64,000 nt of DNA, taken from NCBI GenBank assembly GCA_963718975.1, contig CAVRBD010000007.1, forward strand, positions 5,722-69,721, given 5' to 3'. Below the pieces are notes generated by a model. It did no database searches and had not been told where the DNA came from. It saw only the letters and a list, made by a program, of their open reading frames with translations. Of the stretch, positions 1 through 64,000 are shown in pieces. A program made the translations under genes and the position numbers. How positions within the stretch are numbered: the stretch's first letter is position 1; each line of letters starts with the position of its first letter. This DNA comes from an uncultured Bacteroidota bacterium (lineage in GTDB: Bacteria; Bacteroidota; Bacteroidia; Chitinophagales; Chitinophagaceae).

Positions 1-30
1 TTTGGCAATTTAATTGATTTTTATCAGAGC

Positions 31-58
31 AAAACTCAATTGGTGAGGTTTTTTTTTG
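31..58 (+). terminator. Possible intrinsic terminator of a gene upstream of the window
   Basis: Imperfect stem aaaactca-attgg-tgaggtttt followed by a T run. Confidence 0.4.
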
Positions 59-114
59 GAGGTTAATTACACCCGTAAACAATCAATGTTAAACCACCAA
101 AAAACTTACTGGAC

Positions 115-183
115 ATGACAAACAAAATGCTTATTGGAAATTTGCCAACAGTTGCAAACTGGCCTTGGACTCCTTGGATTTAA
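115..183 (+). CDS. Candidate 22-aa Trp/Pro-rich peptide MTNKMLIGNLPTVANWPWTPWI (below the ORF track cutoff)
   Basis: ATG115 to TAA183 open frame; A/C-rich leader (aaaccaccaaaaaacttact) typical of Bacteroidota translation starts; directly upstream of a two-component locus. Confidence 0.4.
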   Translation: MTNKMLIGNLPTVANWPWTPWI

Positions 184-255
184 TTATTTAGGCCATCTTG
201 CCTATCAATTATGCATATTCTTCTTTTAGGTAAAGAAACCAAAAAAAGAATGCTT

Positions 256-263
256 TATATTTG
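256..263 (+). promoter_or_regulatory. Bacteroidota sigma70 -7 box (TATATTTG)
   Basis: Matches TAnnTTTG, 17 nt before the 280 start. Confidence 0.5.
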
Positions 264-279
264 AACTAATATTTGCAAA

Positions 280-954
280 TTGATAGTATTAATTATTTTA
301 GGGCTGTTAGCCCAAGTATCACCTTTAGTTCTATATTTTGTTTTCTATAAAAAGATTTCAAAACTCGTAGAAGTAAAGGTGTTTTTTTTTTATGTAGTTT
401 TATCTTTTGCTTCTATTATCATATCTGGGATTTTTAAAAGCCATCAATCTATAATTATAAGTGTTTTTGCAATTTGTGAGTTTGCTTTTTTTTCGGCGCT
501 CCTATATTTGTGTATCAAGAACAAAAAAGTTAAAAAAATAATTTTTATTGTTGCTATTTTAAATTTATTAATTGAAATTGTTCTGTTTTATTCATTAAAA
601 TCAAATTTTGATTTTTGGGCTGCCCTTCTCAATGCTATTTTGATTGTTATATATTCTATTTATTTTTTTTACGAGCAGATAAATTCGCAAGAAGCTCAAG
701 TGATATATAAATCCCATCAATTTTGGCTTGTTGCAGGTTGTATTATTTACCTTTCAGGCACTTTGTTTTTATTTCTTTATACAGCTGAGCTAAAGGATAA
801 AGAAACGAGTTCTTTGTGGATTATTAATATAGCTTTTGAGATTGTGAAGAACATATCTTTCTCAATTGCTTTTATCCTGGCAAGAAATAGCAGCAAGCAA
901 AATTTGGCTATGCAATATTCCAATGATACGAATATGTTCGAAAAGCCGTTTTAA
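280..954 (+). CDS. Polytopic (~7 TM) membrane protein, probable accessory sensor of the downstream kinase
   Basis: 224 aa, mostly hydrophobic helices; motifs shared with 2609..3283. Confidence 0.75.
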   Translation: MIVLIILGLLAQVSPLVLYFVFYKKISKLVEVKVFFFYVVLSFASIIISGIFKSHQSIIISVFAICEFAFFSALLYLCIKNKKVKKIIFIVAILNLLIEIVLFYSLKSNFDFWAALLNAILIVIYSIYFFYEQINSQEAQVIYKSHQFWLVAGCIIYLSGTLFLFLYTAELKDKETSSLWIINIAFEIVKNISFSIAFILARNSSKQNLAMQYSNDTNMFEKPF

Positions 955-987
955 TATTCTCAACCGAAACCCCTTGAAGAAACCCCA

Positions 988-1825
988 ATGATATTTCTAC
1001 AAATTATTGACCGCGGAAGTAATGTGCCAATGGTGCTTTTTTTTGGCACCATTGCTATGCTTGCTCTTACTATTGGCCTTATCGTCTTTATCATCTTTCA
1101 CCAGCGAAAAGGCCCTTCGTTTTCAAATGCAGTTGCAGAAAATGGAATACGACCAGCAGAAAATGCTTTTGAACGCATCTCTTAAATTACAGGAAGAAGA
1201 ACGTCAACGGATAGCCGAAGATTTGCATGACGACGCTGGCCCGCTGCTTGCAACAGCACGATTATACCTCAATGAAAATTTGGTAAACCTCGATAAAACG
1301 ACACAGCTTCAAAGCATCTACAATGCCAAGCAGATCATTGATGATACCATTCAATTGATCAGAAATATATCTCACAGCCTGATGCCGCCTACCCTAAAAA
1401 ATTTCGGGCTTGAATCGGCTGTAAATGATTTGTTCCAGAAAATAAGCAGCTCGGGCAGCATGAATGCCAGTTCCCGCTTTCATGATTATCGCGAGCGCAT
1501 GCAGCCGGAAAATGAGCTGATTATTTTTAGGGTGATACAGGAACTTGTAAATAATATTCTCAAGCACAGCAATGCAAGCTTTATTCATTTAACGCAAAAT
1601 ACCAATAACAATAAATTTTTCATTCGCCTTCACCACGATGGCCGGGGGCTGACCCAGGCAGATTTTGAAAAGCTGAACAAAAGCTCTGTTGGGCTTGGGC
1701 TAAAAAATATTCAAAGCCGTTTGAGAATTTTGCAAGGAAAGATTTTTTTTGAAAAAGATATATCGCAAACTTATTTTAAAGTAACTATTGAGTTAATTAA
1801 AGAGAATTCAATGATTCCACAATAG
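988..1825 (+). CDS. Sensor histidine kinase (one TM, HisKA_3 + HATPase_c), +1 frameshift at A-run 1107-1110
   Basis: N-terminal TM in frame 988; EEERQRIAEDLHDD H-box, QELVNNILKH N-box and GLGLKNI in frame 1007; removing one A joins HQRK to ALRFQMQ. Confidence 0.85.
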
Positions 1826-1874
1826 TGCTGAGTATTTCTACGTACCTTTAACAAGACTGCTAAAAGAGATACCT

Positions 1875-2525
1875 ATGAGCGTTATTAAAGTTGCAATTGC
1901 TGATGACCACAAAATATTCCGAAAGGGTGTTATATTATCACTTCGCCCCTATAGCAACATCAAATTTGTTCAGGAAGCAGAAAACGGCCAGGAACTGATT
2001 GACGGGTTAACTTCGTCTGAGCCTGATGTCATTCTCATGGACTTAAGGATGCCTTTAAAAGACGGGATCGAAACTACAAAGCTTGTAGCAAAACAATATC
2101 CCAATATTCACATTCTTGCCTTAACGATTTATGAAGATGAGCGCTTTGTTAGCCACATGATGGAGATTGGCGCAAACGGCTATCTTCTGAAAAGTGCAGA
2201 TCCATCTGAAATAAAAAAAGCGATTGTTGAAGTTGCAACAAAAGGGTATTATCTAAATAATTTCGTGAACCGGATATTGCTCAAAAAGTCTCATTCAAAA
2301 ACAAAGGTCATTCCTAATTTGAACATTGAAGTAACGCTTACTGACCGTGAAAGAGATGTAGTGAAATATATTTGTATGGAGTTTACCGCGCAAGAAATTG
2401 CACAAAAGCTGGAAGTAAGCCCACGGACTGTTGAAGCAATAAAAGACCGGCTGATGGAACGCTTTGGCGCTAAAAACACAGCAGGACTTGTATTCTTTGC
2501 TGTAAAAAATAATCTCATTGATTGA
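1875..2525 (+). CDS. NarL/LuxR-family response regulator
   Basis: IADDH...LMDLRMP receiver domain; LTDRE...SPRTVE HTH. Confidence 0.95.
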   Translation: MSVIKVAIADDHKIFRKGVILSLRPYSNIKFVQEAENGQELIDGLTSSEPDVILMDLRMPLKDGIETTKLVAKQYPNIHILALTIYEDERFVSHMMEIGANGYLLKSADPSEIKKAIVEVATKGYYLNNFVNRILLKKSHSKTKVIPNLNIEVTLTDRERDVVKYICMEFTAQEIAQKLEVSPRTVEAIKDRLMERFGAKNTAGLVFFAVKNNLID

Positions 2526-2608
2526 TTCTCTGTAAGCACAAAAAGAAATCGAAAATCCAATATATCGTATCTCTGTGAACAACCGGTTTTGCTGAAACAA
2601 ACTGCCCC

Positions 2609-3283
2609 ATGATTAAGACCGGTAACATATTTCTTGATTTCATTTCATTTCTATCTGCCGTTTTCCCTCTTTTGCCGGTTGTAGTTGTTTTCATAAAAAA
2701 AAACTACTACAATGAGTCACTGAATTTTTTGATGATATTATGTTTGTTGAATTTTATAAAAAATATTTTACTATTCGTTATTGACATAAATACTTCCTCC
2801 CAAAATATCATAGCTAATATTTTTTCACTGATTGAGTTTATTATCCTATTCCTGATTTTCAAAAATCTGGCCTCACAAAAATTCTGGAATTACATAAATA
2901 TTTGCTTCAGCGTTTTCCTATCGGTAATCATCACCATTTACCTGTTGCGTGGCGCAGAAAATAAAATATTTGTTATTGAAGAATTTCAAAATGCTATCAT
3001 AGTTTCTGCCAGCATTTTTTGCATCATTAAACTGGCATATAGCGATAGCCTGCTTATTTTTAATCAACCATTATTGTGGATTGCGATAGGATCTTTATTT
3101 TACTTCTCAATTGCAATTTTATTGCAATCGTTGAATAAGGTGTATGAAGAAACTCCGAATGAAAATATTTCAGGAAGCATGTTATTGCTTAATATCGGAA
3201 GCACTGCTAGGTATTTTTTTTATTTGCTTGCGGCATTTTTTCATGAAGGCAGAAATGACAGAAAGAAAAAAAATCTGTCTTAG
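2609..3283 (+). CDS. Polytopic (~7 TM) membrane protein, paralog of 280..954
   Basis: 224 aa; IFSLIEF / [12 protein letters not shown] echo VFAICEF / FWLVAGCIIYLS. Confidence 0.7.
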
Positions 3284-3939
3284 AAAAATTGCATATCAAT
3301 AACATCTTTATCAACAATAAGCTTGCCTGCTGTTTTATCTTTGATTTCTTCAACTGAAACACCCGGTGCTTTCTCCAGCAGTTTAAACCCTTGTTGGGTA
3401 ATTTCTAAAACAGCTAAATCTGTTACAATTTTTTTCACACATTTAACTCCCGTAAGTGGCAGAGTGCATGATGGCAACAATTTTGATTCTCCTTTAGGAT
3501 TGGTATGCTGCATAGCAACGATAATGTTTCTTGCACTTGCAACAAGATCCATCGCTCCGCCCATTCCTTTTACCATTTTGCCGGGTATTTTCCAATTGGC
3601 GATGTCGCCGTTTTCTGAAACTTCCATTGCACCTAAAACAGTAAGTCCAACTTTCCCTGCTCTTATCATCCCAAAACTTTCTGCGCTGTCAAAAAAAGAG
3701 CCTCCGGGCAAAATAGTCACTGTTTCTTTTCCCGCATTTATGAGGTCGGCATCAATTTCTTCATCAGTTGGATAAGGCCCCATGCCTAACATTCCATTTT
3801 CAGATTGAAGCATGATCGATATTCCTTTTGGTATATAATTGGCAACTAATGTTGGGATGCCGATGCCGAGATTCACATACATGCCATCTTTCAATTCCTG
3901 AGCTATGCGTTTCGCAATACCAAATTTATCTAACGGCAT
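3280..3939 (-). CDS. scoB: 3-oxoacid CoA-transferase subunit B
   Basis: [13 protein letters not shown] (catalytic Glu), GMGGAMDL. Confidence 0.9.
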
Positions 3940-3986
3940 TTTAATATTTTATTAGTTCGATTTTAAAAAGATGCGACAGTTCTCAT

Positions 3987-4694
3987 TTATTTTTTTTCAG
4001 ATGAAATGTTTATAGTTCTTCGCTCAATTCTTTTTTTATAATCAGTCCCCTGAAAAATTCTATGAACATAAATTCCTGGCACATGAATATGATCAGGGTC
4101 TAATTCACCTGGCTCAACCAAATATTCAACTTCAGCGATTGTGATGCTGCCGGCTTTTGCCATTGATGTTGAAAAATTTCTTGTGGTTTTCCGGAACACC
4201 AGGTTGCCCAGCTTATCGCCTTTCCATGCTTTTACCAAAGCAAAACCTGCATGCAGCGCGTGCTCCATTAAATACATTTTTCCGTTAAACTCTCTGCATT
4301 CTTTGCCGATTGCGATTTCAGTTCCGTAACCTGCAGGTGTAAAAAAAGCGGGGATGCCCATTCCCGCCATTTGAATTCTGGTAGCGAGCGTTCCTTGAGG
4401 AATTAAATCAACATCCAATTCGCCACTTAGTAATTGCCTTTCGAATTCTGCATTCTCGCCAACATATGAGCTTATCATTTTTTTTATTTGCCTTTCTTTC
4501 AATAATAAGCCCAAGCCGAAATCATCAACACCCGCATTGTTGGAAATGCAAATTAAGTTTTTGATTTTTTTCTGGTTCAATGCTTCAATGCAATTTTCAG
4601 GGATGCCGCAAAGCCCAAAACCGCCAAGCATAATTGTTGAGCCGTCAGTGATATCGAATATTGCATCGCCTGCATTTCGAAATACTTTATTCAT
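3987..4694 (-). CDS. scoA: 3-oxoacid CoA-transferase subunit A
   Basis: GGFGLCGIP, ISNNAG, QGTLA; start taken at MNKVF. Confidence 0.9.
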   Translation of the reverse strand: MNKVFRNAGDAIFDITDGSTIMLGGFGLCGIPENCIEALNQKKIKNLICISNNAGVDDFGLGLLLKERQIKKMISSYVGENAEFERQLLSGELDVDLIPQGTLATRIQMAGMGIPAFFTPAGYGTEIAIGKECREFNGKMYLMEHALHAGFALVKAWKGDKLGNLVFRKTTRNFSTSMAKAGSITIAEVEYLVEPGELDPDHIHVPGIYVHRIFQGTDYKKRIERRTINISSEKK

Positions 4695-4733
4695 GCATTT
4701 GTTTGAGCTATAAAAATACAACTAAAGATTATC

Positions 4734-5123
4734 CTATTTTCTGGTAACCGGATTGATTTTTTGGGGGGCTGGGGTGGCCTCATACATTTCGTGCCTTGAG
4801 CGGTTGCCTTGAGCTGACAAACTATCCAAAACAACTTTAAATATATCCGGGCGGCTTATATAAAACTTATAACTTTTTTCAAATTCATCTTTTGTGATAT
4901 GATGAATTTGGAAAACTTCCGAATACAATTTCATAGTTTCATTACCAACATTGATTTTCGCGGAATCCTTCAAAAGAAATTGTTTTGAAAATTGGTCCGC
5001 TTGAATAATATCCCAAAGAATTTTTTGCATTTCGTTTTTAGAGATGATGCCCGAGGGAATGCTGTCTTTATTTGCACAGCCTGCGATAAAACAAGAAAGC
5101 ATAAAGCATAAAAACATTCTCAT
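4734..5123 (-). CDS. DUF4296-type lipoprotein
   Basis: Lipobox IAGC; MQKILWDI...F..SY.FY pattern; usual position in this operon. Confidence 0.65.
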   Translation of the reverse strand: MRMFLCFMLSCFIAGCANKDSIPSGIISKNEMQKILWDIIQADQFSKQFLLKDSAKINVGNETMKLYSEVFQIHHITKDEFEKSYKFYISRPDIFKVVLDSLSAQGNRSRHEMYEATPAPQKINPVTRK

Positions 5124-6043
5124 TGAAGATCTTGTTTATATAAACCAATATTTCCAATATCTAATTTAGTCAACAGATCCAGCGCCCTGCTTTTTTCATC
5201 AGGGTTTCCTTTTTTGAAAGCTTTTGAAAGCTCATTTTGCTTTCCCTGAAAAAAGAACTGAAGTATCATGGTATTCGGCGATTCCGTATTTACGGTATTC
5301 AATTGGTTCAACGCATTGAGCAAGCCGCTTCTTGCATCGCTTTCTTTATCATACATCTGATCTAGGCCTTGCCTGTAATAATTATAAAACGCATCATGAA
5401 TAAGAGAATACTTGCTGTTGGTTAAGTTTTCAGAAAGCCAATAACGGTTACGGATACCGTCAAATGCGCTCCATCCTTTTATAGTGCTTGCTTCCGGTGC
5501 ATTGGCTACAATATTTTGCGCCTTCTGAAAAAAATTATCGCCGCCTTTTAATGAAAAAGAATCAAAATCAAGACCTATAATCATGTACACGTAGTAAGCA
5601 AAAACTGCACTTAGGTTTGCAGCGAATGGCTCCGACCCCTGAACTCTTGTTTCGCTGAACTCAACAGGCTGGAATTCCACATATCTGAAAATAACATTAT
5701 CATCCATGTAATTGACCAACGGGCTTTGATAAGCTGAATTATAAATTGGCCTTGCTGCCTGAACCGTAAGCGAAGCTTGATATTCGTTGTTGTCAAGAGC
5801 ACCACTAATATTTAATGAAAAATTACAAACGATCCTTTCATTTACTTGAAATGTTTCGTTGGACCATTTTGTGTTATTAAGGAAATTATTTAAAGAGGTT
5901 TGCAATGTCTGAAAAATCTTATGGTCTACTGTTGAGGGAATCCTGTTGGCAAGCACGCTAACTGTTGCCTGCAATTCCTGGGCATTCGATGAATTGCCTT
6001 TCAAAAGAAATAAAAGAACTAAAATAAAAATCGTTTTACGCAT
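5120..6043 (-). CDS. porD: DUF4835 family protein (T9SS PorD-like)
   Basis: Signal peptide, QELQATV, DFDSF...GG, NRYWL; downstream of coaBC. Confidence 0.7.
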   Translation of the reverse strand: MRKTIFILVLLFLLKGNSSNAQELQATVSVLANRIPSTVDHKIFQTLQTSLNNFLNNTKWSNETFQVNERIVCNFSLNISGALDNNEYQASLTVQAARPIYNSAYQSPLVNYMDDNVIFRYVEFQPVEFSETRVQGSEPFAANLSAVFAYYVYMIIGLDFDSFSLKGGDNFFQKAQNIVANAPEASTIKGWSAFDGIRNRYWLSENLTNSKYSLIHDAFYNYYRQGLDQMYDKESDARSGLLNALNQLNTVNTESPNTMILQFFFQGKQNELSKAFKKGNPDEKSRALDLLTKLDIGNIGLYKQDLQ

Positions 6044-7230
6044 ATAACATCTTTATTATCCTATCAACGATATCTTTCGCTACTTGTTGTTTAGGTTTTT
6101 TTTCATAAACAATCTCATTGCCGCCTTTTTCAAAAATCGTTATTTTATTTGTATCGCTTCCAAATCCTGCGCCTTCATCATTCAATGAATTGAGCACAAT
6201 CATATCTGCATTTTTGCTCTTCAATTTATTGAGTGCATATTCACGTTCATTGGCTTTTTCCAGTGCAAAGCCAATCAATAACTGCCCTTTTTTCTTCAGC
6301 TCGCCGAGACTTTTCAGAATATCCTTTGTTTTTGTAAGCTCAAGAACAAACTTCTCATTATTTTTTTTAATTTTTTCTTTCGATTTTATGATGGGCGTAT
6401 AGTCAGCTACTGCGGCTGACATAATCGCTATATCTGAAGACGGGAATTCCTTCACGCATTCTTCATACATCGCCTCTGCAGATTCTACTTCTTTTACAAT
6501 AACTCCCGGAATACTTTTTTGCAATGAAGAAGGCCCAATTACAAGATGCACGCTCGCACCTTTTTGAGATAATTCTTGGGCAATGGCTATTCCCATTTTG
6601 CCAGAGGAGTGATTACCAATAAAACGAACGGGGTCGATTGATTCATGAGTTGGCCGCTGTTACCAAAACTTTTTTTCCGGAAAGTGGCTTATCTAAAAAA
6701 AAAACATCTTTCAAAAAATCAACAATGGTTTCTGGCTCAGCCATTCGCCCTTCCCCATTTAAGCCACTTGCTAATTCGCCTTTTTCAACAGGAACAATCA
6801 TATTGCCATATGATTTTAATTTTTCAATATTTGTTTTAGCCGAAGGATGTTTCCACATATCTTCATCCATTGCAGGCGCAACTACAACCGGGCAGGTTGC
6901 CGACAAATAAACAGCCAGCAATAAATTATCACAAAGGCCATTTGCCATTTTCGCTAATGTATTACAGCTTAGAGGGGCAATAATCATAACATCCGCCCAG
7001 CGCCCAAGCATAACATGGTTGGCCCATGAATTTTCATCAAATAAATCTAAAAGTACAGGCTGTTTTGAAAGAGTAGAAAAAGATAATGGCGCAATAAAAT
7101 CTTTTGCTGATGGAGTCATGATCACTTTTACTTCAGCACCGGCCTTGATCAGCAGCCTCACAAGCAACAATGATTTATACGCAGCGATACTGCCCGTTAC
7201 ACCTATCAATATTTTTTTGCCATTAAACAT
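6036..7230 (-). CDS. coaBC: Bifunctional PPC decarboxylase / PPC synthetase, frame broken near 6650
   Basis: GVTGSIAAYK, PAMD, GRMAEP; VLVTA(GP)THESIDPVRFIGNHSSGKMG is recovered by restoring 2 nt. Confidence 0.92.
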
Positions 7231-7343
7231 GCGCACAAAATTATGGCTACAAATTTATACTATCAGTTAATGCCTTCGTTAAAAATAAAATGCGACAGTT
7301 TATATTACCGCCGCATAATGAAGTCTATAATTATGAAATTTAA

Positions 7344-7685
7344 TTAGCTGAAAAGATCATCCTCATTTTTGCGATAATAAATTTTATCTTCCATAAACTC
7401 CTGTGTTGCCAGCAATGCAGCATTTGGCATTCTTTCATAGGCTTTTGATATCTCAATCTGTTCTTTATTTTCATGAATTTCTTCTAGGCTATCAGTATGG
7501 CTCGCAAACTCTTCTAGCTTATTATGCAATTCTTCTTTCAGTGAAATGTTTATCTGATTGGCTCTTTTTGCAACTATAGCAATAGATTCATAAAGATTAC
7601 CGGTTTTGTTTTTTATTTCGGTAAGGCTTTTTGTTTCTACAACGTTAATTGTTCCAGAACTAACTTGCCTTCTTAACTTGCTCAT
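7344..7685 (-). CDS. rpoZ: RNA polymerase omega subunit (Bacteroidota type)
   Basis: TGNLYESIAIVAKRANQI, EQIEISK.YE; located between bamD and coaBC. Confidence 0.85.
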   Translation of the reverse strand: MSKLRRQVSSGTINVVETKSLTEIKNKTGNLYESIAIVAKRANQINISLKEELHNKLEEFASHTDSLEEIHENKEQIEISKAYERMPNAALLATQEFMEDKIYYRKNEDDLFS

Positions 7686-8532
7686 TTTTTAAAGATTTTA
7701 TAGTGTTTTGCGATGAAGTTAAATAATTATGTACTTCACTTGATAATTTGCTGTCTGGGAAACGATCCAAAAAATCATTACAATCGGATATAACCTGCTG
7801 AAGCCTGTCCTCCTTTTTTTCTTCAATGCTTGCAGCAGCGTATGAATAATCTGATTTGATAAGATACAGTTTATACGTGTCGCTCTTTTCAGAATCGGGG
7901 TAAGTATTCAATAGAATATTAAAAACTATACTTGCCGCCTTAAATTGCCCAAGATTGTAATAAAGTTCAGCGTTTTTGAAATCTTTGAGCTCAAGCTTTG
8001 CCCTGCATTTGTCGATAATGTCCGTGGCATCTTTAATTCTTGCCGAGCCGGGATGGGTGTTTATGAACGCCTGCATGAAGCCCATTGTTTTTGTTGTATT
8101 GGTTTGATCCAATTCATATTTGGGCGATTCCATATAAAAAGTATAAGCCCTCATATAATCCATTTCCTCAGCCTTCGGGCTATTTGGAAAAACTTCTACA
8201 AACCCTTTAAAAAGATTTTCTGCGTTTGCATAATCTTTTAGATAAAAAGAACAATAAGCAAATTTATAATAAAGATCTTCAAACTGAGGGCTGCCTTTGA
8301 GAACAGAAAAAAGATCCTGATATAATTGCTGGGCCTTGTTGTAATCTTTTCTTAAGTAATATTTTTCGGCCATGCGCATTTTAAAATCATAATCCTTGCT
8401 CCTCATTACTTTTGAAAAACTTTTTTCCCCCTTGCTCCATTTCTCGATTCCAAGGCTTTTCATCGTTTTATGGTAGAAAGTACAGGAAGAAAGTACGATT
8501 ACCGCAATAAAAGAAAGTGATATTAACTTCAT
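7660..8532 (-). CDS. bamD: Outer membrane protein assembly factor BamD
   Basis: Lipobox LSSC, TPR-like helices, ELDQT.T, AELYY; start moved to ATG8532. Confidence 0.88.
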   Translation of the reverse strand: MKLISLSFIAVIVLSSCTFYHKTMKSLGIEKWSKGEKSFSKVMRSKDYDFKMRMAEKYYLRKDYNKAQQLYQDLFSVLKGSPQFEDLYYKFAYCSFYLKDYANAENLFKGFVEVFPNSPKAEEMDYMRAYTFYMESPKYELDQTNTTKTMGFMQAFINTHPGSARIKDATDIIDKCRAKLELKDFKNAELYYNLGQFKAASIVFNILLNTYPDSEKSDTYKLYLIKSDYSYAAASIEEKKEDRLQQVISDCNDFLDRFPDSKLSSEVHNYLTSSQNTIKSLKNEQVKKAS

Positions 8533-8541
8533 AAAAGCTTG

Positions 8542-8549
8542 CAAAGTTA
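8542..8549 (-). promoter_or_regulatory. -7 box TAACTTTG for the bamD operon
   Basis: TAnnTTTG match 10 nt upstream of the bamD ATG. Confidence 0.6.
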
Positions 8550-8614
8550 AGGTTTTTAGGCAAAAGTGAAAGTATTTAATCTGTGGCCAAAAAAAAGAAA
8601 GTTAATGATTCCAT

Positions 8615-8642
8615 AAAAAAGCCCTCCGCAATGGAGGGCTTT
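8615..8642 (-). terminator. Intrinsic terminator after ompA
   Basis: aagccctcc-gcaat-ggagggctt stem plus U tract on the minus strand. Confidence 0.85.
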
Positions 8643-8667
8643 GAATTTATTTATGAAAGCGGATTCA

Positions 8668-10347
8668 TTATTTCTTCTTTCTCAAGTTCGGATGAGGCGC
8701 TGGTACCGTATTTGGCCCTTCTTCGCCTGTTCCGTCTTTAAGGTCGATTGTATTTTCGTCTCCACCTGTCTGGCCATATCGGAAAATAAATCTGTCTGCA
8801 CTTACACCTTCTTTTTCAACAAGGTATTTAATTACTTCGTTTACGCGGTCCCAACTTAACTGTTGAGCGGCTTTGCTTGATTCGCCATAACCGATAACCG
8901 CCACTTTGCAATTAGGATTGTTGCGCATTTTGTCTGCAACACTTGCCAATAATGCTTTTCCATCTTTGCTCAAGGCAACAGCTCTTCCTTTGAAAGTAAT
9001 GCTTGGCAAATCACCGATTGAACAGCTATGCTTGCCTTTGATATCCATAGTATCTAACATAGCCTTAATATCCTTGCAACATTGTGGGTCTGGGCATTTA
9101 CCAACGCCATCGGCGTCAACTGGCTGGCACTGTGTTGGAGTGATAAGCTCTTTATCCTTACAATCAGGAACACCATCGCCATCCGTATCACGGCTTACAC
9201 CGTGAGTATCAACCGGGCAACCTTTCGGAGTGTTTGGCTCTAAATCAAATTGGTCAGTCACTCCATCACCATCAGCATCATCCAAAACTGGTTTTGGCAA
9301 TTTCATGTGGCGAGGGGCATTGATTTCGCTGTAGGCGTAGTCCAATGGGTTGAGCCACCATAAAGGTTCAACAGATTTCTTGCCTATATTATAGTTTATA
9401 CCAACACTGGCAAAGCTATACGCATCGTAGTCTCTTGTCTGAGCTGGGCTGGTAGAAGTTGCAGGGTTATAATTTTCCTGCCATTGCTGCCCATCAATTA
9501 AATCAGACTTGATGAAAGTATGTTTGTATTCAACAGCAATGTTGAATTTGTTATTCAGTTTAAACTCAACTCCGGCACCTACAACAAATACCGGGTAAAG
9601 AGGCCAGCCACCTAGTTTGGGCTGTCCCGGATCTTCTTGCGCCTGAGTATCAAACTTTCCGTCCATCACAGATTTTAATGCTTTTCTTATTTCTTTGCGA
9701 TTGCCGTAAGTAAAACCATTAGTAGGCGCATACTGATTGTAAATATTATCGAATGCAGCAGCATAATTTCCGCTAGCATCATGAGTATTGATAAACGTGT
9801 TGTATCTGGAAAGGCCAATACCGCCAAAGCCATATACATTAAACCCGGTTTTTGCCCGGTGGAAACGAACATTGTTTAATGTTATGAGCCCTTGAAGAGA
9901 CAGTTCATTAACTGTTGACCTGTAATTGTAAAACACATGGTCTACACCAGGCGTATAACCCTGGCCAGTCCATGCCGTATTATTTACAAAAGCAGAAGAA
10001 GGCTGGAAGTTCAAGCCTTTTAAACGCAGCCAATCAAATTCACCGCGAAGTGAAAAAACATAACCTAAGGCTTTTCTTACGTGTAGCCCAAAACCGCCTG
10101 TTGGCCCCCAGTATCTTACATCAGTTTCGCCAAAAGGAAGTCCTCCCTTTAAACCTATTTCCCATTCGTTGCGAGGTTTCGCAGGAAATGGGTAAGCATT
10201 GTTCAAAAATTCATTGTGCTGAGGTAGGCGTTTTGCAGGTATTAAAGAGGAATCCCGAAGGTCGTAGCTGCCACCAATTTGTGCAAAGGAGCTCGACACT
10301 AACAGGCATAGGATAACACTAAATAATGCGTACTTTTTACTTGCCAT
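8668..10347 (-). CDS. OmpA family outer membrane protein (beta-barrel + TSP3-like Ca repeats + OmpA C-domain)
   Basis: Signal peptide; DADGDGVTDQFD and DTDGDGVPD repeats; ITF...LS.DGKALL...SWDR C-domain. Confidence 0.88.
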   Translation of the reverse strand: MASKKYALFSVILCLLVSSSFAQIGGSYDLRDSSLIPAKRLPQHNEFLNNAYPFPAKPRNEWEIGLKGGLPFGETDVRYWGPTGGFGLHVRKALGYVFSLRGEFDWLRLKGLNFQPSSAFVNNTAWTGQGYTPGVDHVFYNYRSTVNELSLQGLITLNNVRFHRAKTGFNVYGFGGIGLSRYNTFINTHDASGNYAAAFDNIYNQYAPTNGFTYGNRKEIRKALKSVMDGKFDTQAQEDPGQPKLGGWPLYPVFVVGAGVEFKLNNKFNIAVEYKHTFIKSDLIDGQQWQENYNPATSTSPAQTRDYDAYSFASVGINYNIGKKSVEPLWWLNPLDYAYSEINAPRHMKLPKPVLDDADGDGVTDQFDLEPNTPKGCPVDTHGVSRDTDGDGVPDCKDKELITPTQCQPVDADGVGKCPDPQCCKDIKAMLDTMDIKGKHSCSIGDLPSITFKGRAVALSKDGKALLASVADKMRNNPNCKVAVIGYGESSKAAQQLSWDRVNEVIKYLVEKEGVSADRFIFRYGQTGGDENTIDLKDGTGEEGPNTVPAPHPNLRKKK

Positions 10348-10396
10348 AAGTGAAGTTTATTTGAAATGAATGGTTTAACCGTCCCTGAATAATGTG

Positions 10397-10404
10397 CAAA
10401 AATA
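10397..10404 (-). promoter_or_regulatory. -7 box TATTTTTG for ompA
   Basis: TAnnTTTG match about 50 nt upstream of the start. Confidence 0.45.
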
Positions 10405-10552
10405 GAAATTGATGTTAAAAAACCAAATTTTTTTGCTTCCACACAACAAAATAAAATGTGGATTATGCTCAAAACAGACAAATTAAATTTAAAATTAGAT
10501 GCTTTACCGTCAAATATTTACAAAGTAGTAATTTGCCGATTCTATAATTCAA

Positions 10553-11515
10553 GTGAAATTATCGCAGTCAATATTACGGGAAGAGCTAATAGTCTTTGAG
10601 AAAGAATTTAAAGAAGCTGTTAAAAGCCAAGTGCCTTTATTAGACAGGATCATGCGCTTTATAGTGAACAGAAAGGGCAAACAGCTTAGGCCTATGTTCG
10701 TTCTTTTGTCTGCAAAATTATGCGGCAAAATCAATGAATCTACCTATAGAGCAGCTTCCTTGGTTGAATTGCTCCATACAGCAAGCCTTGTGCATGATGA
10801 CGTTGTAGATGAATCTTTTGAAAGGCGAGGTTTTTTTTCAACTTATGCGCTTTGGAAATCCAAGGTTTCTGTTCTTGTAGGCGATTATCTGTTTGCAAAA
10901 GGAATGCTGCTGTCGCTAGATCATAATGATTTCAGGGTCTTGCAAATTCTTTCCAAAGCTGTAAGGCAAATGAGCGAGGGAGAATTGTCCCAAATGGAAA
11001 AAGCACGCTCATTGAACCTCGATGAAAATACTTACTATGAAATTATTCGTTATAAAACCGCATCATTGTTAGCATCTGCGTGCGGGGCTGGTGCATTTTC
11101 TTCAAGCAATGACGAAACGCTTACCGAAAAACTCAGGATGTTTGGCGAAAAAACAGGCATTGCATTTCAAATAAAAGACGATCTTTTTGATTATGGAAGT
11201 GAATCGGTTGGCAAGCCGACTGGAAATGATATCAAGGAAAAAAAAATTACTCTACCACTAATCTATACCATTAACAATGCAGACAAACCACTTCGAAGGG
11301 AATTAATTTATATCTTAAAGAATCAAAATAAAAATCCTGAAAAAGTGCAGTATGTAATTAAAAAAGTGATTGAAGCCGGTGGCATAGAATATGCTATAAA
11401 GATGATGAACAAATATAGAGATGAGGCACTTGCAATTTTAAGCGAATTCGAAGAAGGTGATGCAAGAAATGGTCTCGAAGAATTGGTTAACTTCACTACA
11501 GGAAGAAAATATTAA
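10553..11515 (+). CDS. ispB: Polyprenyl diphosphate synthase (IspB-like)
   Basis: GKQLRP, LVHDDVVD (FARM), FQIKDD (SARM). Confidence 0.85.
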   Translation: MKLSQSILREELIVFEKEFKEAVKSQVPLLDRIMRFIVNRKGKQLRPMFVLLSAKLCGKINESTYRAASLVELLHTASLVHDDVVDESFERRGFFSTYALWKSKVSVLVGDYLFAKGMLLSLDHNDFRVLQILSKAVRQMSEGELSQMEKARSLNLDENTYYEIIRYKTASLLASACGAGAFSSSNDETLTEKLRMFGEKTGIAFQIKDDLFDYGSESVGKPTGNDIKEKKITLPLIYTINNADKPLRRELIYILKNQNKNPEKVQYVIKKVIEAGGIEYAIKMMNKYRDEALAILSEFEEGDARNGLEELVNFTTGRKY

Positions 11516-11548
11516 CTGATTGATTTAAGATATCTAACCTTATAGCCT

Positions 11549-13251
11549 ATGCAAAAAAGATGGAATCTCCTTGAGTATGACGAAAGCCATTTTTTGTCAT
11601 TACAAAGCTCCCTAAAAATAAATCCGGCTATTAATAAAATATTGATCCGGCGAGGCATAAGAACTTATGACGAAGCAAAACATTTTTTCCGGCCACAGCT
11701 TGATGAATTACATGACCCATGGTTGATGAAGGATATGAGAAAAGCAGTTGACAGGGTCTTACTTGCTTTTGAAAATCATGAAAAAATATTGGTGTTTGGA
11801 GATTATGATGTTGATGGGACTACTTCTGTCGCATGCATGTTCAGCTTCTTGAAAAAAAATTATTTGCCTGAACTGATTGACTTTTATATTCCTCATCGTT
11901 ATCGCGAAGGTTATGGCGTTTCAAAAATGGGAATTGATTTTGCCCGCGAAAATGATTTTAGCTTAATCATTTCATTAGACTGCGGAATTAAATCTGCTGA
12001 ACTTATCGGTTATGCAAAGACGTTAGGAATTGATTTCATTGTTTGTGACCATCACTTGCCTGATGATATTTTGCCACCTGCCATAGCTATACTAAACCCA
12101 AAACAAAAAGACTGCAACTATCCTTATAAAGAATTATGCGGATGTGGAGTTGGCTTTAAATTGATAACTGCCTTATCAACTGAGATAGGCATTGACGTTA
12201 GTGAAGCGTATGAATATCTTGATTTGGTTGCCACCGCCATTGCAGCAGATATTGTTCCATTGAATGGAGAGAATCGGATACTCGCACATTTTGGATTGAA
12301 AAAGGCAAACGAAAATCCCAACAACGGCATTAAAGCGCTGATGCATTTGAGCGGATTAAAAAAAGAACTTCACATCAATAATCTGGTGTTCATGATTGCG
12401 CCCAGGGTAAATGCCGCGGGAAGAATGGATGATGCCAGAAAAGCAGTGCAGATGTTTATAGCAGAAATTTATGAGGAAGCATTGATATACGCAGAAATGC
12501 TTCATTCAGATAATACTGACAGAAAAGAAGCAGATACAAATATTACCGAAGAAGCACTCGCAATTATTGATGGTGACGAAGTATTGATAAATAGAAAATC
12601 AACAGTTGTCTTTCAGCCGCATTGGCATAAAGGAGTTGTTGGAATCGTTGCATCAAGATTGATTGAAAAATATTATCGCCCAACAGTTGTTCTTACAAAA
12701 AGTGGCGAAGTGCTTGCTGGCAGCGCAAGAAGTGTAAAAGGTTTCAATTTATATGAAGCAATTCATGCATGCAGAGAAAATTTATTAGGATACGGTGGCC
12801 ATTTTGCCGCAGCGGGAATAACACTTTTGCCAGAACAGATTGAAGCATTCAGTTTGAAATTTGAAGAAATAGTTTCTTCAACGATTGAACCACATTTATT
12901 GATTCCTGAAATTATTATAGATGCGGAAATAAAATTCAAGGATATCACTCAAAATTTTTATGACATCATTTGCCAGATGGAACCATTCGGCCGGAAAATA
13001 TGCGGCCTGTTTTTATTACAAAAAATGTTACAGACACTGGATATTCAAAAATTGTGAAAGAACAACACATCAGATTTTCATTGAAGCAGGATAATGTTGT
13101 GATAACAGGAATCGGTTTTAATATGGCTGAAAAATTTCATTTCCTTCAAACAAAAAAACCGCTTGATATTGTTTTTACGATTGATGAAAATGAATGGAAC
13201 GAACAAAAAAACCTTCAATTGAAAATGATTGATTACAGATTGAGTGAATAA
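11549..13251 (+). CDS. recJ: ssDNA exonuclease RecJ, -1 frameshift near 12990
   Basis: GDYDVDG, DHH, GSARS, GGHFAAAG; EPFG(P)ENMRPVF continues in frame 12970. Confidence 0.92.
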
Positions 13252-13263
13252 TCAGAAAATAAA

Positions 13264-13292
13264 AAAGCATGACAAAATTTTTGTCATGCTTT
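13264..13292. terminator. Perfect 14-bp inverted repeat between convergent recJ and htpG
   Basis: aaagcatgacaaaa-t-ttttgtcatgcttt. Confidence 0.7.
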
Positions 13293-13314
13293 CAGAAATG
13301 AATCTATTATTCTA

Positions 13315-15192
13315 TTAAACTTTAATCTTGTTATTCTCTTTTCCTTCAATTAACTCAACACTTCGATTAATAAATTCTGTGAGGTTATTTCCTTTCAATA
13401 ACCCCTGTGAAAGCAACGCCAAATCGGCAAGGTTGTGAACTATTTTTTGCTGCTTATCTGAATCATCTTCTTTCAAAACATTTTTAAAAATCGGATGATT
13501 TCCATTCACAGTTAATGTTACTTCATCAGGCATGTTGCCATAGAAACTGCCCATTGGTCCTTGCATCGCAGCCATGTCTTTCATACGGCGCATGAATTCC
13601 GGGCGGGTTGCAACAACCGGCGAAGCTTCGGGGCTCAATCCTTTCACCTCAACGGTTACATGAAGCGCCGGCATATTAACTGTAAATAATTTTTTCAATT
13701 TTTCTTCATCGTCTTTGCTCAGCACGCTTTCTGAAGTTTCCTGTTTGTCGATCAGGTTATCCGCAATATCACTGTCCACTCTTATGAAATGAACACTGTC
13801 CCATTTCATTTCCATTTGATTAATGAACCCTGCATCTACCAATGTTTCCAGCTTCACAACAATATAACCTTTTGCTTTTGCTTGCTGAATGTAACTGTCT
13901 TGTTGAATTGGATTTGTTGTATACAGGATTACTAATTTTCCATCTTTATTTTTTTGAAGCGCTTCTGTTGCAATCCTGTATTCTTCGAGCGTATAAAATT
14001 TTCCGCCATCAGCATCTTCCATGATGTGGAATTTGTTTGCCTTTTCCAGAAACTTATCATCAGTCATCATTCCATACTTCACGAATAAACCAAGGCTCTC
14101 CCATTTTTGTTCGAACTCTTTTCTTTCTTTAGTAAAAATTTCTTCAAGTTTATCAGCAACTTTTTTTGTGATGTGATTATTGATCTTCTTCACATTCGGG
14201 TCGCCTTGCAGATAGCTGCGGCTAACATTCAGTGGAATATCCGGGCTATCAATAACGCCATGTAAAAGCATTAAAAATTCAGGAACAATATCTTTCACTT
14301 CGTCAGTTACAAAAACCTGATTGCTGTATAACTGGATTTTATCTTTTTGAACTTCGTAGCTCTGCTTTATTTTCGGGAAATATAAAATGCCGGTGAGATT
14401 AAACGGGTAATCCACATTCAGATGAATCCAGAATAAAGGCGTTTCACCAAACGGATATAATTCTTTATAAAATTTTTCGTAATCTTCTTTGGTGAGCTCG
14501 CTTGGTTTTTTAACCCAAATAGGGTTTGGATTATTGATAGGTTTTATTTCTTCGCCTTCTTTTTTCTGTTCAGCAACGTCTTCGAAATAAATTGGGATTG
14601 GTAAAAATTTACAGAATTTTTCGAGGATTGATTTTATTCTGTATGCATCTAAAAACTCTTTACTTTCTTCATTAATGTGAAGAATGATATCTGTTCCCCG
14701 ATTTTCTTTTTCTGTTTCTTCAATTGTGTATTCAGGACTTCCATCACATTCCCATTTCACTGCTTTCGAACCTTCTCTAAAACTTTTGGTAATGATGTCC
14801 ACTTTTTCGCTCACCATAAAAGCAGAATAAAAACCAAGGCCAAATTTCCCGATGATATTATTTTCGTTCTGTCCTTTGTATTTGTTCACGAATTCTTCTG
14901 CGCCGGACAAGGCAACCTGATTAATATATTTATCAACTTCTTCTGCAGTCATCCCAATCCCCCGGTCGGAAATAGTCAGCGTTTTATTGGCAGCATCCAA
15001 TTTGATATCAATTCTCAATTCACCCAATTCACCTTTTGCTTCTCCGATGGATGAAAGCGTCTTCAACTTTTGTGTCGCGTCAATGGCATTGCTCACCAAT
15101 TCACGTACAAAAATTTCATGGTCGCTGTACAAAAACTTTTTAATGATCGGAAAAATGTTTTCTGTCTGAACGCGGATAGAACCTTTTTGCAT
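13315..15192 (-). CDS. htpG: Hsp90 chaperone HtpG
   Basis: ELVSNAIDA, DRGIGMT, IGKFGLGFYSAF, LNVSRSYLQ. Confidence 0.95.
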   Translation of the reverse strand: MQKGSIRVQTENIFPIIKKFLYSDHEIFVRELVSNAIDATQKLKTLSSIGEAKGELGELRIDIKLDAANKTLTISDRGIGMTAEEVDKYINQVALSGAEEFVNKYKGQNENNIIGKFGLGFYSAFMVSEKVDIITKSFREGSKAVKWECDGSPEYTIEETEKENRGTDIILHINEESKEFLDAYRIKSILEKFCKFLPIPIYFEDVAEQKKEGEEIKPINNPNPIWVKKPSELTKEDYEKFYKELYPFGETPLFWIHLNVDYPFNLTGILYFPKIKQSYEVQKDKIQLYSNQVFVTDEVKDIVPEFLMLLHGVIDSPDIPLNVSRSYLQGDPNVKKINNHITKKVADKLEEIFTKERKEFEQKWESLGLFVKYGMMTDDKFLEKANKFHIMEDADGGKFYTLEEYRIATEALQKNKDGKLVILYTTNPIQQDSYIQQAKAKGYIVVKLETLVDAGFINQMEMKWDSVHFIRVDSDIADNLIDKQETSESVLSKDDEEKLKKLFTVNMPALHVTVEVKGLSPEASPVVATRPEFMRRMKDMAAMQGPMGSFYGNMPDEVTLTVNGNHPIFKNVLKEDDSDKQQKIVHNLADLALLSQGLLKGNNLTEFINRSVELIEGKENNKIKV

Positions 15193-15427
15193 AGTTGTTA
15201 TTTTTATTGCACGAGTTTTTTCGAATGGCACGAATTCGTGAAATTAGTTTTAATTCGTGTTATCGGTCTTTATCAAACAAAATGCCATTTGACAGATGCT
15301 GACAAGAAGGCGGGAATTCTTATTGAAATTTGATTTTTTCTTTGAGGAAAAAGACAGGAAGCAGAAAAATTTGGCCGGGGAATGAAATACCAGATGAAAC
15401 CGAGATGCTGAAATTTTTAAAAAAAGC

Positions 15428-15457
15428 AAAAAAAAGCCATCCTGAGATCAGGACGGC
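15428..15457 (-). terminator. Intrinsic terminator after the small lipoprotein
   Basis: gccgtcctg-atct-caggatggc followed by a U tract. Confidence 0.75.
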
Positions 15458-15486
15458 CTCTAACGATTGCTTGCCATATAAAAAAC

Positions 15487-15693
15487 TTATTTCTTAATAG
15501 CTGAATCAACTTTCTTAGCAACGCTGTCAATCTTTTTAACTGTGCTGTCAGCAGCAGCTTTTACAGAATCCTTCATTGCACCTGCAGTAGAATCAACTGC
15601 TTTTACTGTAGAATCAACAGCTTTTTCTGCGCTTGAACCTCCGTTGCAGGCTGCGAATGCGCCGATAGCTAATACTAATAAGACCTTTTTCAT
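15487..15693 (-). CDS. 68-aa lipoprotein with six DS(T/V/A) repeats
   Basis: Lipobox FAAC; own promoter box and terminator. Confidence 0.8.
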   Translation of the reverse strand: MKKVLLVLAIGAFAACNGGSSAEKAVDSTVKAVDSTAGAMKDSVKAAADSTVKKIDSVAKKVDSAIKK

Positions 15694-15729
15694 GTAATCT
15701 GAATTTTTTTGTTAATGAATGGTTTCCAG

Positions 15730-15758
15730 TTAATACCGCATTGAAAAAAAAGTAACCC
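15730..15758 (-). promoter_or_regulatory. Candidate ECF promoter GGGTTAC-N13-CGGTATTAA driving the small lipoprotein
   Basis: Identical boxes and spacer length to the copy at 15858..15886. Confidence 0.7.
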
Positions 15759-15857
15759 AGCCTAAAAAGGAATTTTTGAATATTTTTTTTATTAATGCGT
15801 GATTGGTCGTCATTTGGCTGAAAGGCTGTGAGAATATGGAATTTTTGCTGCTATTTT

Positions 15858-15886
15858 GGGTTACTAATCTTTAATTTCGGTATTAA
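15858..15886 (+). promoter_or_regulatory. Candidate ECF promoter GGGTTAC-N13-CGGTATTAA (autoregulation of the sigma gene)
   Basis: Ends 13 nt before GTG15900; mirrors the divergent copy. Confidence 0.7.
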
Positions 15887-15899
15887 ATATAGCCTTAAG

Positions 15900-16478
15900 G
15901 TGAAGAAAGATATTAATGAACAGCTTTTGTTAAAGGGATTGGCAGATAACAACAGAACGGCCATTGAAGCTATCTATAAAGATAATTATAAGATGGTTCA
16001 AACGATGATCGTTGGCAATAATGGCTCGCCTGACGACGCGAAAGATATATTTCAGGAAAGCATGATCGTTCTTTATGAGAAAGTGAAATCGGGGTCGTTT
16101 GAACTGAACTGTCAGATAAAAACCTACGTTTATTCGGTTTGCAGACGGTTGTGGTTAAAACGCCTTGGGCAGTTCCAGCGCACGTCGCCCGAAATTGAAA
16201 GCATTCAAGAAACGGTTTCTGTAGAAGATGATTTTGAAATGCATGAACGCCGCGATGCCGATTTTCATCTGATGGAAAAAGCCATGCAAAGCCTGGGGGA
16301 ACCGTGCAAAAGTTTGCTTGAAGCATATTACCTCCAGAAAAAAAACATGGTTGAAATTGCAGGGAGCTTTGGTTATACAAACGCTGACAATGCAAAAAAT
16401 CAGAAATACAAATGTCTGATGCGGCTTAAAAAATTATTCTTCGATCAATATAAAAACAATGACCAATGGAAGAGATGA
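15900..16478 (+). CDS. ECF-type RNA polymerase sigma factor
   Basis: DAKDIFQES region 2; TYVYSVCRRLW; region 4 CKSLL...GYTNADNAKNQKYKC. Confidence 0.9.
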   Translation: MKKDINEQLLLKGLADNNRTAIEAIYKDNYKMVQTMIVGNNGSPDDAKDIFQESMIVLYEKVKSGSFELNCQIKTYVYSVCRRLWLKRLGQFQRTSPEIESIQETVSVEDDFEMHERRDADFHLMEKAMQSLGEPCKSLLEAYYLQKKNMVEIAGSFGYTNADNAKNQKYKCLMRLKKLFFDQYKNNDQWKR

Positions 16479-17576
16479 ATATGCTTGACTCGATTGAAAG
16501 ATACATCAAAGGAGAAATGCTTCCTGAAGAAAGGGTATTTTTTGAACACCTGCGCAAAAGCAGTCCCAGTGTGGATCAAATGGTGGTTGAACATACCATT
16601 TTCCTAAACCAGATGAATAAGTTTGGTGAAAGAAAGGATTTCAATTCATCATTGAATGATATCCATAATGAACTATTCGAAGCCGGTGATATCAAAGAAG
16701 AGCAGGAAGCAAGAGTTATACGGCTTTGGAAAAAATACAAACGTGTTGTTGCGGTTGCTGCATCTATCGCAGGCATCACTGCATTGGCAATCAGTGTATT
16801 GGTTTCGTATGTGTCACCAAAGGCTAATAATAAATCTATTGAATTGCTAAGCAACCAGGTTTCGGCAGCTTTATAACAAAACAAAAATTATTGACAATAA
16901 AACAAAAATCATTGATAATAAAATCGATGAACTGAAACCCAAATCGCCTGTTGATGCAAAAATGAAAATTGGTGGAACGAGTTTCTTGATTGATGGCAGG
17001 GGATATCTTGTAACAAATGCACACGTTGTAAAAAACGCAAGAGCGGTAGTTGTAGAAAATAATAAAGGCGATGAATTCAAAGCAAAGGTTTTGATTTTGG
17101 ATCCAATTTCTGACGTGGCTATTTTGAAAATTGACGATGCAGATTTCAAGGCTATAAACTCTTTGCCTTACAGCATTAGTAAATCAGGTGCTGATTTGGG
17201 CGAACAAATTTTTACGCTCGGTTATCCGAAAGATGAAATTGTTTATGGCGAAGGCTATATGAGCGCAAAGACCGGTTTTGAGGGCGATACTTTGGCGTGC
17301 CAGATTGCAGTTGCCGCTAACCCTGGAAATAGCGGTGGTCCTGTACTGAACAAAAACGGCGAAGTGGTTGGCATATTAAGCGCAAGGGAAATTCAGGCGC
17401 AAGGCGTTGTATTCGCAACAAAATCAAAAAATATTTTTAGGGCTCTCGATTCTTTGAAAACTGATACAGCTTATATCGGTATAAAAATGCCTACTTCATC
17501 TCAGCTAAAAGGTTTGGACAGGGTTCAGCAAATCAAGAAAATGGAAGATTGCATTTTTCTGGTGAAGAGCTACTGA
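16466..17576 (+). CDS. Anti-sigma-like N-terminus + TM + trypsin-like (S1) serine protease, +1 frameshift near 16860
   Basis: IERYIKGEM N-terminus, VVAVAAS TM, TNAHVV (His), DVAILK (Asp), GNSGGP (Ser). Confidence 0.8.
16875..16928 (+). repeat. In-frame 21-bp tandem repeat (NKTKIID x2 plus a partial copy)
   Basis: aacaaaacaaaaattattgac / aataaaacaaaaatcattgat / aataaaatcgat. Confidence 0.75.
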
Positions 17577-17628
17577 AATAAATAATGAATAAAAGAAATC
17601 CGAGAGCTATAAATAATTTCTTAAAAAC

Positions 17629-17660
17629 AAAGCCATCGATAATTGATGGCTTTATTTTTT
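17629..17660. terminator. Terminator between convergent genes
   Basis: aaagccatc-gataatt-gatggcttt with A/T tracts on both sides. Confidence 0.75.
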
Positions 17661-17697
17661 TCTTTCGGTCTTTCCGATTTTTTTGACTTCGGGACTT
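17660..17697. repeat. Lone right arm of the aagtcgga octamer repeat family
   Basis: tctttcggtctttccgatttttttgacttcgggacttt. Confidence 0.5.
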
Positions 17698-18601
17698 TTA
17701 TTTCCAAAGATTATCCGGATAAACTCCATCACCAATTAATTTGTTCAGGCTTTTTTGAACATCAGGCGCATCTTCTTTATAAGTAACGCCAAACCATTGC
17801 GCCGAAGTTGGTATCACCTCAATTGCTCCTCCGCCTTCTTTAATAAAGCGGTCGCCGATAATTGGTATAAAAAATTCAGCTTTGGGGTTCGAAATATTTT
17901 CTGAAAGAAATTCATGAAATATTTTTTCAGTGAAAGAAAATACAGAAGAATCAAAGCACCAAAAATTCATAGAGACTTTTGAATCAGACGGCACTTCAAA
18001 TTTTTTTTCTCCTTCTTCATAAGTGATTTTGCCATTTTCGTCCATATAAATTTTCACACGCTCTGCAATGGAAACAAGATTATTGTCTGAATCAACCTCG
18101 CAAACGCCGCGGCTAACAGAACCGTTTTCTGAAAGTGTTTTTATCAATTCATATCCTATTATTGAATATAATTTCGGGCTGCATTTCGAATTCAAAAAAT
18201 CGTCTGCTTTTTGAAAGGCGTCACGGCCATAAAAATCATCTGCATTAATAACGGCGAAAGGTTCACGGATGACATCTTTTGCACAAAGCACTGCATGCGC
18301 GGTTCCCCAGGGCTTTGTTCTTTCAGCTGGCACCTGATGATTGCCGATAAAAAAACTCGTATCCTGATAAACATATTCTGTTTTTATGCGCCCTTTTAAT
18401 TTAGGCTCAAAAATGGCTTTGAAATTTTCGGCAAAATCTTTTCTGATAACAAAAACAACTTTTGTAAAACCAGCTTCAATTGCATCATAAATCGAATAAT
18501 CCATTATTGTTTCTCCCGAAGGGCCGAAAACCTTGCACTTGTTTCATGCTTCCGTATCTTGATGCCATTCCTGCAGCCAATATTAAAAGTGTTGATGCCA
18601 T
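17698..18601 (-). CDS. Sugar-phosphate nucleotidyltransferase family, +1 frameshift near 18528
   Basis: LLILAAGMASRYGSMKQ...FGPSGETIMDYS, PWGTAHA, VINADDFYG. Confidence 0.85.
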
Positions 18602-18654
18602 TTTATGCTAATTTTATTTTTAGCTGCGAAAATAAAAAAATAAGATGAAAGAAA

Positions 18655-19557
18655 ATGGTGAATTTAAGCGCAATCACAACAGATGAATTGCATTTGCCGG
18701 AATTAACACAAAGAAAAATTCAGGTTGATGTGCTGAGGCTTGACAAAATTGATGATATTATTTCTGGCAACAAATGGTTCAAGTTAAAATATTATTTAGA
18801 TGAAGCAGTTGCAAATGGTTTCAAAACAATATTAACCTTTGGCGGCGCTTATTCAAACCATATAGTTGCTACAGCTTCTGCTGCAAAAAAAATGGGTATG
18901 AAAAGTATCGGCATTATTCGCGGCGAACAACCAGCGACCTTGTTTCACACTTTACTACAGGCAAAAAAATTTGACATGCAAATCGAGTTTGTCAGCCGCA
19001 CCGATTATAGAATTAAAACCGAAAAAGAATTTATTAGCAAGCTAAACATTAAGCATCCCTCATGTTTTATTATTCCCGAAGGCGGTGCCGGAATGAGCGG
19101 CATTCAAGGAAGCATGGAAATTCTGAAATGCACCAGCCAAAATAATTATTCTCATATTGTTTGCGCTATTGGCACGGGAACTATGTTCGCAGGAATTGTG
19201 AATGCTTCTTTGCCAAAACAGAAAATAATTGGCATCACCGTTTTGAAAGGAATGAAAAATTTATCTGAAGAAATTTTTCAATTTGTCAATCAGGATAAAT
19301 CAAAAGATTTTGTTATTAATAATGATTACCACTTTGGCGGCTATGCAAAAAAAAATGATGACCTGATAAAATTCATGAATGCTTTTTATCAACTCACAAA
19401 CATACCATCGGATTTTGTGTATACAGGCAAGCTTTTCTACGCAGTTATTGATCTCATTAAAAAAGATTATTTTCCTGCTAAAAGCAAGCTGCTTGTTATT
19501 CACAGTGGCGGCCTTCAGGGCAATTCATCGCTGCCAAAAGAAGCACTGATTTTTTAG
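18655..19557 (+). CDS. ACC deaminase / D-cysteine desulfhydrase family PLP enzyme
   Basis: SGNKWFKL, FGGAYSNH, GTG, DFVYTGK, HSGGLQG. Confidence 0.88.
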   Translation: MVNLSAITTDELHLPELTQRKIQVDVLRLDKIDDIISGNKWFKLKYYLDEAVANGFKTILTFGGAYSNHIVATASAAKKMGMKSIGIIRGEQPATLFHTLLQAKKFDMQIEFVSRTDYRIKTEKEFISKLNIKHPSCFIIPEGGAGMSGIQGSMEILKCTSQNNYSHIVCAIGTGTMFAGIVNASLPKQKIIGITVLKGMKNLSEEIFQFVNQDKSKDFVINNDYHFGGYAKKNDDLIKFMNAFYQLTNIPSDFVYTGKLFYAVIDLIKKDYFPAKSKLLVIHSGGLQGNSSLPKEALIF

Positions 19558-19629
19558 TTAAAATATAGATACCGCAATCTTATCTTTGCCTACTTATAAC
19601 AACTTTTAAAAAGATTCGTTTATCAAAGC

Positions 19630-20538
19630 ATGCCCAGGAATTTTGCGTTATCCATAATTTGTATATTACTCACAACTATCGCAGCGGCGCAGGAAACGCT
19701 ACCTAAATTTTCAGCTTCATTAAAATCAAACGGCAAAATAATCATCAGCTGGCGCAATAATTATCGTGTTGTAAACCAAATAAGCATACAGCGTTCTGCA
19801 GACAGCTTAAAAAATTTTACCACATTGCTCACCGTGCCGGATGCATCGGTTTCAGAAAACGGTTTTGTGGATTCGAAGGCCGCAAATGCACATATGTTTT
19901 ATAGATTATTTATCGTGCTCGACAGCGGCAAATATATTTTTACAAAATCAAAAAGGCCTCTTTCTGATACAGCAGTAGCAAGAGATAAAGCTGCTGACAA
20001 TAATGACATTGCTTTATCAAAAGCCGAGAACCAGCGATTAAGTTATGTTGAAAAAAGCAAGGACAGCCTTTCAATAAATGCCCCTGATAAAATAAATGCA
20101 GTTCCCGAAATAAAACTGAACAAAATAATTTATTTAAAAAAACAGGATACCCTGATAGGCCAGGTTTTCGAAAATGCCGTTCGCAAATTCAAAGATTCAA
20201 TTTTGTCAAAAACAAAAGACACGCTTGTCTTCAAAGGCATAGATACTATTCTGATAAAGCCCTTTGTTCCTAAAGAAGTCTACAAAGTGTCATCATATGT
20301 TTTTGCAAACAAAGATGGCAACATCATGATTTTGCTACCAGACACTAATAAGAAAAAATACAGCATTAAATTTTTAGAATTAGATGCCACTGTTTTATTT
20401 GAACTGAAAGAAATAAAGCAATCGCCGCTTATTGTCGACAAAACAAATTTTGTGCATTCGGGCTGGTTCCGCTTCGAGCTTTATGATGATGGAAAATTAA
20501 AAGAGAAGAATAAATTTTTTATCCCGAAAGAATTTTAG
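19630..20538 (+). CDS. Hypothetical exported protein
   Basis: 302-aa ORF with a signal peptide. Confidence 0.7.
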   Translation: MPRNFALSIICILLTTIAAAQETLPKFSASLKSNGKIIISWRNNYRVVNQISIQRSADSLKNFTTLLTVPDASVSENGFVDSKAANAHMFYRLFIVLDSGKYIFTKSKRPLSDTAVARDKAADNNDIALSKAENQRLSYVEKSKDSLSINAPDKINAVPEIKLNKIIYLKKQDTLIGQVFENAVRKFKDSILSKTKDTLVFKGIDTILIKPFVPKEVYKVSSYVFANKDGNIMILLPDTNKKKYSIKFLELDATVLFELKEIKQSPLIVDKTNFVHSGWFRFELYDDGKLKEKNKFFIPKEF

Positions 20539-20548
20539 CAGAAGTTTG

Positions 20549-21286
20549 TCAACCAGGAATTTTCAATCCCGCTTTTTCATCAACAACCAGCTCGCAGTTG
20601 AATATTGCTTCAAAATGTTTCATTATTTTTTTCTTTACTTCATCTAGGGAAATTTTTTCCCCAAGTTCTTTTTCCATTGAGGTGACTTTTTTATTCTGAA
20701 TGCCGCATGGAATAATAAAATCAAAATAAGAAAGATCGGTATTTACATTCAGCGCAAAGCCATGCATGGTTACCCAACGGCTGCAGCGAACGCCCATGGC
20801 GCATATTTTGCGTTCCTTGCCGGGCGAGCCCGCATCCAGCCAAACACCTGTTTCGCCTTGTGAGCGGCCGCTTTCAATACCATATTCAGTAAGTGTTCTG
20901 ATAATTACTTCTTCCAGTTCACGCATATACCTGCCAATATCTGTATAAAATTTTTCAAGGTCTAAAATCGGATAGCCAACAATTTGTTGCGGCCCGTGAA
21001 AAGTAATATCGCCTCCCCTATTTGTTTTATAAAATTCAATTGACCGTGCGCTCATTTCCTGCTCACTGATCAAAACATTTTCTTCGTGGCCGCTTTTACC
21101 CAATGTATAAACAGATGGATGTTCAACAAAGAGCAAGTGGTTGGTGGTTTGTAGTTTGTAGTTTGAGTTGCTCCCGACTATTGATTTCACCCTTACATTT
21201 TCCTGCAGCAATTCTTCCTGCAGATCCCACGCCTGCTTGTAACCCAGCGTTCCTAAGTCTTCAAATATTACTTGTTGCTTTTGCAT
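20549..21286 (-). CDS. lipB: Lipoyl(octanoyl) transferase
   Basis: EHPSVYTLG, RGGDITFHGP, RKICAMG, HGFALN, IIPCG. Confidence 0.95.
   Translation of the reverse strand: MQKQQVIFEDLGTLGYKQAWDLQEELLQENVRVKSIVGSNSNYKLQTTNHLLFVEHPSVYTLGKSGHEENVLISEQEMSARSIEFYKTNRGGDITFHGPQQIVGYPILDLEKFYTDIGRYMRELEEVIIRTLTEYGIESGRSQGETGVWLDAGSPGKERKICAMGVRCSRWVTMHGFALNVNTDLSYFDFIIPCGIQNKKVTSMEKELGEKISLDEVKKKIMKHFEAIFNCELVVDEKAGLKIPG
21137..21164. repeat. Four tandem heptamers inside lipB
   Basis: gtggttg gtggttt gtagttt gtagttt. Confidence 0.55.
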
Positions 21287-21295
21287 TTACAAATG

Positions 21296-21360
21296 CAAAG
21301 CTAACAACAATCCTGTAAAGTTTCTTAGCTGATAAGGTTGGGATAACTATCTTACTTTTG
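21296..21360. promoter_or_regulatory. Divergent -7 boxes for lipB (TAGCTTTG, minus, 21296-21303) and rluD (TACTTTTG, plus, 21353-21360)
   Basis: Both match TAnnTTTG about 10 nt upstream of the starts. Confidence 0.6.
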
Positions 21361-21371
21361 CACAAAAAATA

Positions 21372-22424
21372 ATGTCACGCAAGCCAGAAAATAATCTGGA
21401 AGATATTAATGAAGCATCAGACGAGTTGTATGAGCGGATGAATATTAAAGTTGATAAAGGACAGGAGCCGATGCGCATTGATAAATTTCTGGTGCAACGA
21501 ATTGAAAATGCATCACGAAATAAAGTTCAGCAGGCAATTCAGGCTGGCCGTGTGCTTGTGAACAATAAAATCGTTCAGCCAAATCATAAAATAAAGCCTC
21601 AGGATGAGATTATCGTTTATTCTGATAAAGAAACGCAGGGAGAAAAAGTTATTCCTGAAAAAATTGATCTCAATATTTTTTACGAAGACGATGATGTGAT
21701 GATTATTAATAAACCTGCAGGCCTGGTTGTACATCCTGCCAGTGGAAATTATTCAGGCACATTGCTGAATGGGATTGCGTATTATCTCCAGCAAAAAAAC
21801 AATTCAATCAACGAAGAGACTTTGCCGCGTTTCGGGCTTGTTCATCGCATTGACAAAAACACCAGCGGCCTAATGGTTCTTGCAAAAACTGAAAAAGCAG
21901 TGACCAGTTTAGCAAAACAATTTTTCAATCATACCGTAAAGCGGCAATATATGGCGCTTGTTTGGGGAGATATGATAAACAATGAAGGAACTGTTGTTGC
22001 GCACGTTGGCAGGCACCAGCGCTTCCGCAAGTTGTTTGATGCATATCCTGAAGGAGAACATGGCAAAGAAGCAATCACTCATTATAAAGTGCTTGAGCGT
22101 TTCGGTTATACATCACTGTTACAATGCGTGCTCGAAACCGGAAGGACACATCAGATACGCGTTCACATGCAACATATAGGCCACCCATTGTTCAGCGACG
22201 ATACTTACGGCGGCGACAAAATCGTGAAAGGAACTGTTTACAGCAAGTACAAACAATTTGTTGAAAATTGTTTTGTTATTTGCCCAAGGCAGGCGCTGCA
22301 CGCGAAAACAATTGGCTTCATTCATCCTACCACGGGCAAAGAAGTTTTATTTGAAAGCGAGCTGCCCGACGACATGAAAAACCTGATTGAAAAATGGAGA
22401 GGATATGTTGCGGCAAGAATCTGA
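21372..22424 (+). CDS. rluD: RluA/RluD-family pseudouridine synthase with S4 domain
   Basis: RIDKFL, NKPAGLVVHP, VHRIDKNTSG, ETGRTHQIRVH. Confidence 0.9.
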   Translation: MSRKPENNLEDINEASDELYERMNIKVDKGQEPMRIDKFLVQRIENASRNKVQQAIQAGRVLVNNKIVQPNHKIKPQDEIIVYSDKETQGEKVIPEKIDLNIFYEDDDVMIINKPAGLVVHPASGNYSGTLLNGIAYYLQQKNNSINEETLPRFGLVHRIDKNTSGLMVLAKTEKAVTSLAKQFFNHTVKRQYMALVWGDMINNEGTVVAHVGRHQRFRKLFDAYPEGEHGKEAITHYKVLERFGYTSLLQCVLETGRTHQIRVHMQHIGHPLFSDDTYGGDKIVKGTVYSKYKQFVENCFVICPRQALHAKTIGFIHPTTGKEVLFESELPDDMKNLIEKWRGYVAARI

Positions 22425-22540
22425 TGGCTTTTCTTAAGACTTTTCATAGTAAGCTCACATGCTAAGTGAAATCATGAATTTTGCAATTAGAGCTTAATAT
22501 TATAATTTGGTTTTCATAAATTAACCTAAAAAAATTATTT

Positions 22541-23080
22541 ATGAAATCTAGACTTGGGAAACTTATTATTTCTGCACTTTTATTTTTTGTATGTGCCATT
22601 CTACAGAACTCTTTTATTTCCTGTACAAAAACAAATACAGTTACTGTCACTAATACAGTCACAGATACTTTTACTGTGACAAAAAATGATACTCTGGTGA
22701 AATCGGATACCACTTTAACAGTTGCTATCTTAACTGCAAATTCCTGGAAGCTTGCATTTGACAGAGCAGTAGTAGGTTTAGACACTTTCTATTATGTAAG
22801 AGGCGGAACTGCAAATTCAATAGACTATGATAATGAATACATAACTTTCAATACTAATGGCACAGGTTTATACACACATAATGACGGAAGCCAGGATACA
22901 TTCACATGGAGCTTTGCTGATACTACAAATACAATTATAAATTGGTTAGATAACTCAGCTATTCCAACCAATGAGACTTGGGAAAATATTTATTATAAAA
23001 ATGGCGCGTTGCATTATGACGAATATTCAGACCGTACCAACGGCAATGAATTGTCGGCTCAGATAAGAATTCCTAAATAA
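22541..23080 (+). CDS. Hypothetical exported or lipoprotein with a Thr-rich stalk
   Basis: Hydrophobic N-terminus, FISC lipobox-like motif, TVTVTNTVTDTFTVT. Confidence 0.7.
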   Translation: MKSRLGKLIISALLFFVCAILQNSFISCTKTNTVTVTNTVTDTFTVTKNDTLVKSDTTLTVAILTANSWKLAFDRAVVGLDTFYYVRGGTANSIDYDNEYITFNTNGTGLYTHNDGSQDTFTWSFADTTNTIINWLDNSAIPTNETWENIYYKNGALHYDEYSDRTNGNELSAQIRIPK

Positions 23081-23120
23081 TAAACCAATCATTTTTACAT
23101 AAAAAAGCAGAAACTCCTTA

Positions 23121-24122
23121 TTACACAACGGGCTTAGAATAAATTTTTTTAAATAACAAGAATAAATTTCTAGTTAGAGCATTGTTATCGATTTGTTTTG
23201 CAAGCCAGATGCTGCGGATTTCAGTTGGATCAAAATCATTGCCGGGAATAATAATGTCAATATTCTTTTTAAAGACAGAAAGAAAACTCTCGACAGAGAT
23301 ATGAGGTCTTTGCTTTTTTTGTATCCGCAACAAAAAATGTGATATGGTTTTGCAGTAAGGTTTCAAAAAATCTAATCCATATTTCGATAAAACAATTCCC
23401 ATTGTTTTATTCTCTGATTTAAGTGTGACGAAAAAATCCATCAGCTTAATGATTGCATAATAGTATGTTAAAGCAGGCGATGAATTGGTTGTGCTCCTGG
23501 AATGGATTCTGTATGAGCAGCATTCATCAGACATTGATGCACGATAATTTTTTTGAATCAGCCTGAACCAAAGTTCTAAATCTGCAAATAATAAATTTGG
23601 GTACGCAGGAATACCTCCAATTTCATCAAAGTCAACAGACCTCATCATCTGACCGATTGAAAGCTCAGACATATTAGAAAGAAAAAAAGCCAAAAACTCA
23701 AATGCTGACTGTGTTTCGCTCATTGGCTTGCATGAACGAATAGTTTTACCTTTCTCATCGATATAACGAAAGTGAAGCTGATAAAGGCTTGCAGTTGGAT
23801 GCTTTTGTATAAGCTGATCCATCACATACAAAAAATCTTTGTCGAGCAGATCATCGTGCCCGATAAAAGACATAAATTCATTTTTAGGGATTGTTATAAT
23901 TCTAGCCCAATTTTCTTCGATGCTAAGGGCCTTTTCAGAAGGATAGATCCGAATCCTTTCATCCTTCAGCAACATCAGCCATTCGAGTGTACCATCTATA
24001 CTGCAATTATCAAGTACTTCTAAATTAAAATCAGAAACAGTTTGTGAAAGAATGCTCTGAACACATTCTTTCACATATTCGCCGCCATTGCGTACAGGTA
24101 AAACAATACTAAATTTTGCCAC
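23121..24122 (-). CDS. Glycosyltransferase family 2
   Basis: SIVLPVRNG, VLDNCSIDGT, GHDD. Confidence 0.9.
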   Translation of the reverse strand: MAKFSIVLPVRNGGEYVKECVQSILSQTVSDFNLEVLDNCSIDGTLEWLMLLKDERIRIYPSEKALSIEENWARIITIPKNEFMSFIGHDDLLDKDFLYVMDQLIQKHPTASLYQLHFRYIDEKGKTIRSCKPMSETQSAFEFLAFFLSNMSELSIGQMMRSVDFDEIGGIPAYPNLLFADLELWFRLIQKNYRASMSDECCSYRIHSRSTTNSSPALTYYYAIIKLMDFFVTLKSENKTMGIVLSKYGLDFLKPYCKTISHFLLRIQKKQRPHISVESFLSVFKKNIDIIIPGNDFDPTEIRSIWLAKQIDNNALTRNLFLLFKKIYSKPVV

Positions 24123-24173
24123 AAATTTTTCCTTTGAAAACTAAATCAATTTTACTTCTAACAAATAACATGA

Positions 24174-24908
24174 TTATTTTATTCTTTTCAGATACCCCTG
24201 CGGAGCTACACTTATCAGAAGTTTATTGTCAATAGAAGAATCAATTTGAAAAGCATCATTGCTTTTTAGAAATTCCCAAACAGCTGTTTTCGGATTACTT
24301 GCTTTTGACCACGCTCTCCCCGGCAAATAGTTATCAGGCATATCTTCTACAATAGTATCAAAAACTACTAAATAAGAACCTTTTGTCACAAACTGTGAGT
24401 AGTATTGTAACTCTAACAGCACATGTTCATGTGTGTGATTTGAATCAAGGCAAACCATTATCACTTTTTCTTCAGAAACATGAGTCTTAATTTTTTCAAT
24501 CAATTCTTCGCTGACTGATGATCCTTCTATCATTTTTATCCGTTTAAACATCGGATGCTTTTCAATTTCTTGTTTGTTGTGTTCGCGTATATCGATGTCA
24601 ATTCCGAGGACTTCTCCTTTGCCAATAAGTTCCAATATCGATGCATAATATATCAATGATCCTCCATGAGCAATACCCGTCTCAATAATAAGATCAGGTT
24701 TTATTTCCCAAATGAGCTCTTGCATAATTATCATATCCTGCGGATATTGAATAATGGGTCTGCCCATCCATGAGAAATTATAAGAATACTGAGCTTTGTT
24801 CGATTCAATATTAAATGCCTCAGCAGCCAAACGAAGTGCCTTATTTTCTTTATAGCTCTCTATTCTTTTATTTCTTTCTTCTATGAATTCAAGAATTGGG
24901 TTACTCAT
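24174..24908 (-). CDS. Cephalosporin-hydroxylase (CmcI) family / sugar O-methyltransferase
   Basis: WMGRPIIQYPQD, IIETGIAHGGS, LDSNHTHEHV. Confidence 0.88.
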   Translation of the reverse strand: MSNPILEFIEERNKRIESYKENKALRLAAEAFNIESNKAQYSYNFSWMGRPIIQYPQDMIIMQELIWEIKPDLIIETGIAHGGSLIYYASILELIGKGEVLGIDIDIREHNKQEIEKHPMFKRIKMIEGSSVSEELIEKIKTHVSEEKVIMVCLDSNHTHEHVLLELQYYSQFVTKGSYLVVFDTIVEDMPDNYLPGRAWSKASNPKTAVWEFLKSNDAFQIDSSIDNKLLISVAPQGYLKRIK

Positions 24909-25758
24909 TGTTTAATATTTTTTTTAGTTTACTATCGTCGCCCCAAAAAGACATTGGCTCATAATCTGGGTAATTAAAATATCCAAAGTTTAATTTTATT
25001 ATTTTGTTTTTTTTCGCTAAATAATCTGTCACCATTTTTTTGATTGTTACAGGGTTGCCACTGCAACAGTTTATAATACCTTTAATTTTATTCTGAAAGG
25101 CAATGCGTGTTATGTATTCAGAAACACTTTCTATCGGCAAATAATCCCTAACCTGCTCGCCTCCGCTCATATTAAATACGCTTTCCTTTTTTTCCAGTGC
25201 CATATCAAGCTGTGAAAATAATGAATTTGCACTTTGGCCTTTGCCATACATATAAAACAATCTGATCCATTTTAAATAAAAATGATATTTTGACTGTAAG
25301 CCTTGTAAAAAAGAATTAAGGTCATTCTTGGCAATTGCATAAGCAGCTATTGGTGTTGCAATAAAATCTTCGCTTAATTTTCCTTCATTCATACCATATT
25401 CAAGACATGTGCCTGCAACTGTCAGGTCAGTTAAGCCGCCATGAATAATATTTTCTAAAAAAAGCTTATGCAAAGGAAGATATTTTTCAAGATGATCTTG
25501 TGATTTGTAATGCGGGAGACCTTGCCATGCAAGGTGAATCATTGCATCTGGCTCATCAAAAAAACTGTAATAGTCAACTGATTTATTTATCTGATTAAGA
25601 TTGAAATCAATATAATGAACATGGCGAAACCATTTGAAGCCTTTTGCTTTTTTTTTATCCGAAGATGTAGCGATGACGGAATGACCAAGATGTAATAATT
25701 CCTGAATCACATAATTACCTATAAAACCTGTAGCTCCAGTCACCAGGATCTTTTTCAT
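24901..25758 (-). CDS. NAD-dependent epimerase/dehydratase (probable 4-ketoreductase)
   Basis: VTGATGFIG, YAIAK (YxxxK). Confidence 0.85.
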   Translation of the reverse strand: MKKILVTGATGFIGNYVIQELLHLGHSVIATSSDKKKAKGFKWFRHVHYIDFNLNQINKSVDYYSFFDEPDAMIHLAWQGLPHYKSQDHLEKYLPLHKLFLENIIHGGLTDLTVAGTCLEYGMNEGKLSEDFIATPIAAYAIAKNDLNSFLQGLQSKYHFYLKWIRLFYMYGKGQSANSLFSQLDMALEKKESVFNMSGGEQVRDYLPIESVSEYITRIAFQNKIKGIINCCSGNPVTIKKMVTDYLAKKNKIIKLNFGYFNYPDYEPMSFWGDDSKLKKILNNE

Positions 25759-25763
25759 CGCAG

Positions 25764-26990
25764 TTATAAAATTTGCAAAGAGGGAATTGGGATTACAAAT
25801 TTTGCATCCCAGTTTTTAATATAAGAAAGTTGTTGCATTATTTCATCCTTGATATTCCATGGAAAAATAATAACAAAATCCGGCTTACTCGACTTTAAAT
25901 GCTCTTCGTTTACCACCGGTATGTGGCTTGCCGGTAAAAACTTTTGCTGTTTGTGCGGATTTGCATCAACAACAAATTCTATTAGGTCATTTTTTATGCC
26001 GCAAAAATTTATTAAAGTGTTGCCTTTTGCAGCTGCGCCGTAAGCTGCCACTCTTTTATGCGCTTTCTTTTGAAGAATCAGGAATTCGATGAATTGTAGT
26101 TTTATTTGCAAAGCTTTGTGCTGAAAATTTTGATAATAAGAGAGATCGCAAATACCGACAGCAAATTCTCGTTCCATCAATTCCTTAACGCGCGAAGAAA
26201 TATTTTTTGTGTGATCATTTGCGTGTTTTGCGTAAATACGCAATGAGCCGCCATGTGTTGGCAGCTCTTCAACATCAAAAATTTCAAGGCCTGAGGATTC
26301 AAATATTTTGGAGGTTGTGAAAAAAGATAAATAAGAAAAGTGTTCATGATAAATAGTATCAAATTGATTGTTGTTCACAAGTTGCAAAAGATGTGGGAAT
26401 TCCATGGTAATGACACCATCATTTTTTAAAATAATTTTCATCCCGTTTACAAAATCAACTATATCGGGAACATGGGCAAGAACATTGTTACCAAGCAATA
26501 AATCAGCCTCTATATTTTTTTCTTTTAATTGTCTTGCAAGCTTTACTCCAAAAAAATCTATTACGCAATCAATACCTTTCTCAATAGCGACCTGCGCTGT
26601 ATTTGATGTTGGTTCAATACCAATCACTGCTATTCCCTTTTGCTTAAAATATTGCAACAGGTAGCCATCATTGGAAGCAATCTCAACTACTAATGATTTG
26701 TTATCATATCTAAATCTTTCCACCATATTTTCAACATATTTTTTTGCATGTTGTAACCAGGTAGTTGAAAAGGATGAAAAATACAAGTAGTTATTATTAA
26801 AAATTGCGTCTGATTTTGTATACTCATCTATTTGAACAAGAAAACATTTACTGCAAACAAAAACTTTTAATGGATAAAAAATTTCTGGTTCGTTCAATTG
26901 CTCTTTCTCCAAAAAAGAATTTGATGGAGGCGAATTCACCAAATCAATAAAAACATTTTCTAATTTTGTTTTGCAAAATCTGCATTGCAT
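25764..26990 (-). CDS. NDP-hexose C-methyltransferase-type SAM methyltransferase
   Basis: N-terminal CRFC...CSKC zinc motif, EIASNDG, HGGSLR, YGAAAKGNT. Confidence 0.85.
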   Translation of the reverse strand: MQCRFCKTKLENVFIDLVNSPPSNSFLEKEQLNEPEIFYPLKVFVCSKCFLVQIDEYTKSDAIFNNNYLYFSSFSTTWLQHAKKYVENMVERFRYDNKSLVVEIASNDGYLLQYFKQKGIAVIGIEPTSNTAQVAIEKGIDCVIDFFGVKLARQLKEKNIEADLLLGNNVLAHVPDIVDFVNGMKIILKNDGVITMEFPHLLQLVNNNQFDTIYHEHFSYLSFFTTSKIFESSGLEIFDVEELPTHGGSLRIYAKHANDHTKNISSRVKELMEREFAVGICDLSYYQNFQHKALQIKLQFIEFLILQKKAHKRVAAYGAAAKGNTLINFCGIKNDLIEFVVDANPHKQQKFLPASHIPVVNEEHLKSSKPDFVIIFPWNIKDEIMQQLSYIKNWDAKFVIPIPSLQIL

Positions 26991-26992
26991 AA

Positions 26993-27538
26993 TTAAATCC
27001 CTTTAAAATTTAAATCGAGGTATTTATGACTTTTATCCCGGTCAGAAATTTCTGAAATCGCAACAGGCCAGTTTATGTCCAAAATCGGATCATCGTATCT
27101 TATCCCAGCTTCAACATTCGGCTCATATATTTCGGAATGATGATATAGAAGCTCGCAATTTGCAGTTAATGTTTGAAACCCATGGGCAAAACCTTCGGGG
27201 ATGTATACCATTTTTTTATTTTCTGCAGAAAGCTCGACGCCAAACCATCGCAAAAAACTAGGAGAACCTTTTCTAAGATCTACAAGTACATCAAACACTG
27301 CGCCAGCTATACATCGCACCAGTTTAATTTCTTTGTATGGTTCTTGTTGATAATGCAGCCCGCGAATACTGCCTTCTAAATTTGTAAATGAATGATTGAA
27401 CTGAACCAATTCCTTATTGTGGCCTATTTTTGAAAATTCATCTTTGCAATAATATCTCGCAAACCATCCTCTTTTATCAGCATGAGGGAGAAGACTAATT
27501 ATAAAACTCCCGAGAAGTGGTGTTTCTTCAAAATTCAT
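26993..27538 (-). CDS. rfbC: NDP-4-keto-6-deoxyhexose 3,5-epimerase
   Basis: DKRGWF, RGLHYQ, PEGFAHGF. Confidence 0.88.
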   Translation of the reverse strand: MNFEETPLLGSFIISLLPHADKRGWFARYYCKDEFSKIGHNKELVQFNHSFTNLEGSIRGLHYQQEPYKEIKLVRCIAGAVFDVLVDLRKGSPSFLRWFGVELSAENKKMVYIPEGFAHGFQTLTANCELLYHHSEIYEPNVEAGIRYDDPILDINWPVAISEISDRDKSHKYLDLNFKGI

Positions 27539-28626
27539 AGGGAAAAATATTCTTTAATTTGCTGAAAGGTGAATTCGGTTTTATTCTGGTTGGAACATTT
27601 GTACCATTCAATTGTCCATTCGATTGCTTCGTTTGCATTTAATTTGGGGTGCCAATTTAATTCGGTTTCAGCTTTGGAAATATCCAATTTAAGCAAGTGA
27701 GCCTCGTGTGGTTGAAGTTCATTGCCAATATTATTCCATTCACCTTCTCTTTCCCATTTTGTTAGCACTAATTCAACAAGCTGCTGTACAGTTACATGAT
27801 CTTCCGGATATGGCCCAAAATTATATGCGCCGGAAAATTTTTTTGGATTTTCATTCAGCATACCTGCCAAAAGTAGATAACCAGTCAGGGGTTCAAGGAC
27901 ATGCTGCCAGGGGCGAATGGAAGCTGGGTTGCGAAGCTCTATAAATTTATTTTCCTGAACTGCTCTCATAATATCGGGAAAAATTCTGTCCTTGCTCCAA
28001 TCACCACCCCCTATCACATTTCCTGCTCTGGCACTTGCTAAAGCTTTTTGATGTTTATCAATATTGTCAACATTGAAGAAAGAATCGCGAAATGATTTGA
28101 TGACAAACTCTGCGCATGCTTTGCTTGCACTGTAAGGATCATGGCCACCCAATACATCATCTTCCTTGTAAAGTATATCCTTCTCTTTGTTTTTATAAAC
28201 CTTGTCAGTAGTGATTAAAATTACAGCACATTTTTTTTTTAAATCTATAATCGATTCTAAAACGTTTGCCGTGCCAGTTACATTTACATCAAAAGTTTCT
28301 GCTGGAATTTCGTAGGCACTCCTTACAAGAGGCTGCGCAGCTAAGTGAAAAATAAAATCGGGTTGGAAAACTTCTATCTCTCTTGATAATTTTTTTTTGT
28401 CGCGAATATCTGCAAAAACATTTTCGATAACATTTAAAGGTTCAATTGAATTAAAAATGGTGTCATTTAATCTGTCAGGCTCAAGAGCAAATCCTTTTAA
28501 TTTGGCGCCCAGTGAATGCAATAATGCTACCAGCCAGCCGCCTTTAAAACCAGTATGGCCTGTTATAAATACTTTCTTTTTGCTGAAATAATGATTTAGT
28601 CTTTCAAAGGTTACCACAGCTTCCAT
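27535..28626 (-). CDS. rfbG: CDP-glucose 4,6-dehydratase
   Basis: ITGHTGFKGGW, HLAAQPLV, TTDKVY, YSASK, RPWQHVLEPL. Confidence 0.92.
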   Translation of the reverse strand: MEAVVTFERLNHYFSKKKVFITGHTGFKGGWLVALLHSLGAKLKGFALEPDRLNDTIFNSIEPLNVIENVFADIRDKKKLSREIEVFQPDFIFHLAAQPLVRSAYEIPAETFDVNVTGTANVLESIIDLKKKCAVILITTDKVYKNKEKDILYKEDDVLGGHDPYSASKACAEFVIKSFRDSFFNVDNIDKHQKALASARAGNVIGGGDWSKDRIFPDIMRAVQENKFIELRNPASIRPWQHVLEPLTGYLLLAGMLNENPKKFSGAYNFGPYPEDHVTVQQLVELVLTKWEREGEWNNIGNELQPHEAHLLKLDISKAETELNWHPKLNANEAIEWTIEWYKCSNQNKTEFTFQQIKEYFSL

Positions 28627-29387
28627 TTTGCCTGATTGTTTTGCCACATTGTTTCCAGTTCTATTTTATCTCTTAGCGCATCCATGCATTTCCAAAAGCC
28701 CGTATGTTTATATGCCATTAATTCTTTGGCTTTCGCCAAATTTTCAAGCGGGGAATCCTCCCACATAATGTCGTCCATATTATTTTCCAGATATTGAAAA
28801 ACCTCAGGTTTCAAAATAAAAAAACCTCCGTTTATCCATTTGTCATCTTCATTTGGCTTTTCTTTAAACTTTTTTACTTCGCCATTTTTTTCTACATCCA
28901 TGCCTCCAAATCTTGCTTCTGGCTGAACCGCGGTAACAGTTGCAATTTTGTTGTGAGTGTTATGAAAATGAATGAGACTGTTCAAATCAATGTCACTAAC
29001 GCCGTCACCATAAGTGAGCATAAAATCTTCGTTGCCAATATATTTCTCAATTCGTTTCAATCTTCCGGCAGTCTTTGTATTTAAGCCAGTATCAACCAGG
29101 GTTACTTTGAATGATTCACTATTGGAATAATGAACATCCATTTTATTGCTTCCAAGCTCAAAAGTTAAATCAGAATTGTGCAAATAATAATGCATAAAAT
29201 ATTCCTTAATAATAAATCCCTTATATCCAAGACAAATTATAAAATCATTGAAGCCATAAAAACTATAAATCTTCATGATATGCCACAATAAAGGCTTGCC
29301 GCCAATTTCAACCATTGGCTTGGGCTTTATATCTGTTTCTTCTGAAATCCTTGTTCCAAGACCACCAGCAAATATTACTACTTTCAT
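28611..29387 (-). CDS. rfbF: Glucose-1-phosphate cytidylyltransferase
   Basis: AGGLGTRISEET..KPKPM, TYGDG, FWKCMD. Confidence 0.93.
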   Translation of the reverse strand: MKVVIFAGGLGTRISEETDIKPKPMVEIGGKPLLWHIMKIYSFYGFNDFIICLGYKGFIIKEYFMHYYLHNSDLTFELGSNKMDVHYSNSESFKVTLVDTGLNTKTAGRLKRIEKYIGNEDFMLTYGDGVSDIDLNSLIHFHNTHNKIATVTAVQPEARFGGMDVEKNGEVKKFKEKPNEDDKWINGGFFILKPEVFQYLENNMDDIMWEDSPLENLAKAKELMAYKHTGFWKCMDALRDKIELETMWQNNQAKWKLW

Positions 29388-29468
29388 ACAGTTGTATTGC
29401 TACAAAACTAATTTTATTTAGGATATTGCACATAATTTTCACTAAAATCAATTAACCTTCATATCTTA

Positions 29469-32400
29469 ATGAATAGAGCCTTATTTTTATTTATCCTCCC
29501 AGTATATTTTGTTTTACCGATAAAATCATTGTCACAAATCAATCACTCGCAAGGTTTGGCAGCCTATTATTCTTTCAATAGCAATACGAATGACGCAAGC
29601 GGCAATACCAATATTCAATCAAACTACAAGATGCCGTTTGACGACTTGTTATATGTCAATGGCCAAAATTCCGCAATCACTAACATCGATAGCGTGCATC
29701 AAAATTTCTATTCAGACTTTGGCGCAAAGGCTTCGCGTCATGTGAATAGCACAGTCATTTCTTCCCAAAATCCCAGCGCTTCTTTTATATTGAATGTTGA
29801 TGACCTTTTTTTCGGTCATCTGAACAGTCCCTCATTTCCTTATTGGAGCAATGCTGTCATCGATGAAGCACACATTTATAATCCTGCAATCAATACGCAG
29901 AAAGTAAATGAAATTTGTAATTTGTGCAACCAACCACAAGGCTCTTTGAGCGGGGATACAATTTGTTCAGGCCAACCGGGAACGCTGACATTTAATTACA
30001 CCGCTGGCACGGCCCCTTTTACAATTGAATATTCCGATGGAACAAACACATTTATACAAACCAATGTTATTAGTGGCGTCCCCTTTCCAGTGCCAAACAA
30101 CCCTACAACAACTACTTTCTATACTTTAGATTCGTTAGCTGATGCAACTACTTGTTCCAGAACAAGTGATTTCGTTTCAAATAACGCAACAATTGTTGTC
30201 AATAATTGTGTCGCCTCTTTATGTGCCGGTTCTCTGGGTGACCCTGTTGTAAATGTAACCTTCGGCAGCGGCACTAACCCTGGCCCCATTTTACCTACTG
30301 CGGCGCCAGGTGCTTCTACAACTCTTACATACGTTGCAGTAAATGGTAACCCTGCTTCACCAACTCCTGTTGATGGACAGTATACCATAACAAACAATGT
30401 TCCTGTAAACGCTGATTGGTTTTCAGGTGCCTATGATCACACCAGTAATAATGGTACTGGTTACATGGCTTTTTACAATGCAAGTGAACAGCCCGGAGAG
30501 TTCTATAGTCAAACGATAAATAATCTATGTGGGTCGTCCACTTATGAATTTGCTGCGTGGATTGCAAATGCACTAAACCCTTCTCAAGTAATCGGCGTTG
30601 ATCCTAACATAACGTTCAGTATTGAGCAGCCTGATGGCACTTTGCTGGCATCATACAACACGGGCGATATCCCACAAACTTCAACTTTTACGTGGGTACA
30701 ATATGGCTTTTATTTTACGACGCCCTTAAATGTCTCAACTGTAGTTCTTAAAATGATCAACAACAGCCCAGGTGGGCTTGCAAATCTTGGGAACGATTTG
30801 GCTATCGATGATATTACTTTCAAACCATGTGGCCCTTTGATTACCGCATCTTTTAATGCTACAACTATGGTAGACTCAGTAACTGTTTGCCAAAACACAA
30901 ATCTCACATTATATGGACATGCCTCTGGCGGTTATAATAACCCCGCGTATTTGTGGCAATCCAGTGCAGATAGCGGTAAAACCTGGAACGACATACCAAA
31001 TTCAAACACTCTTCAAATCGGTGTAACAGCCCCATCAATTAGTGCAGCTTTGCGATATCAATATAGAATGCTAAGCAGCGAAGCAAGTAATATCACATCT
31101 GCAAATTGCCGAGTGTCCTCAAATTTGACTATTCTGAATATAAATGCTGGGCCAACCGGAAATCTAACTGCCGATAGCATTTGTCCGGGCAACAGTACAA
31201 TTCTAACATTTAAGTCATCTTCAGCCCCATCGCCGTTTTCGTTAGTCTGGACTGATGGCACAAATTCTTACAATCAGGGCAGCTTGGTTAATGGCTCAAC
31301 CTTTCAAACACCTTTTACGGCAACTCAAACATCAACGTATCAACTTCATTCAATCACCGATGCCAATGGCTGCACCAATACGCTTGACTCGCCATTCACT
31401 GTTTTTGTGAACCCCTTGCCCAATGGCTATCTGAGCGGAGGTAATATTTGCAATGGCGATAGCGCTGTTATGCTCTTTACATCAACTTCCGGAACAAGCC
31501 CATTTAACATTGCGTATTCTGCTAACAGTAATGGATATGCGCTGATTGGGCTTGGCGGCAATACTACTTTCACCATCCCATATTTGCTGAATGACACCAC
31601 TAATATTTTGCTGACGTCCATTACTGATGCCAATGGATGTTCTTCAACCCTTGATACATCCGCAATTGTTAATGTGCTTCCACTTCCGCAAGGCGGCCTG
31701 GTTGGCGGCAATGTATGCGCAGGAGATTCTGCCGGAATTACATTCAATTCAACCAATGGCACCGGCCCTTTTGAAGTTGAAATATCGGACGGAACAAATA
31801 CGACAACATATTATGATGTGAATTCTGGAATACCTTTCAAAATTTCACCCGTAACACAAACAACAAATATTTCATTGGTATCAATTACTGATGCGAATGG
31901 AACCTGGTGGCACAGGGCTGCGGGGTTTACTTCACCAAACGCAACCATTACCGCGCAACCTTCTCCTGTTATTCAATTTGATTCTCTAACGGCAATATGT
32001 ATCCAACAATCATCTTTTCAAATTACACAAGCAACAGAAACGACAGGCATTACAGGGACTGGCAGTTATAGTGGCGATGGCGTTAGCCCCACCGGCAATT
32101 TTACTCCTACCGCCGCAGGCGTTGGAATGCATAATATAACTTATACTTATGTTGCAACTGATGGCTGCAGTTCTTCAGATAGCAGCAACATAACAGTGAA
32201 CCCTACTCCGGTTGTGAGCGCCGGGCCTGATTTCGTTACATGCATAGGATTTCCTGCGCAGCTGAATGCAACAGGCGCATCGTCTTATGTGTGGTCGCCG
32301 TCAATAGGTCTTGATAATCCTTCTAAACCTAACCCGATAGCCACCATTGACAGCACCACGACTTATATCGTTCTTGGCACAGATTCAAACGGCTGTTATG

Positions 32401-32714
32401 CATCTGATACAATAACGGTAGATGTTAGCAAAAGCGGCATTGCTGCTTTTGTGGTGCCGAATGCATTTACGCCAAATGGTGATGGCTTAAATGATTGCTT
32501 TGGCATAGGGCATTGGGGAGAAGTGACCGTTTATGAGTTTTCAATTTTTAACAGATGGGGCGAACTTGTATTCACTACCAAAAACCCTTCTGATTGCTGG
32601 AACGGAACATTCAATGGACAGAAGCAACCTGCAGGTGGCTATCCATATGTAATTAAAGCCAAAACTCCTTGCGGAAATGTAACCAGAACGGGTATTGTAA
32701 TGCTTGTTCGCTAA
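29469..32714 (+). CDS. T9SS substrate with type-B (gliding-motility-associated) CTD and Ig-like repeats
   Basis: C-terminal PNAFTPNGDGLND...IFNRWGE...WNG; repeated SITDANG modules. Confidence 0.88.
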   Translation: MNRALFLFILPVYFVLPIKSLSQINHSQGLAAYYSFNSNTNDASGNTNIQSNYKMPFDDLLYVNGQNSAITNIDSVHQNFYSDFGAKASRHVNSTVISSQNPSASFILNVDDLFFGHLNSPSFPYWSNAVIDEAHIYNPAINTQKVNEICNLCNQPQGSLSGDTICSGQPGTLTFNYTAGTAPFTIEYSDGTNTFIQTNVISGVPFPVPNNPTTTTFYTLDSLADATTCSRTSDFVSNNATIVVNNCVASLCAGSLGDPVVNVTFGSGTNPGPILPTAAPGASTTLTYVAVNGNPASPTPVDGQYTITNNVPVNADWFSGAYDHTSNNGTGYMAFYNASEQPGEFYSQTINNLCGSSTYEFAAWIANALNPSQVIGVDPNITFSIEQPDGTLLASYNTGDIPQTSTFTWVQYGFYFTTPLNVSTVVLKMINNSPGGLANLGNDLAIDDITFKPCGPLITASFNATTMVDSVTVCQNTNLTLYGHASGGYNNPAYLWQSSADSGKTWNDIPNSNTLQIGVTAPSISAALRYQYRMLSSEASNITSANCRVSSNLTILNINAGPTGNLTADSICPGNSTILTFKSSSAPSPFSLVWTDGTNSYNQGSLVNGSTFQTPFTATQTSTYQLHSITDANGCTNTLDSPFTVFVNPLPNGYLSGGNICNGDSAVMLFTSTSGTSPFNIAYSANSNGYALIGLGGNTTFTIPYLLNDTTNILLTSITDANGCSSTLDTSAIVNVLPLPQGGLVGGNVCAGDSAGITFNSTNGTGPFEVEISDGTNTTTYYDVNSGIPFKISPVTQTTNISLVSITDANGTWWHRAAGFTSPNATITAQPSPVIQFDSLTAICIQQSSFQITQATETTGITGTGSYSGDGVSPTGNFTPTAAGVGMHNITYTYVATDGCSSSDSSNITVNPTPVVSAGPDFVTCIGFPAQLNATGASSYVWSPSIGLDNPSKPNPIATIDSTTTYIVLGTDSNGCYASDTITVDVSKSGIAAFVVPNAFTPNGDGLNDCFGIGHWGEVTVYEFSIFNRWGELVFTTKNPSDCWNGTFNGQKQPAGGYPYVIKAKTPCGNVTRTGIVMLVR

Positions 32715-33460
32715 GCAATTATTTCTGAAGAATATTTCAGGAACAGATCAAGCCCTTTTCTTTTTTCAACATCAAGTTGGTAGCTAATGTGCCTGGTATA
32801 ATATTCACGAAGATCAAAATTTTTATACTCAATATTTTTCAATAAAGCATTCAGGTTTTGTAATCCGTTTTTATTTGCCTCATTAAATTCTTCAATAAAA
32901 TTTTTGTCGATTTTTTTATTGCTCACCCATGCAGCAAATACAAACGGCAGCTTTGTAAAATCTTTCCATGCCTCCCCAAGATCATAAATATATTTCGACG
33001 TCTTTCTTTGCTCAAGCGCCCTGTCGCCAATCACAAGCCCGGCGGTTGATCCTTCGATATGCTCTCTGAAATCTTCTTTGGCGTCTTCAAAAAGCGGGTT
33101 AATTTTCCAGTATTCTTTCAACAAAATTTTTGCAAGCTGAACAGAAGTGCGGCTTTGGTAATCCAGCAAAACTTTCTCAATTTGTTCAATAGGCTTTTCG
33201 CTAAACAGGCAAACCGATGCTACGGCGCCATCGCTTCCAATGCAGTAATCTGTATTAATATAATGTTCTTTCAGTTTGGGGATTATAGCTACCGGCACAA
33301 GGCCGATATCAATTTCATCATTGAGCAACATGGATGCAATGCGTGATGGATAATCAATTTTCAATTCTATTTTATCTACAACCGGAGAATGCTGAATACC
33401 GTACAGCAAAGGCTTTGTGTTCAGATAGCTCACTGCTCCTACCCTTATTTTTCTTTCCAA
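32711..33460 (-). CDS. mqnA: Chorismate dehydratase (futalosine menaquinone pathway)
   Basis: VGAVSYLNTKP, SRTS, IGDRAL, LPFVFAAW; TTG start assumed. Confidence 0.85.
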   Translation of the reverse strand: MERKIRVGAVSYLNTKPLLYGIQHSPVVDKIELKIDYPSRIASMLLNDEIDIGLVPVAIIPKLKEHYINTDYCIGSDGAVASVCLFSEKPIEQIEKVLLDYQSRTSVQLAKILLKEYWKINPLFEDAKEDFREHIEGSTAGLVIGDRALEQRKTSKYIYDLGEAWKDFTKLPFVFAAWVSNKKIDKNFIEEFNEANKNGLQNLNALLKNIEYKNFDLREYYTRHISYQLDVEKRKGLDLFLKYSSEIIA

Positions 33461-33471
33461 TTCGTTTGCTT

Positions 33472-33490
33472 TAATTTTGGCGCAAAGGTA
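33472..33490. promoter_or_regulatory. Closely spaced divergent -7 boxes for purB (TAATTTTG, plus) and mqnA (TACCTTTG, minus)
   Basis: taattttg-gcg-caaaggta. Confidence 0.55.
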
Positions 33491-33529
33491 AGTGCGGGAA
33501 ATCAAATACAATCTTCATCAATCAAGTTC

Positions 33530-34876
33530 ATGGAATTAAACACACTCACAGCCATTTCTCCAATTGACGGGCGCTATCATAAGCAATTAAATTTTCTGGA
33601 TGATTATTTTTCAGAATATGCGCTCATGAAATATCGTGTGCTTGTAGAGGTTGAATATTTTATTTTCCTGAGCGATAAAAAAATATTTTCTCTTTCATCT
33701 TCGGTAAAAAAACAGCTTCAGTCTGTTGCAGAAAATTTTAGCATTGATGATGCTATTGAAATTAAGGAGACCGAAAGCATTACCAATCATGATGTAAAAG
33801 CCGTTGAATATTTTTTAAAAAAGAAATTGGATGAAACAAAAGCAGGCGCGATTAAAGAATGGGTTCATTTCGGATTGACTTCTCAGGATATTAACAACAC
33901 ATCTATCCCATTGTTGTGGAAGCATGCTGTTGAAATAGAATATTTGCCATCATTGCTGAATTTAAATCGCCAATTGAAATTATTGGCAGATGAATGGAAC
34001 GATGTTCCCATGCTTGCCAGAACTCATGGACAGCCCGCTTCCCCAACAATTCTTGGAAAAGAGATTTTAGTTTTTGTTGAAAGAATAGAAAACCAGGTGG
34101 ACCAGTTGATAGCAATTCCTTTTTCTGCAAAATTTGGCGGAGCAACAGGAAATCTGAACGCACACCAAATTGCTTTTCCAAAAAAAGATTGGGTTAAACT
34201 TGCCAACGAATTTGTTGAAGGAACGCTTGGATTGCATCGCCAGCAATACACAACTCAAATTGAACATTATGATAACCTCGCTGCTTTTTTTGATGTGATG
34301 AAAAGGATCAACACCATCCTTATTGATTTTTCACGAGATGTGTGGGCTTATGTGTCGATGGATTATTTCAAACAAAAAATAAAAAAGGGCGAAATCGGCT
34401 CATCAGCGATGCCGCACAAAGTGAACCCGATTGATTTTGAAAATGCAGAAGGGAATTTAGGTATCGCAAATGCATTGTTTGAGCATTTCTCTGCAAAGCT
34501 TCCGATATCAAGGTTGCAAAGAGACTTAACAGATTCAACTGTGCTCCGCAATATCGGCGTGCCTTTTGCTCACACCATTCTTTCACTGAAATCAATTGAG
34601 AAAGGATTGGGCAAACTGGTGCTCAACCAAAATAAAATAACTGAAGATCTGGAAAACAATTGGGCGGTTGTTGCAGAAGCTATACAAACAGTTTTGCGAA
34701 GAGAAAATTATCCTGAGCCCTATGAAGCATTGAAAGAATTGACACGCGGAAATTCTGCCATCACAAAACAATCCATTCATTCCTTTATCGATAAATTAAA
34801 AATTTCTACAGTTATAAAAAAAGAATTGAAAAAGATATCACCGCATAATTACACTGGCGTGTCGCTTAGGTTTTAA
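33530..34876 (+). CDS. purB: Adenylosuccinate lyase
   Basis: AISPIDGRY, TNHDVKAVEY, GSSAMPHKVNPIDFEN. Confidence 0.96.
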   Translation: MELNTLTAISPIDGRYHKQLNFLDDYFSEYALMKYRVLVEVEYFIFLSDKKIFSLSSSVKKQLQSVAENFSIDDAIEIKETESITNHDVKAVEYFLKKKLDETKAGAIKEWVHFGLTSQDINNTSIPLLWKHAVEIEYLPSLLNLNRQLKLLADEWNDVPMLARTHGQPASPTILGKEILVFVERIENQVDQLIAIPFSAKFGGATGNLNAHQIAFPKKDWVKLANEFVEGTLGLHRQQYTTQIEHYDNLAAFFDVMKRINTILIDFSRDVWAYVSMDYFKQKIKKGEIGSSAMPHKVNPIDFENAEGNLGIANALFEHFSAKLPISRLQRDLTDSTVLRNIGVPFAHTILSLKSIEKGLGKLVLNQNKITEDLENNWAVVAEAIQTVLRRENYPEPYEALKELTRGNSAITKQSIHSFIDKLKISTVIKKELKKISPHNYTGVSLRF

Positions 34877-34905
34877 GTGCAGTTTTTTTTGATTAACTTC
34901 GCCAC

Positions 34906-35451
34906 ATGCCATTAGCGCAAAAAATAATACCACATTACACTTACGATGATTATGTTCATTGGGAGGGCAGATGGGAACTGATTGAGGGACATCCTATCGC
35001 TATGAGCCCACTGCCAACGCCAAGACATCAAAAAATAACAGCAGAACTTATTGCGACATTTCATTATGTAATTAAGGAAGGTAATTGCAAGAAATGCAGG
35101 GTATATGACCCGATTGATTATAAAATTACAGAAGATACAATCATTCAACCAGATGTATTAATTGTTTGCGCTGAGATCAAAAAGGCTTTTCTCGATTTCC
35201 CGCCTACCTTAGTTGTTGAAGTTTTATCGCCATCTACTGCTATCCGCGACAAGCATACCAAGTATGATATTTATCAACAACAGGGAGTGAAATATTATTT
35301 GATTGTTGACGCAGACAAAAAATCAATTGAAATTTACATGCTTGAAAGCGGAGCTTATGTTTTACAAAGTACCCCGCAAAACAAATTTGATTTTTTTCTT
35401 GACGATGATTGTTCCGTTACTATAGATTTCAACGAAGTGAAGCTGGATTGA
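34906..35451 (+). CDS. Uma2-family (PD-(D/E)XK) endonuclease
   Basis: ELIEG...MSP.P...H, IQPDV, LVVEVLSPST...D...K...Y. Confidence 0.88.
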   Translation: MPLAQKIIPHYTYDDYVHWEGRWELIEGHPIAMSPLPTPRHQKITAELIATFHYVIKEGNCKKCRVYDPIDYKITEDTIIQPDVLIVCAEIKKAFLDFPPTLVVEVLSPSTAIRDKHTKYDIYQQQGVKYYLIVDADKKSIEIYMLESGAYVLQSTPQNKFDFFLDDDCSVTIDFNEVKLD

Positions 35452-35953
35452 CTTCTATCTTCCACCAAAGCATATTTTCTTTCTTATCAAATTTTTGAAA
35501 ATTATTTTTCTGAACTACTTTGATCGAAGCAATATTAATCTCATGAGTTTCTGCTAAAATGAAATTAATATCCCTACGTTTCTTTGCCCATTCAATCATT
35601 CCTCCAACAGCTTCAGTCATAATTCCCTTTCTTCTGTAGCCGAAAAATGTTCCATAACCTATTTCGATTTCGTTATGGTTGTTTGGAACACCTTTAAAGC
35701 CTAATTCCGCAACAATGTTCCGGGAAGATTTTTCAATAACAATCCAAAAAGTGTAAAAAAGATAGGCATCGCCGGCAGCTTTTTTCATTTGTGGTAAAAT
35801 CAAATACTCCGCTCTATCTTTTATTTCTTTCGAAACTATTCTAACGGTTTGGGATATGCGCAATTCTTTTTCCAGCTTTCTGTTGCCTTGAAGATATAGT
35901 CGAAGCTGGCGATAATCCAATGGGATAATTTCAAATCGATTTGTTTCAACCAC
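35429..35953 (-). CDS. GNAT acetyltransferase (RimJ-like)
   Basis: EIGYG...RRKGIMTEA, NIASIKV. Confidence 0.8.
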   Translation of the reverse strand: MVETNRFEIIPLDYRQLRLYLQGNRKLEKELRISQTVRIVSKEIKDRAEYLILPQMKKAAGDAYLFYTFWIVIEKSSRNIVAELGFKGVPNNHNEIEIGYGTFFGYRRKGIMTEAVGGMIEWAKKRRDINFILAETHEINIASIKVVQKNNFQKFDKKENMLWWKIEVNPASLR

Positions 35954-36005
35954 AATTGCCGGTTTTGCGATAGTGAATGTTTTTCTTTCTTATTTGCAGC
36001 CTGCT

Positions 36006-37592
36006 CTACTTGTGGATCTCGCTGGTGAAATGAAATTCAATATCAGGATTGTTTGTTCTCTCTGTATTCAGGAACCATTCGCTTTGTGCCAGATAAACCA
36101 AATGGCCATCCTTGTCATTGGCGATATTAGCATGTTTGTAACGAATAAAATCTTCCAGCTTTTGCGGATCTTTACTCGTTATCCAACATGCTTTGTAAAA
36201 GGGCAGGCTATTGAATTGAACAGATGCACTGTATTCATGAAGCAGGCGGTATTGAATCACTTCAAATTGAAGCTCACCTACACAACCTATGATTTTTTTG
36301 TTGCCACCAAACTGAGTGAATAATTGCGCAACGCCTTCGTCAGTTAATTGCAGCAATCCCTTCTCAAGCTGTTTCGATTTCATCGGGTCTTTGTTGATTA
36401 CCTCTTTAAAAATTTCCGGAGAGAATGAAGGTATACCTGTAAAATAAAAATCTTCTCCTTCTGTCAATGTATCACCAATTTTAAAATTGCCGGTGTCGAA
36501 TAAGCCAACTACATCGCCGGGAAAAGCTTCTTCAATTACATCTTTATCTCTTGCCAGGAAAGTATATGGATTACTGAACCTAACGTCCTTGTGTAACCGA
36601 ACATGGTGGAAATATTTGTTGCGCTCAAACTTTCCGCTGCACACGCGAAGAAATGCAATCCTATCACGATGTTTCGGGTCAAGGTTGGCATGAATCTTAA
36701 AAATAAATCCACTTAATTTTTCTTCGCCCGGACAAACCTCCCGTATGGAGGTAGGCCTGCAAAGCGGTGTCGGCGCAATCTTGATAAATGTATCAAGCAT
36801 TTCTCTTACCCCGAAATTGTTGATGGCACTGCCAAAAAAAACCGGAGCGACTTTTCCTGCGCGATAATCTTCTACGTTTAATTGTCCGTGAACACCGTCT
36901 ACAAGCTCCACATCTTCGCGAAGAACTGCCGCATCTCTTTCACCTAATTTTTCATAGAGCAATGAACTGTTCAAATCATTTATCTGAACTATATCTTCAT
37001 CTGCTCCTTTTGTATTGGCAGTGAATAGCACCAGACTTTTATCATCGAGATTATATACACCTTTAAATTCTTTCCCGCTGTTGATCGGCCAGGTCATCGG
37101 GTGCAATTGAATGCTCAGTTCTTTCTCGATTTCTTCTAATAAATCAAACCGGTTTTTTCCATCGCGGTCCATTTTGTTGATAAAAACAATAACAGGCGTA
37201 TCGCGCATACGGCAAACTTCCATCAGCCTGCGCGTTTGTGCTTCCACGCCGTTCACACTGTCAATGACCAAGATCACACTATCAACCGCAGTGAGCGTTC
37301 TGTACGTGTCTTCTGCAAAGTCTTTGTGGCCGGGCGTATCAAGAAGATTAATCAAAATGCCTTTATATTTAAAGCTCATTACTGATGTAGCAACAGAAAT
37401 TCCACGCTGTCTTTCAATTTCCATGAAATCGCTGGTGGCATATTTTTTTATCTTATTGCTTTTTACTGCGCCGGCAGTTTGTATAGCGCCACCAAACAGC
37501 AAAAATTTTTCTGTTAATGTAGTCTTTCCGGCATCGGGGTGAGAGATGATTGCAAATGTTCTTCGCTTGCTTATTTCGTTTGTGTACTTCAT
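36006..37592 (-). CDS. prfC: Peptide chain release factor 3
   Basis: [27 protein letters not shown]. Confidence 0.96.
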
Positions 37593-37620
37593 AATTTTCG
37601 AGCCGCAAAGTTATGGATTA

Positions 37621-37722
37621 ACTACAGAGAAACACAGAGTTTTTTGAACTGAATAACTAAGAAATTTATTGCTCAAACATTCAGTTGTAGCCATTATATT
37701 AATTCTTTGCATCTCCATGTCA
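37621..37722. repeat. Degenerate cacagag-type element
   Basis: ctacagagaaacacagag resembles the arms flanking the GxxExxY gene. Confidence 0.4.
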
Positions 37723-37786
37723 CAAAAAATTTCAAAGGGTTTATGACTGGCCGATTATGAAACCAGTGCTCAATAAAATTATTGTA

Positions 37787-37844
37787 GTACAAGAGTGCGA
37801 CGCAACGAGGCTAAATAGAAATGCCAACGCCGGGAACAAAAAAA
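37787..37844 (+). repeat. Dispersed ~60-nt repeat (GAGTGCGACGCAACGA core), copy 1
   Basis: gtacaagagtgcgacgcaacga...gggaacaaaaaaa. Confidence 0.7.
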
Positions 37845-37907
37845 TATTAACAAAATCACGCGCACTTATTTTTTTCATGTTTGAAGGAATTAATTACTTT
37901 CAGTATT

Positions 37908-38837
37908 ATGGCGAAAGAATTTTCAACTGCTGAAGAAAGATTGCGCTACCGCAACGCAAAAAGCTTTTTGCGACGAAGAGCCTTTTATATAAGGAGCATG
38001 AAGGATTTCATTTTGCTGAGCGCTGGCATTTTATCTGCAGGCTTTGGGCTTGAAAGTTTTTTGCTGCCCAATAATTTTATAGATGGTGGCGCAACAGGTA
38101 TTTCGCTGTTACTGTCGGAAATCACAAAATGGAAGCTGGCGTTATATCTTATACTTGTAAATATCCCATTTGTGGTTCTTGGATTTAAACAAATAGGAAA
38201 AAGCTTTGGGATAAAAACTGTTCTTGCAATCATCGGGCTGGCTTTGTGCATCACGTTCATTCATTATCCTGTCATTACTTCAGATAAATTGCTGGTTGCG
38301 GTGTTCGGCGGATTTTTTCTTGGCGCAGGGATCGGGCTTGCGATGCGCGGTGGCGGCGTGCTTGATGGCACTGAAATCCTTGCTATTTATTTAAGCAGGA
38401 AGATGAGCATTTCTGTGGGTGATACAGTTCTTGCTTTCAACATTGCGATATTTTCTGCGGCTGCATATATTCTTTCCATCGAAACCGCTTTGTATTCTAT
38501 ACTCACTTATATTGCCGCATCCAAAACGCTCGATTTTATTATTGAAGGGATTGATGAATATATCGGTGTTACAGTTATTTCACCAAAGTCGGAAGAGATT
38601 TACAAAATGATCACTGAAAAAATCGGAAGAGGGATTACTGTTTACAGAGGAAATAAAGGCTTCGGGAAAGCAGGGCATACTTCTGAAATGAATATACTTT
38701 TTTCTGTTGTTACCAGGCTCGAAATTTCACGATTGAAAACAGAAGTGGAAGCGATTGACCCAAATGCTTTTATTATCATGAACAATATTAAAGATACTCA
38801 TGGCGGCATGATCAAGAAGCGGCCACTGGCGCATTAA
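37908..38837 (+). CDS. YitT family membrane protein (DUF161 + DUF2179)
   Basis: FIDGGATGIS, GGVLDGTEI, IDPNAF. Confidence 0.88.
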   Translation: MAKEFSTAEERLRYRNAKSFLRRRAFYIRSMKDFILLSAGILSAGFGLESFLLPNNFIDGGATGISLLLSEITKWKLALYLILVNIPFVVLGFKQIGKSFGIKTVLAIIGLALCITFIHYPVITSDKLLVAVFGGFFLGAGIGLAMRGGGVLDGTEILAIYLSRKMSISVGDTVLAFNIAIFSAAAYILSIETALYSILTYIAASKTLDFIIEGIDEYIGVTVISPKSEEIYKMITEKIGRGITVYRGNKGFGKAGHTSEMNILFSVVTRLEISRLKTEVEAIDPNAFIIMNNIKDTHGGMIKKRPLAH

Positions 38838-38840
38838 AAA

Positions 38841-38910
38841 AGCTGTGAGCCATGAGCTGTGAGCTTCGAGCAAAAAATGTAGCCTGAAGCTCGTGGTTAT
38901 TGGCTCACAA
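38841..38910. repeat. Heptamer inverted repeat between convergent genes
   Basis: agctgtg agccatg agctgtg agcttcg ... agctcgt ggttatt ggctcac. Confidence 0.65.
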
Positions 38911-40653
38911 AGCATATACAGCTGCTTCATATGCTTTCAGCTTTCCATCTTTAGAAGCATCAACATAATTATCAATTAAAAGTTTTGCCTTGCTTAAATC
39001 AATGCCGGTATTTACCGATGAAATTTTGCTGGTGAAATTTAGCAATATTAAAAATTTCTTTCCATTCATTTCACGCGTGTATGCATACACGTTAGGATTG
39101 TCTTTATCAAGTAAAGCATATTTCCCATAAACAAGAACGGGGTTATCTTTTCTCAGTTTCACAACCTGCCTGAAATAATTCAGGCAACTATTTGCATCAT
39201 TTTCTTCTTCCGCTGCATTTATGGCTTTATAATTTTTATTCACAGCAATCCACGGAATGCCAGTGGTGAAACCCGCATTGGCACTGCTATCCCATTGAAA
39301 TGGCGTACGGCCGTTATCGCGACAACTAAACTGGATTTCCTTCATGAATTTTTTGATATCGCCACCGGTATTTTTCAAATGCTGATATTCATTCAGCGTT
39401 GGCATATCGCGATATTCTTCAATTTTTGTGAATCCAGGGTTAGTCATCCCAAGCTCATCTCCATTATAATAAAAAGGTGTGCCTCTCATCGTCATAATAA
39501 ATGTTGCGAGCATTTTTGAAGATGGATCGCGAAAGGCTGAGCTGTCATTTCCAAATCTGCTTACCAATCTTGCCTGATCATGATTAGAAAGAAAAATAGA
39601 TAGCCAGCCTTTATTGGCAAACGCACTATCCCAACGGGTGAATACTTCCTTAAATTTTAAAATGCTATATCCTTTTGAGGTAGCCAGATTTACTCCGTCA
39701 AAAGCATAGGCCATGTTCAATTCATTCCGATCGGAATCAACAAGATCATGCGCATCTTCAAATGAATTGCCGGCTCCTTCAGCAACACTCATTACATCAT
39801 ATTTGCCGAACACTTCGCGATTCATTTCTTTTAAATAATCGTGCAGATGAGGGCCGATTGCATAATACTTCACAAAATTTTGTTCAAACCCATTTGGGAA
39901 AGATGGGAAGCTCGTGTCTTTCGCAACAAACTGAAATGCATCGAGCCTGAAACCATCAATGCCTTTGTTAGCCCAAAACTTCATGATATTATAAACTTCC
40001 TGGCGAAGTTTTGGGTTCTCCCAATTTAAGTCGGGCTGCTTGCGCGAAAAATAATGCAGGTAATAAGCGTTTGTAAGCGAATCATATTTCCATGCATCGT
40101 GATTAATATCAAACAAACTATACCGATACGGTGGCTTGCCTTTTTCAGCATCCCACCAATGATAATAATTTCTATAAGCGTTTTTTCTTGAGCTGCGGCT
40201 TTGTTTGAACCATTCATGTTCATCACTTGAATGATTCACAACAAGATCCATGATCAATTTAATTCCACGTTGATGCATACCTGAAATCAGGCTGTCAAAA
40301 TCTTTCATTGTACCAAACTCCTTCATGATATCACGGTAATTGCTGATGTCATAGCCATTGTCGTCATTGGGCGATGAATAAATCGGGTTCAGCCAAACAG
40401 CGTTGATGCCGAGGCTTTTGATGTAATCTAATTTTGAGATAATTCCTTTGAGGTCTCCGATGCCGTCGCCATTCGCATCTTTAAAACTGCGCGGATAAAT
40501 TTGATAAACAACAGCTTCTTTCCACCATTTGCGGCCTGGAATTTCCGAGCTATCATTCTTCATAGCATTATTTTGAGTTGGAGATTGACATGAAGAAATT
40601 GCAAACATGATTGGCATTGCAAAAATCGCAAACTTGAAAATTGTCTCTCGCAT
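38905..40653 (-). CDS. GH13 alpha-glucosidase lipoprotein (nucleophile context RLDAF)
   Basis: VYQIYPRSF, DNGYD, QPDLN, FRLDA, AE, NHD; lipobox ISSC. Confidence 0.9.
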   Translation of the reverse strand: MRETIFKFAIFAMPIMFAISSCQSPTQNNAMKNDSSEIPGRKWWKEAVVYQIYPRSFKDANGDGIGDLKGIISKLDYIKSLGINAVWLNPIYSSPNDDNGYDISNYRDIMKEFGTMKDFDSLISGMHQRGIKLIMDLVVNHSSDEHEWFKQSRSSRKNAYRNYYHWWDAEKGKPPYRYSLFDINHDAWKYDSLTNAYYLHYFSRKQPDLNWENPKLRQEVYNIMKFWANKGIDGFRLDAFQFVAKDTSFPSFPNGFEQNFVKYYAIGPHLHDYLKEMNREVFGKYDVMSVAEGAGNSFEDAHDLVDSDRNELNMAYAFDGVNLATSKGYSILKFKEVFTRWDSAFANKGWLSIFLSNHDQARLVSRFGNDSSAFRDPSSKMLATFIMTMRGTPFYYNGDELGMTNPGFTKIEEYRDMPTLNEYQHLKNTGGDIKKFMKEIQFSCRDNGRTPFQWDSSANAGFTTGIPWIAVNKNYKAINAAEEENDANSCLNYFRQVVKLRKDNPVLVYGKYALLDKDNPNVYAYTREMNGKKFLILLNFTSKISSVNTGIDLSKAKLLIDNYVDASKDGKLKAYEAAVYAL

Positions 40654-40661
40654 AATTATAT

Positions 40662-40713
40662 TTTTTTTATTATGTACCCTTCTGCATTGCTACTGTGTGG
40701 CATCGTTGCGTCG
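40662..40713 (-). repeat. Dispersed ~60-nt repeat, minus-strand copy preceded by a GC hairpin
   Basis: cgacgcaacgatgccacacagtagcaatgcagaagggtacataataaaa; tcccgcc-ccg-ggcggga upstream. Confidence 0.6.
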
Positions 40714-40794
40714 TCCCGCCCGGGGCGGGATGCATTTGAAATTCGATTGGGCAATGTGCATCTCCCTGATTAAATCTAAATACAGCAATTTCAT

Positions 40795-41112
40795 TTCTTC
40801 TCCGGCCTGAAGGCCGGAGCTAGTCGAAAGCAACATCACTTTTTCTTTTTAAAAACAATTCGCGCATCTGCACATTTCAATTTCGCAAATTATTATAATT
40901 TTCTTCTCCGGCCTGAAGGCCGGAGCTAGTCGAAAGCAACACCACTATTTCTTTTTAAAAACAATTCGCATATGCGCGCATTTTCTAATTCGCGAATTAT
41001 AACAATTTTCTCCTCCGGCCTGAAGGCCGGAGCTAGTCGAAAGCAACATCACTATTTCTTTTTAAAAACAATTCGCATATGCGCACATTTTCCAATTCGC
41101 AAATTATTATAA
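40795..41112. repeat. Three tandem 106-107-bp units, each with the hairpin ctccggcc-tgaa-ggccggag
   Basis: Hairpins start at 40800, 40906 and 41013. Confidence 0.92.
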
Positions 41113-42903
41113 CTCATATACCACCGATTCATAAGGTTTCAATTGTCCATTCATTGATGCATCAGCGTAATTATCAATCAGCACTTTGGCTTTGCTCACA
41201 TCAATTCCGGTATTTGCTGAAGCGGGCTTGTTCGTAAAATTTAAAAGCACTAATAATTTCTTTCCATTCAATTCTCTCGTGTATGCATACACGTTAGGAT
41301 TGCCTTTGTCAAGCAATTCATATTTCCCATAAACCAGGATCAGATTGTCTTTTCTTAGTTTCACTACTTTCCTAAAATAATTCAGACAGCTATTTGCGTC
41401 TATTTCTTCAGCGGCAACATTTATGGTTTTATAATTGGGGTTCACATTGATCCATGGCGTAGCTGTGCTGAAACCTGCGTTGGCAGTGCTATCCCACTGA
41501 AATGGCGTGCGGCTGTTATCTCGTGCTGAAATTTTTTGCGCATTGATAAATTCATTCAAATCACCTCCCTTATTTTTTATTTGCTTGTACATGCTGATGG
41601 ATTCAATATCCCTGTAATCATCAATCTTATCAAATTTAATATTATTCATTCCGAGCTCATCGCCACCAAAATAATAAGGTGTCGCTCTCATTGTCATTAA
41701 AAATGTCGTAAGCATTTTTGAAGAAAGTTCTCTCCATTCCGGCGAGTCATTTCCCCAGCGCGTTACCATTCTCGGCTGATCGTGATTGCCGAGATAAATG
41801 GTGCCCCAACCTTTTTCTTCAAACACACTATCCCATTTTGAATAAATATTTTTGAATTCAGTGAGCTTGTATCCGTTCGGATCCATCACTTTAAATTTGT
41901 TCGGTAAATAACCAAGGCTCACACCTTCAAAGTGATAAAGCATATTCAGTTCATGCCGGTCTTCATCAACAAAATTATGCGCTGTTTCGGTGGTAACACC
42001 CGCCCCTTCGGCAACCGACATGCAATCATACTTGCTTAAAACCTGATCATTCATTTCTTTTAAATAATCATGTAAATGCGGGCCGCTTGCTAAATATCTA
42101 TCCCAACCTCCGCCATATTTTTCATCAATATCTTTTTGGGTAACAACTGGAAACGTGGTGTCCTTCGCAATAAACGGGATAACATCCATCCTAAAACCAT
42201 CCACTCCTTTTTTGAACCAAAAATTCATCATGTTAAAAATTTCAGTGCGAACTTTTGGGTTTTCCCAATTCAAATCTGGTTGTTTGAAAGAAAAATAATG
42301 CAGGTAATAAGCCTTTGTTGCGGGTTCAAAGCGCCAGCCACTTCCGTCCACTTCAAATGAGCCCGGCCGAAATGGCGGCTTCCCTTTCTCTGCATTCCAC
42401 CAATGATAATAATCGCGATAAGGATTTGTGCGCGAGCTGCGAGATTGCTTAAACCATTCATGTTCATCGCTTGAATGATTCACCACTAAATCCATCACCA
42501 GCTTTAACCCACGTTGATGCATACCTGAAAGCAGCGAATCAAAATCCGCCATCGTTCCAAATTCTTTCATGATATTTTGATAGTCGCTGATATCATACCC
42601 ATTATCCGCATTCGGCGATGCATAAATTGGGTTCAGCCATATTACATCAATGCCCAGGCTTTTTACATAATCCAATTTGGAAATGATCCCTTTCAAATCG
42701 CCAATACCGTCACCGTTTGCATCTTTAAAACTGCGCGGATAAATTTGATACACCACGGCTTCCTTCCACCATTTGCGGCCGGAAATTTCTGTGCTGTCAT
42801 TTTTCATATCATTATTAGTTGCAGGGGAATGGCAAGATAAAATTGAGAAGACAATCGCACTCAATAGCATTGAGGGCTTGAAAAACGAATTTGGCATAAG
42901 CAA
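41107..42903 (-). CDS. GH13 oligo-1,6-glucosidase-like lipoprotein (nucleophile context RMDVI)
   Basis: Same GH13 motifs as 38905..40653; lipobox ILSC. Confidence 0.9.
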   Translation of the reverse strand: MLMPNSFFKPSMLLSAIVFSILSCHSPATNNDMKNDSTEISGRKWWKEAVVYQIYPRSFKDANGDGIGDLKGIISKLDYVKSLGIDVIWLNPIYASPNADNGYDISDYQNIMKEFGTMADFDSLLSGMHQRGLKLVMDLVVNHSSDEHEWFKQSRSSRTNPYRDYYHWWNAEKGKPPFRPGSFEVDGSGWRFEPATKAYYLHYFSFKQPDLNWENPKVRTEIFNMMNFWFKKGVDGFRMDVIPFIAKDTTFPVVTQKDIDEKYGGGWDRYLASGPHLHDYLKEMNDQVLSKYDCMSVAEGAGVTTETAHNFVDEDRHELNMLYHFEGVSLGYLPNKFKVMDPNGYKLTEFKNIYSKWDSVFEEKGWGTIYLGNHDQPRMVTRWGNDSPEWRELSSKMLTTFLMTMRATPYYFGGDELGMNNIKFDKIDDYRDIESISMYKQIKNKGGDLNEFINAQKISARDNSRTPFQWDSTANAGFSTATPWINVNPNYKTINVAAEEIDANSCLNYFRKVVKLRKDNLILVYGKYELLDKGNPNVYAYTRELNGKKLLVLLNFTNKPASANTGIDVSKAKVLIDNYADASMNGQLKPYESVVYEL

Positions 42904-42950
42904 AAGTTTTATTAATGGAAAGCTTTAATAAATGTATGAACAATTTTAGA

Positions 42951-43155
42951 AGGCACAAGGAGATAAGACAGAAGGTACAAGGCACAAGGCACAAGGTACA
43001 AGTTACAAGAAACAAGATTCAAGACTTTCAATGAAGAGCTTATCTTGTTTTGTATTCTTCCTTGCTTTTTTGATTCTTGCTTCTTGCGACTTGATTCTTG
43101 TTCCTTGTTACTTGATTCTTGTTTCATGATTCTTGTTTCTTGCCCCTTGTGCCTT
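42951..43155. repeat. ~205-bp imperfect palindrome built from heptamer arrays
   Basis: (NNNcaag)n left arm; (cttgNNN)n right arm. Confidence 0.85.
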
Positions 43156-43184
43156 AATTTTGCAGCCTGTTACAGATTAGCACT

Positions 43185-46146
43185 ATGAATGAGATGAAAG
43201 AAAAGCTTGAGCAATTAACCACACAACTGGAAGGAGAATTTTATTTTGATGATGCAATAAGAACATTGTATGCAACGGATGCTTCTGCATACAGAGAAAT
43301 GCCACTTGCGGTAGCCATCCCAAAATCAATTGATGATATAAAAAAATTGATTGCGTTTGCGCATGCTCAAAAAACTTCGCTTATACCACGAACCGCCGGC
43401 ACATCATTGGCCGGACAAGTTGTAGGAAATGGCATTGTCGTTGATGTGTCAAAAAATTTCACACAAATTCTTGAATTCAACAAAGAAGAAAGATGGGTTC
43501 GGGTTCAGCCAGGCGTTATTCGCGATGAATTGAATATGTTTTTAAAACCGCATGGTTTTTTATTTGGCCCGGAAACTTCCACTGCAAATCGCGCAATGAT
43601 TGGCGGAATGGTTGGCAATAATTCTTGCGGCTCAAATTCTATTATTTACAGAAGCACGCGTGAGCATTTGCTGGAAGTGAAAGCAATATTAAGTGATGGA
43701 ACCGATGCAGTATTTAAAACATTAACAATTGATGATTTTCATAACAAATGCGAAGGAAATAATCTTGAAGCAAATATTTACAAAACCATCCGCAGCTTAT
43801 TAAGCAATTATGATAATCAGATTGAGATAAGAAAAGAGTTTCCTAAAAAATCTGTTGAAAGAAGAAATACCGGTTATGCAATTGATGTGCTTCTTGATTC
43901 AGCTCCATTTACAGCAGGGGAAAAAGATTTTAATTTTTGTAAACTGATTGCAGGCTCTGAAGGAACACTTGCATTTATTACCGAAATAAAATTGAATGTT
44001 GTTCCGCTTGCCGCCAAAAGAAATCGGATTAATGTGCGTGCATTTCAACAGCATTGATGAATCGCTTCGTGCAAATTTGATTGCACTGAAATACAAGCCA
44101 AGTGCAAGTGAGCTGATCGATCATTATATTCTGGAATGCACAAAAGGAAATATTGAACAAAGCAAGAACCGTTTTTTTGTGCAAGGAGACCCGGGCGCAA
44201 TTTTAGTAATTGAATATGCAAGAAATAGTCGCGAAGAAATAACTGAGATCACCAACAAAGTGGAAACTGAAATGCGTGAAGCTGGGTTGGGTTATCATTT
44301 TCCTTTGTTGTTTGGAGAAGATACAAAAAAAATATGGGCATTGCGAAAAGCAGGACTGGGCTTGCTTGGCAACATGCCAGGCAGCGACAAAGCTGTGCCT
44401 GTTATTGAAGATACTGCCGTTGATGTGAATGATCTTCCTGCAATACATCCGCGAGTTCAATGAGATTTTAAAGAAATACAATCTGCATTCTGTGCATTAT
44501 GCGCATGCGGGTTCGGGTGAAATTCATTTGCGGCCGATATTGAATTTGAAAACTGAAGAAGGAAATAAATTATTCAGAACCATTGCGCAGGAAATTGCAG
44601 CGCTTGTAAAAAAATATAATGGATCATTAAGCGGCGAACATGGTGATGGAAGATTGCGCGGGGAATTTATCAAACAAATGGTTGGAGAAAAAAATTATGA
44701 GTTGTTAAAGGAAATTAAAAAATCATGGGATCCTGAAAATATTTTTAATCCGGGAAAGATTGTTGACACCCCGCCAATGAATACGATGCTGCGTTATACA
44801 CCCGGGCAACAAACACCTGAATTCAAAACACATTTTCGTTTTTATAATCAGGATGTGTTGCAGCATGCCGAGCAATGTAATGGCTCCGGCGATTGCAGGA
44901 AAACGCAATTATCCGGCGGAACGATGTGCCCATCATTTATGGCTACCCGTAATGAAAAAGATACCACAAGAGCGAGAGCAAATATTCTTCGTGAATTTCT
45001 TACCAACTCAGAAAAGGAAAACCGATTTGACAATAAAGAAATTTATGAAGTGATGGATTTGTGCCTGAGCTGCAAGGGATGCAAATCTGAATGCCCGTCA
45101 AATGTTGATGTTGCCAAATTAAAAGCCGAGTTTATGCAGCATTATTATGATGCAAACGGAGTTCCATTTCGTTCGAAGCTGATTGCAAATTTCACAAAGT
45201 CTGCAAAACTCGGGGCAATCATGCCGGGCATGTATAATTTTTTTGTGAAGAATTCCTTCACCGGCAATCTGATAAAAAAGTTTTCAGGATTTGCTGTTGA
45301 ACGATCAATGCCGACCATGTATAAAACAACGTTAAAAAAATGGTATGAGAAGACATAAGGCGAAAGGTATAAAGCAAAAGACAGAAAACGTTGACTCAAC
45401 CTTACACGTTAAACCTAAAACCTTATACTTTTTCTGCGATGAATTCACAAACTATAACGATACTGAAATTGGCATCAAAGCAATCTTGCTTTTAGAGAAA
45501 TTGGGCTATGAAGTAATTATTCCAAATCATGAAGAAAGCGGCAGGACCTGGCTTTCGAAAGGATTGATCAGAGATGCAAAAAAAATCATTAATAAAAATA
45601 TTTCATTGCTAAGCCCGGTTATTTACCGAACAAACTCCTTTGATCGGTATTGAGCCTTCAGCCATTCTAACTTTCCGTGATGAATATATTGATCTTGCTG
45701 ACGATGAAAATTTTGAAGCTGCAAAAAAATTGTCAAAAAATGTTTTTTTGATTGATGAATTTATTGCTGCTGAAATTGAAAAAGGAAATATCAAAAAAGA
45801 ACAATTCACGAAAGAAAAAAAATCCATTCAATTGCATGGGCATTGTCAGCAGAAAGCATTGTCTTCTGTTACGCCATCGGTAAAATTATTATCATTTCCT
45901 GAAAATTATTCTGTTTCAACAATTCCTTCCGGTTGTTGCGGCATGGCGGGTTCTTTTGGTTATGAAAAAGAACATTATGATTTGTCGATGAAGATTGGCG
46001 AATTGGTTTTGTTCCCAACCGTGCGCAAACAAACTGATGATGTGATTATTGCTGCGCCCGGCACAAGTTGCCGGCATCAAATAAAAGATGGAACAAAGAA
46101 AATTGCAAAACATCCGGTAGAGGTTTTATATGAAGCATTGGCCTGA
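43185..46146 (+). CDS. FAD-linked oxidase / Fe-S oxidoreductase (YdiJ/GlcD-GlcF-like), four frame breaks
   Basis: PRTAGTSL.GQ, SGEHGDG, C..C..C...CP clusters, GCCGMAGSFG; +1 breaks near 44008, 44442, 45350 and 45623. Confidence 0.85.
45350..45428. repeat. Heptamer inverted repeat embedded in the oxidoreductase CDS
   Basis: ataaggc gaaaggt ataaagc ... cttacac gttaaac ctaaaac cttatac. Confidence 0.55.
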
Positions 46147-46223
46147 ACAGAGATTTGGGAGATTGATATAATAAATGATTTCTCCGTGCAATTCTCATAA
46201 TTCTCTAGGTTCACTGTGGGCTA
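46147..46223. mobile_element. Gene-less MITE-like relative of the GxxExxY cassette
   Basis: Right arm ctccgtgcaattctcataattctctaggttcactgtgggcta aligns to 57831..57871; left arm gagatttgggaga is complementary. Confidence 0.55.
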
Positions 46224-46245
46224 ATTCTTTCAAAATAGCACTTCA

Positions 46246-46306
46246 GTTGAAGAGTGCGACGCAACGATGCTGAACCGGAGTTACTGCAGCTTGTACCATA
46301 AAAAAA
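46246..46306 (+). repeat. Dispersed ~60-nt repeat, copy 2
   Basis: gaagagtgcgacgcaacgatgctgaa...ttgtaccataaaaaaa. Confidence 0.7.
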
Positions 46307-46403
46307 GATACTCATTAACGTTAGAGCTTTTTGCAAACAGCTTGTTAACCCATCACCCAATCAACTTTTTGCTGTACCTTCATTCACTTTAAATTTTATA
46401 ACC

Positions 46404-47606
46404 TTGCCTACTATTCCAGCACGCATCAAGCAATTCAATACTGCACGCCTCCAGAAATGTTTGCCGATCAAATACAAACTGATGGCACAAAATGCTTTTA
46501 GTTTTTTTCGGGGCACCTGCCATTTGTTTTATGAAGACCTTTCGAAAACGGCCGACTTGCCGGAAAGCCCACTGACATGGGTTTGCGGCGATTTGCATTT
46601 AGAAAATTTCGGCAGCTACAAAGGCAATAACAGATTAGTGTATTTTGATCTGAACGACTTTGACGAAGCGGCACTGGCTCCTGCAGCGTGGGAACTGGTG
46701 AGATTGGTAACCAGCATTTTTGTGGGGTTCGATTCATTTTCGATCGACCCTTCTGAAGCGAGGGATGCGGCAGCTTACTTTTTGAAAATTTATTCCGACA
46801 CGCTGAGCAAAGGCAAAGCAAAATATATTGAAGCGCAAACTGCAGACGGGATTGTAGAAATTTTTTTAGACAATGTTGCACTAAGAAAGCAAAAGGAACT
46901 TCTTCGCGAACGCACAATCGAAAAAAAAGGAAAGCTGATATTCCGCATCGATAATGATCGCTTGCTTAAGCTTGACGCGGGGATAAAAAAAGAACTGATT
47001 GCTTTTCTCGACAAATGGCTGAAAGCAAATAAGAAATATAAATCGGGTTTCAAAGTTTTGGATGCTGCATTTAGGATCGCAGGCACCGGAAGTATTGGTG
47101 TGTATAGATATGCATTCCTGATAGAAAAAATGGAGTCGCCCGGAAAATATATTTTGGTTGATATGAAGCAGCAACCGAATTCTTCACTGCAACCGTTCCT
47201 TGCTGCGCCGCAGCCAGCATGGGCTGCAGAGGCTGACCGGGTTGTCGCCGTTCAGCAAAGAATGCAAAATGTATCGCCTGCTTTTTTAAGCGGTGTTGCA
47301 TTCAAAAACAATTCTTATGCATTAAAAGAACTTCAGCCAATTGCCGACAAAATCAATTTCAAGGTAATAAAAGATAAGCTGAAAGACCTTAAAAAAGTAA
47401 TTGAAGACATGGCAATGTTAACAGCATCGGCTCAATTGCGAAGCTCAGGCCGCCAAGGCAGCGCCATTGCAGATGAACTGATTGCATTCGGCCAAAACCA
47501 GGATTGGCAGAAAAAAATTATTGATTATGCCATCGGCTATTCAGCTCAGGTAAAAAAAGATTACGAAGAATTCGCAAAAGCATACAAGAAAAAATATTTT
47601 TCTTAA
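46404..47606 (+). CDS. DUF2252 family protein (kinase-like)
   Basis: FFRGTCHLF, CGDLHLENFG, FDLNDFDE, GTGSIG. Confidence 0.85.
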   Translation: MPTIPARIKQFNTARLQKCLPIKYKLMAQNAFSFFRGTCHLFYEDLSKTADLPESPLTWVCGDLHLENFGSYKGNNRLVYFDLNDFDEAALAPAAWELVRLVTSIFVGFDSFSIDPSEARDAAAYFLKIYSDTLSKGKAKYIEAQTADGIVEIFLDNVALRKQKELLRERTIEKKGKLIFRIDNDRLLKLDAGIKKELIAFLDKWLKANKKYKSGFKVLDAAFRIAGTGSIGVYRYAFLIEKMESPGKYILVDMKQQPNSSLQPFLAAPQPAWAAEADRVVAVQQRMQNVSPAFLSGVAFKNNSYALKELQPIADKINFKVIKDKLKDLKKVIEDMAMLTASAQLRSSGRQGSAIADELIAFGQNQDWQKKIIDYAIGYSAQVKKDYEEFAKAYKKKYFS

Positions 47607-47617
47607 TAAATTACATC

Positions 47618-48254
47618 ATGCATTTGCCGGAAGAAATCATTTGGAAAATCATTTTATCAATTATTATAGGCGGCTTAATTGGTGCCGAACGGGAATATCG
47701 CAGTAAGTCGGCGGGCTTTAGAACGCTGACTTTAATTTGTGTTGGGGCAACTTTATTTACAGTTTTCTCTCAATTAATTGGCGCGCCCGGAAACCCCGAT
47801 CGCATTGCATCGAACATTGTTACAGGTATTGGCTTTGTTGGCGCAGGTGTTATTTTCAAAAGCGATTTTGGCGTTAAGTGGCATTACCACAGCTGCTATG
47901 ATTTGGACAACTGCTGCTCTGGGAATGGGCATTGGCGCAGGTTATGAGCTTGTTTCTTCAATCGCCTGCGGCATTATATTGATCATGCTTTTTGTGTTCA
48001 CTAAATTTGAAAGGTGGATTGACAAATCCAATCAGACACGTAATTACAGGATTGTATGCGAGTTTCATAATGAAACTTTGAAAGCATATGAAGAGTGTTT
48101 TAAGAAACATTACCTGACATTCAAGCGGGACAGAGAAACCAAAGCCGGCAATTTAATAACAGGTGAATGGCTGGCAAGAGGCGCTGAGAAAAATCATCTG
48201 AAATTTGTAAATGAAATTTTGAATGATCCTTCGGTAAAAGAGTTTTCGTACTAA
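47618..48254 (+). CDS. MgtC/SapB family protein, +1 frameshift near 47876
   Basis: IGAERE...AGFRT, DRIASNIVTGIGFVGAG, GITTAA. Confidence 0.85.
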
Positions 48255-48256
48255 GT

Positions 48257-48350
48257 TGGGAAGACGGAAAGTCAGCAAAGACTGAAAGTCGGAAAGTCCG
48301 GAAGAAAGAAGTTCCGGATTTTGTATTTTCTTTCTGACTTACCGACTTGT
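48257..48350. repeat. aagtcgga octamer inverted repeat
   Basis: aagacgga aagtcagc aaagactg aaagtcgg aaagtccg ... ctgactt accgactt. Confidence 0.75.
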
Positions 48351-48351
48351 G

Positions 48352-49221
48352 TTAATAAAATCTCGCAATCCAGCTTCGCTTAAAAATTTCTCCTGCGTTC
48401 AATTTATTGATGCCTTCTTTATCAACGAGTTTTTGATTTGCGCTCACGCTGTCGGCAATTCCGCACCAGGGCTCGATACAAACAAAATCGGCATTTTTAG
48501 CAGCCCAGATGCCGAGATAAGGGAAATCGCCAAAATCAAAATCAAGGCCATGAGAAGACTTATCAGTTTTTAAAGAAACAATTGAAGACGTAAGGTTTTT
48601 GAGCACAAGCGCATCTTTCGAAAATAAATCTTTGCTCAAACGTAAAATATTTGTTTGTTGCAAAAGCGGTATTGGTGCGGTTTCTATCAGGCCATCTTTT
48701 GAAATAGGCCAACGTGGTTTGGTTTCTTCTTCATTAAATTCAAGATAATAATCTTCGTAATTTGTTTCACCTGTTAATGGTGTTTTAAAAGCAGGATGGC
48801 CACCAATTGAAAAGTACATTTCATGATTTGAAATATTGCTAACGTTATAGCTCACACGTAAATTATTTTCCTGCAATGCATATATTATCCTTAGCTCAAA
48901 TTCAAACGGGAAATTTTCGAGCGTTGTTTCACTGCTATTCAAAAAAAATGTTATTGAATCATTTTCCAATTGCGATGCTTCAAACTCCATACCTCTCGCA
49001 AAACCATGCCTGCTTAAATGATATTGTTTGTTGTCATAGTAGTAGGTATCTTCTTTTAATGTTCCGACAATCGGGAATAATATTGGCGATCTTTTTGCCC
49101 AAAAAGCCGGGTCGCCATTCCAAAGATATTCCAGCTGGATTTTTTTGTTATAAATGCTTTGCAGCTCCGCTCCCTTTGAACTAATGATAATTTTCAGTTC
49201 TTCATTTTCGATAGTAAACAT
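48352..49221 (-). CDS. Aldose 1-epimerase family (LacX-like)
   Basis: GAELQS, W...SPILFP.VG, HGFAR, FSIGGHP, FVCIEPW. Confidence 0.88.
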   Translation of the reverse strand: MFTIENEELKIIISSKGAELQSIYNKKIQLEYLWNGDPAFWAKRSPILFPIVGTLKEDTYYYDNKQYHLSRHGFARGMEFEASQLENDSITFFLNSSETTLENFPFEFELRIIYALQENNLRVSYNVSNISNHEMYFSIGGHPAFKTPLTGETNYEDYYLEFNEEETKPRWPISKDGLIETAPIPLLQQTNILRLSKDLFSKDALVLKNLTSSIVSLKTDKSSHGLDFDFGDFPYLGIWAAKNADFVCIEPWCGIADSVSANQKLVDKEGINKLNAGEIFKRSWIARFY

Positions 49222-49467
49222 ACATTCAAATTTATGTTGCAATATTAGCCATTTAGGGATATGGGCATTCACGTAGAATTGCTGATTTTTTAAAGTATAC
49301 AAGCGGAAAGCAATAATTTGTTAGCATTAAAAATCTAACAGTTATTGTTATGTGAAAAAAAATTTAATCCTTTTCAAAAAACATCGCATTTTTCCTTTTA
49401 ACAAAATTTATAGCCTTTGGCATATTTGAGCACCTGAAATTGCATATTGATTTTCTACATTAGCGTT

Positions 49468-50721
49468 ATGTTACGTTTCCTTGAAATAATAAGCACAAGC
49501 CTTAAAATGGCACTGCAGGAATTCCGCTCCAACAAGCTGCGCACATTTCTTTCTTTGCTTGGAATTACGTTTGGCATTTTTTGTATCATCAGCGTTCTGT
49601 CGACCATTAGCAGCATGGAAACGGCTATACAAAACGACCTTAAATCGCTTGGCTCAAGCACCACTATATTTATTGACAAATGGGAATACCGCGATGACGA
49701 TAATTATCCCTGGTGGAAATTTATTAAGCGGCCTGTGCCCAAATATGAAGAAATGAAATTGGTGAAGCAGAACGTTCCGATACTTGCCGACGCTACATAC
49801 ATTATTAATTCAAATGCAAACCTTGAATATGCCGACAATATTTTAACCAATTTAAATTATTGGGGTGTCACTGAAGATTTTTCAAAATCGCAAAGCATTC
49901 AAATTGCCGAGGGGCGCTATCTTCAGCAATCTGATTTTGATAAAGCTGAAAATTCAATTGTGATGGGATTCACGCTTGCAGAAAAATTATTTGGCAAGCC
50001 TGAAAAAGCGGTTGGCAAAATTGTGAGCCTGAAAAATGATAAAAGAGCAATCGTAATTGGAGTGATAAAAAAGCAAGGGCAAAGCATGATCGATATGTGG
50101 GATTATGACAACAGCATATTTATGTCTTACACGTTCATGAAGCAAATGTTTACCTATGAAACAGGCAACGGAAGAATTATTGTGAATGGCAAACCTAATG
50201 TTACGCTCGCAGATCTGAAGGGCGAATTAACAGGCACCATGCGCTCGATACGAAAACTGAAACCCACTGAAGACGATAATTATGCATTGAACGATATACA
50301 GGCATTTAGCACACAGGTGCACGAATTGTTTGGCAACGTAAGTATTGGCGGATGGGCTATTTCCATTCTTTCGCTTATTGTTGGAATGTTTGGTGTAGCC
50401 AATATTATGTTCGTGACTGTTCGCGAGCGAACCAGCCAGATAGGCCTGAAAAAAGCCATTGGTGCAAAGCGCAGCACCATTGTTATGGAGTTTCTTCTTG
50501 AGTCGGCATTTCTTTGCATTATTGGCGGATTGATCGGCTTGTCGGCCGTTTTAATTCTTGCGCAAATATTTTCCGCTATTTTAGATTTCAAAGTTTTTGT
50601 GGCGGCAGGCACCATTGCAATGGCAATTGGCATCTGTCTTTTTGTAGGAATTGCTGCTGGCATTATACCTGCGCTCATTGCAGCACGCATGGATCCTGTT
50701 GTGGCCATCAGGACAAAATAA
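49468..50721 (+). CDS. MacB/FtsX-like ABC transporter permease
   Basis: LRTFLSLLGI.FG, V.VRERT.QIGLKKAIGA, MDPVVAIR. Confidence 0.9.
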   Translation: MLRFLEIISTSLKMALQEFRSNKLRTFLSLLGITFGIFCIISVLSTISSMETAIQNDLKSLGSSTTIFIDKWEYRDDDNYPWWKFIKRPVPKYEEMKLVKQNVPILADATYIINSNANLEYADNILTNLNYWGVTEDFSKSQSIQIAEGRYLQQSDFDKAENSIVMGFTLAEKLFGKPEKAVGKIVSLKNDKRAIVIGVIKKQGQSMIDMWDYDNSIFMSYTFMKQMFTYETGNGRIIVNGKPNVTLADLKGELTGTMRSIRKLKPTEDDNYALNDIQAFSTQVHELFGNVSIGGWAISILSLIVGMFGVANIMFVTVRERTSQIGLKKAIGAKRSTIVMEFLLESAFLCIIGGLIGLSAVLILAQIFSAILDFKVFVAAGTIAMAIGICLFVGIAAGIIPALIAARMDPVVAIRTK

Positions 50722-50773
50722 TCAATAAAACATTTTTGTAAAGCAAAGTGTTAATGATTTCGTAAATTAGCCC

Positions 50774-52018
50774 ATGTTCCGCTATTTTGAAATCATTGGT
50801 TCAAGCTTTAAAATGGCATTGCAGGAATTTCGTTCTAATAAGCTGCGTACATTTCTTTCATTGCTTGGTATCACATTCGGTATTTTTTGTATCATCAGCG
50901 TGCTTTCAACTATAAACAGCATGGAAGCAGCTGTGCAACACGATATACAATCGCTGGGCAGCAAAACAATTTATGTTCACAAATGGGATTATACTTCCGA
51001 TGGCATGTGGTGGAAGTATATTAAAAGACCAATCGTGAAGCCTGAAGAAATGGTTTTGCTCCTTGAGAAAGTTCCTTCTATTTCAAATGCCGCATATGTG
51101 CTGAACACGAGCGACAACATGGAATATGGCGACAATATTTTAACGAACTTAAATTATAATGGCATCAGCGAGGGTTTCAAAAATATACAAACTATTGATG
51201 TGAGCTTCGGCCGCTATTTTCAACAGTCTGATTTTGACCGCGGCGCCAACAATATTGTTATCGGCAATACGCTTGCTGAAAAGCTTTTTGTAAAACCTGA
51301 AAATGCAATCGGCAAAGTTGTTCGTTTAAAAAATGAGAAAGTGGCAGTTGTAGTTGGTGTAATGAAAAAACAGGGCCAGAGCCTGATGCAAATGATGGAT
51401 TACGACAACGCGATAATGATGCCTTATCAGTTCTTCAAACAAATGGAAAGAGCAGAATCAACTTGGGACCCTATTATTATGGTTCAGGGAAAACCTGATG
51501 CTAATGTGGATGAATTAAAAGATGAGCTCACAGGCGCAATGCGCTCTATACGAAAATTAAAACCAACACAAGAAGATAATTACTCGTTGAATGACATCGA
51601 ATCATTCAGCAAATTTATGCACGATATTTTCAGCAACCTTAGCCTCGGAGGTTGGGCAATCACCGCACTTTCGTTAATTGTTGGGATGTTTGGTGTGGCA
51701 AATATTATGTTTGTAACAGTTCGGGAAAGAACCGGGCAAATCGGGCTAAAAAAAGCAATCGGCGCAAAGCGCGGCACAATCATGATGGAGTTTCTTCTTG
51801 AATCTGCATTCCTTTGTATTATTGGCGGATTGATTGGTTTGTTCGCAGTTTTAATACTGGCACAAATATTTTCTGCCATGTTCAGCTTCAAAGTATTTGT
51901 ATCCGCAGGAACCATTGCATTTGCTATCGGTATCTGTTTATTTGTTGGTGTTTTGGCTGGTATTATTCCTGCATACATCGCAGCAAAAATGGATCCTGTT
52001 GTTGCCATCAGAAGCTGA
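50774..52018 (+). CDS. MacB/FtsX-like ABC transporter permease, tandem paralog
   Basis: Same motifs as the preceding gene. Confidence 0.9.
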   Translation: MFRYFEIIGSSFKMALQEFRSNKLRTFLSLLGITFGIFCIISVLSTINSMEAAVQHDIQSLGSKTIYVHKWDYTSDGMWWKYIKRPIVKPEEMVLLLEKVPSISNAAYVLNTSDNMEYGDNILTNLNYNGISEGFKNIQTIDVSFGRYFQQSDFDRGANNIVIGNTLAEKLFVKPENAIGKVVRLKNEKVAVVVGVMKKQGQSLMQMMDYDNAIMMPYQFFKQMERAESTWDPIIMVQGKPDANVDELKDELTGAMRSIRKLKPTQEDNYSLNDIESFSKFMHDIFSNLSLGGWAITALSLIVGMFGVANIMFVTVRERTGQIGLKKAIGAKRGTIMMEFLLESAFLCIIGGLIGLFAVLILAQIFSAMFSFKVFVSAGTIAFAIGICLFVGVLAGIIPAYIAAKMDPVVAIRS

Positions 52019-52076
52019 TAAAATCTATTTCTGATTTTTAATTAAAAATTAATTCTTCCAATCTTTAAAATAAAAA

Positions 52077-52104
52077 ACCTGTCAGGTTTTGAAGCCTGAC
52101 AGGT
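52077..52104. repeat. REP-like perfect 10-bp hairpin between convergent genes
   Basis: acctgtcagg-ttttgaag-cctgacaggt. Confidence 0.75.
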
Positions 52105-52127
52105 ATAAATAATAACAACCAATATTT

Positions 52128-52643
52128 TTATTGAATATGAAATTCAACAAGATTGTCTCCCCACATCAATGAAACTTTACCGTCTTTGCTAATATCAAAC
52201 ATCATGCGCTCCGCGAACTTTGGGTTTTTCATCCCTTTTACATTTACCCTTAATGCATCAGCAGCTTCTGAATAATTTGTTCCCCATTGATTCCAGGTTT
52301 TATTAAAAATAATCGTCCAGTCGCTGCCGTTAGCGATTGAATACAAACTATATTTTCCTGCTGGCAAAGTTTTTCCTTCAATTTTTACATCTTTGTTTAT
52401 TTCAAAAACAGTTGCTTCATTGGCACCTGTGCGCCAAACCTTGCCCGGCATGGGTTCCAGATCTTTGCCAATTGTTCTGCCTTTTACCGCAGGCTGGCTG
52501 TAATCAATGCTCACCATGGTACCGCTGGCAGTAGTGCCGTTTGCTTTTGCAGGCGGGCTTGGGCGTTTCGATTTGTCTTCTTTCTGCGCGCAAGCTGTGA
52601 GCGCAACAAATGCAATCGGCAATAAAAATAATAGCTTCTTCAT
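52128..52643 (-). CDS. DUF2911 domain protein
   Basis: RPSPPA, IDYSQP.VKGR, WRTGANEAT, L.AGKYSLY. Confidence 0.85.
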   Translation of the reverse strand: MKKLLFLLPIAFVALTACAQKEDKSKRPSPPAKANGTTASGTMVSIDYSQPAVKGRTIGKDLEPMPGKVWRTGANEATVFEINKDVKIEGKTLPAGKYSLYSIANGSDWTIIFNKTWNQWGTNYSEAADALRVNVKGMKNPKFAERMMFDISKDGKVSLMWGDNLVEFHIQ

Positions 52644-52692
52644 ACGTCTGATTTTAATTGTTTAAAATGAAAAGCAAAGTTAGGGATTGTTT

Positions 52693-53196
52693 TCAGCCAG
52701 GTGTTTTAAATCTGTTAAAGATTGGCTCCATCAAACTGCCAATTTGTTTATCGTATATGAGCGCAGAAAATTTTTCCCAGGGATACCATTTGAAATAAAA
52801 ATCATAATAATATTGAACGGCTACATTCCCTGGTTTTCCTTCCAGCAGAATAAAACCTCCGCTAAAATTTTTCCCATTTAATTGCGACCAGTCTGTTTTA
52901 ATTGAATCTGGTTTGCTGTCTGTGATCACAATGCTTAGCTGATCTGATTTCATGAGCGCTGCATAACCAAAAGACGGGTCTGAATATATTTTATTTGTCA
53001 GCGATGAAGTTTCTGTGAATTGGTTCCATTTGTCCCAGGTTTTCAAATCGTTGATCGCAGCAAAAACTTTTTCTTTTGAAGCATTGATATCAACTGCACG
53101 CGAAATGCGGATATGCGAAGGAATAAAACGGGAAATGCCGAGCAAGATGAGGAACAACACAACGATACTGATGATGATGAGCCTTATTAATCGCAT
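52693..53196 (-). CDS. SRPBCC / polyketide-cyclase-like protein
   Basis: ISR..DINA..EKVF..INDL..W.KWN. Confidence 0.65.
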   Translation of the reverse strand: MRLIRLIIISIVVLFLILLGISRFIPSHIRISRAVDINASKEKVFAAINDLKTWDKWNQFTETSSLTNKIYSDPSFGYAALMKSDQLSIVITDSKPDSIKTDWSQLNGKNFSGGFILLEGKPGNVAVQYYYDFYFKWYPWEKFSALIYDKQIGSLMEPIFNRFKTPG

Positions 53197-53308
53197 AAAC
53201 AGTTTATGATTTGTGATTTTTTTCCAGAAAAAATTTGATAATCAATGATGCAAGATAAATTTCGTTTTGGATTTCCGGTATGATGCTGAAGCTGAATTAT
53301 ATTCTACT

Positions 53309-53360
53309 GTACAAGAGAGCGACACAACGATGTTGAATAGCGAACAAATGACCATACAAA
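53309..53360 (+). repeat. Dispersed ~60-nt repeat, copy 3
   Basis: gtacaagagagcgacacaacgatgttgaatag. Confidence 0.65.
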
Positions 53361-53399
53361 CAATTTTTAATTAGTAATTATTAATTAATAATTGTTTAC

Positions 53400-54506
53400 T
53401 CATTCCCATTTGAAAACCTTAATAGCCGTGGCATACACAACAATTCCCCAAATTGCTAGTATGCCGATCTGCTTGCCGCAATCTGATAAATGTGCGCCTT
53501 CAAAAGCAATATTGCGCATGGCATCATTCAATTGTTTGAGCGGCAAAATTTCGCAAACTTTTTGTAGCCATCCCGGAAATGCTTCTGTTGAAAAAAAAGT
53601 GCCGCCCAATAAAAACTGGGGCATTGTGATAAGGTTTGCAAATGGCGGGATGGAGCTTTCATTTTTTGCAACGCTGCTGACGATAAATCCAAAACCCATA
53701 AATATGATGAGGCCGAACAAACTAAGAATAATCATTTCGATGAAAGTCATGAACCCATGAACGAGCGTGAATTTAAAAATGAAATGGCCGATGAGTATGA
53801 TCACAATGGCGGTGAGCAATTGAAATGCAACGCGGCTGATGCCTTCGCCGAGCACAATGTAGCCGCGGCTGATGGGCGTTGAATAAAATCGCTTCAGCAC
53901 CAATTGCTGGCGAAGATTAAAAAACAAAAATGCAACGCCGAAAATTCCTGCACTCAATAATGAAAAGCCGAGCATGCCTGGAAGAATAAAATCAATCATC
54001 GTATACTCGCGACCGTTAATTTCAGGAAGCTCGCCAACACTTATCAACCGATATTGTTCAGGCACTACTTTTTCTTCAATGGTCTGAATAGTTTGCGACA
54101 GCGCCATTTTTAATATCGGATATTTATCTGCACTGGCAGTTGATGTTAGCAACTGAAGTTTATATTGCATAAAACCAGCAGCAGATTTTGTTGAATCGAT
54201 GGAAATCATTGCTGCTGTTCTTCCCTTCTCCAGATTTTTTATTATTTCATTTGTATCAGTAACGGGCGACAATTTAATAATAGGCGAATGCTGAAGCGCT
54301 TTGATGACATAATTATTTGAATCGCTTTGATTTTTTAAAGCAAATGTTACCGAAGTTCCGCCACCGCCAATAAACCCGAACACAAGAATAAAAATCAAAG
54401 GGAAACCAAAACTAAAGACAACTGCCGAAGGGCTTCGGAAAATAGCGCGAAAACTTGCTTTGGAAATGGCAAGCATGGCACGAACCTGGCTATATTGTTG
54501 AGTCAT
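53400..54506 (-). CDS. ABC-2 type transporter permease
   Basis: DFILPGMLG, LKRFYSTP, LGGTFF. Confidence 0.88.
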   Translation of the reverse strand: MTQQYSQVRAMLAISKASFRAIFRSPSAVVFSFGFPLIFILVFGFIGGGGTSVTFALKNQSDSNNYVIKALQHSPIIKLSPVTDTNEIIKNLEKGRTAAMISIDSTKSAAGFMQYKLQLLTSTASADKYPILKMALSQTIQTIEEKVVPEQYRLISVGELPEINGREYTMIDFILPGMLGFSLLSAGIFGVAFLFFNLRQQLVLKRFYSTPISRGYIVLGEGISRVAFQLLTAIVIILIGHFIFKFTLVHGFMTFIEMIILSLFGLIIFMGFGFIVSSVAKNESSIPPFANLITMPQFLLGGTFFSTEAFPGWLQKVCEILPLKQLNDAMRNIAFEGAHLSDCGKQIGILAIWGIVVYATAIKVFKWE

Positions 54507-54590
54507 GTTTTATTGGTGATTAGTTTGCAAAATTAGCGTGTTGGCTTATTGAAATTTCAAATTTTCTTTTTAAATATTTATATTGTAAGC

Positions 54591-55046
54591 ATGAAAGAGC
54601 TTATTGAATCTTTTCAGATAAATAACCGCATTCACTTTTATTTGCTGGATGCAATTGATGATTCACATTTAAGCGATCAATCATCATCAAAAGGAAGAAA
54701 TGTTGCAGAACAATTTGCGCACATACATAATGTACGTTTAATGTGGCTGAAAGCAGCTGCTCCCGAATTATTGAAAGATGTTGAAAAAATAGACAAAGAA
54801 AAAATCACGAAAAAATTATTAAAAGACAGTTTGACCAAATCTGGCAATGCAATTGAAAAATTATTGGAGCAATCATCTGCAACTGGAAAAATCAAAGGCT
54901 TCAAACCTCATGCAAGTGCTTTTGTCGGCTATCTTATTTCGCATGAATCGCATCATCGCGGGCAAATTATGCTGTGCTTAAAACAATCGGGCCATGCAGT
55001 TGACAAAAAAATTCAGTTCGGTATTTGGGAATGGGGCGTGCGCTGA
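54591..55046 (+). CDS. DinB family protein
   Basis: FAHIHNVR...ISHESHHRGQ. Confidence 0.85.
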   Translation: MKELIESFQINNRIHFYLLDAIDDSHLSDQSSSKGRNVAEQFAHIHNVRLMWLKAAAPELLKDVEKIDKEKITKKLLKDSLTKSGNAIEKLLEQSSATGKIKGFKPHASAFVGYLISHESHHRGQIMLCLKQSGHAVDKKIQFGIWEWGVR

Positions 55047-55052
55047 ATCGTG

Positions 55053-56807
55053 TCACTCTATCACAAAATCAAATGGCAACCTTGCTTGTGTTTTGCCGAC
55101 CATGTCTTTTAAATTTTTAATTGACATATAAGTTCTGTACCCATCTTCACCAAGTTCTTCTTTCATTGCTTTCATGCTCACAGATTTTTTATAGTGGCCC
55201 AATAACAAATCCAAAAAACTTTTTGGCTCAGGATATTCAGTTAATCTGTAGTCAGAAACTTTTGCCATCCTTGCTGCGCAATCAATCGCATTTTGCAAAC
55301 CTCCAAGCTCATCAACAAGGCCAAGCTGCAAGCCTTTCGCGCCAAGCCAAACCCTGCCCTGCGCTATGCTGTCAACATATCCAATATCTTTTTTTCTTCC
55401 ATCTGCCACGCGAAATTTAAACGTGTGATAAATGCTGTCGACATCATTTTGAAAATATCGTTTCTGCATATCCGTTAGTGGTTTGCTGATGGAAAGCTCA
55501 TCGGCATCGGGAGCAGTTTTCACACCATCAAACGTAATCCCTAATTTGTTCTTGAAAAATTTTTGCATGTTCGGTAAAATGGTAAAAACCCCAATTGAAC
55601 CTGTGATGGTATTCGGCTCTGCAAAAATGCTATCAGCATTGCACGACATATAATAACCGCCTGATGCAGCAACATCGCCAAAGCTGATGATGACAGGCTT
55701 TTCTTTTCTTGCAATCGTTATTTCCCGCCACATATTTTCACTCGCCATTGAACTGCCACCGCCGGAATTGATACGAAGCACAATGGCTTTAATATCCTTA
55801 TCCAGCCTTGCTTTGCGGATGTAACCACGATAAGTGCTTCCGCCGATCTGATCGTTATTCCCTTTGCCGTCAACAATATCACCTTCTGCATAAATGAGCG
55901 CAATTTTTGAGCTTCCGGATTTTTTAAAGTTCACGGAGCTTTCATATTTCCCTATCGCCACAAAATTGATCATATCGTATTTATCGATTTTCAATTTATC
56001 TTTCATCTCATTCTTAAGTTGGTCATCATATTTCAATCCATCTACCAATTTATATTGCAAGGCATCAGATGCGAATTTGATCAGGTGTTCATTCACGCAT
56101 TTTCTTAATGTAGCTGTATCTAAATCTCTCTCAAGCGCAGTTGACGTTAATAATCTTTCATACAATTCATTCAGCAATTCTGTAAGTTGAATGCGATTTG
56201 CATCTGTCATTTTTTCTTCGCGAAGCGGTTCTGTTGCGCTCTTGAATTTTCCGGCATAAAAAATCTGCGGTTCAATTTCAAGTTTGTTCAATGCTTCTTT
56301 CAGAAAAGTTTCTTCAATGGAAAAACCTTTCCAGTCAACACCGCCTTGAGGATTGCAATAAATTTTATCGGCAACATTTGCCACATAATATGCTTTTTGA
56401 GGGATCACATCACCATAAGCATAAATAAATTTTCCGCTTTTTTTGAAATCTAATAATGCAGAACGGATTTCTTCGCTTGTTGCAAAACCATTATTGTTGG
56501 CGCCGCATTTAATATAAATGCCTTTTACTGACGAATCTGATTTTGCATGATTGAGCAATCGGATAACATCATACAAACCGGGAACATCATATTGGTCGTC
56601 AGTTCCCAAATCCGCCAGGGGGTTGTCTTGTTTTTGTTCATGAAATTGTTGGCTAAGATCAAGCACCAGTAGCGCTTTGCTGCCTGTTTCACTTTTCTTG
56701 GATGAAGTAATTCCGGCAATTATTCCGGCGAACACAAAAATCAAAATCAAACCTGTAACAACAAATGCAAGCAATGCTGCAAAAAACATTTTTAAAAAAC
56801 TACCCAT
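55053..56807 (-). CDS. sppA: Signal peptide peptidase SppA (67K type)
   Basis: GKFKSATEP, LRINSGGGS, AASGGYY, TGSIGV. Confidence 0.93.
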   Translation of the reverse strand: MGSFLKMFFAALLAFVVTGLILIFVFAGIIAGITSSKKSETGSKALLVLDLSQQFHEQKQDNPLADLGTDDQYDVPGLYDVIRLLNHAKSDSSVKGIYIKCGANNNGFATSEEIRSALLDFKKSGKFIYAYGDVIPQKAYYVANVADKIYCNPQGGVDWKGFSIEETFLKEALNKLEIEPQIFYAGKFKSATEPLREEKMTDANRIQLTELLNELYERLLTSTALERDLDTATLRKCVNEHLIKFASDALQYKLVDGLKYDDQLKNEMKDKLKIDKYDMINFVAIGKYESSVNFKKSGSSKIALIYAEGDIVDGKGNNDQIGGSTYRGYIRKARLDKDIKAIVLRINSGGGSSMASENMWREITIARKEKPVIISFGDVAASGGYYMSCNADSIFAEPNTITGSIGVFTILPNMQKFFKNKLGITFDGVKTAPDADELSISKPLTDMQKRYFQNDVDSIYHTFKFRVADGRKKDIGYVDSIAQGRVWLGAKGLQLGLVDELGGLQNAIDCAARMAKVSDYRLTEYPEPKSFLDLLLGHYKKSVSMKAMKEELGEDGYRTYMSIKNLKDMVGKTQARLPFDFVIE

Positions 56808-56870
56808 GAGCCTTCATTTTTAAATAACCCCAAAAATAAAGATATTTGACCGCCTGAAAATACACAATCC

Positions 56871-57350
56871 ATGAACAAGGCATATTTACTGATAGGAGGC
56901 AATGAAGGCGACAGGCTGAACTATTTACAGCAGGCGCGGGATTACATCGCTGTTTTTTGTGGAGAAATTATACTGCAATCGGCCATTTATGAAACGGCAG
57001 CCTGGGGCAATGCCAGCCAGCCAAATTTCCTGAACCAGGTTTTATTGATTCACACTTCACTTGTGCCCGAAGTGCTGATGAGCAATATATTGATTATTGA
57101 AAGAAAAATGGGCCGCATTCGCCATGAAAAATATGGATCCCGAACCATTGACATAGATATACTTTTTTATAATGATGAAATCATAGACCTCCCTGAATTA
57201 AAAATTCCTCATCCCGAAATACAGAACAGAAAATTTGTGCTTGTACCAATGAATGAAATTGCGGGCAGTTTTATTCACCCGGTCTTCAAAAAAAATATAC
57301 GGCTTTTATTAGAAAAATGTGAAGACAAACTTGATGTGAAGAAATTCTGA
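56871..57350 (+). CDS. folK: 6-hydroxymethyl-7,8-dihydropterin pyrophosphokinase
   Basis: YETAAWG, FLNQV, RTIDIDIL, IPHP...R.FVL. Confidence 0.93.
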   Translation: MNKAYLLIGGNEGDRLNYLQQARDYIAVFCGEIILQSAIYETAAWGNASQPNFLNQVLLIHTSLVPEVLMSNILIIERKMGRIRHEKYGSRTIDIDILFYNDEIIDLPELKIPHPEIQNRKFVLVPMNEIAGSFIHPVFKKNIRLLLEKCEDKLDVKKF

Positions 57351-57390
57351 ATATAGTTTCGGGCAATTCGTATTTCTTTGTGGTGAAAGG

Positions 57391-57867
57391 CCACTGAGAA
57401 CCCCAGAGACAATTGAGAGCCGCAGAATATTTTTTACAACAAACCTTATAATATGGAAATAAATAAGATTACTGAAACTATTATCGGCTGTGCGATTGAA
57501 GTGCACAAACAATTAGGCCCAGGGCTTTTAGAATCTGCTTATGAAACTTGTCTTTTTTATGAAATATCAAATGCTGGTTTACATGTTCAAAAACAAGTTG
57601 GGATGTCATTGGTTTATAAAGAAATCAATCTTGAACAAGGTTATCGTTTGGATATGTTAGTGGAAAATTGTGTTGTTATTGAAGTGAAAATGGTGGAAGC
57701 AATAAATGATGTGCATATTGCACAAACGTTGACATATTTAAAATTATCAGGAGCAAAAATTGGATTGATACTTAATTTTAATGTATTGAAATTAACAGAT
57801 GGAATAAAGAGATTGATTGCCCGCAATTAACTCCGCGGTTCTCATTTATCTCTGCGGTTCTCTGTGG
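57391..57867 (+). mobile_element. Putative mini mobile element: 36-bp inverted repeats enclosing a GxxExxY gene
   Basis: Left 57391..57426 versus the reverse complement of right 57832..57867: 30/36 identical by hand. Confidence 0.6.
57453..57830 (+). CDS. GxxExxY protein (PD-(D/E)XK-like nuclease)
   Basis: LGPGLLESAYE, YRLDMLV, IEVK, Q..TYL. Confidence 0.92.
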   Translation: MEINKITETIIGCAIEVHKQLGPGLLESAYETCLFYEISNAGLHVQKQVGMSLVYKEINLEQGYRLDMLVENCVVIEVKMVEAINDVHIAQTLTYLKLSGAKIGLILNFNVLKLTDGIKRLIARN

Positions 57868-57876
57868 GCTAGTAAC

Positions 57877-58509
57877 ATGAACTATCACTATATCACTATT
57901 GAAGGAAATATCGGCGCGGGCAAAACAACGCTCGCTCATTTACTTGCAAAACATTTTAATGCAAGATTGATATTGGAACAATTCGCCGACAATCCTTTTC
58001 TTTCAAAATTTTATGAAAATCCGAAGCAATTTGCTTTTCCGCTGGAGCTTTTTTTTATGGCAGAAAGATATAAGCAGTTGAAAGAATTGGTGCATACAAA
58101 AGACATGTTTCAGAATGTTACCGTTTCGGATTATCTTTTCACCAAGTGTTTGCTGTTTGCCAAAGTGAATTTGCCTGATGACGAATTTCGCCTTTACCAA
58201 AAATTATTTGAAATTATTTATCAGCAAATGGTGCGGCCGGATATTGTAATTTATTTACATTCGCCTGTTAGCAGGCTTCAGGCCAATATTAAAAAAAGAA
58301 ATCGCAGTTACGAACAATCTATTCCTGATTCCTACCTCTTCGAAATTCAGGAAGCATATACAAGTTATATCAAACAGCACAATCTCAAAACCATTTATAT
58401 CGATGCGTCAAATGCAGATTTTCTTGGCAACAAAAAGCATTTAAAAGTTGTGCTTGATGCACTTGAAAAAGATTATGAATCAGGCCAACATTATTTTGTT
58501 TTGCCGTGA
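57877..58509 (+). CDS. Deoxynucleoside kinase
   Basis: IEGNIGAGKTT, FMAERY, RNRSYE. Confidence 0.9.
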   Translation: MNYHYITIEGNIGAGKTTLAHLLAKHFNARLILEQFADNPFLSKFYENPKQFAFPLELFFMAERYKQLKELVHTKDMFQNVTVSDYLFTKCLLFAKVNLPDDEFRLYQKLFEIIYQQMVRPDIVIYLHSPVSRLQANIKKRNRSYEQSIPDSYLFEIQEAYTSYIKQHNLKTIYIDASNADFLGNKKHLKVVLDALEKDYESGQHYFVLP

Positions 58510-58620
58510 GAGGGTTTAAGGTGTGAGGTATAAGGCGTAAGCAATACAATGGATGCCACGCCCTAAACCTTCCAGCTACACCACTCTTCAAACCTTAAGC
58601 CTTAAACCCTAAACCTCTAA
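58507..58620. repeat. Heptamer inverted repeat
   Basis: agggttt aaggtgt gaggtat aaggcgt ... caaacct taagcct taaaccc taaacct. Confidence 0.75.
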
Positions 58621-58622
58621 AA

Positions 58623-59870
58623 ATGACAGGTGAACAATTGAAACAAGACCCCCTTGCCGCAGTAAGAATCAATGAATTTCGAAATCTTGTTGCAGGAAGA
58701 TTTTTATTCATCATGGGCTTAAGGATGATGAGCACATTAGTTGGTTGGTGGGTTTACAACTTAACGAATGCACCCATTGCAATTGGCATAGTTGGTTTGT
58801 CAGAATTTGTTCCCGCAGTTTCATTTGCATTATACGCAGGTCATGTGATTGATTTGAGCGAAAAAAGAAAATTATTAATACGCGGCGTGTTCTTATATTT
58901 TTTTGCCGCTTCTGTTTTGCTTTTTTTGTCAACATCGTTTACAGCGTCGCATATTAAAAATCATCAGATTGCAATTTGCATTTATGTAGTGATATTTTGC
59001 ACAGGTATTGTCCGTTCATTTACCGGCCCGGTGTTCAATGTGGTGCTTGCGCAGATTGTGCCGAAAAGCACATTGCAAAACGCCACCACATGGAATCAGG
59101 GTGCATGGCTTTCTGCATCAGTAAGTGGACACGCTGTAGGTGGTTTATTAATCGCAGGACTTGGCAACACAGGAACATTAATCATTATTGTATTGCTTAT
59201 CCTTTCTGCTTTTTTGATTTTGCTTCAGCTTAAACCAAAGCCGGCATTGAATGAACGTGGAGAAAAGAGAACATGGGACAGTGTGAAAGAAGGCCTCAGA
59301 TTTGTTTTTAAGACAAAAGAATTATTAGGCGCCATTTCTCTTGATTTATTTGCCGTATTATTCGGCGGCGCCGTTGCAATGGTCCCCGTTTATGCAAGAG
59401 ATATTTTAAAAGTTGGCCCGCAAGGTTTTGGTTTTTTAAATGGCGCTTCAGATTTAGGTTCTATTATTATTATAATTATACTAACGTTCTTCCCTATCCG
59501 TAAACAGCAAGGGCGCAAATTATTTTATGCAGTTGCCGGTTTTGGCATTTGCATCATTGTTTTCGGGCTATCGAAAATATTCTTCATTTCGTTTGCAGCG
59601 CTTATGCTCAGCGGAATATTAGACGGCATCAGTGTTGTTACGCGAGGGACTATTATGCAATTAAAAACTCCGGATAATATGCGCGGAAGAGTGATGAGCG
59701 TGAATTCAATGTTCATCAATTCAAGTAATGAGCTTGGCCAGTTTGAAAGCGGTGTTGCTGCAAAATTATTAGGCGTTGTTCCTTCAGTTGTGTTTGGTGG
59801 CTGCATGACATTGCTTGTTGTTGGTATCACATGGTTTAGAGCGCCGAGTTTGAGAAAAATGGAATATTGA
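58623..59870 (+). CDS. MFS transporter (EntS/DHA3-like)
   Basis: Hydrophobic helices; LDLFAVLFGG...P.YA.DIL, PDNMRGRV. Confidence 0.88.
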   Translation: MTGEQLKQDPLAAVRINEFRNLVAGRFLFIMGLRMMSTLVGWWVYNLTNAPIAIGIVGLSEFVPAVSFALYAGHVIDLSEKRKLLIRGVFLYFFAASVLLFLSTSFTASHIKNHQIAICIYVVIFCTGIVRSFTGPVFNVVLAQIVPKSTLQNATTWNQGAWLSASVSGHAVGGLLIAGLGNTGTLIIIVLLILSAFLILLQLKPKPALNERGEKRTWDSVKEGLRFVFKTKELLGAISLDLFAVLFGGAVAMVPVYARDILKVGPQGFGFLNGASDLGSIIIIIILTFFPIRKQQGRKLFYAVAGFGICIIVFGLSKIFFISFAALMLSGILDGISVVTRGTIMQLKTPDNMRGRVMSVNSMFINSSNELGQFESGVAAKLLGVVPSVVFGGCMTLLVVGITWFRAPSLRKMEY

Positions 59871-59988
59871 TCGAAAGTCAGGAAGATAGAAAGCCAGTAA
59901 AGTCCGAAAGAAATTTCCTGACATCTAAAGTTATTATGCTGTCTGAAATTCTTTTCTTCCGTCTTTCAGACTTTCCGACTTTCGGAGT
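59871..59988. repeat. aagtcgga octamer inverted repeat
   Basis: gaaagtcagg aagataga aagccagt aaagtccg ... ctttcaga ctttccga ctttcgga. Confidence 0.75.
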
Positions 59989-60023
59989 ATAATCGTAACT
60001 TCCCTTCACAAAAACATTCTATT

Positions 60024-60923
60024 ATGCAACGCAGGATTTTTCTTCGCAATGCTTCGCTTACACTCGGAGCTTTATCATTATCAAATAAAAATCTTTTCGC
60101 AAATTTCTTTCAGCAAGATCCATGGAAAATGAAAATGCTCCGTAATAATGTTGGCATTTTCACAGAAAAAGGTGGAACGATTGCATATCTTCTTTCAAAA
60201 AAAGGAATTGCAGTTGTTGATGCTGAATTTCCTGAGCAAGCACAACACTTGATTGATGAACTTAAAAAGCAAAGCAATAAACCTTTTGAAATGCTTATCA
60301 ACACGCATCATCATATGGATCATACGTCAGGAAACATTGCTTTCAAAGGCTTGGTGCAACATGTAGCTGCACATGAAAATTCTCTTACAAATCAAAGGCG
60401 CGTAGCTGTTGAACAAAAAACGGAAGACAAACAATTGTATCCTGATATCACTTATGTTGATTCGCGAACTTTTGAAGTAGGAAAAGAAAAAATCAAAACA
60501 TATTATTTCGGTGCCGGCCACACCAACGGCGATAGCATCGTTCATTTTCAGCATGCTAATATTGCTCATATGGGCGATCTTGTTTTCAATCGCCGCTGGG
60601 CTTTTATTGACAGAAGCGCTGGCGCAAATATTAAAAGCTGGATAAGTTATCTCGATAAAACTTTGACAACTTTTGATAATGATACCATTTTTATTTTCGG
60701 CCACGCTTTTGATCCGGAAAAAGTAACAGGCAATAAAAAAGATTTGAAAGCCATGCAAAATTATCTTGCCAAACTTTTAGATTTTGTCGGCAAAGAAATT
60801 AAAGATGGAAAAACAAAAGAAGAAATTATAAAAGAGAAATCAATTCCCGGAGTTACGGAATGGCAGGGAGATGGCATTGAGCGCGGATTGCAGGCCGCTT
60901 ATGAAGAACTGACTACCGCATAA
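60024..60923 (+). CDS. MBL-fold metallohydrolase with a twin-arginine-like signal
   Basis: MQRRIFL; THHHMDH, GHTNGD, GDL, FGH. Confidence 0.85.
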   Translation: MQRRIFLRNASLTLGALSLSNKNLFANFFQQDPWKMKMLRNNVGIFTEKGGTIAYLLSKKGIAVVDAEFPEQAQHLIDELKKQSNKPFEMLINTHHHMDHTSGNIAFKGLVQHVAAHENSLTNQRRVAVEQKTEDKQLYPDITYVDSRTFEVGKEKIKTYYFGAGHTNGDSIVHFQHANIAHMGDLVFNRRWAFIDRSAGANIKSWISYLDKTLTTFDNDTIFIFGHAFDPEKVTGNKKDLKAMQNYLAKLLDFVGKEIKDGKTKEEIIKEKSIPGVTEWQGDGIERGLQAAYEELTTA

Positions 60924-60932
60924 ATGAACCGC

Positions 60933-60983
60933 CTTAGTCATATGAGTGCACATCAGTTACTTATATGTTCTCATACGTCTAAG
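60933..60983. repeat. Imperfect hairpin between convergent genes
   Basis: cttagtcatatgag ... ctcatacgtctaag. Confidence 0.45.
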
Positions 60984-61037
60984 ATGATAAAATAATTTGT
61001 TTTGCACTTGCCATTCTTAAAACTGAAGATGTTTTTT

Positions 61038-61102
61038 GTACAACTGATGAACGGAGCGTCGCAACGATGATGCCATGAAAACCGATGCTGGTATCACAAA
61101 AA
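61038..61102 (+). repeat. Dispersed ~60-nt repeat, degenerate copy 4
   Basis: gtacaa...ggagcgtcgcaacgatg...ctggtatcacaaaaaa. Confidence 0.5.
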
Positions 61103-61103
61103 A

Positions 61104-61607
61104 TTATTTGTAAGACATCGCGCCAAGCCCAAGATATTTTCTAATGATACTCATTTGCCCGATATGATAACTTTCATGGCTCGTTAAAAAACCAAAAAAT
61201 CCGAGCATGGCTTTATCGCCAATCGGCGTGCCGAACGGCATCTCTGCAGAAAGCTGCGCATCGTTCAATTTTGAAATGCCTTCAACGAACGCAGCTGAAT
61301 ATGAATTCCAACATTTCAAAATTTCACTCATTGAAGGATATTTTATATTCTCACTTATGGCTCTGTTGCCTGGCGGTGGCGCAGTTGGATCCATATACAA
61401 TTCCTTATATGGAAAAACATCGCTGAGGCCAATCATCGGCGCATAATTGTAACGCGCATTGGTAAGATGGCCCGCAATCCATTGCAGGTGGTTCACCTCT
61501 TCGCTCATGCGTTTTCCACCCTGAGATTCTTCAACGCCTTCTAGCACATTATTAAAAAGGCGCGTGTGCAATGCAAACTGTTTGGCAATAATTTGAATGG
61601 ATGACAT
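61104..61607 (-). CDS. DinB family protein
   Basis: NHLQWIAGHL...SHESYHIGQ. Confidence 0.85.
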   Translation of the reverse strand: MSSIQIIAKQFALHTRLFNNVLEGVEESQGGKRMSEEVNHLQWIAGHLTNARYNYAPMIGLSDVFPYKELYMDPTAPPPGNRAISENIKYPSMSEILKCWNSYSAAFVEGISKLNDAQLSAEMPFGTPIGDKAMLGFFGFLTSHESYHIGQMSIIRKYLGLGAMSYK

Positions 61608-61665
61608 GATGAAGATTTATGATGATGAATAATTCGGATGGCTTGATGTTTAATGATATTCGATT

Positions 61666-61765
61666 AGTGAATGGCCAATGGTGAATAGTGAATTGCTCCC
61701 GGAGTTTTCGGTTTCGCATTACCGTTAGCAAGAACTCTTAATTATTAATTATTAATTACTAATTC
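61666..61765. repeat. Heptamer arrays between dinB and yciI
   Basis: agtgaat ggccaat ggtgaat agtgaat ... taattat taattat taattac. Confidence 0.55.
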
Positions 61766-61769
61766 TCCA

Positions 61770-62114
61770 TTACATTGCCGGCATCGGCGCCATTTCTCTT
61801 ACTTCAATATTCCCTTCATTTGAAATATGCGGACAATCTTTCGCAAGCTCTGCGGCTTTCTCCAAACTATCTGCTTTAATAATTAAATAGCCACCAACAA
61901 TTCCTTCTGTTGCCGAGGTAACGGCATCTGATGTAGTTCCTTTTTGAGAAACCGTTTTGCCTCCACCGACGAGTGGCAAGCCACCTACAAAACTTCCGCT
62001 TTGGGCCAACTTGCCCATATATGCGCCCCAGGCTTGCATTTCAGCTTTATTTTCTGTTTCGGTTTTTTTATCGACTGGGATGCCGCCTCTCAATAATAAT
62101 AAATACTCTTTCAT
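61770..62114 (-). CDS. YciI / YCII-related (DGPF-like) protein
   Basis: YLLLLRG, GG.L, EGIVGGYLII.A, A...P, IEVRE. Confidence 0.82.
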   Translation of the reverse strand: MKEYLLLLRGGIPVDKKTETENKAEMQAWGAYMGKLAQSGSFVGGLPLVGGGKTVSQKGTTSDAVTSATEGIVGGYLIIKADSLEKAAELAKDCPHISNEGNIEVREMAPMPAM

Positions 62115-62274
62115 GGTAATAAATTTTTATGGTGAACAATCAGCACAAATGTAGATTCATAATAAATGACATAGGGTGTGTCGATACGCCAATCTGAGGG
62201 GCTGTTTGCGCCAGTTAAAAGAATTACATTTGTAAAGAACATAAAACAGATTGCGTTACCATGTATTAAACTGA

Positions 62275-63306
62275 ATGAATATGAAAAGTAAAATCGCAGG
62301 CAAAAAAATAAAGACGAGGATCAGCACGAAACATATTTCAATCTTTGTTCCCTCGGGAAATTGCATTCTCAGTAGTATAATTGGTTCATACAAAATTTTG
62401 AATGAAGTAAACAGAATTTCGCATCAGCAAAATCCAGATCAGCCTTTACCTTTTACTATTCAGTTAGTAGGAATAAATAATGAAACGAATTTGTACGATG
62501 GCGCTTTCAATATAAAGCCGCACACAACAATTGATAGAATTAGCAAAAGCGACCTCGTGATTGTGCCTGCCATTTTCGGAGACTTTGCTGCTGAAGTGAA
62601 AAATAATGAAGCCGTGATTCCATGGATAATCAAACACTATAAACAAGGCGCGGAAATTGCGAGCCTTTGTACCGGTGCGTTTTTAGTGGCCGCAACAGGT
62701 TTGTTGAAAGGCAAAAAATGCGCAACACATTGGATGGCGTTCGATGCATTCAGGGCATTGTATCCCGATGTTGAGCCGTTGAAATCTGTGGTGCATGAAG
62801 AAGATGGAATTTGCTCCAGCGGCGGCGCTTATTCATTTTTAAATTTGATTCTGCATTTGGTTGAAAAATATGTGAGCAGGGAAATGGCCATTCAATGTTC
62901 GAAAATATTTGAGATAGAAATTGACCGTTACAGCCAGGCTTCATTTGCTATTTTTAACGGATGCAAAATGCACGCGGATGAAGCCGTGATTCATGCGCAG
63001 GAATTCATTGAAAAAAATTATGCAGAAAAAATCACTGTTGATGAATTGGCAAATCATTGTTCATTAAGCAGAAGAAATTTTGAAAGAAGATTTAAAAAAG
63101 CAACAAATTATTCTCCTGCAGAATATATCCAGTATTTAAAAATTGAAGCGGCAAGAAAGCAACTCGAAAGTTCCCGTTACCACATCAACGAAGTAATGTA
63201 TGCCGTAGGATATAATGACAACAAGGCTTTCAGGACAACTTTCAAAAAAATCACAGGCCTCTCTCCCCTTGAATATCGAAATCGGTTTCAGGCTTATGGA
63301 GTTTAG
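62275..63306 (+). CDS. GlxA-family regulator (DJ-1/PfpI + AraC HTH)
   Basis: SLCTGAF, SRRNFERRFK, VGYND..AFR..FKK.TG.SP..YR. Confidence 0.92.
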   Translation: MNMKSKIAGKKIKTRISTKHISIFVPSGNCILSSIIGSYKILNEVNRISHQQNPDQPLPFTIQLVGINNETNLYDGAFNIKPHTTIDRISKSDLVIVPAIFGDFAAEVKNNEAVIPWIIKHYKQGAEIASLCTGAFLVAATGLLKGKKCATHWMAFDAFRALYPDVEPLKSVVHEEDGICSSGGAYSFLNLILHLVEKYVSREMAIQCSKIFEIEIDRYSQASFAIFNGCKMHADEAVIHAQEFIEKNYAEKITVDELANHCSLSRRNFERRFKKATNYSPAEYIQYLKIEAARKQLESSRYHINEVMYAVGYNDNKAFRTTFKKITGLSPLEYRNRFQAYGV

Positions 63307-63513
63307 AAGTCGGAAAGACGGTAAGTCAGCAAGACCGAAAGAAGAGAATCTATTGCTAAAATGATTTTTAATAGTCCTAATAGCAAGTTTTCAAATGGAT
63401 TACTTGGTAAAATAAATAAGGCCGAAAAATAGATTTCTGAATGCGAGTTTTCGGGCATATTGACTTTAATACAATCTTTCTTTCCGACTTCGGTCTTTAC
63501 TGACTTTCCAACT
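63307..63513. repeat. aagtcgga octamer inverted repeat with a long spacer
   Basis: aagtcgga aagacggt aagtcagc aagaccga ... tttccgactt cggtcttt actgactt. Confidence 0.75.
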
Positions 63514-63518
63514 CCTAT

Positions 63519-64000
63519 CTATTCAGCCCAGCTCATAGTGTAATCAGCATTTTCAATTTTCAGCGCATCTTCAGTCAGCATTAACGGATGAAAAGTATCT
63601 ACCATTACGGCAAGTTCTTTTGTTTCTTTCGCGCCAATGCTTTTTTGCACGGCTCCCGGATGCGGCCCATGTGGAATTCCGCCCGGATGTAAAGTGATCA
63701 TTCCTCTTGTTACATTTTTGCGGCTCATGAAATCACCATCAACATAATAAATCAATTCATCACTGTCGATGTTGCTGTGATTATACGGAGCAGGAATGGC
63801 GAGCGGATGATAATCAAATAATCGCGGACAGAAAGAACAAACCACATAATTATTTCCTTCAAATGTTTGATGAACCGGTGGTGGCTGGTGAACACGACCG
63901 GTTATCGGTTCAAAATCATGAATGGAAAATGCAAATGGATAACAGCAGCCATCCCATCCAACAATATCAAAAGGATGATGGCCATAATGAATGCCGAAAA
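63519..64000 (-). CDS. hmgA: Homogentisate 1,2-dioxygenase, 3' part (runs off the window)
   Basis: HHPFDIVGWDG, HQPPPVH, PYNHSNIDSDE, HPGGIPHGPHP. Confidence 0.88.
   Translation of the reverse strand, partial: FGIHYGHHPFDIVGWDGCCYPFAFSIHDFEPITGRVHQPPPVHQTFEGNNYVVCSFCPRLFDYHPLAIPAPYNHSNIDSDELIYYVDGDFMSRKNVTRGMITLHPGGIPHGPHPGAVQKSIGAKETKELAVMVDTFHPLMLTEDALKIENADYTMSWAE

Follow-up and report, generated by a model that had tools for sequence, protein, structure and literature searches.

A conserved small gene with a Trp-rich tail beside a 7TM, histidine kinase and response regulator locus in Chitinophagaceae

What is a reading frame of 22 codons doing in front of a two-component signalling locus, and is it a gene at all? 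The question is raised by a short open reading frame (sORF) near the start of a 64,000-nucleotide stretch of DNA from an uncultured Bacteroidota bacterium (the window). Its ATG...TAA frame, at positions 115-183 of the forward strand, translates to MTNKMLIGNLPTVANWPWTPWI (Table 1), and its seven C-terminal residues, WPWTPWI, include three Trp and two Pro. With an in-frame TAA at 76-78, ATG115 is the earliest start in this frame, and the stop at 183 is followed after 96 nt by the gene of a 7TM protein (280-954). The initial annotation had described a Trp-rich ORF of 22 aa about 100 nt before a 7TM-kinase-regulator-7TM cluster. Translation and layout are both as it stated, with the kinase and the regulator recognized by Pfam and the fourth member being a second polytopic protein of 224 aa. 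It had also cautioned that frames this short arise by chance and that one extra A would extend the frame to ATG86. The arithmetic of the extension is right, but orthologues all use the ATG115 position, and the caution about chance loses its force when relatives are compared.

An orthologous sORF of 12-27 aa is present in the same slot in 18 related genomes or contigs, i.e. 13 species and five metagenome contigs. All 13 species of the subclade have, at the syntenic ATG, a frame of 12-24 aa with an aromatic tail; the five additional metagenome contigs also carry such a frame, and in four of the five its sequence is new. The sORF-bearing clade is probably the genus Puia of the Chitinophagaceae. 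In all 18 cases the peptide begins with M-[T/I/A]-[N/T/S]-[K/R/A/N] and ends in a Trp/Pro/Phe tail, and the frame is kept throughout, with varying lengths and many indels. When the last eight residues of the 13 species are pooled (104 residues), 29 are Trp, 19 Pro and 14 Phe; at least two Trp are found in these eight positions in 11 of the 13 species (P about 0.001, per-species shuffles). Within the same sORFs, TGG occurs 30, 0 and 6 times in frames 0, 1 and 2, respectively, and the downstream spacers of the 13 species (951 nt) have just seven TGG. The initial annotation had suggested looking upstream of homologous loci for a conserved small ORF with a Trp-rich end and a coding signal; a conserved small ORF with an aromatic tail is present in the 18 genomes and contigs, and the frame bias of TGG in the 13 species. 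Judged by the syntenic frame and the frame bias of TGG, the 22 codons make up a genuine gene, conserved and as yet unannotated, and not a chance frame.

Other properties of the peptide are mostly negative. Pfam and NCBIfam give no match, and the sequence has no detectable signal peptide or double-glycine leader, no Cys and no hydrophobic stretch of transmembrane length, the aromatic tail comprising 8-10 residues. Two of the sORFs have weak tails (...FWPFPIPGLGR in G283 and ...GFLPWSF in G282). One of ten sORF sequences is included in the protein collection, where it carries no name. As to composition, TGG is uncommon in this genome of 39% GC, yet it is enriched and in frame in the sORFs.

Table 1. 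Positions in the window of the sORF, its upstream elements and the neighbouring signalling genes
Feature	Position	Strand	Remarks
Conserved upstream region of about 250 nt, proximal part (TTGGCAATTTAATTGA..., CAATTGG)	1-48	+	DNA alignments
T9 run, leader start	49-57	+	Nearly invariant in about 45 aligned loci
Leader hairpin	55-101	+	5' arm UUUGGAGGU (55-63), 3' arm ACCACCAAA (93-101)
sORF	115-183	+	Encodes MTNKMLIGNLPTVANWPWTPWI; polar T/N/K/S-rich head, W/P/F-rich tail; unannotated
-7 box TATATTTG	256-263	+	Near-invariant in two alignments except two divergent loci
7TM protein a, 224 aa	280-954	+	GPCR/rhodopsin-like helical bundle, predicted N-out/C-in
Histidine kinase	1007-1825	+	One N-terminal TM helix, HisKA_3, HATPase_c (Pfam)
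NarL/LuxR-type response regulator	1875-2525	+	REC + GerE (Pfam, NCBIfam)
7TM protein b, 224 aa, polytopic	2609-3283	+	Distant paralogue of protein a

The DNA upstream of the sORF is itself rich in motifs. The distal part of the conserved region is outside the window, at L002 5590-5721, and carries the palindrome TAGTAAAAATACTA and TTTTACT boxes; over L002 5593-5889 the DNA is about 80% identical to that of G003 and G027. The palindrome has one occurrence genome-wide, TTTTACT is found four times in 798 nt where 0.23 would be expected, and the 14-mer TTAGAACTTTTACT has two copies in the genome, both at this locus. These operator-like boxes are unique to the locus and are common to the peptide gene region and a neighbouring small transcription unit. 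They suggest control by one of the regulators of the locus, and with it a putative feedback loop.

The conserved upstream region was aligned across 24+24 genomes. In the leader, almost all of about 45 aligned loci keep the T9 run, whether or not the preceding stem can form. Stem and run had been read in the initial annotation as a probable upstream terminator, a reading that does not hold: positions 35-47 form a 4-bp stem of -2.8 kcal/mol that is not kept in relatives, a terminator scan gives no call there, and the T-run belongs to the conserved leader. The leader hairpin has one A:A mismatch in this genome and nine of nine pairs in most genomes with the long form of the gene (see below). Pair 4 appears as A-U, G-U or G-C and pair 6 as A-U or G-U; the hairpin is weaker in the short clade and absent in one subclade. 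The minimum free energy of 47-117, with the hairpin stem included, is -10.3 kcal/mol. After the sORF stop comes an unconserved spacer of 29-110 nt and then the box TATATTTG, which fits the Bacteroidetes sigma-A -7 box (TAnnTTTG) and is likely the own promoter of the 7TM-HK-RR-7TM operon. Because the operon appears to have this box, the sORF is better regarded as a neighbour of the locus than as the head of one transcript. Thus, of the earlier statement that the ORF heads a two-component locus, the adjacency is conserved and stands, and the heading does not.

Some further candidates in this region were set aside. A sigma-54 promoter, TGGCAA-N5-TTGA, was dropped by eye; its GG/GC spacing and bases are not kept among relatives, and an enhancer-binding protein is absent. 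Pairing of a neighbouring small-RNA candidate with the sORF leader extends over 9 nt here and is not conserved, with z-scores significant in 3 of 19 genomes. Known RNA families gave no match at E<=1 above noise in 9.5 kb around the locus.

What kind of proteins are encoded next to the sORF? The kinase has no sensor domain by Pfam, and a second conserved NarL-type regulator is divergently transcribed. Neither 7TM protein matches Pfam or NCBIfam. The AF2 model of protein a (pLDDT 85, pTM 0.81) has seven long helices, and Foldseek returned with it generic 7TM receptor or rhodopsin matches alone (TM about 0.5, E>0.1), with no specific relative and no protease fold. Thirteen Lys and Arg are found on the predicted inside of this protein vs five on the outside; conservation of the periplasmic and cytoplasmic halves, compared for a clue to the binding face, is 0.69 vs 0.75, no clear skew. 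Protein b is collinear with it at 25% identity (E 0.076). No fusion of a 7TM protein to the kinase was seen among the loci inspected. The members of the locus differ greatly in their rate of change. For protein a, orthologues share 48-63% identity within the clade and 27-35% between genera; for protein b the values are 52-62% and 24-32%. The corresponding figures are 85-89% and 72-81% for the kinase, and 97-99% and 76-89% for the response regulator at 1875-2525. Within the clade the regulators of the locus range over 94-99%, with a CoA-transferase used as yardstick at 85-89%. Such a contrast, in which peptide and membrane sensor vary while kinase and regulator hardly change, is like that of agr and comQXP, and these comparisons support it, but the 7TM proteins may also evolve fast simply because membrane proteins are weakly constrained.

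From where might so small a gene have come? In sister lineages and other genera, the same slot is occupied by a protein of 115-136 aa without a signal peptide or any match in Pfam or NCBIfam. Its gene is directly 5' of genes for a 7TM protein, a HisKA_3 kinase and a NarL-type regulator, on the same strand, in 4+19+6 loci; the synteny is found in 18 of the 19 loci from other genera. This long-form module is present in most Chitinophagaceae, usually with the second 7TM protein. The partner protein consists of a conserved domain of about 100 aa (IGEEIG...ILAQPGCVGIRFYNA...TLVYVG.D..G...GIVADR), which ends in KGIVADR and is followed by a low-complexity linker and a short aromatic tail (W-x-W). The domain is predicted, with low confidence, to have two helices and four strands; the AlphaFold model of the long form is of too low a quality to be used in a fold search (pLDDT 54), and a search of PDB sequences with its profile gave a chance-level match alone. 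An in-frame stop is found four codons 5' of the long-form ATG in most genomes.

DNA alignments show that long form and sORF have in common the T-run, the GGAGG...CCTC hairpin and AAAAACTTACT-ATG; they also share the start position, the beginning M-[TM]-[QN]-[NK] and a tail of W-x-W type. The likeness of the tails is evident in several comparisons of long with short forms: WLWPF* (G275) with WVWPF* (G272), LWDLIFGR* (G292) with LWLWLFGR* (G027), and FWPW* (G308) with IIWPWS* (G268). Congeneric long forms end in SWLWPF, IGFWPW, DWIWPFGR... or LWDLIFGR, where the sORF described here has WPWTPWI; many long-form tails read W-N/S/G-W-T/S, and most are without Pro. The domain of about 100 aa is missing from all 18 short ORFs. 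A tblastn search of the same genome for the long form found just a distant lipoprotein paralogue elsewhere, and a paralogous module is present in this genome. The nearest outgroups by 7TM similarity (G313 and L110, 39-40% identity) keep the long form. Because leader, start and aromatic C-terminal tail are shared, the sORF is the long-form gene minus its domain. The domain is kept in at least 600 homologues, and the tail is therefore not the sole functional part in most lineages. More distant homologues in other Bacteroidota families usually have a CPPxC tail, some with a signal peptide or lipobox. At 8 of 12 sampled loci they head genes for 5-7TM proteins, HisKA_3 kinases and NarL-type regulators, four of the eight having the canonical order of partner, 5-7TM protein, kinase and regulator.

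These comparisons support the notion of a peptide gene under selection that is tied, physically and evolutionarily, to the 7TM-HK-RR locus. How could its product act? There is about an even chance, by the present reckoning, that the sORF is translated and yields a minimal form of the tail-bearing partner protein. An internal deletion in this lineage removed the domain and left the leader, the start with some ten polar codons, and the tail; the frame and the Trp/Pro/Phe tail have been kept by selection since then. The tail would be the active element, docking on the fast-evolving 7TM protein or proteins, which in turn would govern how active the conserved kinase and regulators are. As a remnant of a protein that heads a sensor, kinase and regulator cassette, the peptide is probably a self-made input to the membrane sensor. 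Most likely it would act on the receptor complex of its own producer, as a membrane-proximal modulator or an autocrine input. Homologues with a signal peptide or lipobox, which act outside the cytoplasm, adjoin 7TM proteins of the same predicted topology (one paralogue, in this genome, assessed by eye), and they would fit awkwardly with a cytoplasmic action of the signal-less forms.

Could the peptide also be a signal between cells? A diffusible quorum-sensing pheromone would be exported, maybe trimmed or modified at Trp, accumulate outside, bind to the periplasmic face of the 7TM protein or proteins and induce its own promoter, in the manner of ComX/ComP/ComA or AIP/AgrC/AgrA. Several features point in this direction: the short, C-terminal and Trp-rich tail, a kinase of HisKA_3 type with a NarL-type regulator, a pairing known from ComP/ComA, hypervariability of peptide and membrane sensor next to a conserved kinase and regulator, a receptor-like 7TM protein predicted N-out, partner proteins of other modules that are extracytoplasmic, and a separate, strongly conserved promoter region with operator-like boxes. 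The conserved module, however, lacks a signal peptide and a GG leader as well as an ABC/C39 exporter, an AgrB-like peptidase and a ComQ-like prenyltransferase, and PF00348 genes are confined to another contig and to a site 10 kb off, behind unrelated genes. In addition, the peptide descends from a protein of about 130 aa that has a conserved domain and no signal peptide, and in a diderm host the peptide would need to cross the outer membrane twice. A cell-to-cell pheromone is thus possible but unproven, as genes for export, proteolysis or modification are not linked to the locus, and it is considered rather doubtful. The peptide-sensing circuit proposed in the initial annotation can accordingly be retained in part: a selected peptide gene, a variable peptide and sensor, and a conserved kinase and regulator are there, but no export or processing gene is linked and the ancestor is no classical pheromone precursor. 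A more far-reaching version seems unlikely. It would have Bacteroidota widely equipped with an undescribed cassette of four genes, the partner's tail (CPPxC in most families, W-x-W in Chitinophagaceae) as ligand of a stand-alone GPCR-like 7TM protein that drives the sensor-less kinase, and the leaderless 12-27-aa peptides of Puia-like bacteria as intercellular signals and the first ribosomal peptide pheromones of the phylum, with com/agr-like divergence in specificity and a co-regulated small RNA as output.

The derivation from a larger gene through domain loss is clear enough that one may ask whether the sORF is a decaying, non-functional remnant, its frame left by a recent deletion or by chance; the weak tails in G283 and G282 and the variable lengths would be consistent with decay. 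The clade is old, however, with 7TM orthologues at 47-63%, and all 18 sORFs keep the ATG, the open frame and the aromatic tail. TGG is enriched and in frame despite its rarity at 39% GC, and the leader and promoter region is still about 80% identical, which makes decay quite improbable. A very improbable role is that of a RiPP precursor or antimicrobial, with Trp cross-linked or modified by an unlinked enzyme and the two-component system as regulator or immunity sensor. A leader-like domain, a linker and a short conserved C-terminal core are the typical layout of such precursors, many long-form tails resemble the core of darobactin (WNWSKSF), and the CPPxC tails of distant homologues are also core-like. 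However, radical-SAM, P450, cyclase, protease and transporter genes are not conserved in or beside the module at any inspected locus. A darobactin-type radical-SAM/SPASM maturase with an exporter was absent from the inspected flanks, here and in relatives, as checked by ORF lists, by comparison with the proteins of the module and, in two contig flanks, by Pfam. Lipoprotein signals, carried by many homologues, are unusual among RiPP precursors, and leader-dependent maturation would no longer be possible in the short clade, which has lost the ‘leader’. Although Trp/Pro clusters are staller motifs (TnaC, WPP-type arrest sequences, TrpL) and the operon begins 96 nt 3' of the sORF, it is highly improbable that a cis-acting leader peptide (uORF) tunes the operon by stalling at Trp/Pro codons or by Trp-tRNA supply, as, unlike in TrpL and TnaC, the terminator scan found no terminator or antiterminator after the sORF and the downstream genes encode signalling proteins with no tie to Trp metabolism, while the spacer is unconserved in sequence and length (29-110 nt), a near-invariant -7 box serves the operon itself, and the homologous long forms are domain proteins of about 130 aa, most with tails lacking Pro.

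In Firmicutes, signalling by ribosomal peptides and two-component systems is textbook knowledge. For Chitinophagaceae or Bacteroidota, literature searches turned up no description of such signalling or of this protein family, in agreement with the earlier remark that the circuit was not recognized as described. The locus is a concrete candidate, with a tiny unannotated gene, a receptor-like 7TM family that lacks a model, and a sensor-less kinase. Even if the peptide were a self-acting modulator, the cassette of effector-tail partner, 7TM protein, kinase and regulator would be new and conserved in several Bacteroidota families. The gene comparisons also suggest that a protein of about 130 aa can be reduced to a functional peptide of about 20 aa that gene callers overlook, and this natural ‘domain-deletion experiment’ directs attention to the tail.

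How does the locus compare with known systems? Streptococcal ComS/XIP and SHP peptides are encoded by unannotated leaderless sORFs of 17-30 aa, and the hydrophobic C-terminus, often with a double Trp, is the signal; after re-import the peptides bind to cytoplasmic regulators of TPR type, the genes of which are adjacent. The present sORF is likewise short, unannotated and leaderless with a hydrophobic Trp-rich C-terminus. In contrast to RRNPP, Rgg-SHP and ComRS systems, it adjoins the genes of a two-component system and of 7TM proteins, and no TPR-type receptor-regulator is found beside it, all neighbouring regulators being REC+GerE. MgrB and SafA, single-pass small membrane proteins, act on PhoQ. 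They are similar in that a tiny gene is beside or under a two-component system, dispenses with export and processing machinery, and feeds back on its own kinase, as is proposed here; the peptide described differs in having no TM helix and probably works through a separate 7TM protein.

In staphylococci, the agr system (AgrD/AgrB/AgrC/AgrA and a divergent RNAIII) also combines a small peptide gene with adjacent genes for a polytopic membrane protein, a kinase and a regulator, and it has a hypervariable segment of peptide and sensor. A candidate small structured RNA would be transcribed beside the present module too, although its pairing with the leader is not conserved. The differences are that neither AgrB nor AgrD is matched in Pfam here, that a thiolactone could not form in a peptide lacking Cys, that the regulator is REC+GerE and not LytTR, and that the 7TM proteins have no protease signature.

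The ComQXPA system of Bacillus subtilis consists of the ComX pheromone, the ComP kinase and the ComA regulator, together with ComQ, and complete Com systems are described, in a census and a survey, solely in Firmicutes (PMC4008528, PMC8895600). No ComQ-like ORF is present between the divergent regulator and the 7TM gene. Two housekeeping-type PF00348 genes, one on C6 and one at 10634-11365 of the window (about 10 kb away), were considered as ComQ candidates and rejected as outside the module. The membrane sensor here is one or two separate 7TM polypeptides of about 224 aa, where ComP has it as its own N-terminal domain; the peptide goes back to a domain protein of about 130 aa, and its host, a member of the Bacteroidota, is a diderm. 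Shared with the Bacillus system are a peptide gene immediately 5' of the sensor genes and on the same strand, an active part that is proposed to be the short Trp-containing C-terminus of a signal-less precursor, a HisKA_3-type kinase with a NarL/LuxR-type regulator, and a variable peptide and membrane sensor alongside a conserved kinase core and regulator.

The sORF that heads the module encodes MTNKMLIGNLPTVANWPWTPWI, and the frame, product and 7TM-HK-RR-7TM gene order described in the initial annotation are borne out. Since a TAA lies in frame at 76-78, ATG115 is its earliest usable start; 96 nt separate its end from the 7TM-a gene. The closest gene on the 5' side, about 800 nt away, encodes a divergent NarL-type regulator; a second copy of this gene, upstream region included, is located 1.67 kb beyond it. 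The upstream terminator once proposed does not hold up: its stem has 4 bp (-2.8 kcal/mol), is not called by a terminator scan and is not conserved, and the T-run read as its tail is a nearly invariant piece of the leader. An overlapping uORF is retained in the closest relatives only (L092, with a variant in L108), and is thus probably a by-product of leader conservation.

Locations of the sORF, its module and other features (window coordinates unless another sequence is named; the window is G000:C7:5722-69721, and L002 is the 5.7 kb directly upstream of the window)
Feature	Location	Description
uORF	86-118	10 codons from ATG86, MLNHQKTYWT; TGA overlaps sORF start (ATGA)
sORF	115-183 (+)	22 codons, ATG to TAA
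Box TATATTTG	256-263	Near-invariant
7TM-a	280-954	Polytopic protein, 224 aa
Kinase	1007-1825	HisKA_3/HATPase_c, one N-terminal TM helix
Regulator	1875-2525	REC+GerE
7TM-b	2609-3283	Second polytopic protein, 224 aa
PF00348 gene	10634-11365	Polyprenyl synthase; 10 kb downstream, same strand
Tandem duplication	L002 2699-5420	Period ~1667 nt; unit is NarL-type regulator gene plus small-RNA candidate
Small-RNA paralogue	L002 3632-3751	
LuxR-HTH fragment	L002 4141-4320, opposite strand	Decayed (...SRVWLVMYAIKNE)
Small-RNA promoter	L002 5285-5292 (-7 box)	Bacteroidetes-type; -33 TTG, -7 TATTTTTG
Small-RNA candidate	L002 5298-5417 (+)	~110-125 nt; ~300 nt 5' of window start
DnaA-box element	L002 5552-5586	TTATCCACA, perfect; preceded by CCCCGTTTTTAAAATCC; inverted TGTGG(A/G)(A/T)A half-site ~15 nt off
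Paralogous module	G000 C32:75115-77819	Lipoprotein partner (160 aa, same domain, lipobox LTSC, C-terminus GQGCSPCK); downstream, 7TM protein (230 aa), HisKA_3-type kinase (248 aa), NarL-type regulator (222 aa)
7TM-a tandem copies, congener L022	G004:C413 1353-3447	63% and 52% identity to G000 copy

Is so short a frame translated into anything under selection? A DNA search in relatives gave about 80% identity across ~240 nt 5' of the sORF and into it, with an ORF from the equivalent ATG in three aligned congeners. Orthologous loci of the genus were then gathered via the 7TM protein and the slot read in each. In the subclade with 7TM identity of at least 47%, all 13 species have an ORF of 12-24 codons from the aligned ATG (e.g. 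MTNKKLVSNATVVAYWPWWPF, MINKQLIAGQTSANLDLWLWLFGR, MTTKRNTRDVNGTSAFYPWWPF, MTNKTFTAANGSANLLPWWVWPF and MTTRNYTLPWWF), and five metagenome contigs supply MINNKIITGTINQWPWPWF, MTNAKLTSNVTVVTFWPWIPWL, MTTKRNSTTRTSFLPWWF, MTNKRNTRSNKESFDFYPTWPFSNLLF and MANKKIKNETTSFWPAWPWGN. Scored on the 13 species, TGG occurs 30 times in frame, whereas the two alternative frames have 0 and 6, and 951 nt of downstream spacer just 7. The heads are rich in T/N/S/K, while the last eight residues, pooled (104), comprise 29 W, 19 P and 14 F. At least two W among the last eight, a pattern with P ~0.001 per species in shuffles, is present in 11 of 13. With syntenic ORFs in 13/13 species, in-frame TGG and Trp-rich tails, the candidate peptide ORF is non-random; the conserved small ORF and codon-level signal that the initial annotation proposed to look for upstream of homologous loci are there, in the 13 species and the five contigs. 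This comparison shows the sORF to be a selected coding sequence. No gene is annotated at its position on the five short-form contigs, and one of ten sORF sequences, unnamed, is present in a collection of 15 billion proteins.

How did the sORF originate? In other genera of the family and the remaining congeneric species the conserved leader and the 7TM gene are the same, but the slot between them is filled by a long-form ORF of 115-136 aa. The long form begins MMQNELITK... and continues with a conserved domain of ~100 aa, whose end is KGIVADR. Between this domain and a short aromatic tail (e.g. DDWNWTID, EEGWGWIID, DFWWDFE, SWWKWIFGW) runs a linker rich in P/T/G/S, which often includes an acidic patch. 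The tails of congeneric long forms are almost identical to those of the short peptides: SWLWPF* against WVWPF* and YWPWWPF*; LWDLIFGR* and DWIWPFGR... against LWLWLFGR*; IGFWPW* against IIWPWS*. The nearest outgroups by 7TM similarity (39-40%) retain the long form, which was not found in G000, the genome under study. From the common leader and slot, the tails and the outgroups it follows that the sORF descends from the long gene; judged by alignment, it is that gene after a single ancestral internal deletion, which spared the leader, start, ~10 polar codons and tail. The long form is signal-less: in most genomes its frame is closed by a stop 4 codons before the ATG. It has no relative in Pfam, NCBIfam or PDB, its 611 close homologues are nearly all unnamed or 'hypothetical', and its AlphaFold model (helix-helix-4 strands) is poor (pLDDT 54).

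A profile search returned 951 representative clusters, which include the single-domain W-tailed class and tandem-domain proteins of 230-270 aa, the latter with CPPxC-type ends (PCPPFC, CPSYCSG and others) and in many cases signal peptides or lipoboxes. G000 itself carries a paralogous module on another contig. In other genera of Chitinophagaceae the order partner, 7TM-a, HK, RR holds in 18/19 loci, 7TM-b occurs in about half, and a second regulator, divergently oriented, is usually present. In a sample of 12 loci drawn from other Bacteroidota families (L093-L104), a kinase and/or regulator stands beside the domain protein in eight, and in four of these the arrangement is complete: partner, 5-7TM protein, HisKA_3-like kinase, NarL-type regulator. 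In these 12, a 5-7TM protein usually accompanies the kinase/regulator, partners occur with and without signal peptides, and the usual partner end is CPPxC-type (PCPPFC, CPPYC, CPEYC, CPPWC and others); the two Cys hint at sensitivity of the tail to redox state or metals.

The 7TM protein has no family model. AlphaFold predicts seven long helices (pLDDT 85, pTM 0.81), similar to generic GPCR/rhodopsin bundles only (TM ~0.5, E>0.1), and charge distribution predicts an N-out/C-in topology. Measured as identity to the G000 proteins, 7TM-a (48-63%) and 7TM-b (52-62%) vary within the short clade, and fall to about 25-35% across genera. Short-clade values are 85-89% for the kinase (72-81% across genera), 97-99% for the operon regulator (76-89%), 94-97% for the divergent regulator and 85-89% for a neighbouring CoA-transferase, taken as yardstick. 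Peptide tails are distinct in almost every species. In comQXP/comA and agrBDC/agrA, likewise, peptide and membrane sensor are variable, and kinase core and regulator conserved. The contrast fits a tail-7TM interaction under pressure to diverge, but is no proof of one: weakly constrained membrane proteins could give the same contrast. In congener L022, tandem 7TM-a copies, with no separate 7TM-b match within the stretch examined, indicate turnover among 7TM components.

The sORF has a conserved upstream region of its own, ~250 nt, mostly just outside the window. It holds a palindrome, TAGTAAAAATACTA, unique within the genome, and four TTTTACT heptamers in 798 nt (0.23 expected). TTAGAACTTTTACT has two genomic copies, one 5' of the sORF and the other 5' of a neighbouring small transcription unit. 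These elements look like candidate operators for a NarL-type regulator. The neighbouring unit is a small-RNA candidate, which shares the TTAGAACTTTTACT box with the sORF upstream region and so may be controlled by the same regulators. It is found in 16/26 related loci, other genera included, has no match in Rfam, and combines a 13-bp closing stem (GAAGUUGAUUGAU/AUCAAUCAACUUC), followed by a U-run, with a highly conserved, unpaired C/A-rich interior that repeats (A/G)UCC motifs. Between it and the sORF promoter lies a DnaA-box element conserved across genera. A potential leader hairpin, UUU(A/G)G(A/G)GGU / ACC(U/A)C(U/C)AAA, shows some covariation (A-U/G-U/G-C, one pair), and is intact among long-form genomes, weakened in the short clade.

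What might the peptide do? Gene order shows tight linkage of the sORF to a module of 7TM proteins, sensor-less kinase and regulator. We give roughly even odds to a self-encoded modulator or ligand of the 7TM-kinase complex: the tail would be an effector engaging the 7TM protein(s), these would control the kinase, and the module's regulators may exert feedback on peptide expression. A self-acting, non-exported modulator accords with the lack of signal peptide, exporter, protease or modifying enzyme, and with the ancestor, a signal-less protein with a domain. The same points speak against a strictly diffusible quorum pheromone, which is rather unlikely. In favour of an extracellular signal, homologous partners elsewhere are periplasmic lipoproteins, the one G000 paralogue pairs such a partner with a 7TM protein of the same predicted topology, the 7TM model appears N-out and receptor-like, and the hypervariability resembles that of pherotypes. 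A decaying remnant of the long gene is very unlikely; the domain is lost, but comparison shows the tail retained, and the frame is preserved as length varies. Still less probable is a RiPP or antimicrobial precursor, a short peptide beside which no modifying enzyme lies. A cis-acting leader peptide is least probable of all: the 7TM operon has its own box, set off from the sORF by a spacer that is unconserved and 29-110 nt long, so that the sORF is a separate unit and no operon leader.

Literature searches turned up no account of the partner family, nor of signalling by peptides and two-component systems in Chitinophagaceae. Among known systems, Trp leader peptides require a terminator switch and RRNPP a cytoplasmic TPR receptor, neither present at this locus; unlike MgrB-type modulators, the sORF peptide has no TM helix; and the AgrB, AgrD and LytTR features of agr are missing. 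ComQ is counted absent, because the only PF00348 genes of G000 are unlinked to the module. The one in the window, of two in the genome, is separated from the module by unrelated housekeeping genes, and is probably itself a housekeeping gene, no ComQ analogue. By logic and by kinase/regulator families, ComQXPA (defined in PMC4008528) is nonetheless the closest system, from which the present one differs, beyond the missing ComQ, in having its sensor split from its kinase.

Follow-up and report, generated by a model that had tools for sequence, protein, structure and literature searches.

Two genes that point away from each other in an uncultured member of the Bacteroidota, one for an ECF-type sigma factor and one for a 68-aa lipoprotein, are each preceded by the same bipartite sequence, and the question this raises is what the two copies are for and which protein would read them. 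By the window we mean the whole 64,000-nt stretch of DNA that was analyzed. A preliminary description of it had proposed that the two sequences are promoters of the adjacent sigma factor, that this sigma regulates its own gene, and that the small lipoprotein is a target. ECF sigmas commonly autoregulate and require near-consensus bipartite promoters, and many of them act locally, on three promoters or fewer (PMC7776599).

Two identical bipartite boxes face divergent genes

A pattern search of the window confirmed two bipartite boxes of the form GGGTTAC-N13-CGGTATTAA, one on each strand. The pattern has two matches in the window compared to a mean of 0.01 in shuffled sequences, none of 100 shuffles reached two, and a third match is absent from the window even when two mismatches are allowed. 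The sigma-side box, GGGTTACTAATCTTTAATTTCGGTATTAA (15858-15886, + strand), is predicted to serve the sigma operon as an autoregulated promoter. It is made up of a -35-like block GGGTTAC (15858-15864) and a -10-like block GTATTAA (15880-15886) with a 15-nt gap between them, and its end lies 13 nt from the GTG of the sigma gene at 15900, exactly as had been claimed; the start site of the operon is predicted from the sequence at about 15892-15895 (+). The lipoprotein-side box, GGGTTACTTTTTTTTCAATGCGGTATTAA (15758-15730, - strand), is the predicted promoter of the mini-lipoprotein gene. It carries the same blocks (GGGTTAC at 15758-15752 and GTATTAA at 15736-15730) across the same 15-nt gap, faces the divergent 68-aa lipoprotein gene as described, and ends 36 nt before the ATG at 15693. 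It also held true that the spacers differ while the boxes are identical, since the two A/T-rich 13-nt spacers agree at only 7 of 13 positions.

The geometry of the boxes bears on an alternative in which they are operators for a repressor or activator of both divergent genes, and the true promoters lie elsewhere in the intergenic region. Looping by a dimeric regulator is conceivable with two identical inverted sites about 100 bp from each other, a short inverted TAC...GTA is common to the blocks, and the central intergenic region contains an A/T-rich stretch that is conserved in the genus, all of which would suit such a regulator. However, each box is asymmetric and lies at a fixed short distance from its own gene, always in the sense orientation toward that gene's start, and the centers of its two blocks are about 21.5 bp apart, which is the spacing of -35 and -10 elements. 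A sigma-70-type promoter scan, which does not model Bacteroidota promoters, also returned no promoter in the intergenic region, and there is no transcription-factor gene within the conserved locus.

The A/T-rich stretch between the boxes, ..TTTTTGAATATTTTTTTTATTAATGCGT.. (window 15783-15805), is conserved at genus level, and where the boxes are closely spaced a T-run occupies the whole gap. The stretch or T-run may be an UP-like element shared by the two boxes. An Rfam scan of the intergenic region found no family near threshold.

The box pair is conserved across Chitinophagaceae

The window was assigned to a Puia-like genus of Chitinophagaceae, for which the best named matches are Puia sp. 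MAGs, and further matches include Terrimonas, Ferruginibacter, Flavisolibacter and Flavihumibacter. We compared 126 orthologous loci, 30 from the genus, 80 from the family and 16 from a phylum-wide sample, a set that covers Puia-like and other Chitinophagaceae plus two further families. A scan of relatives for the motif had been suggested, and the box pair was recovered at the orthologous loci: both boxes are present in 123 of the 126, and the other three loci are cut by contig ends. The pair is kept down to about 46% sigma identity, with the other families lying at 46-56%, and this range of identities indicates that the conservation is not an artefact of near-identical genomes.

The relatives refine the conserved core to (G)GGTTAC-N15(16)-GTAT(T/A)AA. 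On the sigma side, GGTTAC-N15-GTATTAA is found in 109 of 110 Chitinophagaceae loci, the one exception reading GTATAAA. The divergent side reads GGTTAC-N15/16-GTAT(T/A)AA and is followed 30-44 nt on by a small lipoprotein ORF in 119 of the 126 loci. The second half of the box in the preliminary description therefore needs trimming, because its GTATTAA part is conserved and its leading CG varies among relatives. Across about 95 distinct sequences, column conservation is near 100% for GGGTTAC and GTAT(T/A)AA and high for the T-run that follows the -35 block; the flanks and the rest of the lipoprotein-side spacer are poorly conserved and free to vary. The sigma-side spacer is more conserved than the lipoprotein-side spacer, beyond the need of a plain spacer, which hints at an additional constraint there.

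These comparisons also bear on the idea that the two boxes match because they descend from a local inverted duplication or from the end of a mobile element, with no regulatory role. A duplication could in principle yield two identical 16-position matches in a single genome, but across about 95 distinct orthologous sequences the blocks do not vary and the spacers and flanks do, the genome holds no additional copies of the box, and the locus shows no transposase or repeat features. We regard such an origin as scarcely conceivable.

In 90 of 107 distinct sequences, 10-14 nt lie between the end of the sigma-side box and the start codon. In contrast to what a composite operator of constant geometry would require, the upstream edges of the two boxes are anywhere from 14 to 525 bp apart (median 72), so that the boxes are independent modules. 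Furthermore, 49 of 114 distinct intergenic regions have no more than 40 bp between the boxes, so in many genomes there is no room between them for the separate promoters that an operator would have to control. Together with the orientation and block spacing described above, this makes the operator explanation very improbable.

The motif changes along with the sigma factor

If the boxes are promoters, they might still belong to another alternative sigma factor, in which case the adjacent sigma would be a target of that factor and no autoregulator. The genome has about 17 sigma-like candidates that could fill this role, and the protein that would bind the boxes is assigned by comparison. Nevertheless, the motif pair travels with the adjacent sigma at about 125 loci and falls to background in genomes of the order that do not have this sigma. 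Specifically, 12 same-order genomes without a sigma match contain 0-1 core matches, the level of a reversed-pattern control, and the sigma-bearing genomes carry the pair. In addition, no paralogue of the window sigma was found in its genome at E<=1e-10, which likewise speaks against another sigma as the reader of the boxes.

The motif also drifts as the sigma diverges. Sigma homologues at 35-40% identity within the same order have a similar motif but different partners and targets. At 30-36% identity, in other classes of the phylum (L142-L153), the motif is replaced, as expected if it follows the sigma: these loci carry a different, partly overlapping bipartite pair, TTCACC-N12-ATGACAT facing TTTACC-N12-ATGTCAT, between the sigma gene and a gene for a large exported protein, and this pair probably supplies the promoters of a sister ECF group.

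A finer form of concerted change was seen in four genomes in which the sigma-side -10 block reads GAAT, GAAT, GGAT or GCAT (L129, L133, L135 and L139), since in each of them the lipoprotein-side box has the same base at position 2. Three of the four sigmas encoded at these loci carry G65P and E68T/A (window numbering) in an inter-helix loop of sigma-2. We take this loop to be the one through which ECF sigmas recognize the flipped base of the -10 element. The covariation between the -10 motif and the loop residues is suggestive, and it is confounded by phylogeny. The coincidence of -10 changes with loop substitutions in three of four cases, the drift and replacement of the motif, and its co-occurrence with the sigma are all contrary to what is expected if another sigma reads the boxes, and we consider that explanation quite improbable.

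The sigma operon and its putative anti-sigma/protease partner

The gene next to the plus-strand box (15900-16478, + strand) encodes a 192-aa ECF-type sigma factor with a GTG start. The protein matches TIGR02937 (sigma70-ECF) at 62.6 bits compared to a cut-off of 42.9, over residues 21-178, and Pfam Sigma70_r2 at 24.3 compared to a threshold of 24; the Pfam region-4 model gave no above-threshold match in it. This places it among the ECF (group 4) sigmas, which consist of sigma-2 and sigma-4 domains only, measure about 190 aa and match the ECF superfamily model. Orthologues with 63-86% identity are present in at least 30 species of the genus.

Among 107 distinct loci, the sigma gene starts with GTG in 90 and with TTG in 14, and thus with one of the two in 104 (loci L010-L140). 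With the start site predicted above, the leader of the sigma mRNA would be only about 2-8 nt long before the GTG, making the message near-leaderless and an unusual translation substrate. The short leader and the GTG or TTG start may together keep the positive feedback loop weak. At four divergent loci, the first in-frame sigma start is found merely 2-3 nt past the box, so these loci must use another start site or another start codon.

The sigma stop codon is overlapped by a second gene (16466-17576, + strand), which encodes an anti-sigma-like N-domain, a TM helix, a coiled stalk and a trypsin-like protease of the HtrA/DegS type. The N-domain, of about 95 aa, is cytoplasmic, occupies the anti-sigma position and is followed by the TM helix. 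None of the anti-sigma models of Pfam or NCBIfam matches it, and the trypsin domain (Pfam Trypsin_2 at 1e-24) is the sole match in the protein; a PDZ domain was not detected.

In the relatives, the anti-sigma/protease is one gene of 361-372 aa, and it forms a single frame in 115 of the 126 loci. The window shows two frames in its place, at 16466-16876 and about 16862-17576. Over 15450-17193, a Logan contig from run ERR11630394 has the identical sequence apart from how long a G-run and a T-run are at 16864-16873, and taking the shorter version of each of these runs would yield one continuous frame. Since the two assemblies disagree exactly at the frame break, the split is more likely to reflect a homopolymer or assembly error, or heterogeneity in the population, than a dead gene. 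An exact-protein look-up for transcript-like contigs returned a single contig of 12.9 kb. The end of the sigma operon is marked by an intrinsic-terminator-like hairpin with a T-run after the protease gene (17629-17653, + strand).

The mini-lipoprotein unit

The lipoprotein gene (15693-15487, - strand) encodes 68 aa, with a signal peptide, the lipobox ..GAFAAC and a mature part of 52 aa that reads CNGGSSAEK AVDSTVK AVDSTAG AMKDSVK AAADSTVKKIDSVAKKVDSAIKK and ends in a C-terminal KK. The mature part contains six D-S-(T/V/A) sequons. The O-glycosylation sequon of Bacteroidota is D-(S/T)-(A/I/L/V/M/T) (PMC8550257), and as an exported protein that carries it, the lipoprotein qualifies at sequence level as a candidate substrate of the general O-glycosylation system of Bacteroidota. 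Sequon richness extends to its relatives, with a median of five per approximately 50 aa in 111 distinct orthologues and a mean z of 4.1 relative to composition shuffles. The Asn after the lipid-modified Cys is found in 98 and a C-terminal Lys in 83 of these 111 orthologues.

Between the lipoprotein-side box and the ATG is a conserved leader element, GAAACCATTCATTAAC (15711-15726, - strand), which is kept as AAA(C/T)CATTCA in the genus and as AAA.CATT across the family, and which may mark the region of the start site or belong to the 5′ UTR of the lipoprotein mRNA. An intrinsic-terminator-like hairpin with a T-run follows the gene (15461-15432, - strand) and ends the unit, indicating that the lipoprotein gene is monocistronic. 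With such hairpins on both sides, the two transcription units are delimited.

Proposed mechanism

Taken as a whole, the comparative evidence, which consists of geometry, conservation, co-occurrence and concerted change, supports the original reading of the boxes as promoters of the adjacent ECF sigma with the lipoprotein as its target. We estimate at about 0.8 the probability that they are divergent promoters read by RNA polymerase carrying the ECF sigma of 15900-16478, one for its own operon and one for the mini-lipoprotein. The locus has the features of an autoregulated promoter, in that a fixed-spacing bipartite motif is conserved in the sense orientation upstream of the sigma gene, and the same motif is present at another target and co-varies with the sigma. 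We infer from these features the recognition of the boxes by the adjacent sigma, the positions of the transcription starts and the release of the sigma.

In this mechanism, GGGTTAC(C/T)TTT would be the -35 element, contacted by sigma domain 4, and GTAT(T/A)AA would be the -10 element, contacted by sigma domain 2, with a gap of 15 nt or, rarely, 16. One promoter would drive the sigma gene and the translationally overlapping anti-sigma/protease gene from a start only a few nucleotides before the GTG, giving positive autoregulation. The other would drive the monocistronic mini-lipoprotein gene, whose product is rich in Bacteroidota O-glycosylation sequons. The membrane anti-sigma would free the sigma, presumably after an envelope signal that acts on or through its own periplasmic protease domain, and this release would turn both units on together, these being the whole regulon in the genome.

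It is possible to go one step further and suppose that the module is a closed envelope surveillance loop, in which the lipoprotein is a reporter substrate or ligand of the protease domain of the anti-sigma, and the circuit gauges lipoprotein export or O-glycosylation and is tuned by its own near-leaderless GTG sigma mRNA. We think this extension unlikely; if true, it would mean that RseA, DegS and the stress signal have been compressed into two genes.

Relation to known ECF systems

The catalogue of local ECF promoters by Todor et al. 2020 reportedly builds on the ECF group motifs of Staron 2009 and Rhodius 2013. ECF group motifs from Casas-Pastor 2021 (PMC7826278) are also among its bases. 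The arrangement in the window resembles the local autoregulated promoters described there, in which a near-consensus bipartite -35/-10 motif immediately precedes the sigma gene (Todor et al. 2020, PMC7776599). As in those regulators, the motif is repeated at one neighboring target, the promoters number three or fewer, and the pattern is found by phylogenetic footprinting (PMC7776599). The difference lies in the motif itself, GGGTTAC-N15-GTATTAA.

Many ECF promoters, including those of the sigma-E, SigW and SigM consensus, have AAC in the -35 element and CGT (CGT/GTC) in the -10 element. By this comparison, which is a test of resemblance and no strict requirement, the window boxes are atypical, since GGGTTAC is without the AAC and GTAT(T/A)AA is without the CGT. 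Neither the motif nor the module was found in the texts searched, and the motif may already be listed among the supplementary motifs of the large ECF surveys.

Because an anti-sigma-like domain and a site-1-type protease are fused in it, the module is reminiscent of sigma-E/RseA/DegS of E. coli, with its autoregulated rpoE promoter. There, as is proposed for the window, the ECF sigma shares its transcript with an anti-sigma that crosses the membrane once and transcribes its own operon, and a periplasmic serine protease of the HtrA/DegS type takes part in the pathway. In contrast to the sigma-E system, a single polypeptide carries the anti-sigma-like domain together with the protease in 115 of the 126 loci, and no PDZ domain was detected. 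The sigma-E regulon comprises about 100 genes, whereas the window module has two promoters and its sole outside target is the mini-lipoprotein.

A second point of comparison is the EcfO/Das1 (ECF21)-Reo/Dma1-NigD system of Bacteroides and Phocaeicola, which has a tiny regulon made up of the sigma itself and several lipoprotein genes, and whose proposed role is to report envelope stress (PMC10927553, PMC9308784, PMC13114119). What the two systems have in common is an ECF sigma from Bacteroidota whose very small regulon includes a lipoprotein target. However, the EcfO/Das1 anti-sigma spans both membranes and has a C-terminal beta-barrel, whereas the partner in the window is a 361-372 aa trypsin-domain protein, and the targets are NigD lipoproteins in the one case and a 68-aa sequon-repeat lipoprotein in the other. 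We therefore rejected membership in ECF21 or EcfO-Reo (Das1-Dma1), as both the anti-sigma and the targets differ. The distant homologues of the window sigma in other classes, which carry another motif, lend no support to EcfO membership either.

The mini-lipoprotein also resembles the PG1828 family (NCBIfam NF050142, named after a Porphyromonas gingivalis lipoprotein), whose members are likewise small Bacteroidota lipoproteins of about 60-70 aa. The window lipoprotein scores 27.9 bits against this model, below the cut-off of 50, and duplicated orthologues in one other family reach the cut-off. NF050142 also has matches in unrelated control genomes, and its other matches are not beside this sigma and are without a box. 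With a match that is sub-threshold and a model that is unspecific, the likeness appears to consist mostly of signal peptide and low complexity, and a link to P. gingivalis SigH/PG1828 was rejected on the same grounds.

The principle at work is already known, as an autoregulated ECF promoter with a neighboring target is a textbook arrangement and an ordinary bacterial gene switch. What the locus adds is a precise, genome-wide unique and readily testable candidate promoter motif for an unstudied ECF sigma lineage of Chitinophagaceae, abundant Bacteroidota of soil and rhizosphere among whose soil members the arrangement is conserved, together with the definition of a putative minimal regulon of two promoters. 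Promoter recognition in Bacteroidota is poorly mapped, and a clean sigma/promoter pair could serve as an orthogonal expression switch; it would also open a way to study what the anti-sigma/protease fusion and the sequon-rich mini-lipoproteins do.

A candidate regulon of two promoters

The preliminary description had spoken of a candidate ECF regulon and had suggested a genome scan for the motif. In the 4.87-Mb assembly, the 27-nt version of the motif has exactly two exact matches, both of them the boxes described here. A weight matrix built from the orthologous boxes and scanned over the genome ranked the sigma-side box best (32.9 bits) and the lipoprotein-side box second (31.1 bits), with the next site at 21.6 bits and merely five sites in the genome above 14 bits. 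The scan thus gave no third credible site, indicating that the regulon in this genome would consist of these two promoters. The suggested regulon is borne out to the extent of two promoters with shared boxes, and nothing in the genome extends it beyond these two units. Local ECF regulators with three promoters or fewer have been described by Todor et al. (PMC7776599), and a two-promoter regulon, as predicted here from the sequence, fits this class.

The lower-scoring weight-matrix matches (on C37, at 21.6 bits, and on C19 and C15) were rejected as members because they are inside or antisense to coding frames, and a site with one mismatch on C71 was rejected because it, too, is inside or antisense to a coding frame. 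An apparently orphan box in G011 and G015 was considered as a small-RNA promoter and dismissed, since it falls within the final codons of an outer-membrane protein gene (..INLGYKF*); this coding end is shared by two closely related genomes, and the box is a chance match. A homologue in the window genome (C57:2466-3110) of a 217-236 aa exported protein was likewise rejected as a member, as it is without a box.

That conserved exported protein is preceded by a third box, with a 16-nt gap, in some species of the genus (L169-L171; G009:C413, G022:C241 and G024:C566). Further variants of the arrangement were seen in another family of the class, where the divergent mini-lipoprotein gene is present as three tandem copies (L175 in G236:C3 and L176 in G077:C96). 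In G077 each of the tandem copies has its own box in front of it, and in G236 two boxes stand in tandem upstream of the sigma gene.

Follow-up and report, generated by a model that had tools for sequence, protein, structure and literature searches.

The window analysed here is a 64,000-nt stretch of DNA (G000:C7:5722-69721) from the genome that carries the studied cassette, termed G000. The cassette lies between the housekeeping gene folK (HPPK; 56871-57350, plus strand; 133.6 bits on TIGR01498, with a match to PF01288) and a deoxynucleoside kinase gene (dNK; 57877-58509, plus strand; 137.8 bits on PF01712), two genes that are adjacent in all 24 of the congeners examined. Between them, and enclosed by inverted-repeat arms, is a GxxExxY/PDDEXK_3 gene (57453-57830, plus strand) whose 125-aa product scored 147 bits on TIGR04256 (GxxExxY; cut-off, 35) and 140 bits on PF13366 (PDDEXK_3; cut-off, 22). 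The start codon of dNK is 7 nt downstream of the right arm. Exact-protein look-ups with the cassette protein, FolK and the product of a downstream MFS gene returned matches confined to one 4-kb contig with the same arrangement, and a look-up of the 210-aa dNK returned no record.

The arms form an inverted repeat (I1) of 39 nt (57388-57426 and 57832-57870) that is 82% complementary, with 405 nt between the arms. The left arm (57388-57426, plus strand) consists of the terminus (A)GGCCAC followed by two 19-nt units, AGAACCCCAGAGACAATTG and AGAGCCGCAGAATATTTTT, and the right arm (57819-57870, plus strand; inverted repeats I1 and I2, direct repeat D9) of two 19-nt units followed by the terminus GTGGGCT. 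The general structure is that of a terminus, (A)GCCCAC, plus two 19-nt units built around CRCNGAG-like heptamer cores. Similarity between the two right-arm units (57824-57842 and 57843-57861) is 84%; the inner unit overlaps the final codons and the stop of the GxxExxY gene, and the stop codon ends 1 nt upstream of the right arm of I1. The ungapped inverted-repeat score of the cassette was 21.5, which is above the median (8), the 99th percentile (14.5) and the 99.5th percentile (18.1) of the scores of 1483 random ORFs of 100 to 170 aa from the same genome. An earlier sequence-only reading of this DNA had described a GxxExxY gene of the PD-(D/E)XK class between inverted arms with 30 of 36 positions matching, a stop codon 1 nt from the right arm and D...ExK residues retained. 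The profile and inverted-repeat scores bear out the first of these claims, the 36 positions lie within I1, and the remaining details were found as described.

A different element was observed on the other side of dNK. Directly 3' of the dNK stop, at window positions 58505-58622, is a gene-less hairpin of TAAGGYN-type heptamers (DNA fold, -17.7 kcal/mol; z = -3.6), the units of which resemble the arms of a four-helix-bundle gene at G000:C32:122973-123296. The kinase gene therefore has a different repeat element on each side.

The GxxExxY motif of the cassette protein corresponds to G24-E27-Y30, and the catalytic-type residues D67 and E77-x-K79 are kept. H18, G22, E27, D67, E77, K79, Y95, G104, N108 and F109 were invariant in 77 homologues. 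PF13366 was the sole Pfam match, and neither a GIY-YIG domain (cd10448) nor a Y1/HUH domain was found in the protein. An AlphaFold2 model (pLDDT 94.7) gave as its top Foldseek matches Cas4 SSO0001, LHK-exonuclease, lambda exonuclease and the AdnAB nuclease domain, with modest scores (E values from 6e-3; TM about 0.5). A search of PDB sequences with a paralogue profile gave chance matches to S100 proteins only and no solved structure. On the basis of its structural neighbours, the modelled protein is a minimal RecB/Cas4/lambda-exonuclease-like PD-(D/E)XK nuclease core, and the nearest solved relatives of this fold act on single-stranded DNA or DNA ends. The PF13366/GxxExxY family, which has a very large prokaryotic membership, is listed as being of unknown function (PMC3424549); the portions of the literature on GxxExxY/PDDEXK_3 covered by our search held no treatment of family function or of repeats.

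One copy of its own repeat element surrounds the GxxExxY gene, and gene-less copies of the same type are dispersed in the genome. The terminus of the cassette arms, CTCYGCGGTTCTCTGTGGGCTA, recurs in G000 without the gene, and approximately 10 gene-less loci with this terminus were found, either as hairpins (C6:64566-64672, C6:65160-65215, C49:12843-12911 and C18:80905-81010) or as solo arms (two on C66 and one each on C42, C13, C24 and C30). The terminal 22 nt or so of the right arm are common to these copies. The sequence-only reading had proposed empty copies at 46147 and 37621 of the window. The former (46147-46223, plus strand) is a real but decayed member of the arm family: its right arm has the terminus and inner block in common with the cassette arm and aligns with it and with five other gene-less termini, and its hairpin is weak (z = -1.0). 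At the latter (37621-37640, plus strand) there are two CACAGAG-like units alone, with neither a partner arm nor a hairpin found, and the site is a possible remnant rather than a confirmed copy. The existence of gene-less copies is thus upheld, with better examples elsewhere in G000 than the two proposed. In the C18 hairpin both arms carry the same three differences from the gene-bearing copy, and the arms therefore change in concert. At the same site in relatives there is a related CACRGAG hairpin (G003), a decayed array (G001) or nothing (G019), so that some of the gene-less copies, too, are old.

Several further features of the dispersed repeats were observed. The RNase P RNA of G000 (G000:C6:64566-65215) is bracketed by two gene-less hairpins of the cassette arm family. 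Heptamer arrays of quite another kind occupy both positions in G003, G004 and G001, so that the intergenic site is fixed while the type of repeat in it is replaced. Of the 13 array hits of CRCDGAGNNNCRCDGAG in G000, 12 are on the reverse strand of their contigs, the better-kept arm being almost always the one written CTCTG...GTGGGCT; such a strand bias would not be expected, contig orientation being in principle arbitrary. Another dispersed element, of about 60 to 90 nt with a AGAGTGCGACGCAAC core, was seen at G000:C6:65250-65345 and at about 46246 of the window; 40 matches to it were listed in G001 and about 32 in G003 (46 and 36 overall, including flanking genes).

We next considered the level at which the arms might act. 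They pair in both the MFE and the centroid fold of a 501-nt stretch, and no intrinsic terminator was found between folK, the cassette and dNK, so that co-transcription of the three is likely. Such features would be expected of an RNA-level cassette of the 23S rRNA IVS kind, in which the arm stem in a folK-cassette-dNK transcript would be cut by RNase III, releasing or insulating the ORF, and the units would be unrelated to the activity of the protein. The IVSs of Coxiella and Leptospira are likewise units of about 0.4 to 0.5 kb with a small ORF (S23p) in an inverted-repeat loop, and the Coxiella IVS is cut by RNase III and has tandem heptamers adjoining its ORF (PMC4990558). Nine four-helix-bundle "IVS protein" genes of G000, of the S23p family, share the frame of the GxxExxY cassette. 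The cassette differs from an IVS in lying between protein genes rather than within rRNA (helix 25 or 45) and in carrying an ORF of another family. An Rfam scan found no rRNA at the cassette and no family at or near its gathering score; there were three sub-threshold matches (E values of 0.04 to 0.5), none of them on the arms. Nor do the arms bear any sign of selection for RNA-specific pairing: their mismatches show no sense-strand G.U excess (35 sense versus 40 antisense; p = 0.64) and are mostly transversions (128 versus 75 transitions). Identity between arms is 90% in the unit cores and 72% in the spacers, with a period of 9 to 10 nt, and both solo arms and long one-stranded tandem arrays occur. 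Taken together, the G.U result, the conservation of the cores and the solo and tandem arrays favour recognition of the units in DNA, as hairpin or duplex, over recognition of an RNA stem, although RNA processing may also take place. We consider the RNA-level explanation of the cassette to be improbable.

The proposal that other GxxExxY loci be inspected for arms was followed up. G000 encodes eight GxxExxY genes, one of them frameshifted, and each is flanked by inverted arrays or hairpins with a unit type of its own (CACAGAT, CGCAAAG, CACGGAT, CGCGAAT and CACTGAA among the paralogues) and is matched by cognate gene-less copies of that type. Five of the eight were at or above the 99th percentile of the null for inverted-repeat score. 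For the 80 closest homologues in other genomes (55 to 79% identity), 27 of the 79 testable loci reached the null 99th percentile and 50 the 95th, and these counts understate the presence of arms because the scoring was ungapped. The arms of the homologues are nearly all made of CRCNRAG heptamers with a period of 9 to 10 nt, and framed homologues were found in many neighbourhoods and phyla. The nine four-helix-bundle genes of G000 (TIGR02436, "23S rRNA IVS protein"/S23p family) have the same frame with other units (unit period, 7 to 8; six of the nine score at least 15). Since these are not nucleases, the frame need not depend on a nuclease.

Some of these loci depart from the general pattern. 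The paralogue L006 (G000:C66:183122-183472) has lost both conserved glutamates (E27 to V and E77 to Q) and is also the copy without matching arms, with one hairpin type upstream and a different type downstream. The frameshifted gene (L008/L009; G000:C31:6918-7269) still has CGCAAAG-type arms on both sides, and internal stop codons are present in about six of the 80 close homologues from other genomes. At G000:C29:32391-32946, 47-nt arms enclose a 141-aa ORF that has a hydrophobic segment at its N terminus and matches no family. These arms have the terminus TGTCTGAA and GGATT units in common with a GxxExxY cassette on C21, pointing to another cargo in a frame of this kind. G000 also has IS200/RAYT-like Y1 transposase genes (G000:C66:185316-186051, C34:4091-4794 and C17:51984-52660) with GC-rich inverted flanks of their own, so classical REP/RAYT-type systems exist alongside the GxxExxY and four-helix-bundle cassettes.

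The distribution of the repeats was then compared with that of the gene across genomes, most of which are MAGs of 70 to 100% completeness. The terminal 18-mer of the arms was matched 13 times in G000 and not at all in 39 of 40 relatives, a reversed-pattern control gave no hits, and three genomes with an orthologous cassette had 9, 3 and 2 hits. Hits beyond the cassette's own arms were present in three of four cassette-bearing genomes and in one of 40 others (Fisher p = 0.0012), a comparison confounded by linkage and descent; in G042 there were no copies other than the cassette's own arms. G003 differs from the strict 18-mer pattern at a single base; with a looser pattern of two units, G000 had 13 array hits, G003 37, G027 11 and G034 159, against 0 to 3 elsewhere. 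GxxExxY genes were found in 14 of the 41 genomes and, within the genus, only in G000, G003, G001 and G019. Arrays of at least 10 copies occurred in 4 of the 14 genomes with a GxxExxY gene and in none of the 27 without one (p of about 0.01), again subject to linkage and descent: the gene is physically linked to its arms, and common descent would by itself yield some association. Three genomes with a homologue of at least 52% identity had no arrays of the tested pattern. In G034, a relative from the same order, the 159 hits include long one-stranded tandem runs and a dense array cluster immediately beside its GxxExxY gene (G034:C1:1072957-1074365 and 1177024-1177791).

These comparisons bear on the possibility that other machinery, such as host recombination, slippage or the genome's own IS200/RAYT-like genes, spreads and maintains the repeats, with GxxExxY as a passenger or as a protein that uses the units as operator sites for self-regulation. 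Species differ in the array types found at the intergenic sites beside rnpB and after an amylase gene, so there is turnover whichever gene is present, and both the RAYT-like genes and the non-nuclease ORF on C29, in arms resembling those of the C21 cassette, are consistent with this explanation. Against it, arrays of this unit class with at least 10 copies were found only in genomes with GxxExxY genes, the flanks of the RAYT-like genes are quite different from the cassette arms, and the GxxExxY paralogues each have a matching unit type of their own. On balance, this explanation seems quite unlikely to us.

The sequence-only reading had further proposed that gene and arms together form a selfish mobile unit of about 480 bp. 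Under this explanation the cassette would transpose or home autonomously with the nuclease as its sole enzyme, and the copy between folK and dNK would be an insertion. Consistent with this, the terminal inverted repeats around the gene resemble those of an insertion sequence, framed homologues are spread over many neighbourhoods and phyla, and the family has a patchy distribution, with GxxExxY genes in only 4 of the 25 genomes searched within the genus (G000 and 24 congeners). At the folK-dNK junction the gene was absent from all 24 sampled congeners, most of which have gaps of 0 to 50 nt. A recent insertion was considered on the basis of this absence and was rejected, the closest homologues being orthologous at the same junction. 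These homologues (L043, L044 and L045; 76 to 79% aa identity) lie at exactly this folK-dNK junction in three other species, with GGCCAC termini as in G000 and a right end 7 to 11 nt upstream of the dNK ATG. The GGCCAC terminus and the heptamer cores are kept in both arms of all four cassettes, though dS is saturated.

The divergence of the cassettes is that expected of vertical descent. In a dNK tree, L043 to L045 form a well-supported clade and G000 is sister to G003 (support, 99/97), followed by G004 and G001. Protein identities among the cassettes are 83% between L044 and L045, 80 to 81% with L043 and 76 to 79% with G000; they track the dNK topology, ((L044,L045),L043),G000, and the level of dNK identity (76 to 89%). 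The dN values were 0.12 to 0.17 for the cassette gene, 0.07 to 0.17 for dNK and 0.34 to 0.43 for folK, with dS saturated, and omega was below about 0.06 (0.049 for the sole measurable pair). The cassette protein is therefore under strong purifying selection. The dNK of G000 is closest to that of G003 (90%), which has no cassette, rather than to those of the cassette-bearing clade, and import by recombination is for this reason not supported. At the same junction, gene-less fillers of 107 to 130 nt are present in G003 (130 nt), G004 (128 nt) and G019, and 46 nt in G001; the G003 filler is a hairpin belonging to a different dispersed family, of which that genome has more than 30 copies. Given the shared junction and a divergence matching that of dNK, the cassette is an old, vertically inherited resident, and one old gain followed by repeated loss in sister lineages is the best account, one which the fillers of G003, G004 and G019 support.

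At this junction a conserved motif, yATTTCTTTG, was also observed between the folK stop and the left arm (57371-57380, plus strand). It occurs about 20 to 30 nt past the folK stop, at the same place in G000, G003, G004, G019 and L043 to L045, and is thus kept in all seven genomes with a cassette or filler there, despite saturated synonymous sites. It may be a regulatory element.

The orthology of the cassettes weighs against autonomous mobility. Four species are occupied at one site with congruent divergence and no excess similarity that would indicate transfer, G000 groups by its dNK with a species that has no cassette, and G000 has no near-identical gene-bearing copies, its paralogues being only 32 to 55% identical to the window protein and none of them therefore recently copied. 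No copy was seen to have moved. Inspection of the sequence showed no target-site duplication at the cassette, as the earlier reading had also noted, or at the gene-less copies, and Pfam and TIGR profiles detected no transposase domain in the cassette. A protein as constrained as dNK would be unexpected for an immobile selfish gene, and to our knowledge no PD-(D/E)XK nuclease carries out strand transfer alone. The proposal of a recent or demonstrably mobile unit is accordingly not sustained. With four species sharing the junction, the locus indeed comes close to the fixation that the sequence-only reading had itself named as counting against mobility. We regard an autonomous mobile element as unlikely.

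The long residence of a gene within its own repeat recalls known partnerships of enzymes with dispersed repeats. RAYTs are single-copy genes inherited vertically with their REPINs (10.1101/2022.05.22.493013, PMC5581495), and the earlier analogy to RAYT/REP holds in several of the respects tested. Inverted copies of the gene's own repeat stand on either side of it and gene-less hairpins are dispersed; there is one gene copy per repeat type, with paralogues at most 55% identical; and inheritance has been long and vertical at a fixed locus in four species with congruent divergence. The repeats also tend to occur with the gene, an association confounded by linkage and descent, and some nuclease-bearing genomes are without arrays. 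The differences are in the enzyme, which is a PD-(D/E)XK nuclease rather than a Y1/HUH transposase, in the arms, where heptamer-cored units in phased arrays take the place of a single palindrome, and in the size of the repeat family, which is small (about 10 loci). Ssn nucleases cut hairpin repeats (NTS) that flank their own genes (PMC11893778), and the cassette likewise has a small nuclease gene of a single domain with its dispersed repeat on either side, with many cognate nuclease-repeat pairs. Ssn, however, is a GIY-YIG enzyme with demonstrated activity on single-stranded DNA, whereas the cassette enzyme is known from sequence and model, and each NTS repeat is itself a hairpin, whereas the flanks of the cassette are mutually inverted and enclose the gene. 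The authors of the Ssn/NTS study note an IS-like architecture and discuss possible domestication (PMC11893778). With insertion sequences and MITEs the cassette shares terminal inverted repeats, repeated subterminal units and gene-less derivatives, but it lacks a transposase, a target-site duplication and multiple near-identical gene-bearing copies, and it has stayed orthologous across species. Since its enzyme is neither HUH nor GIY-YIG, the cassette falls outside both REPIN/RAYT and Ssn/NTS.

We therefore favour, at roughly even odds in our judgement, the view that the locus is an old, vertically inherited copy of a REPIN/RAYT-like or Ssn/NTS-like nuclease-repeat partnership with a different enzyme fold. 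From the comparative data, this partnership looks like a long-lived one rather than a freshly inserted jumping gene. The protein would recognise the unit arrays or hairpins as DNA, most likely in single-stranded form or as extruded hairpins, and would cut there. Cutting would create, homogenise or maintain the repeat population, or restrict DNA carrying the repeats, and the gene-bearing copy would stay in place and persist by descent. That the nuclease itself cuts or propagates the arms is purely our inference.

A broader version of this partnership is doubtful but conceivable. Under it, GxxExxY proteins would be enzymes dedicated to a large class of repeats that replicate within genomes, paralleling REPIN/RAYT, in which a minimal Cas4/RecB-like PD-(D/E)XK nuclease, rather than an HUH or DDE enzyme, reads phased heptamer arrays in DNA hairpins and causes them to be copied or homogenised, its own gene being kept over very long times through vertical descent. 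The four-helix-bundle "IVS proteins" would then be a second family of readers.

The present analysis adds that the cassette is orthologous at a fixed locus and that its protein is strongly constrained, together with a comparison of gene and repeat across the genus. If such nucleases act on the arrays around their genes, a second enzyme fold, after GIY-YIG Ssn, would be tied to dispersed hairpin repeats, and REPIN-like persistent repeat populations would extend beyond HUH transposases. The locus is a good test case: the four orthologous cassettes provide natural variants of both protein and arms, the cassette has been lost from the sister species, and the repeat family is small enough for its members to be counted. 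Cognate nuclease-site pairs could become single-stranded DNA tools, as proposed for Ssn (PMC11893778). Should its members act on the arrays that frame them, the PF13366/GxxExxY family would gain a testable function.
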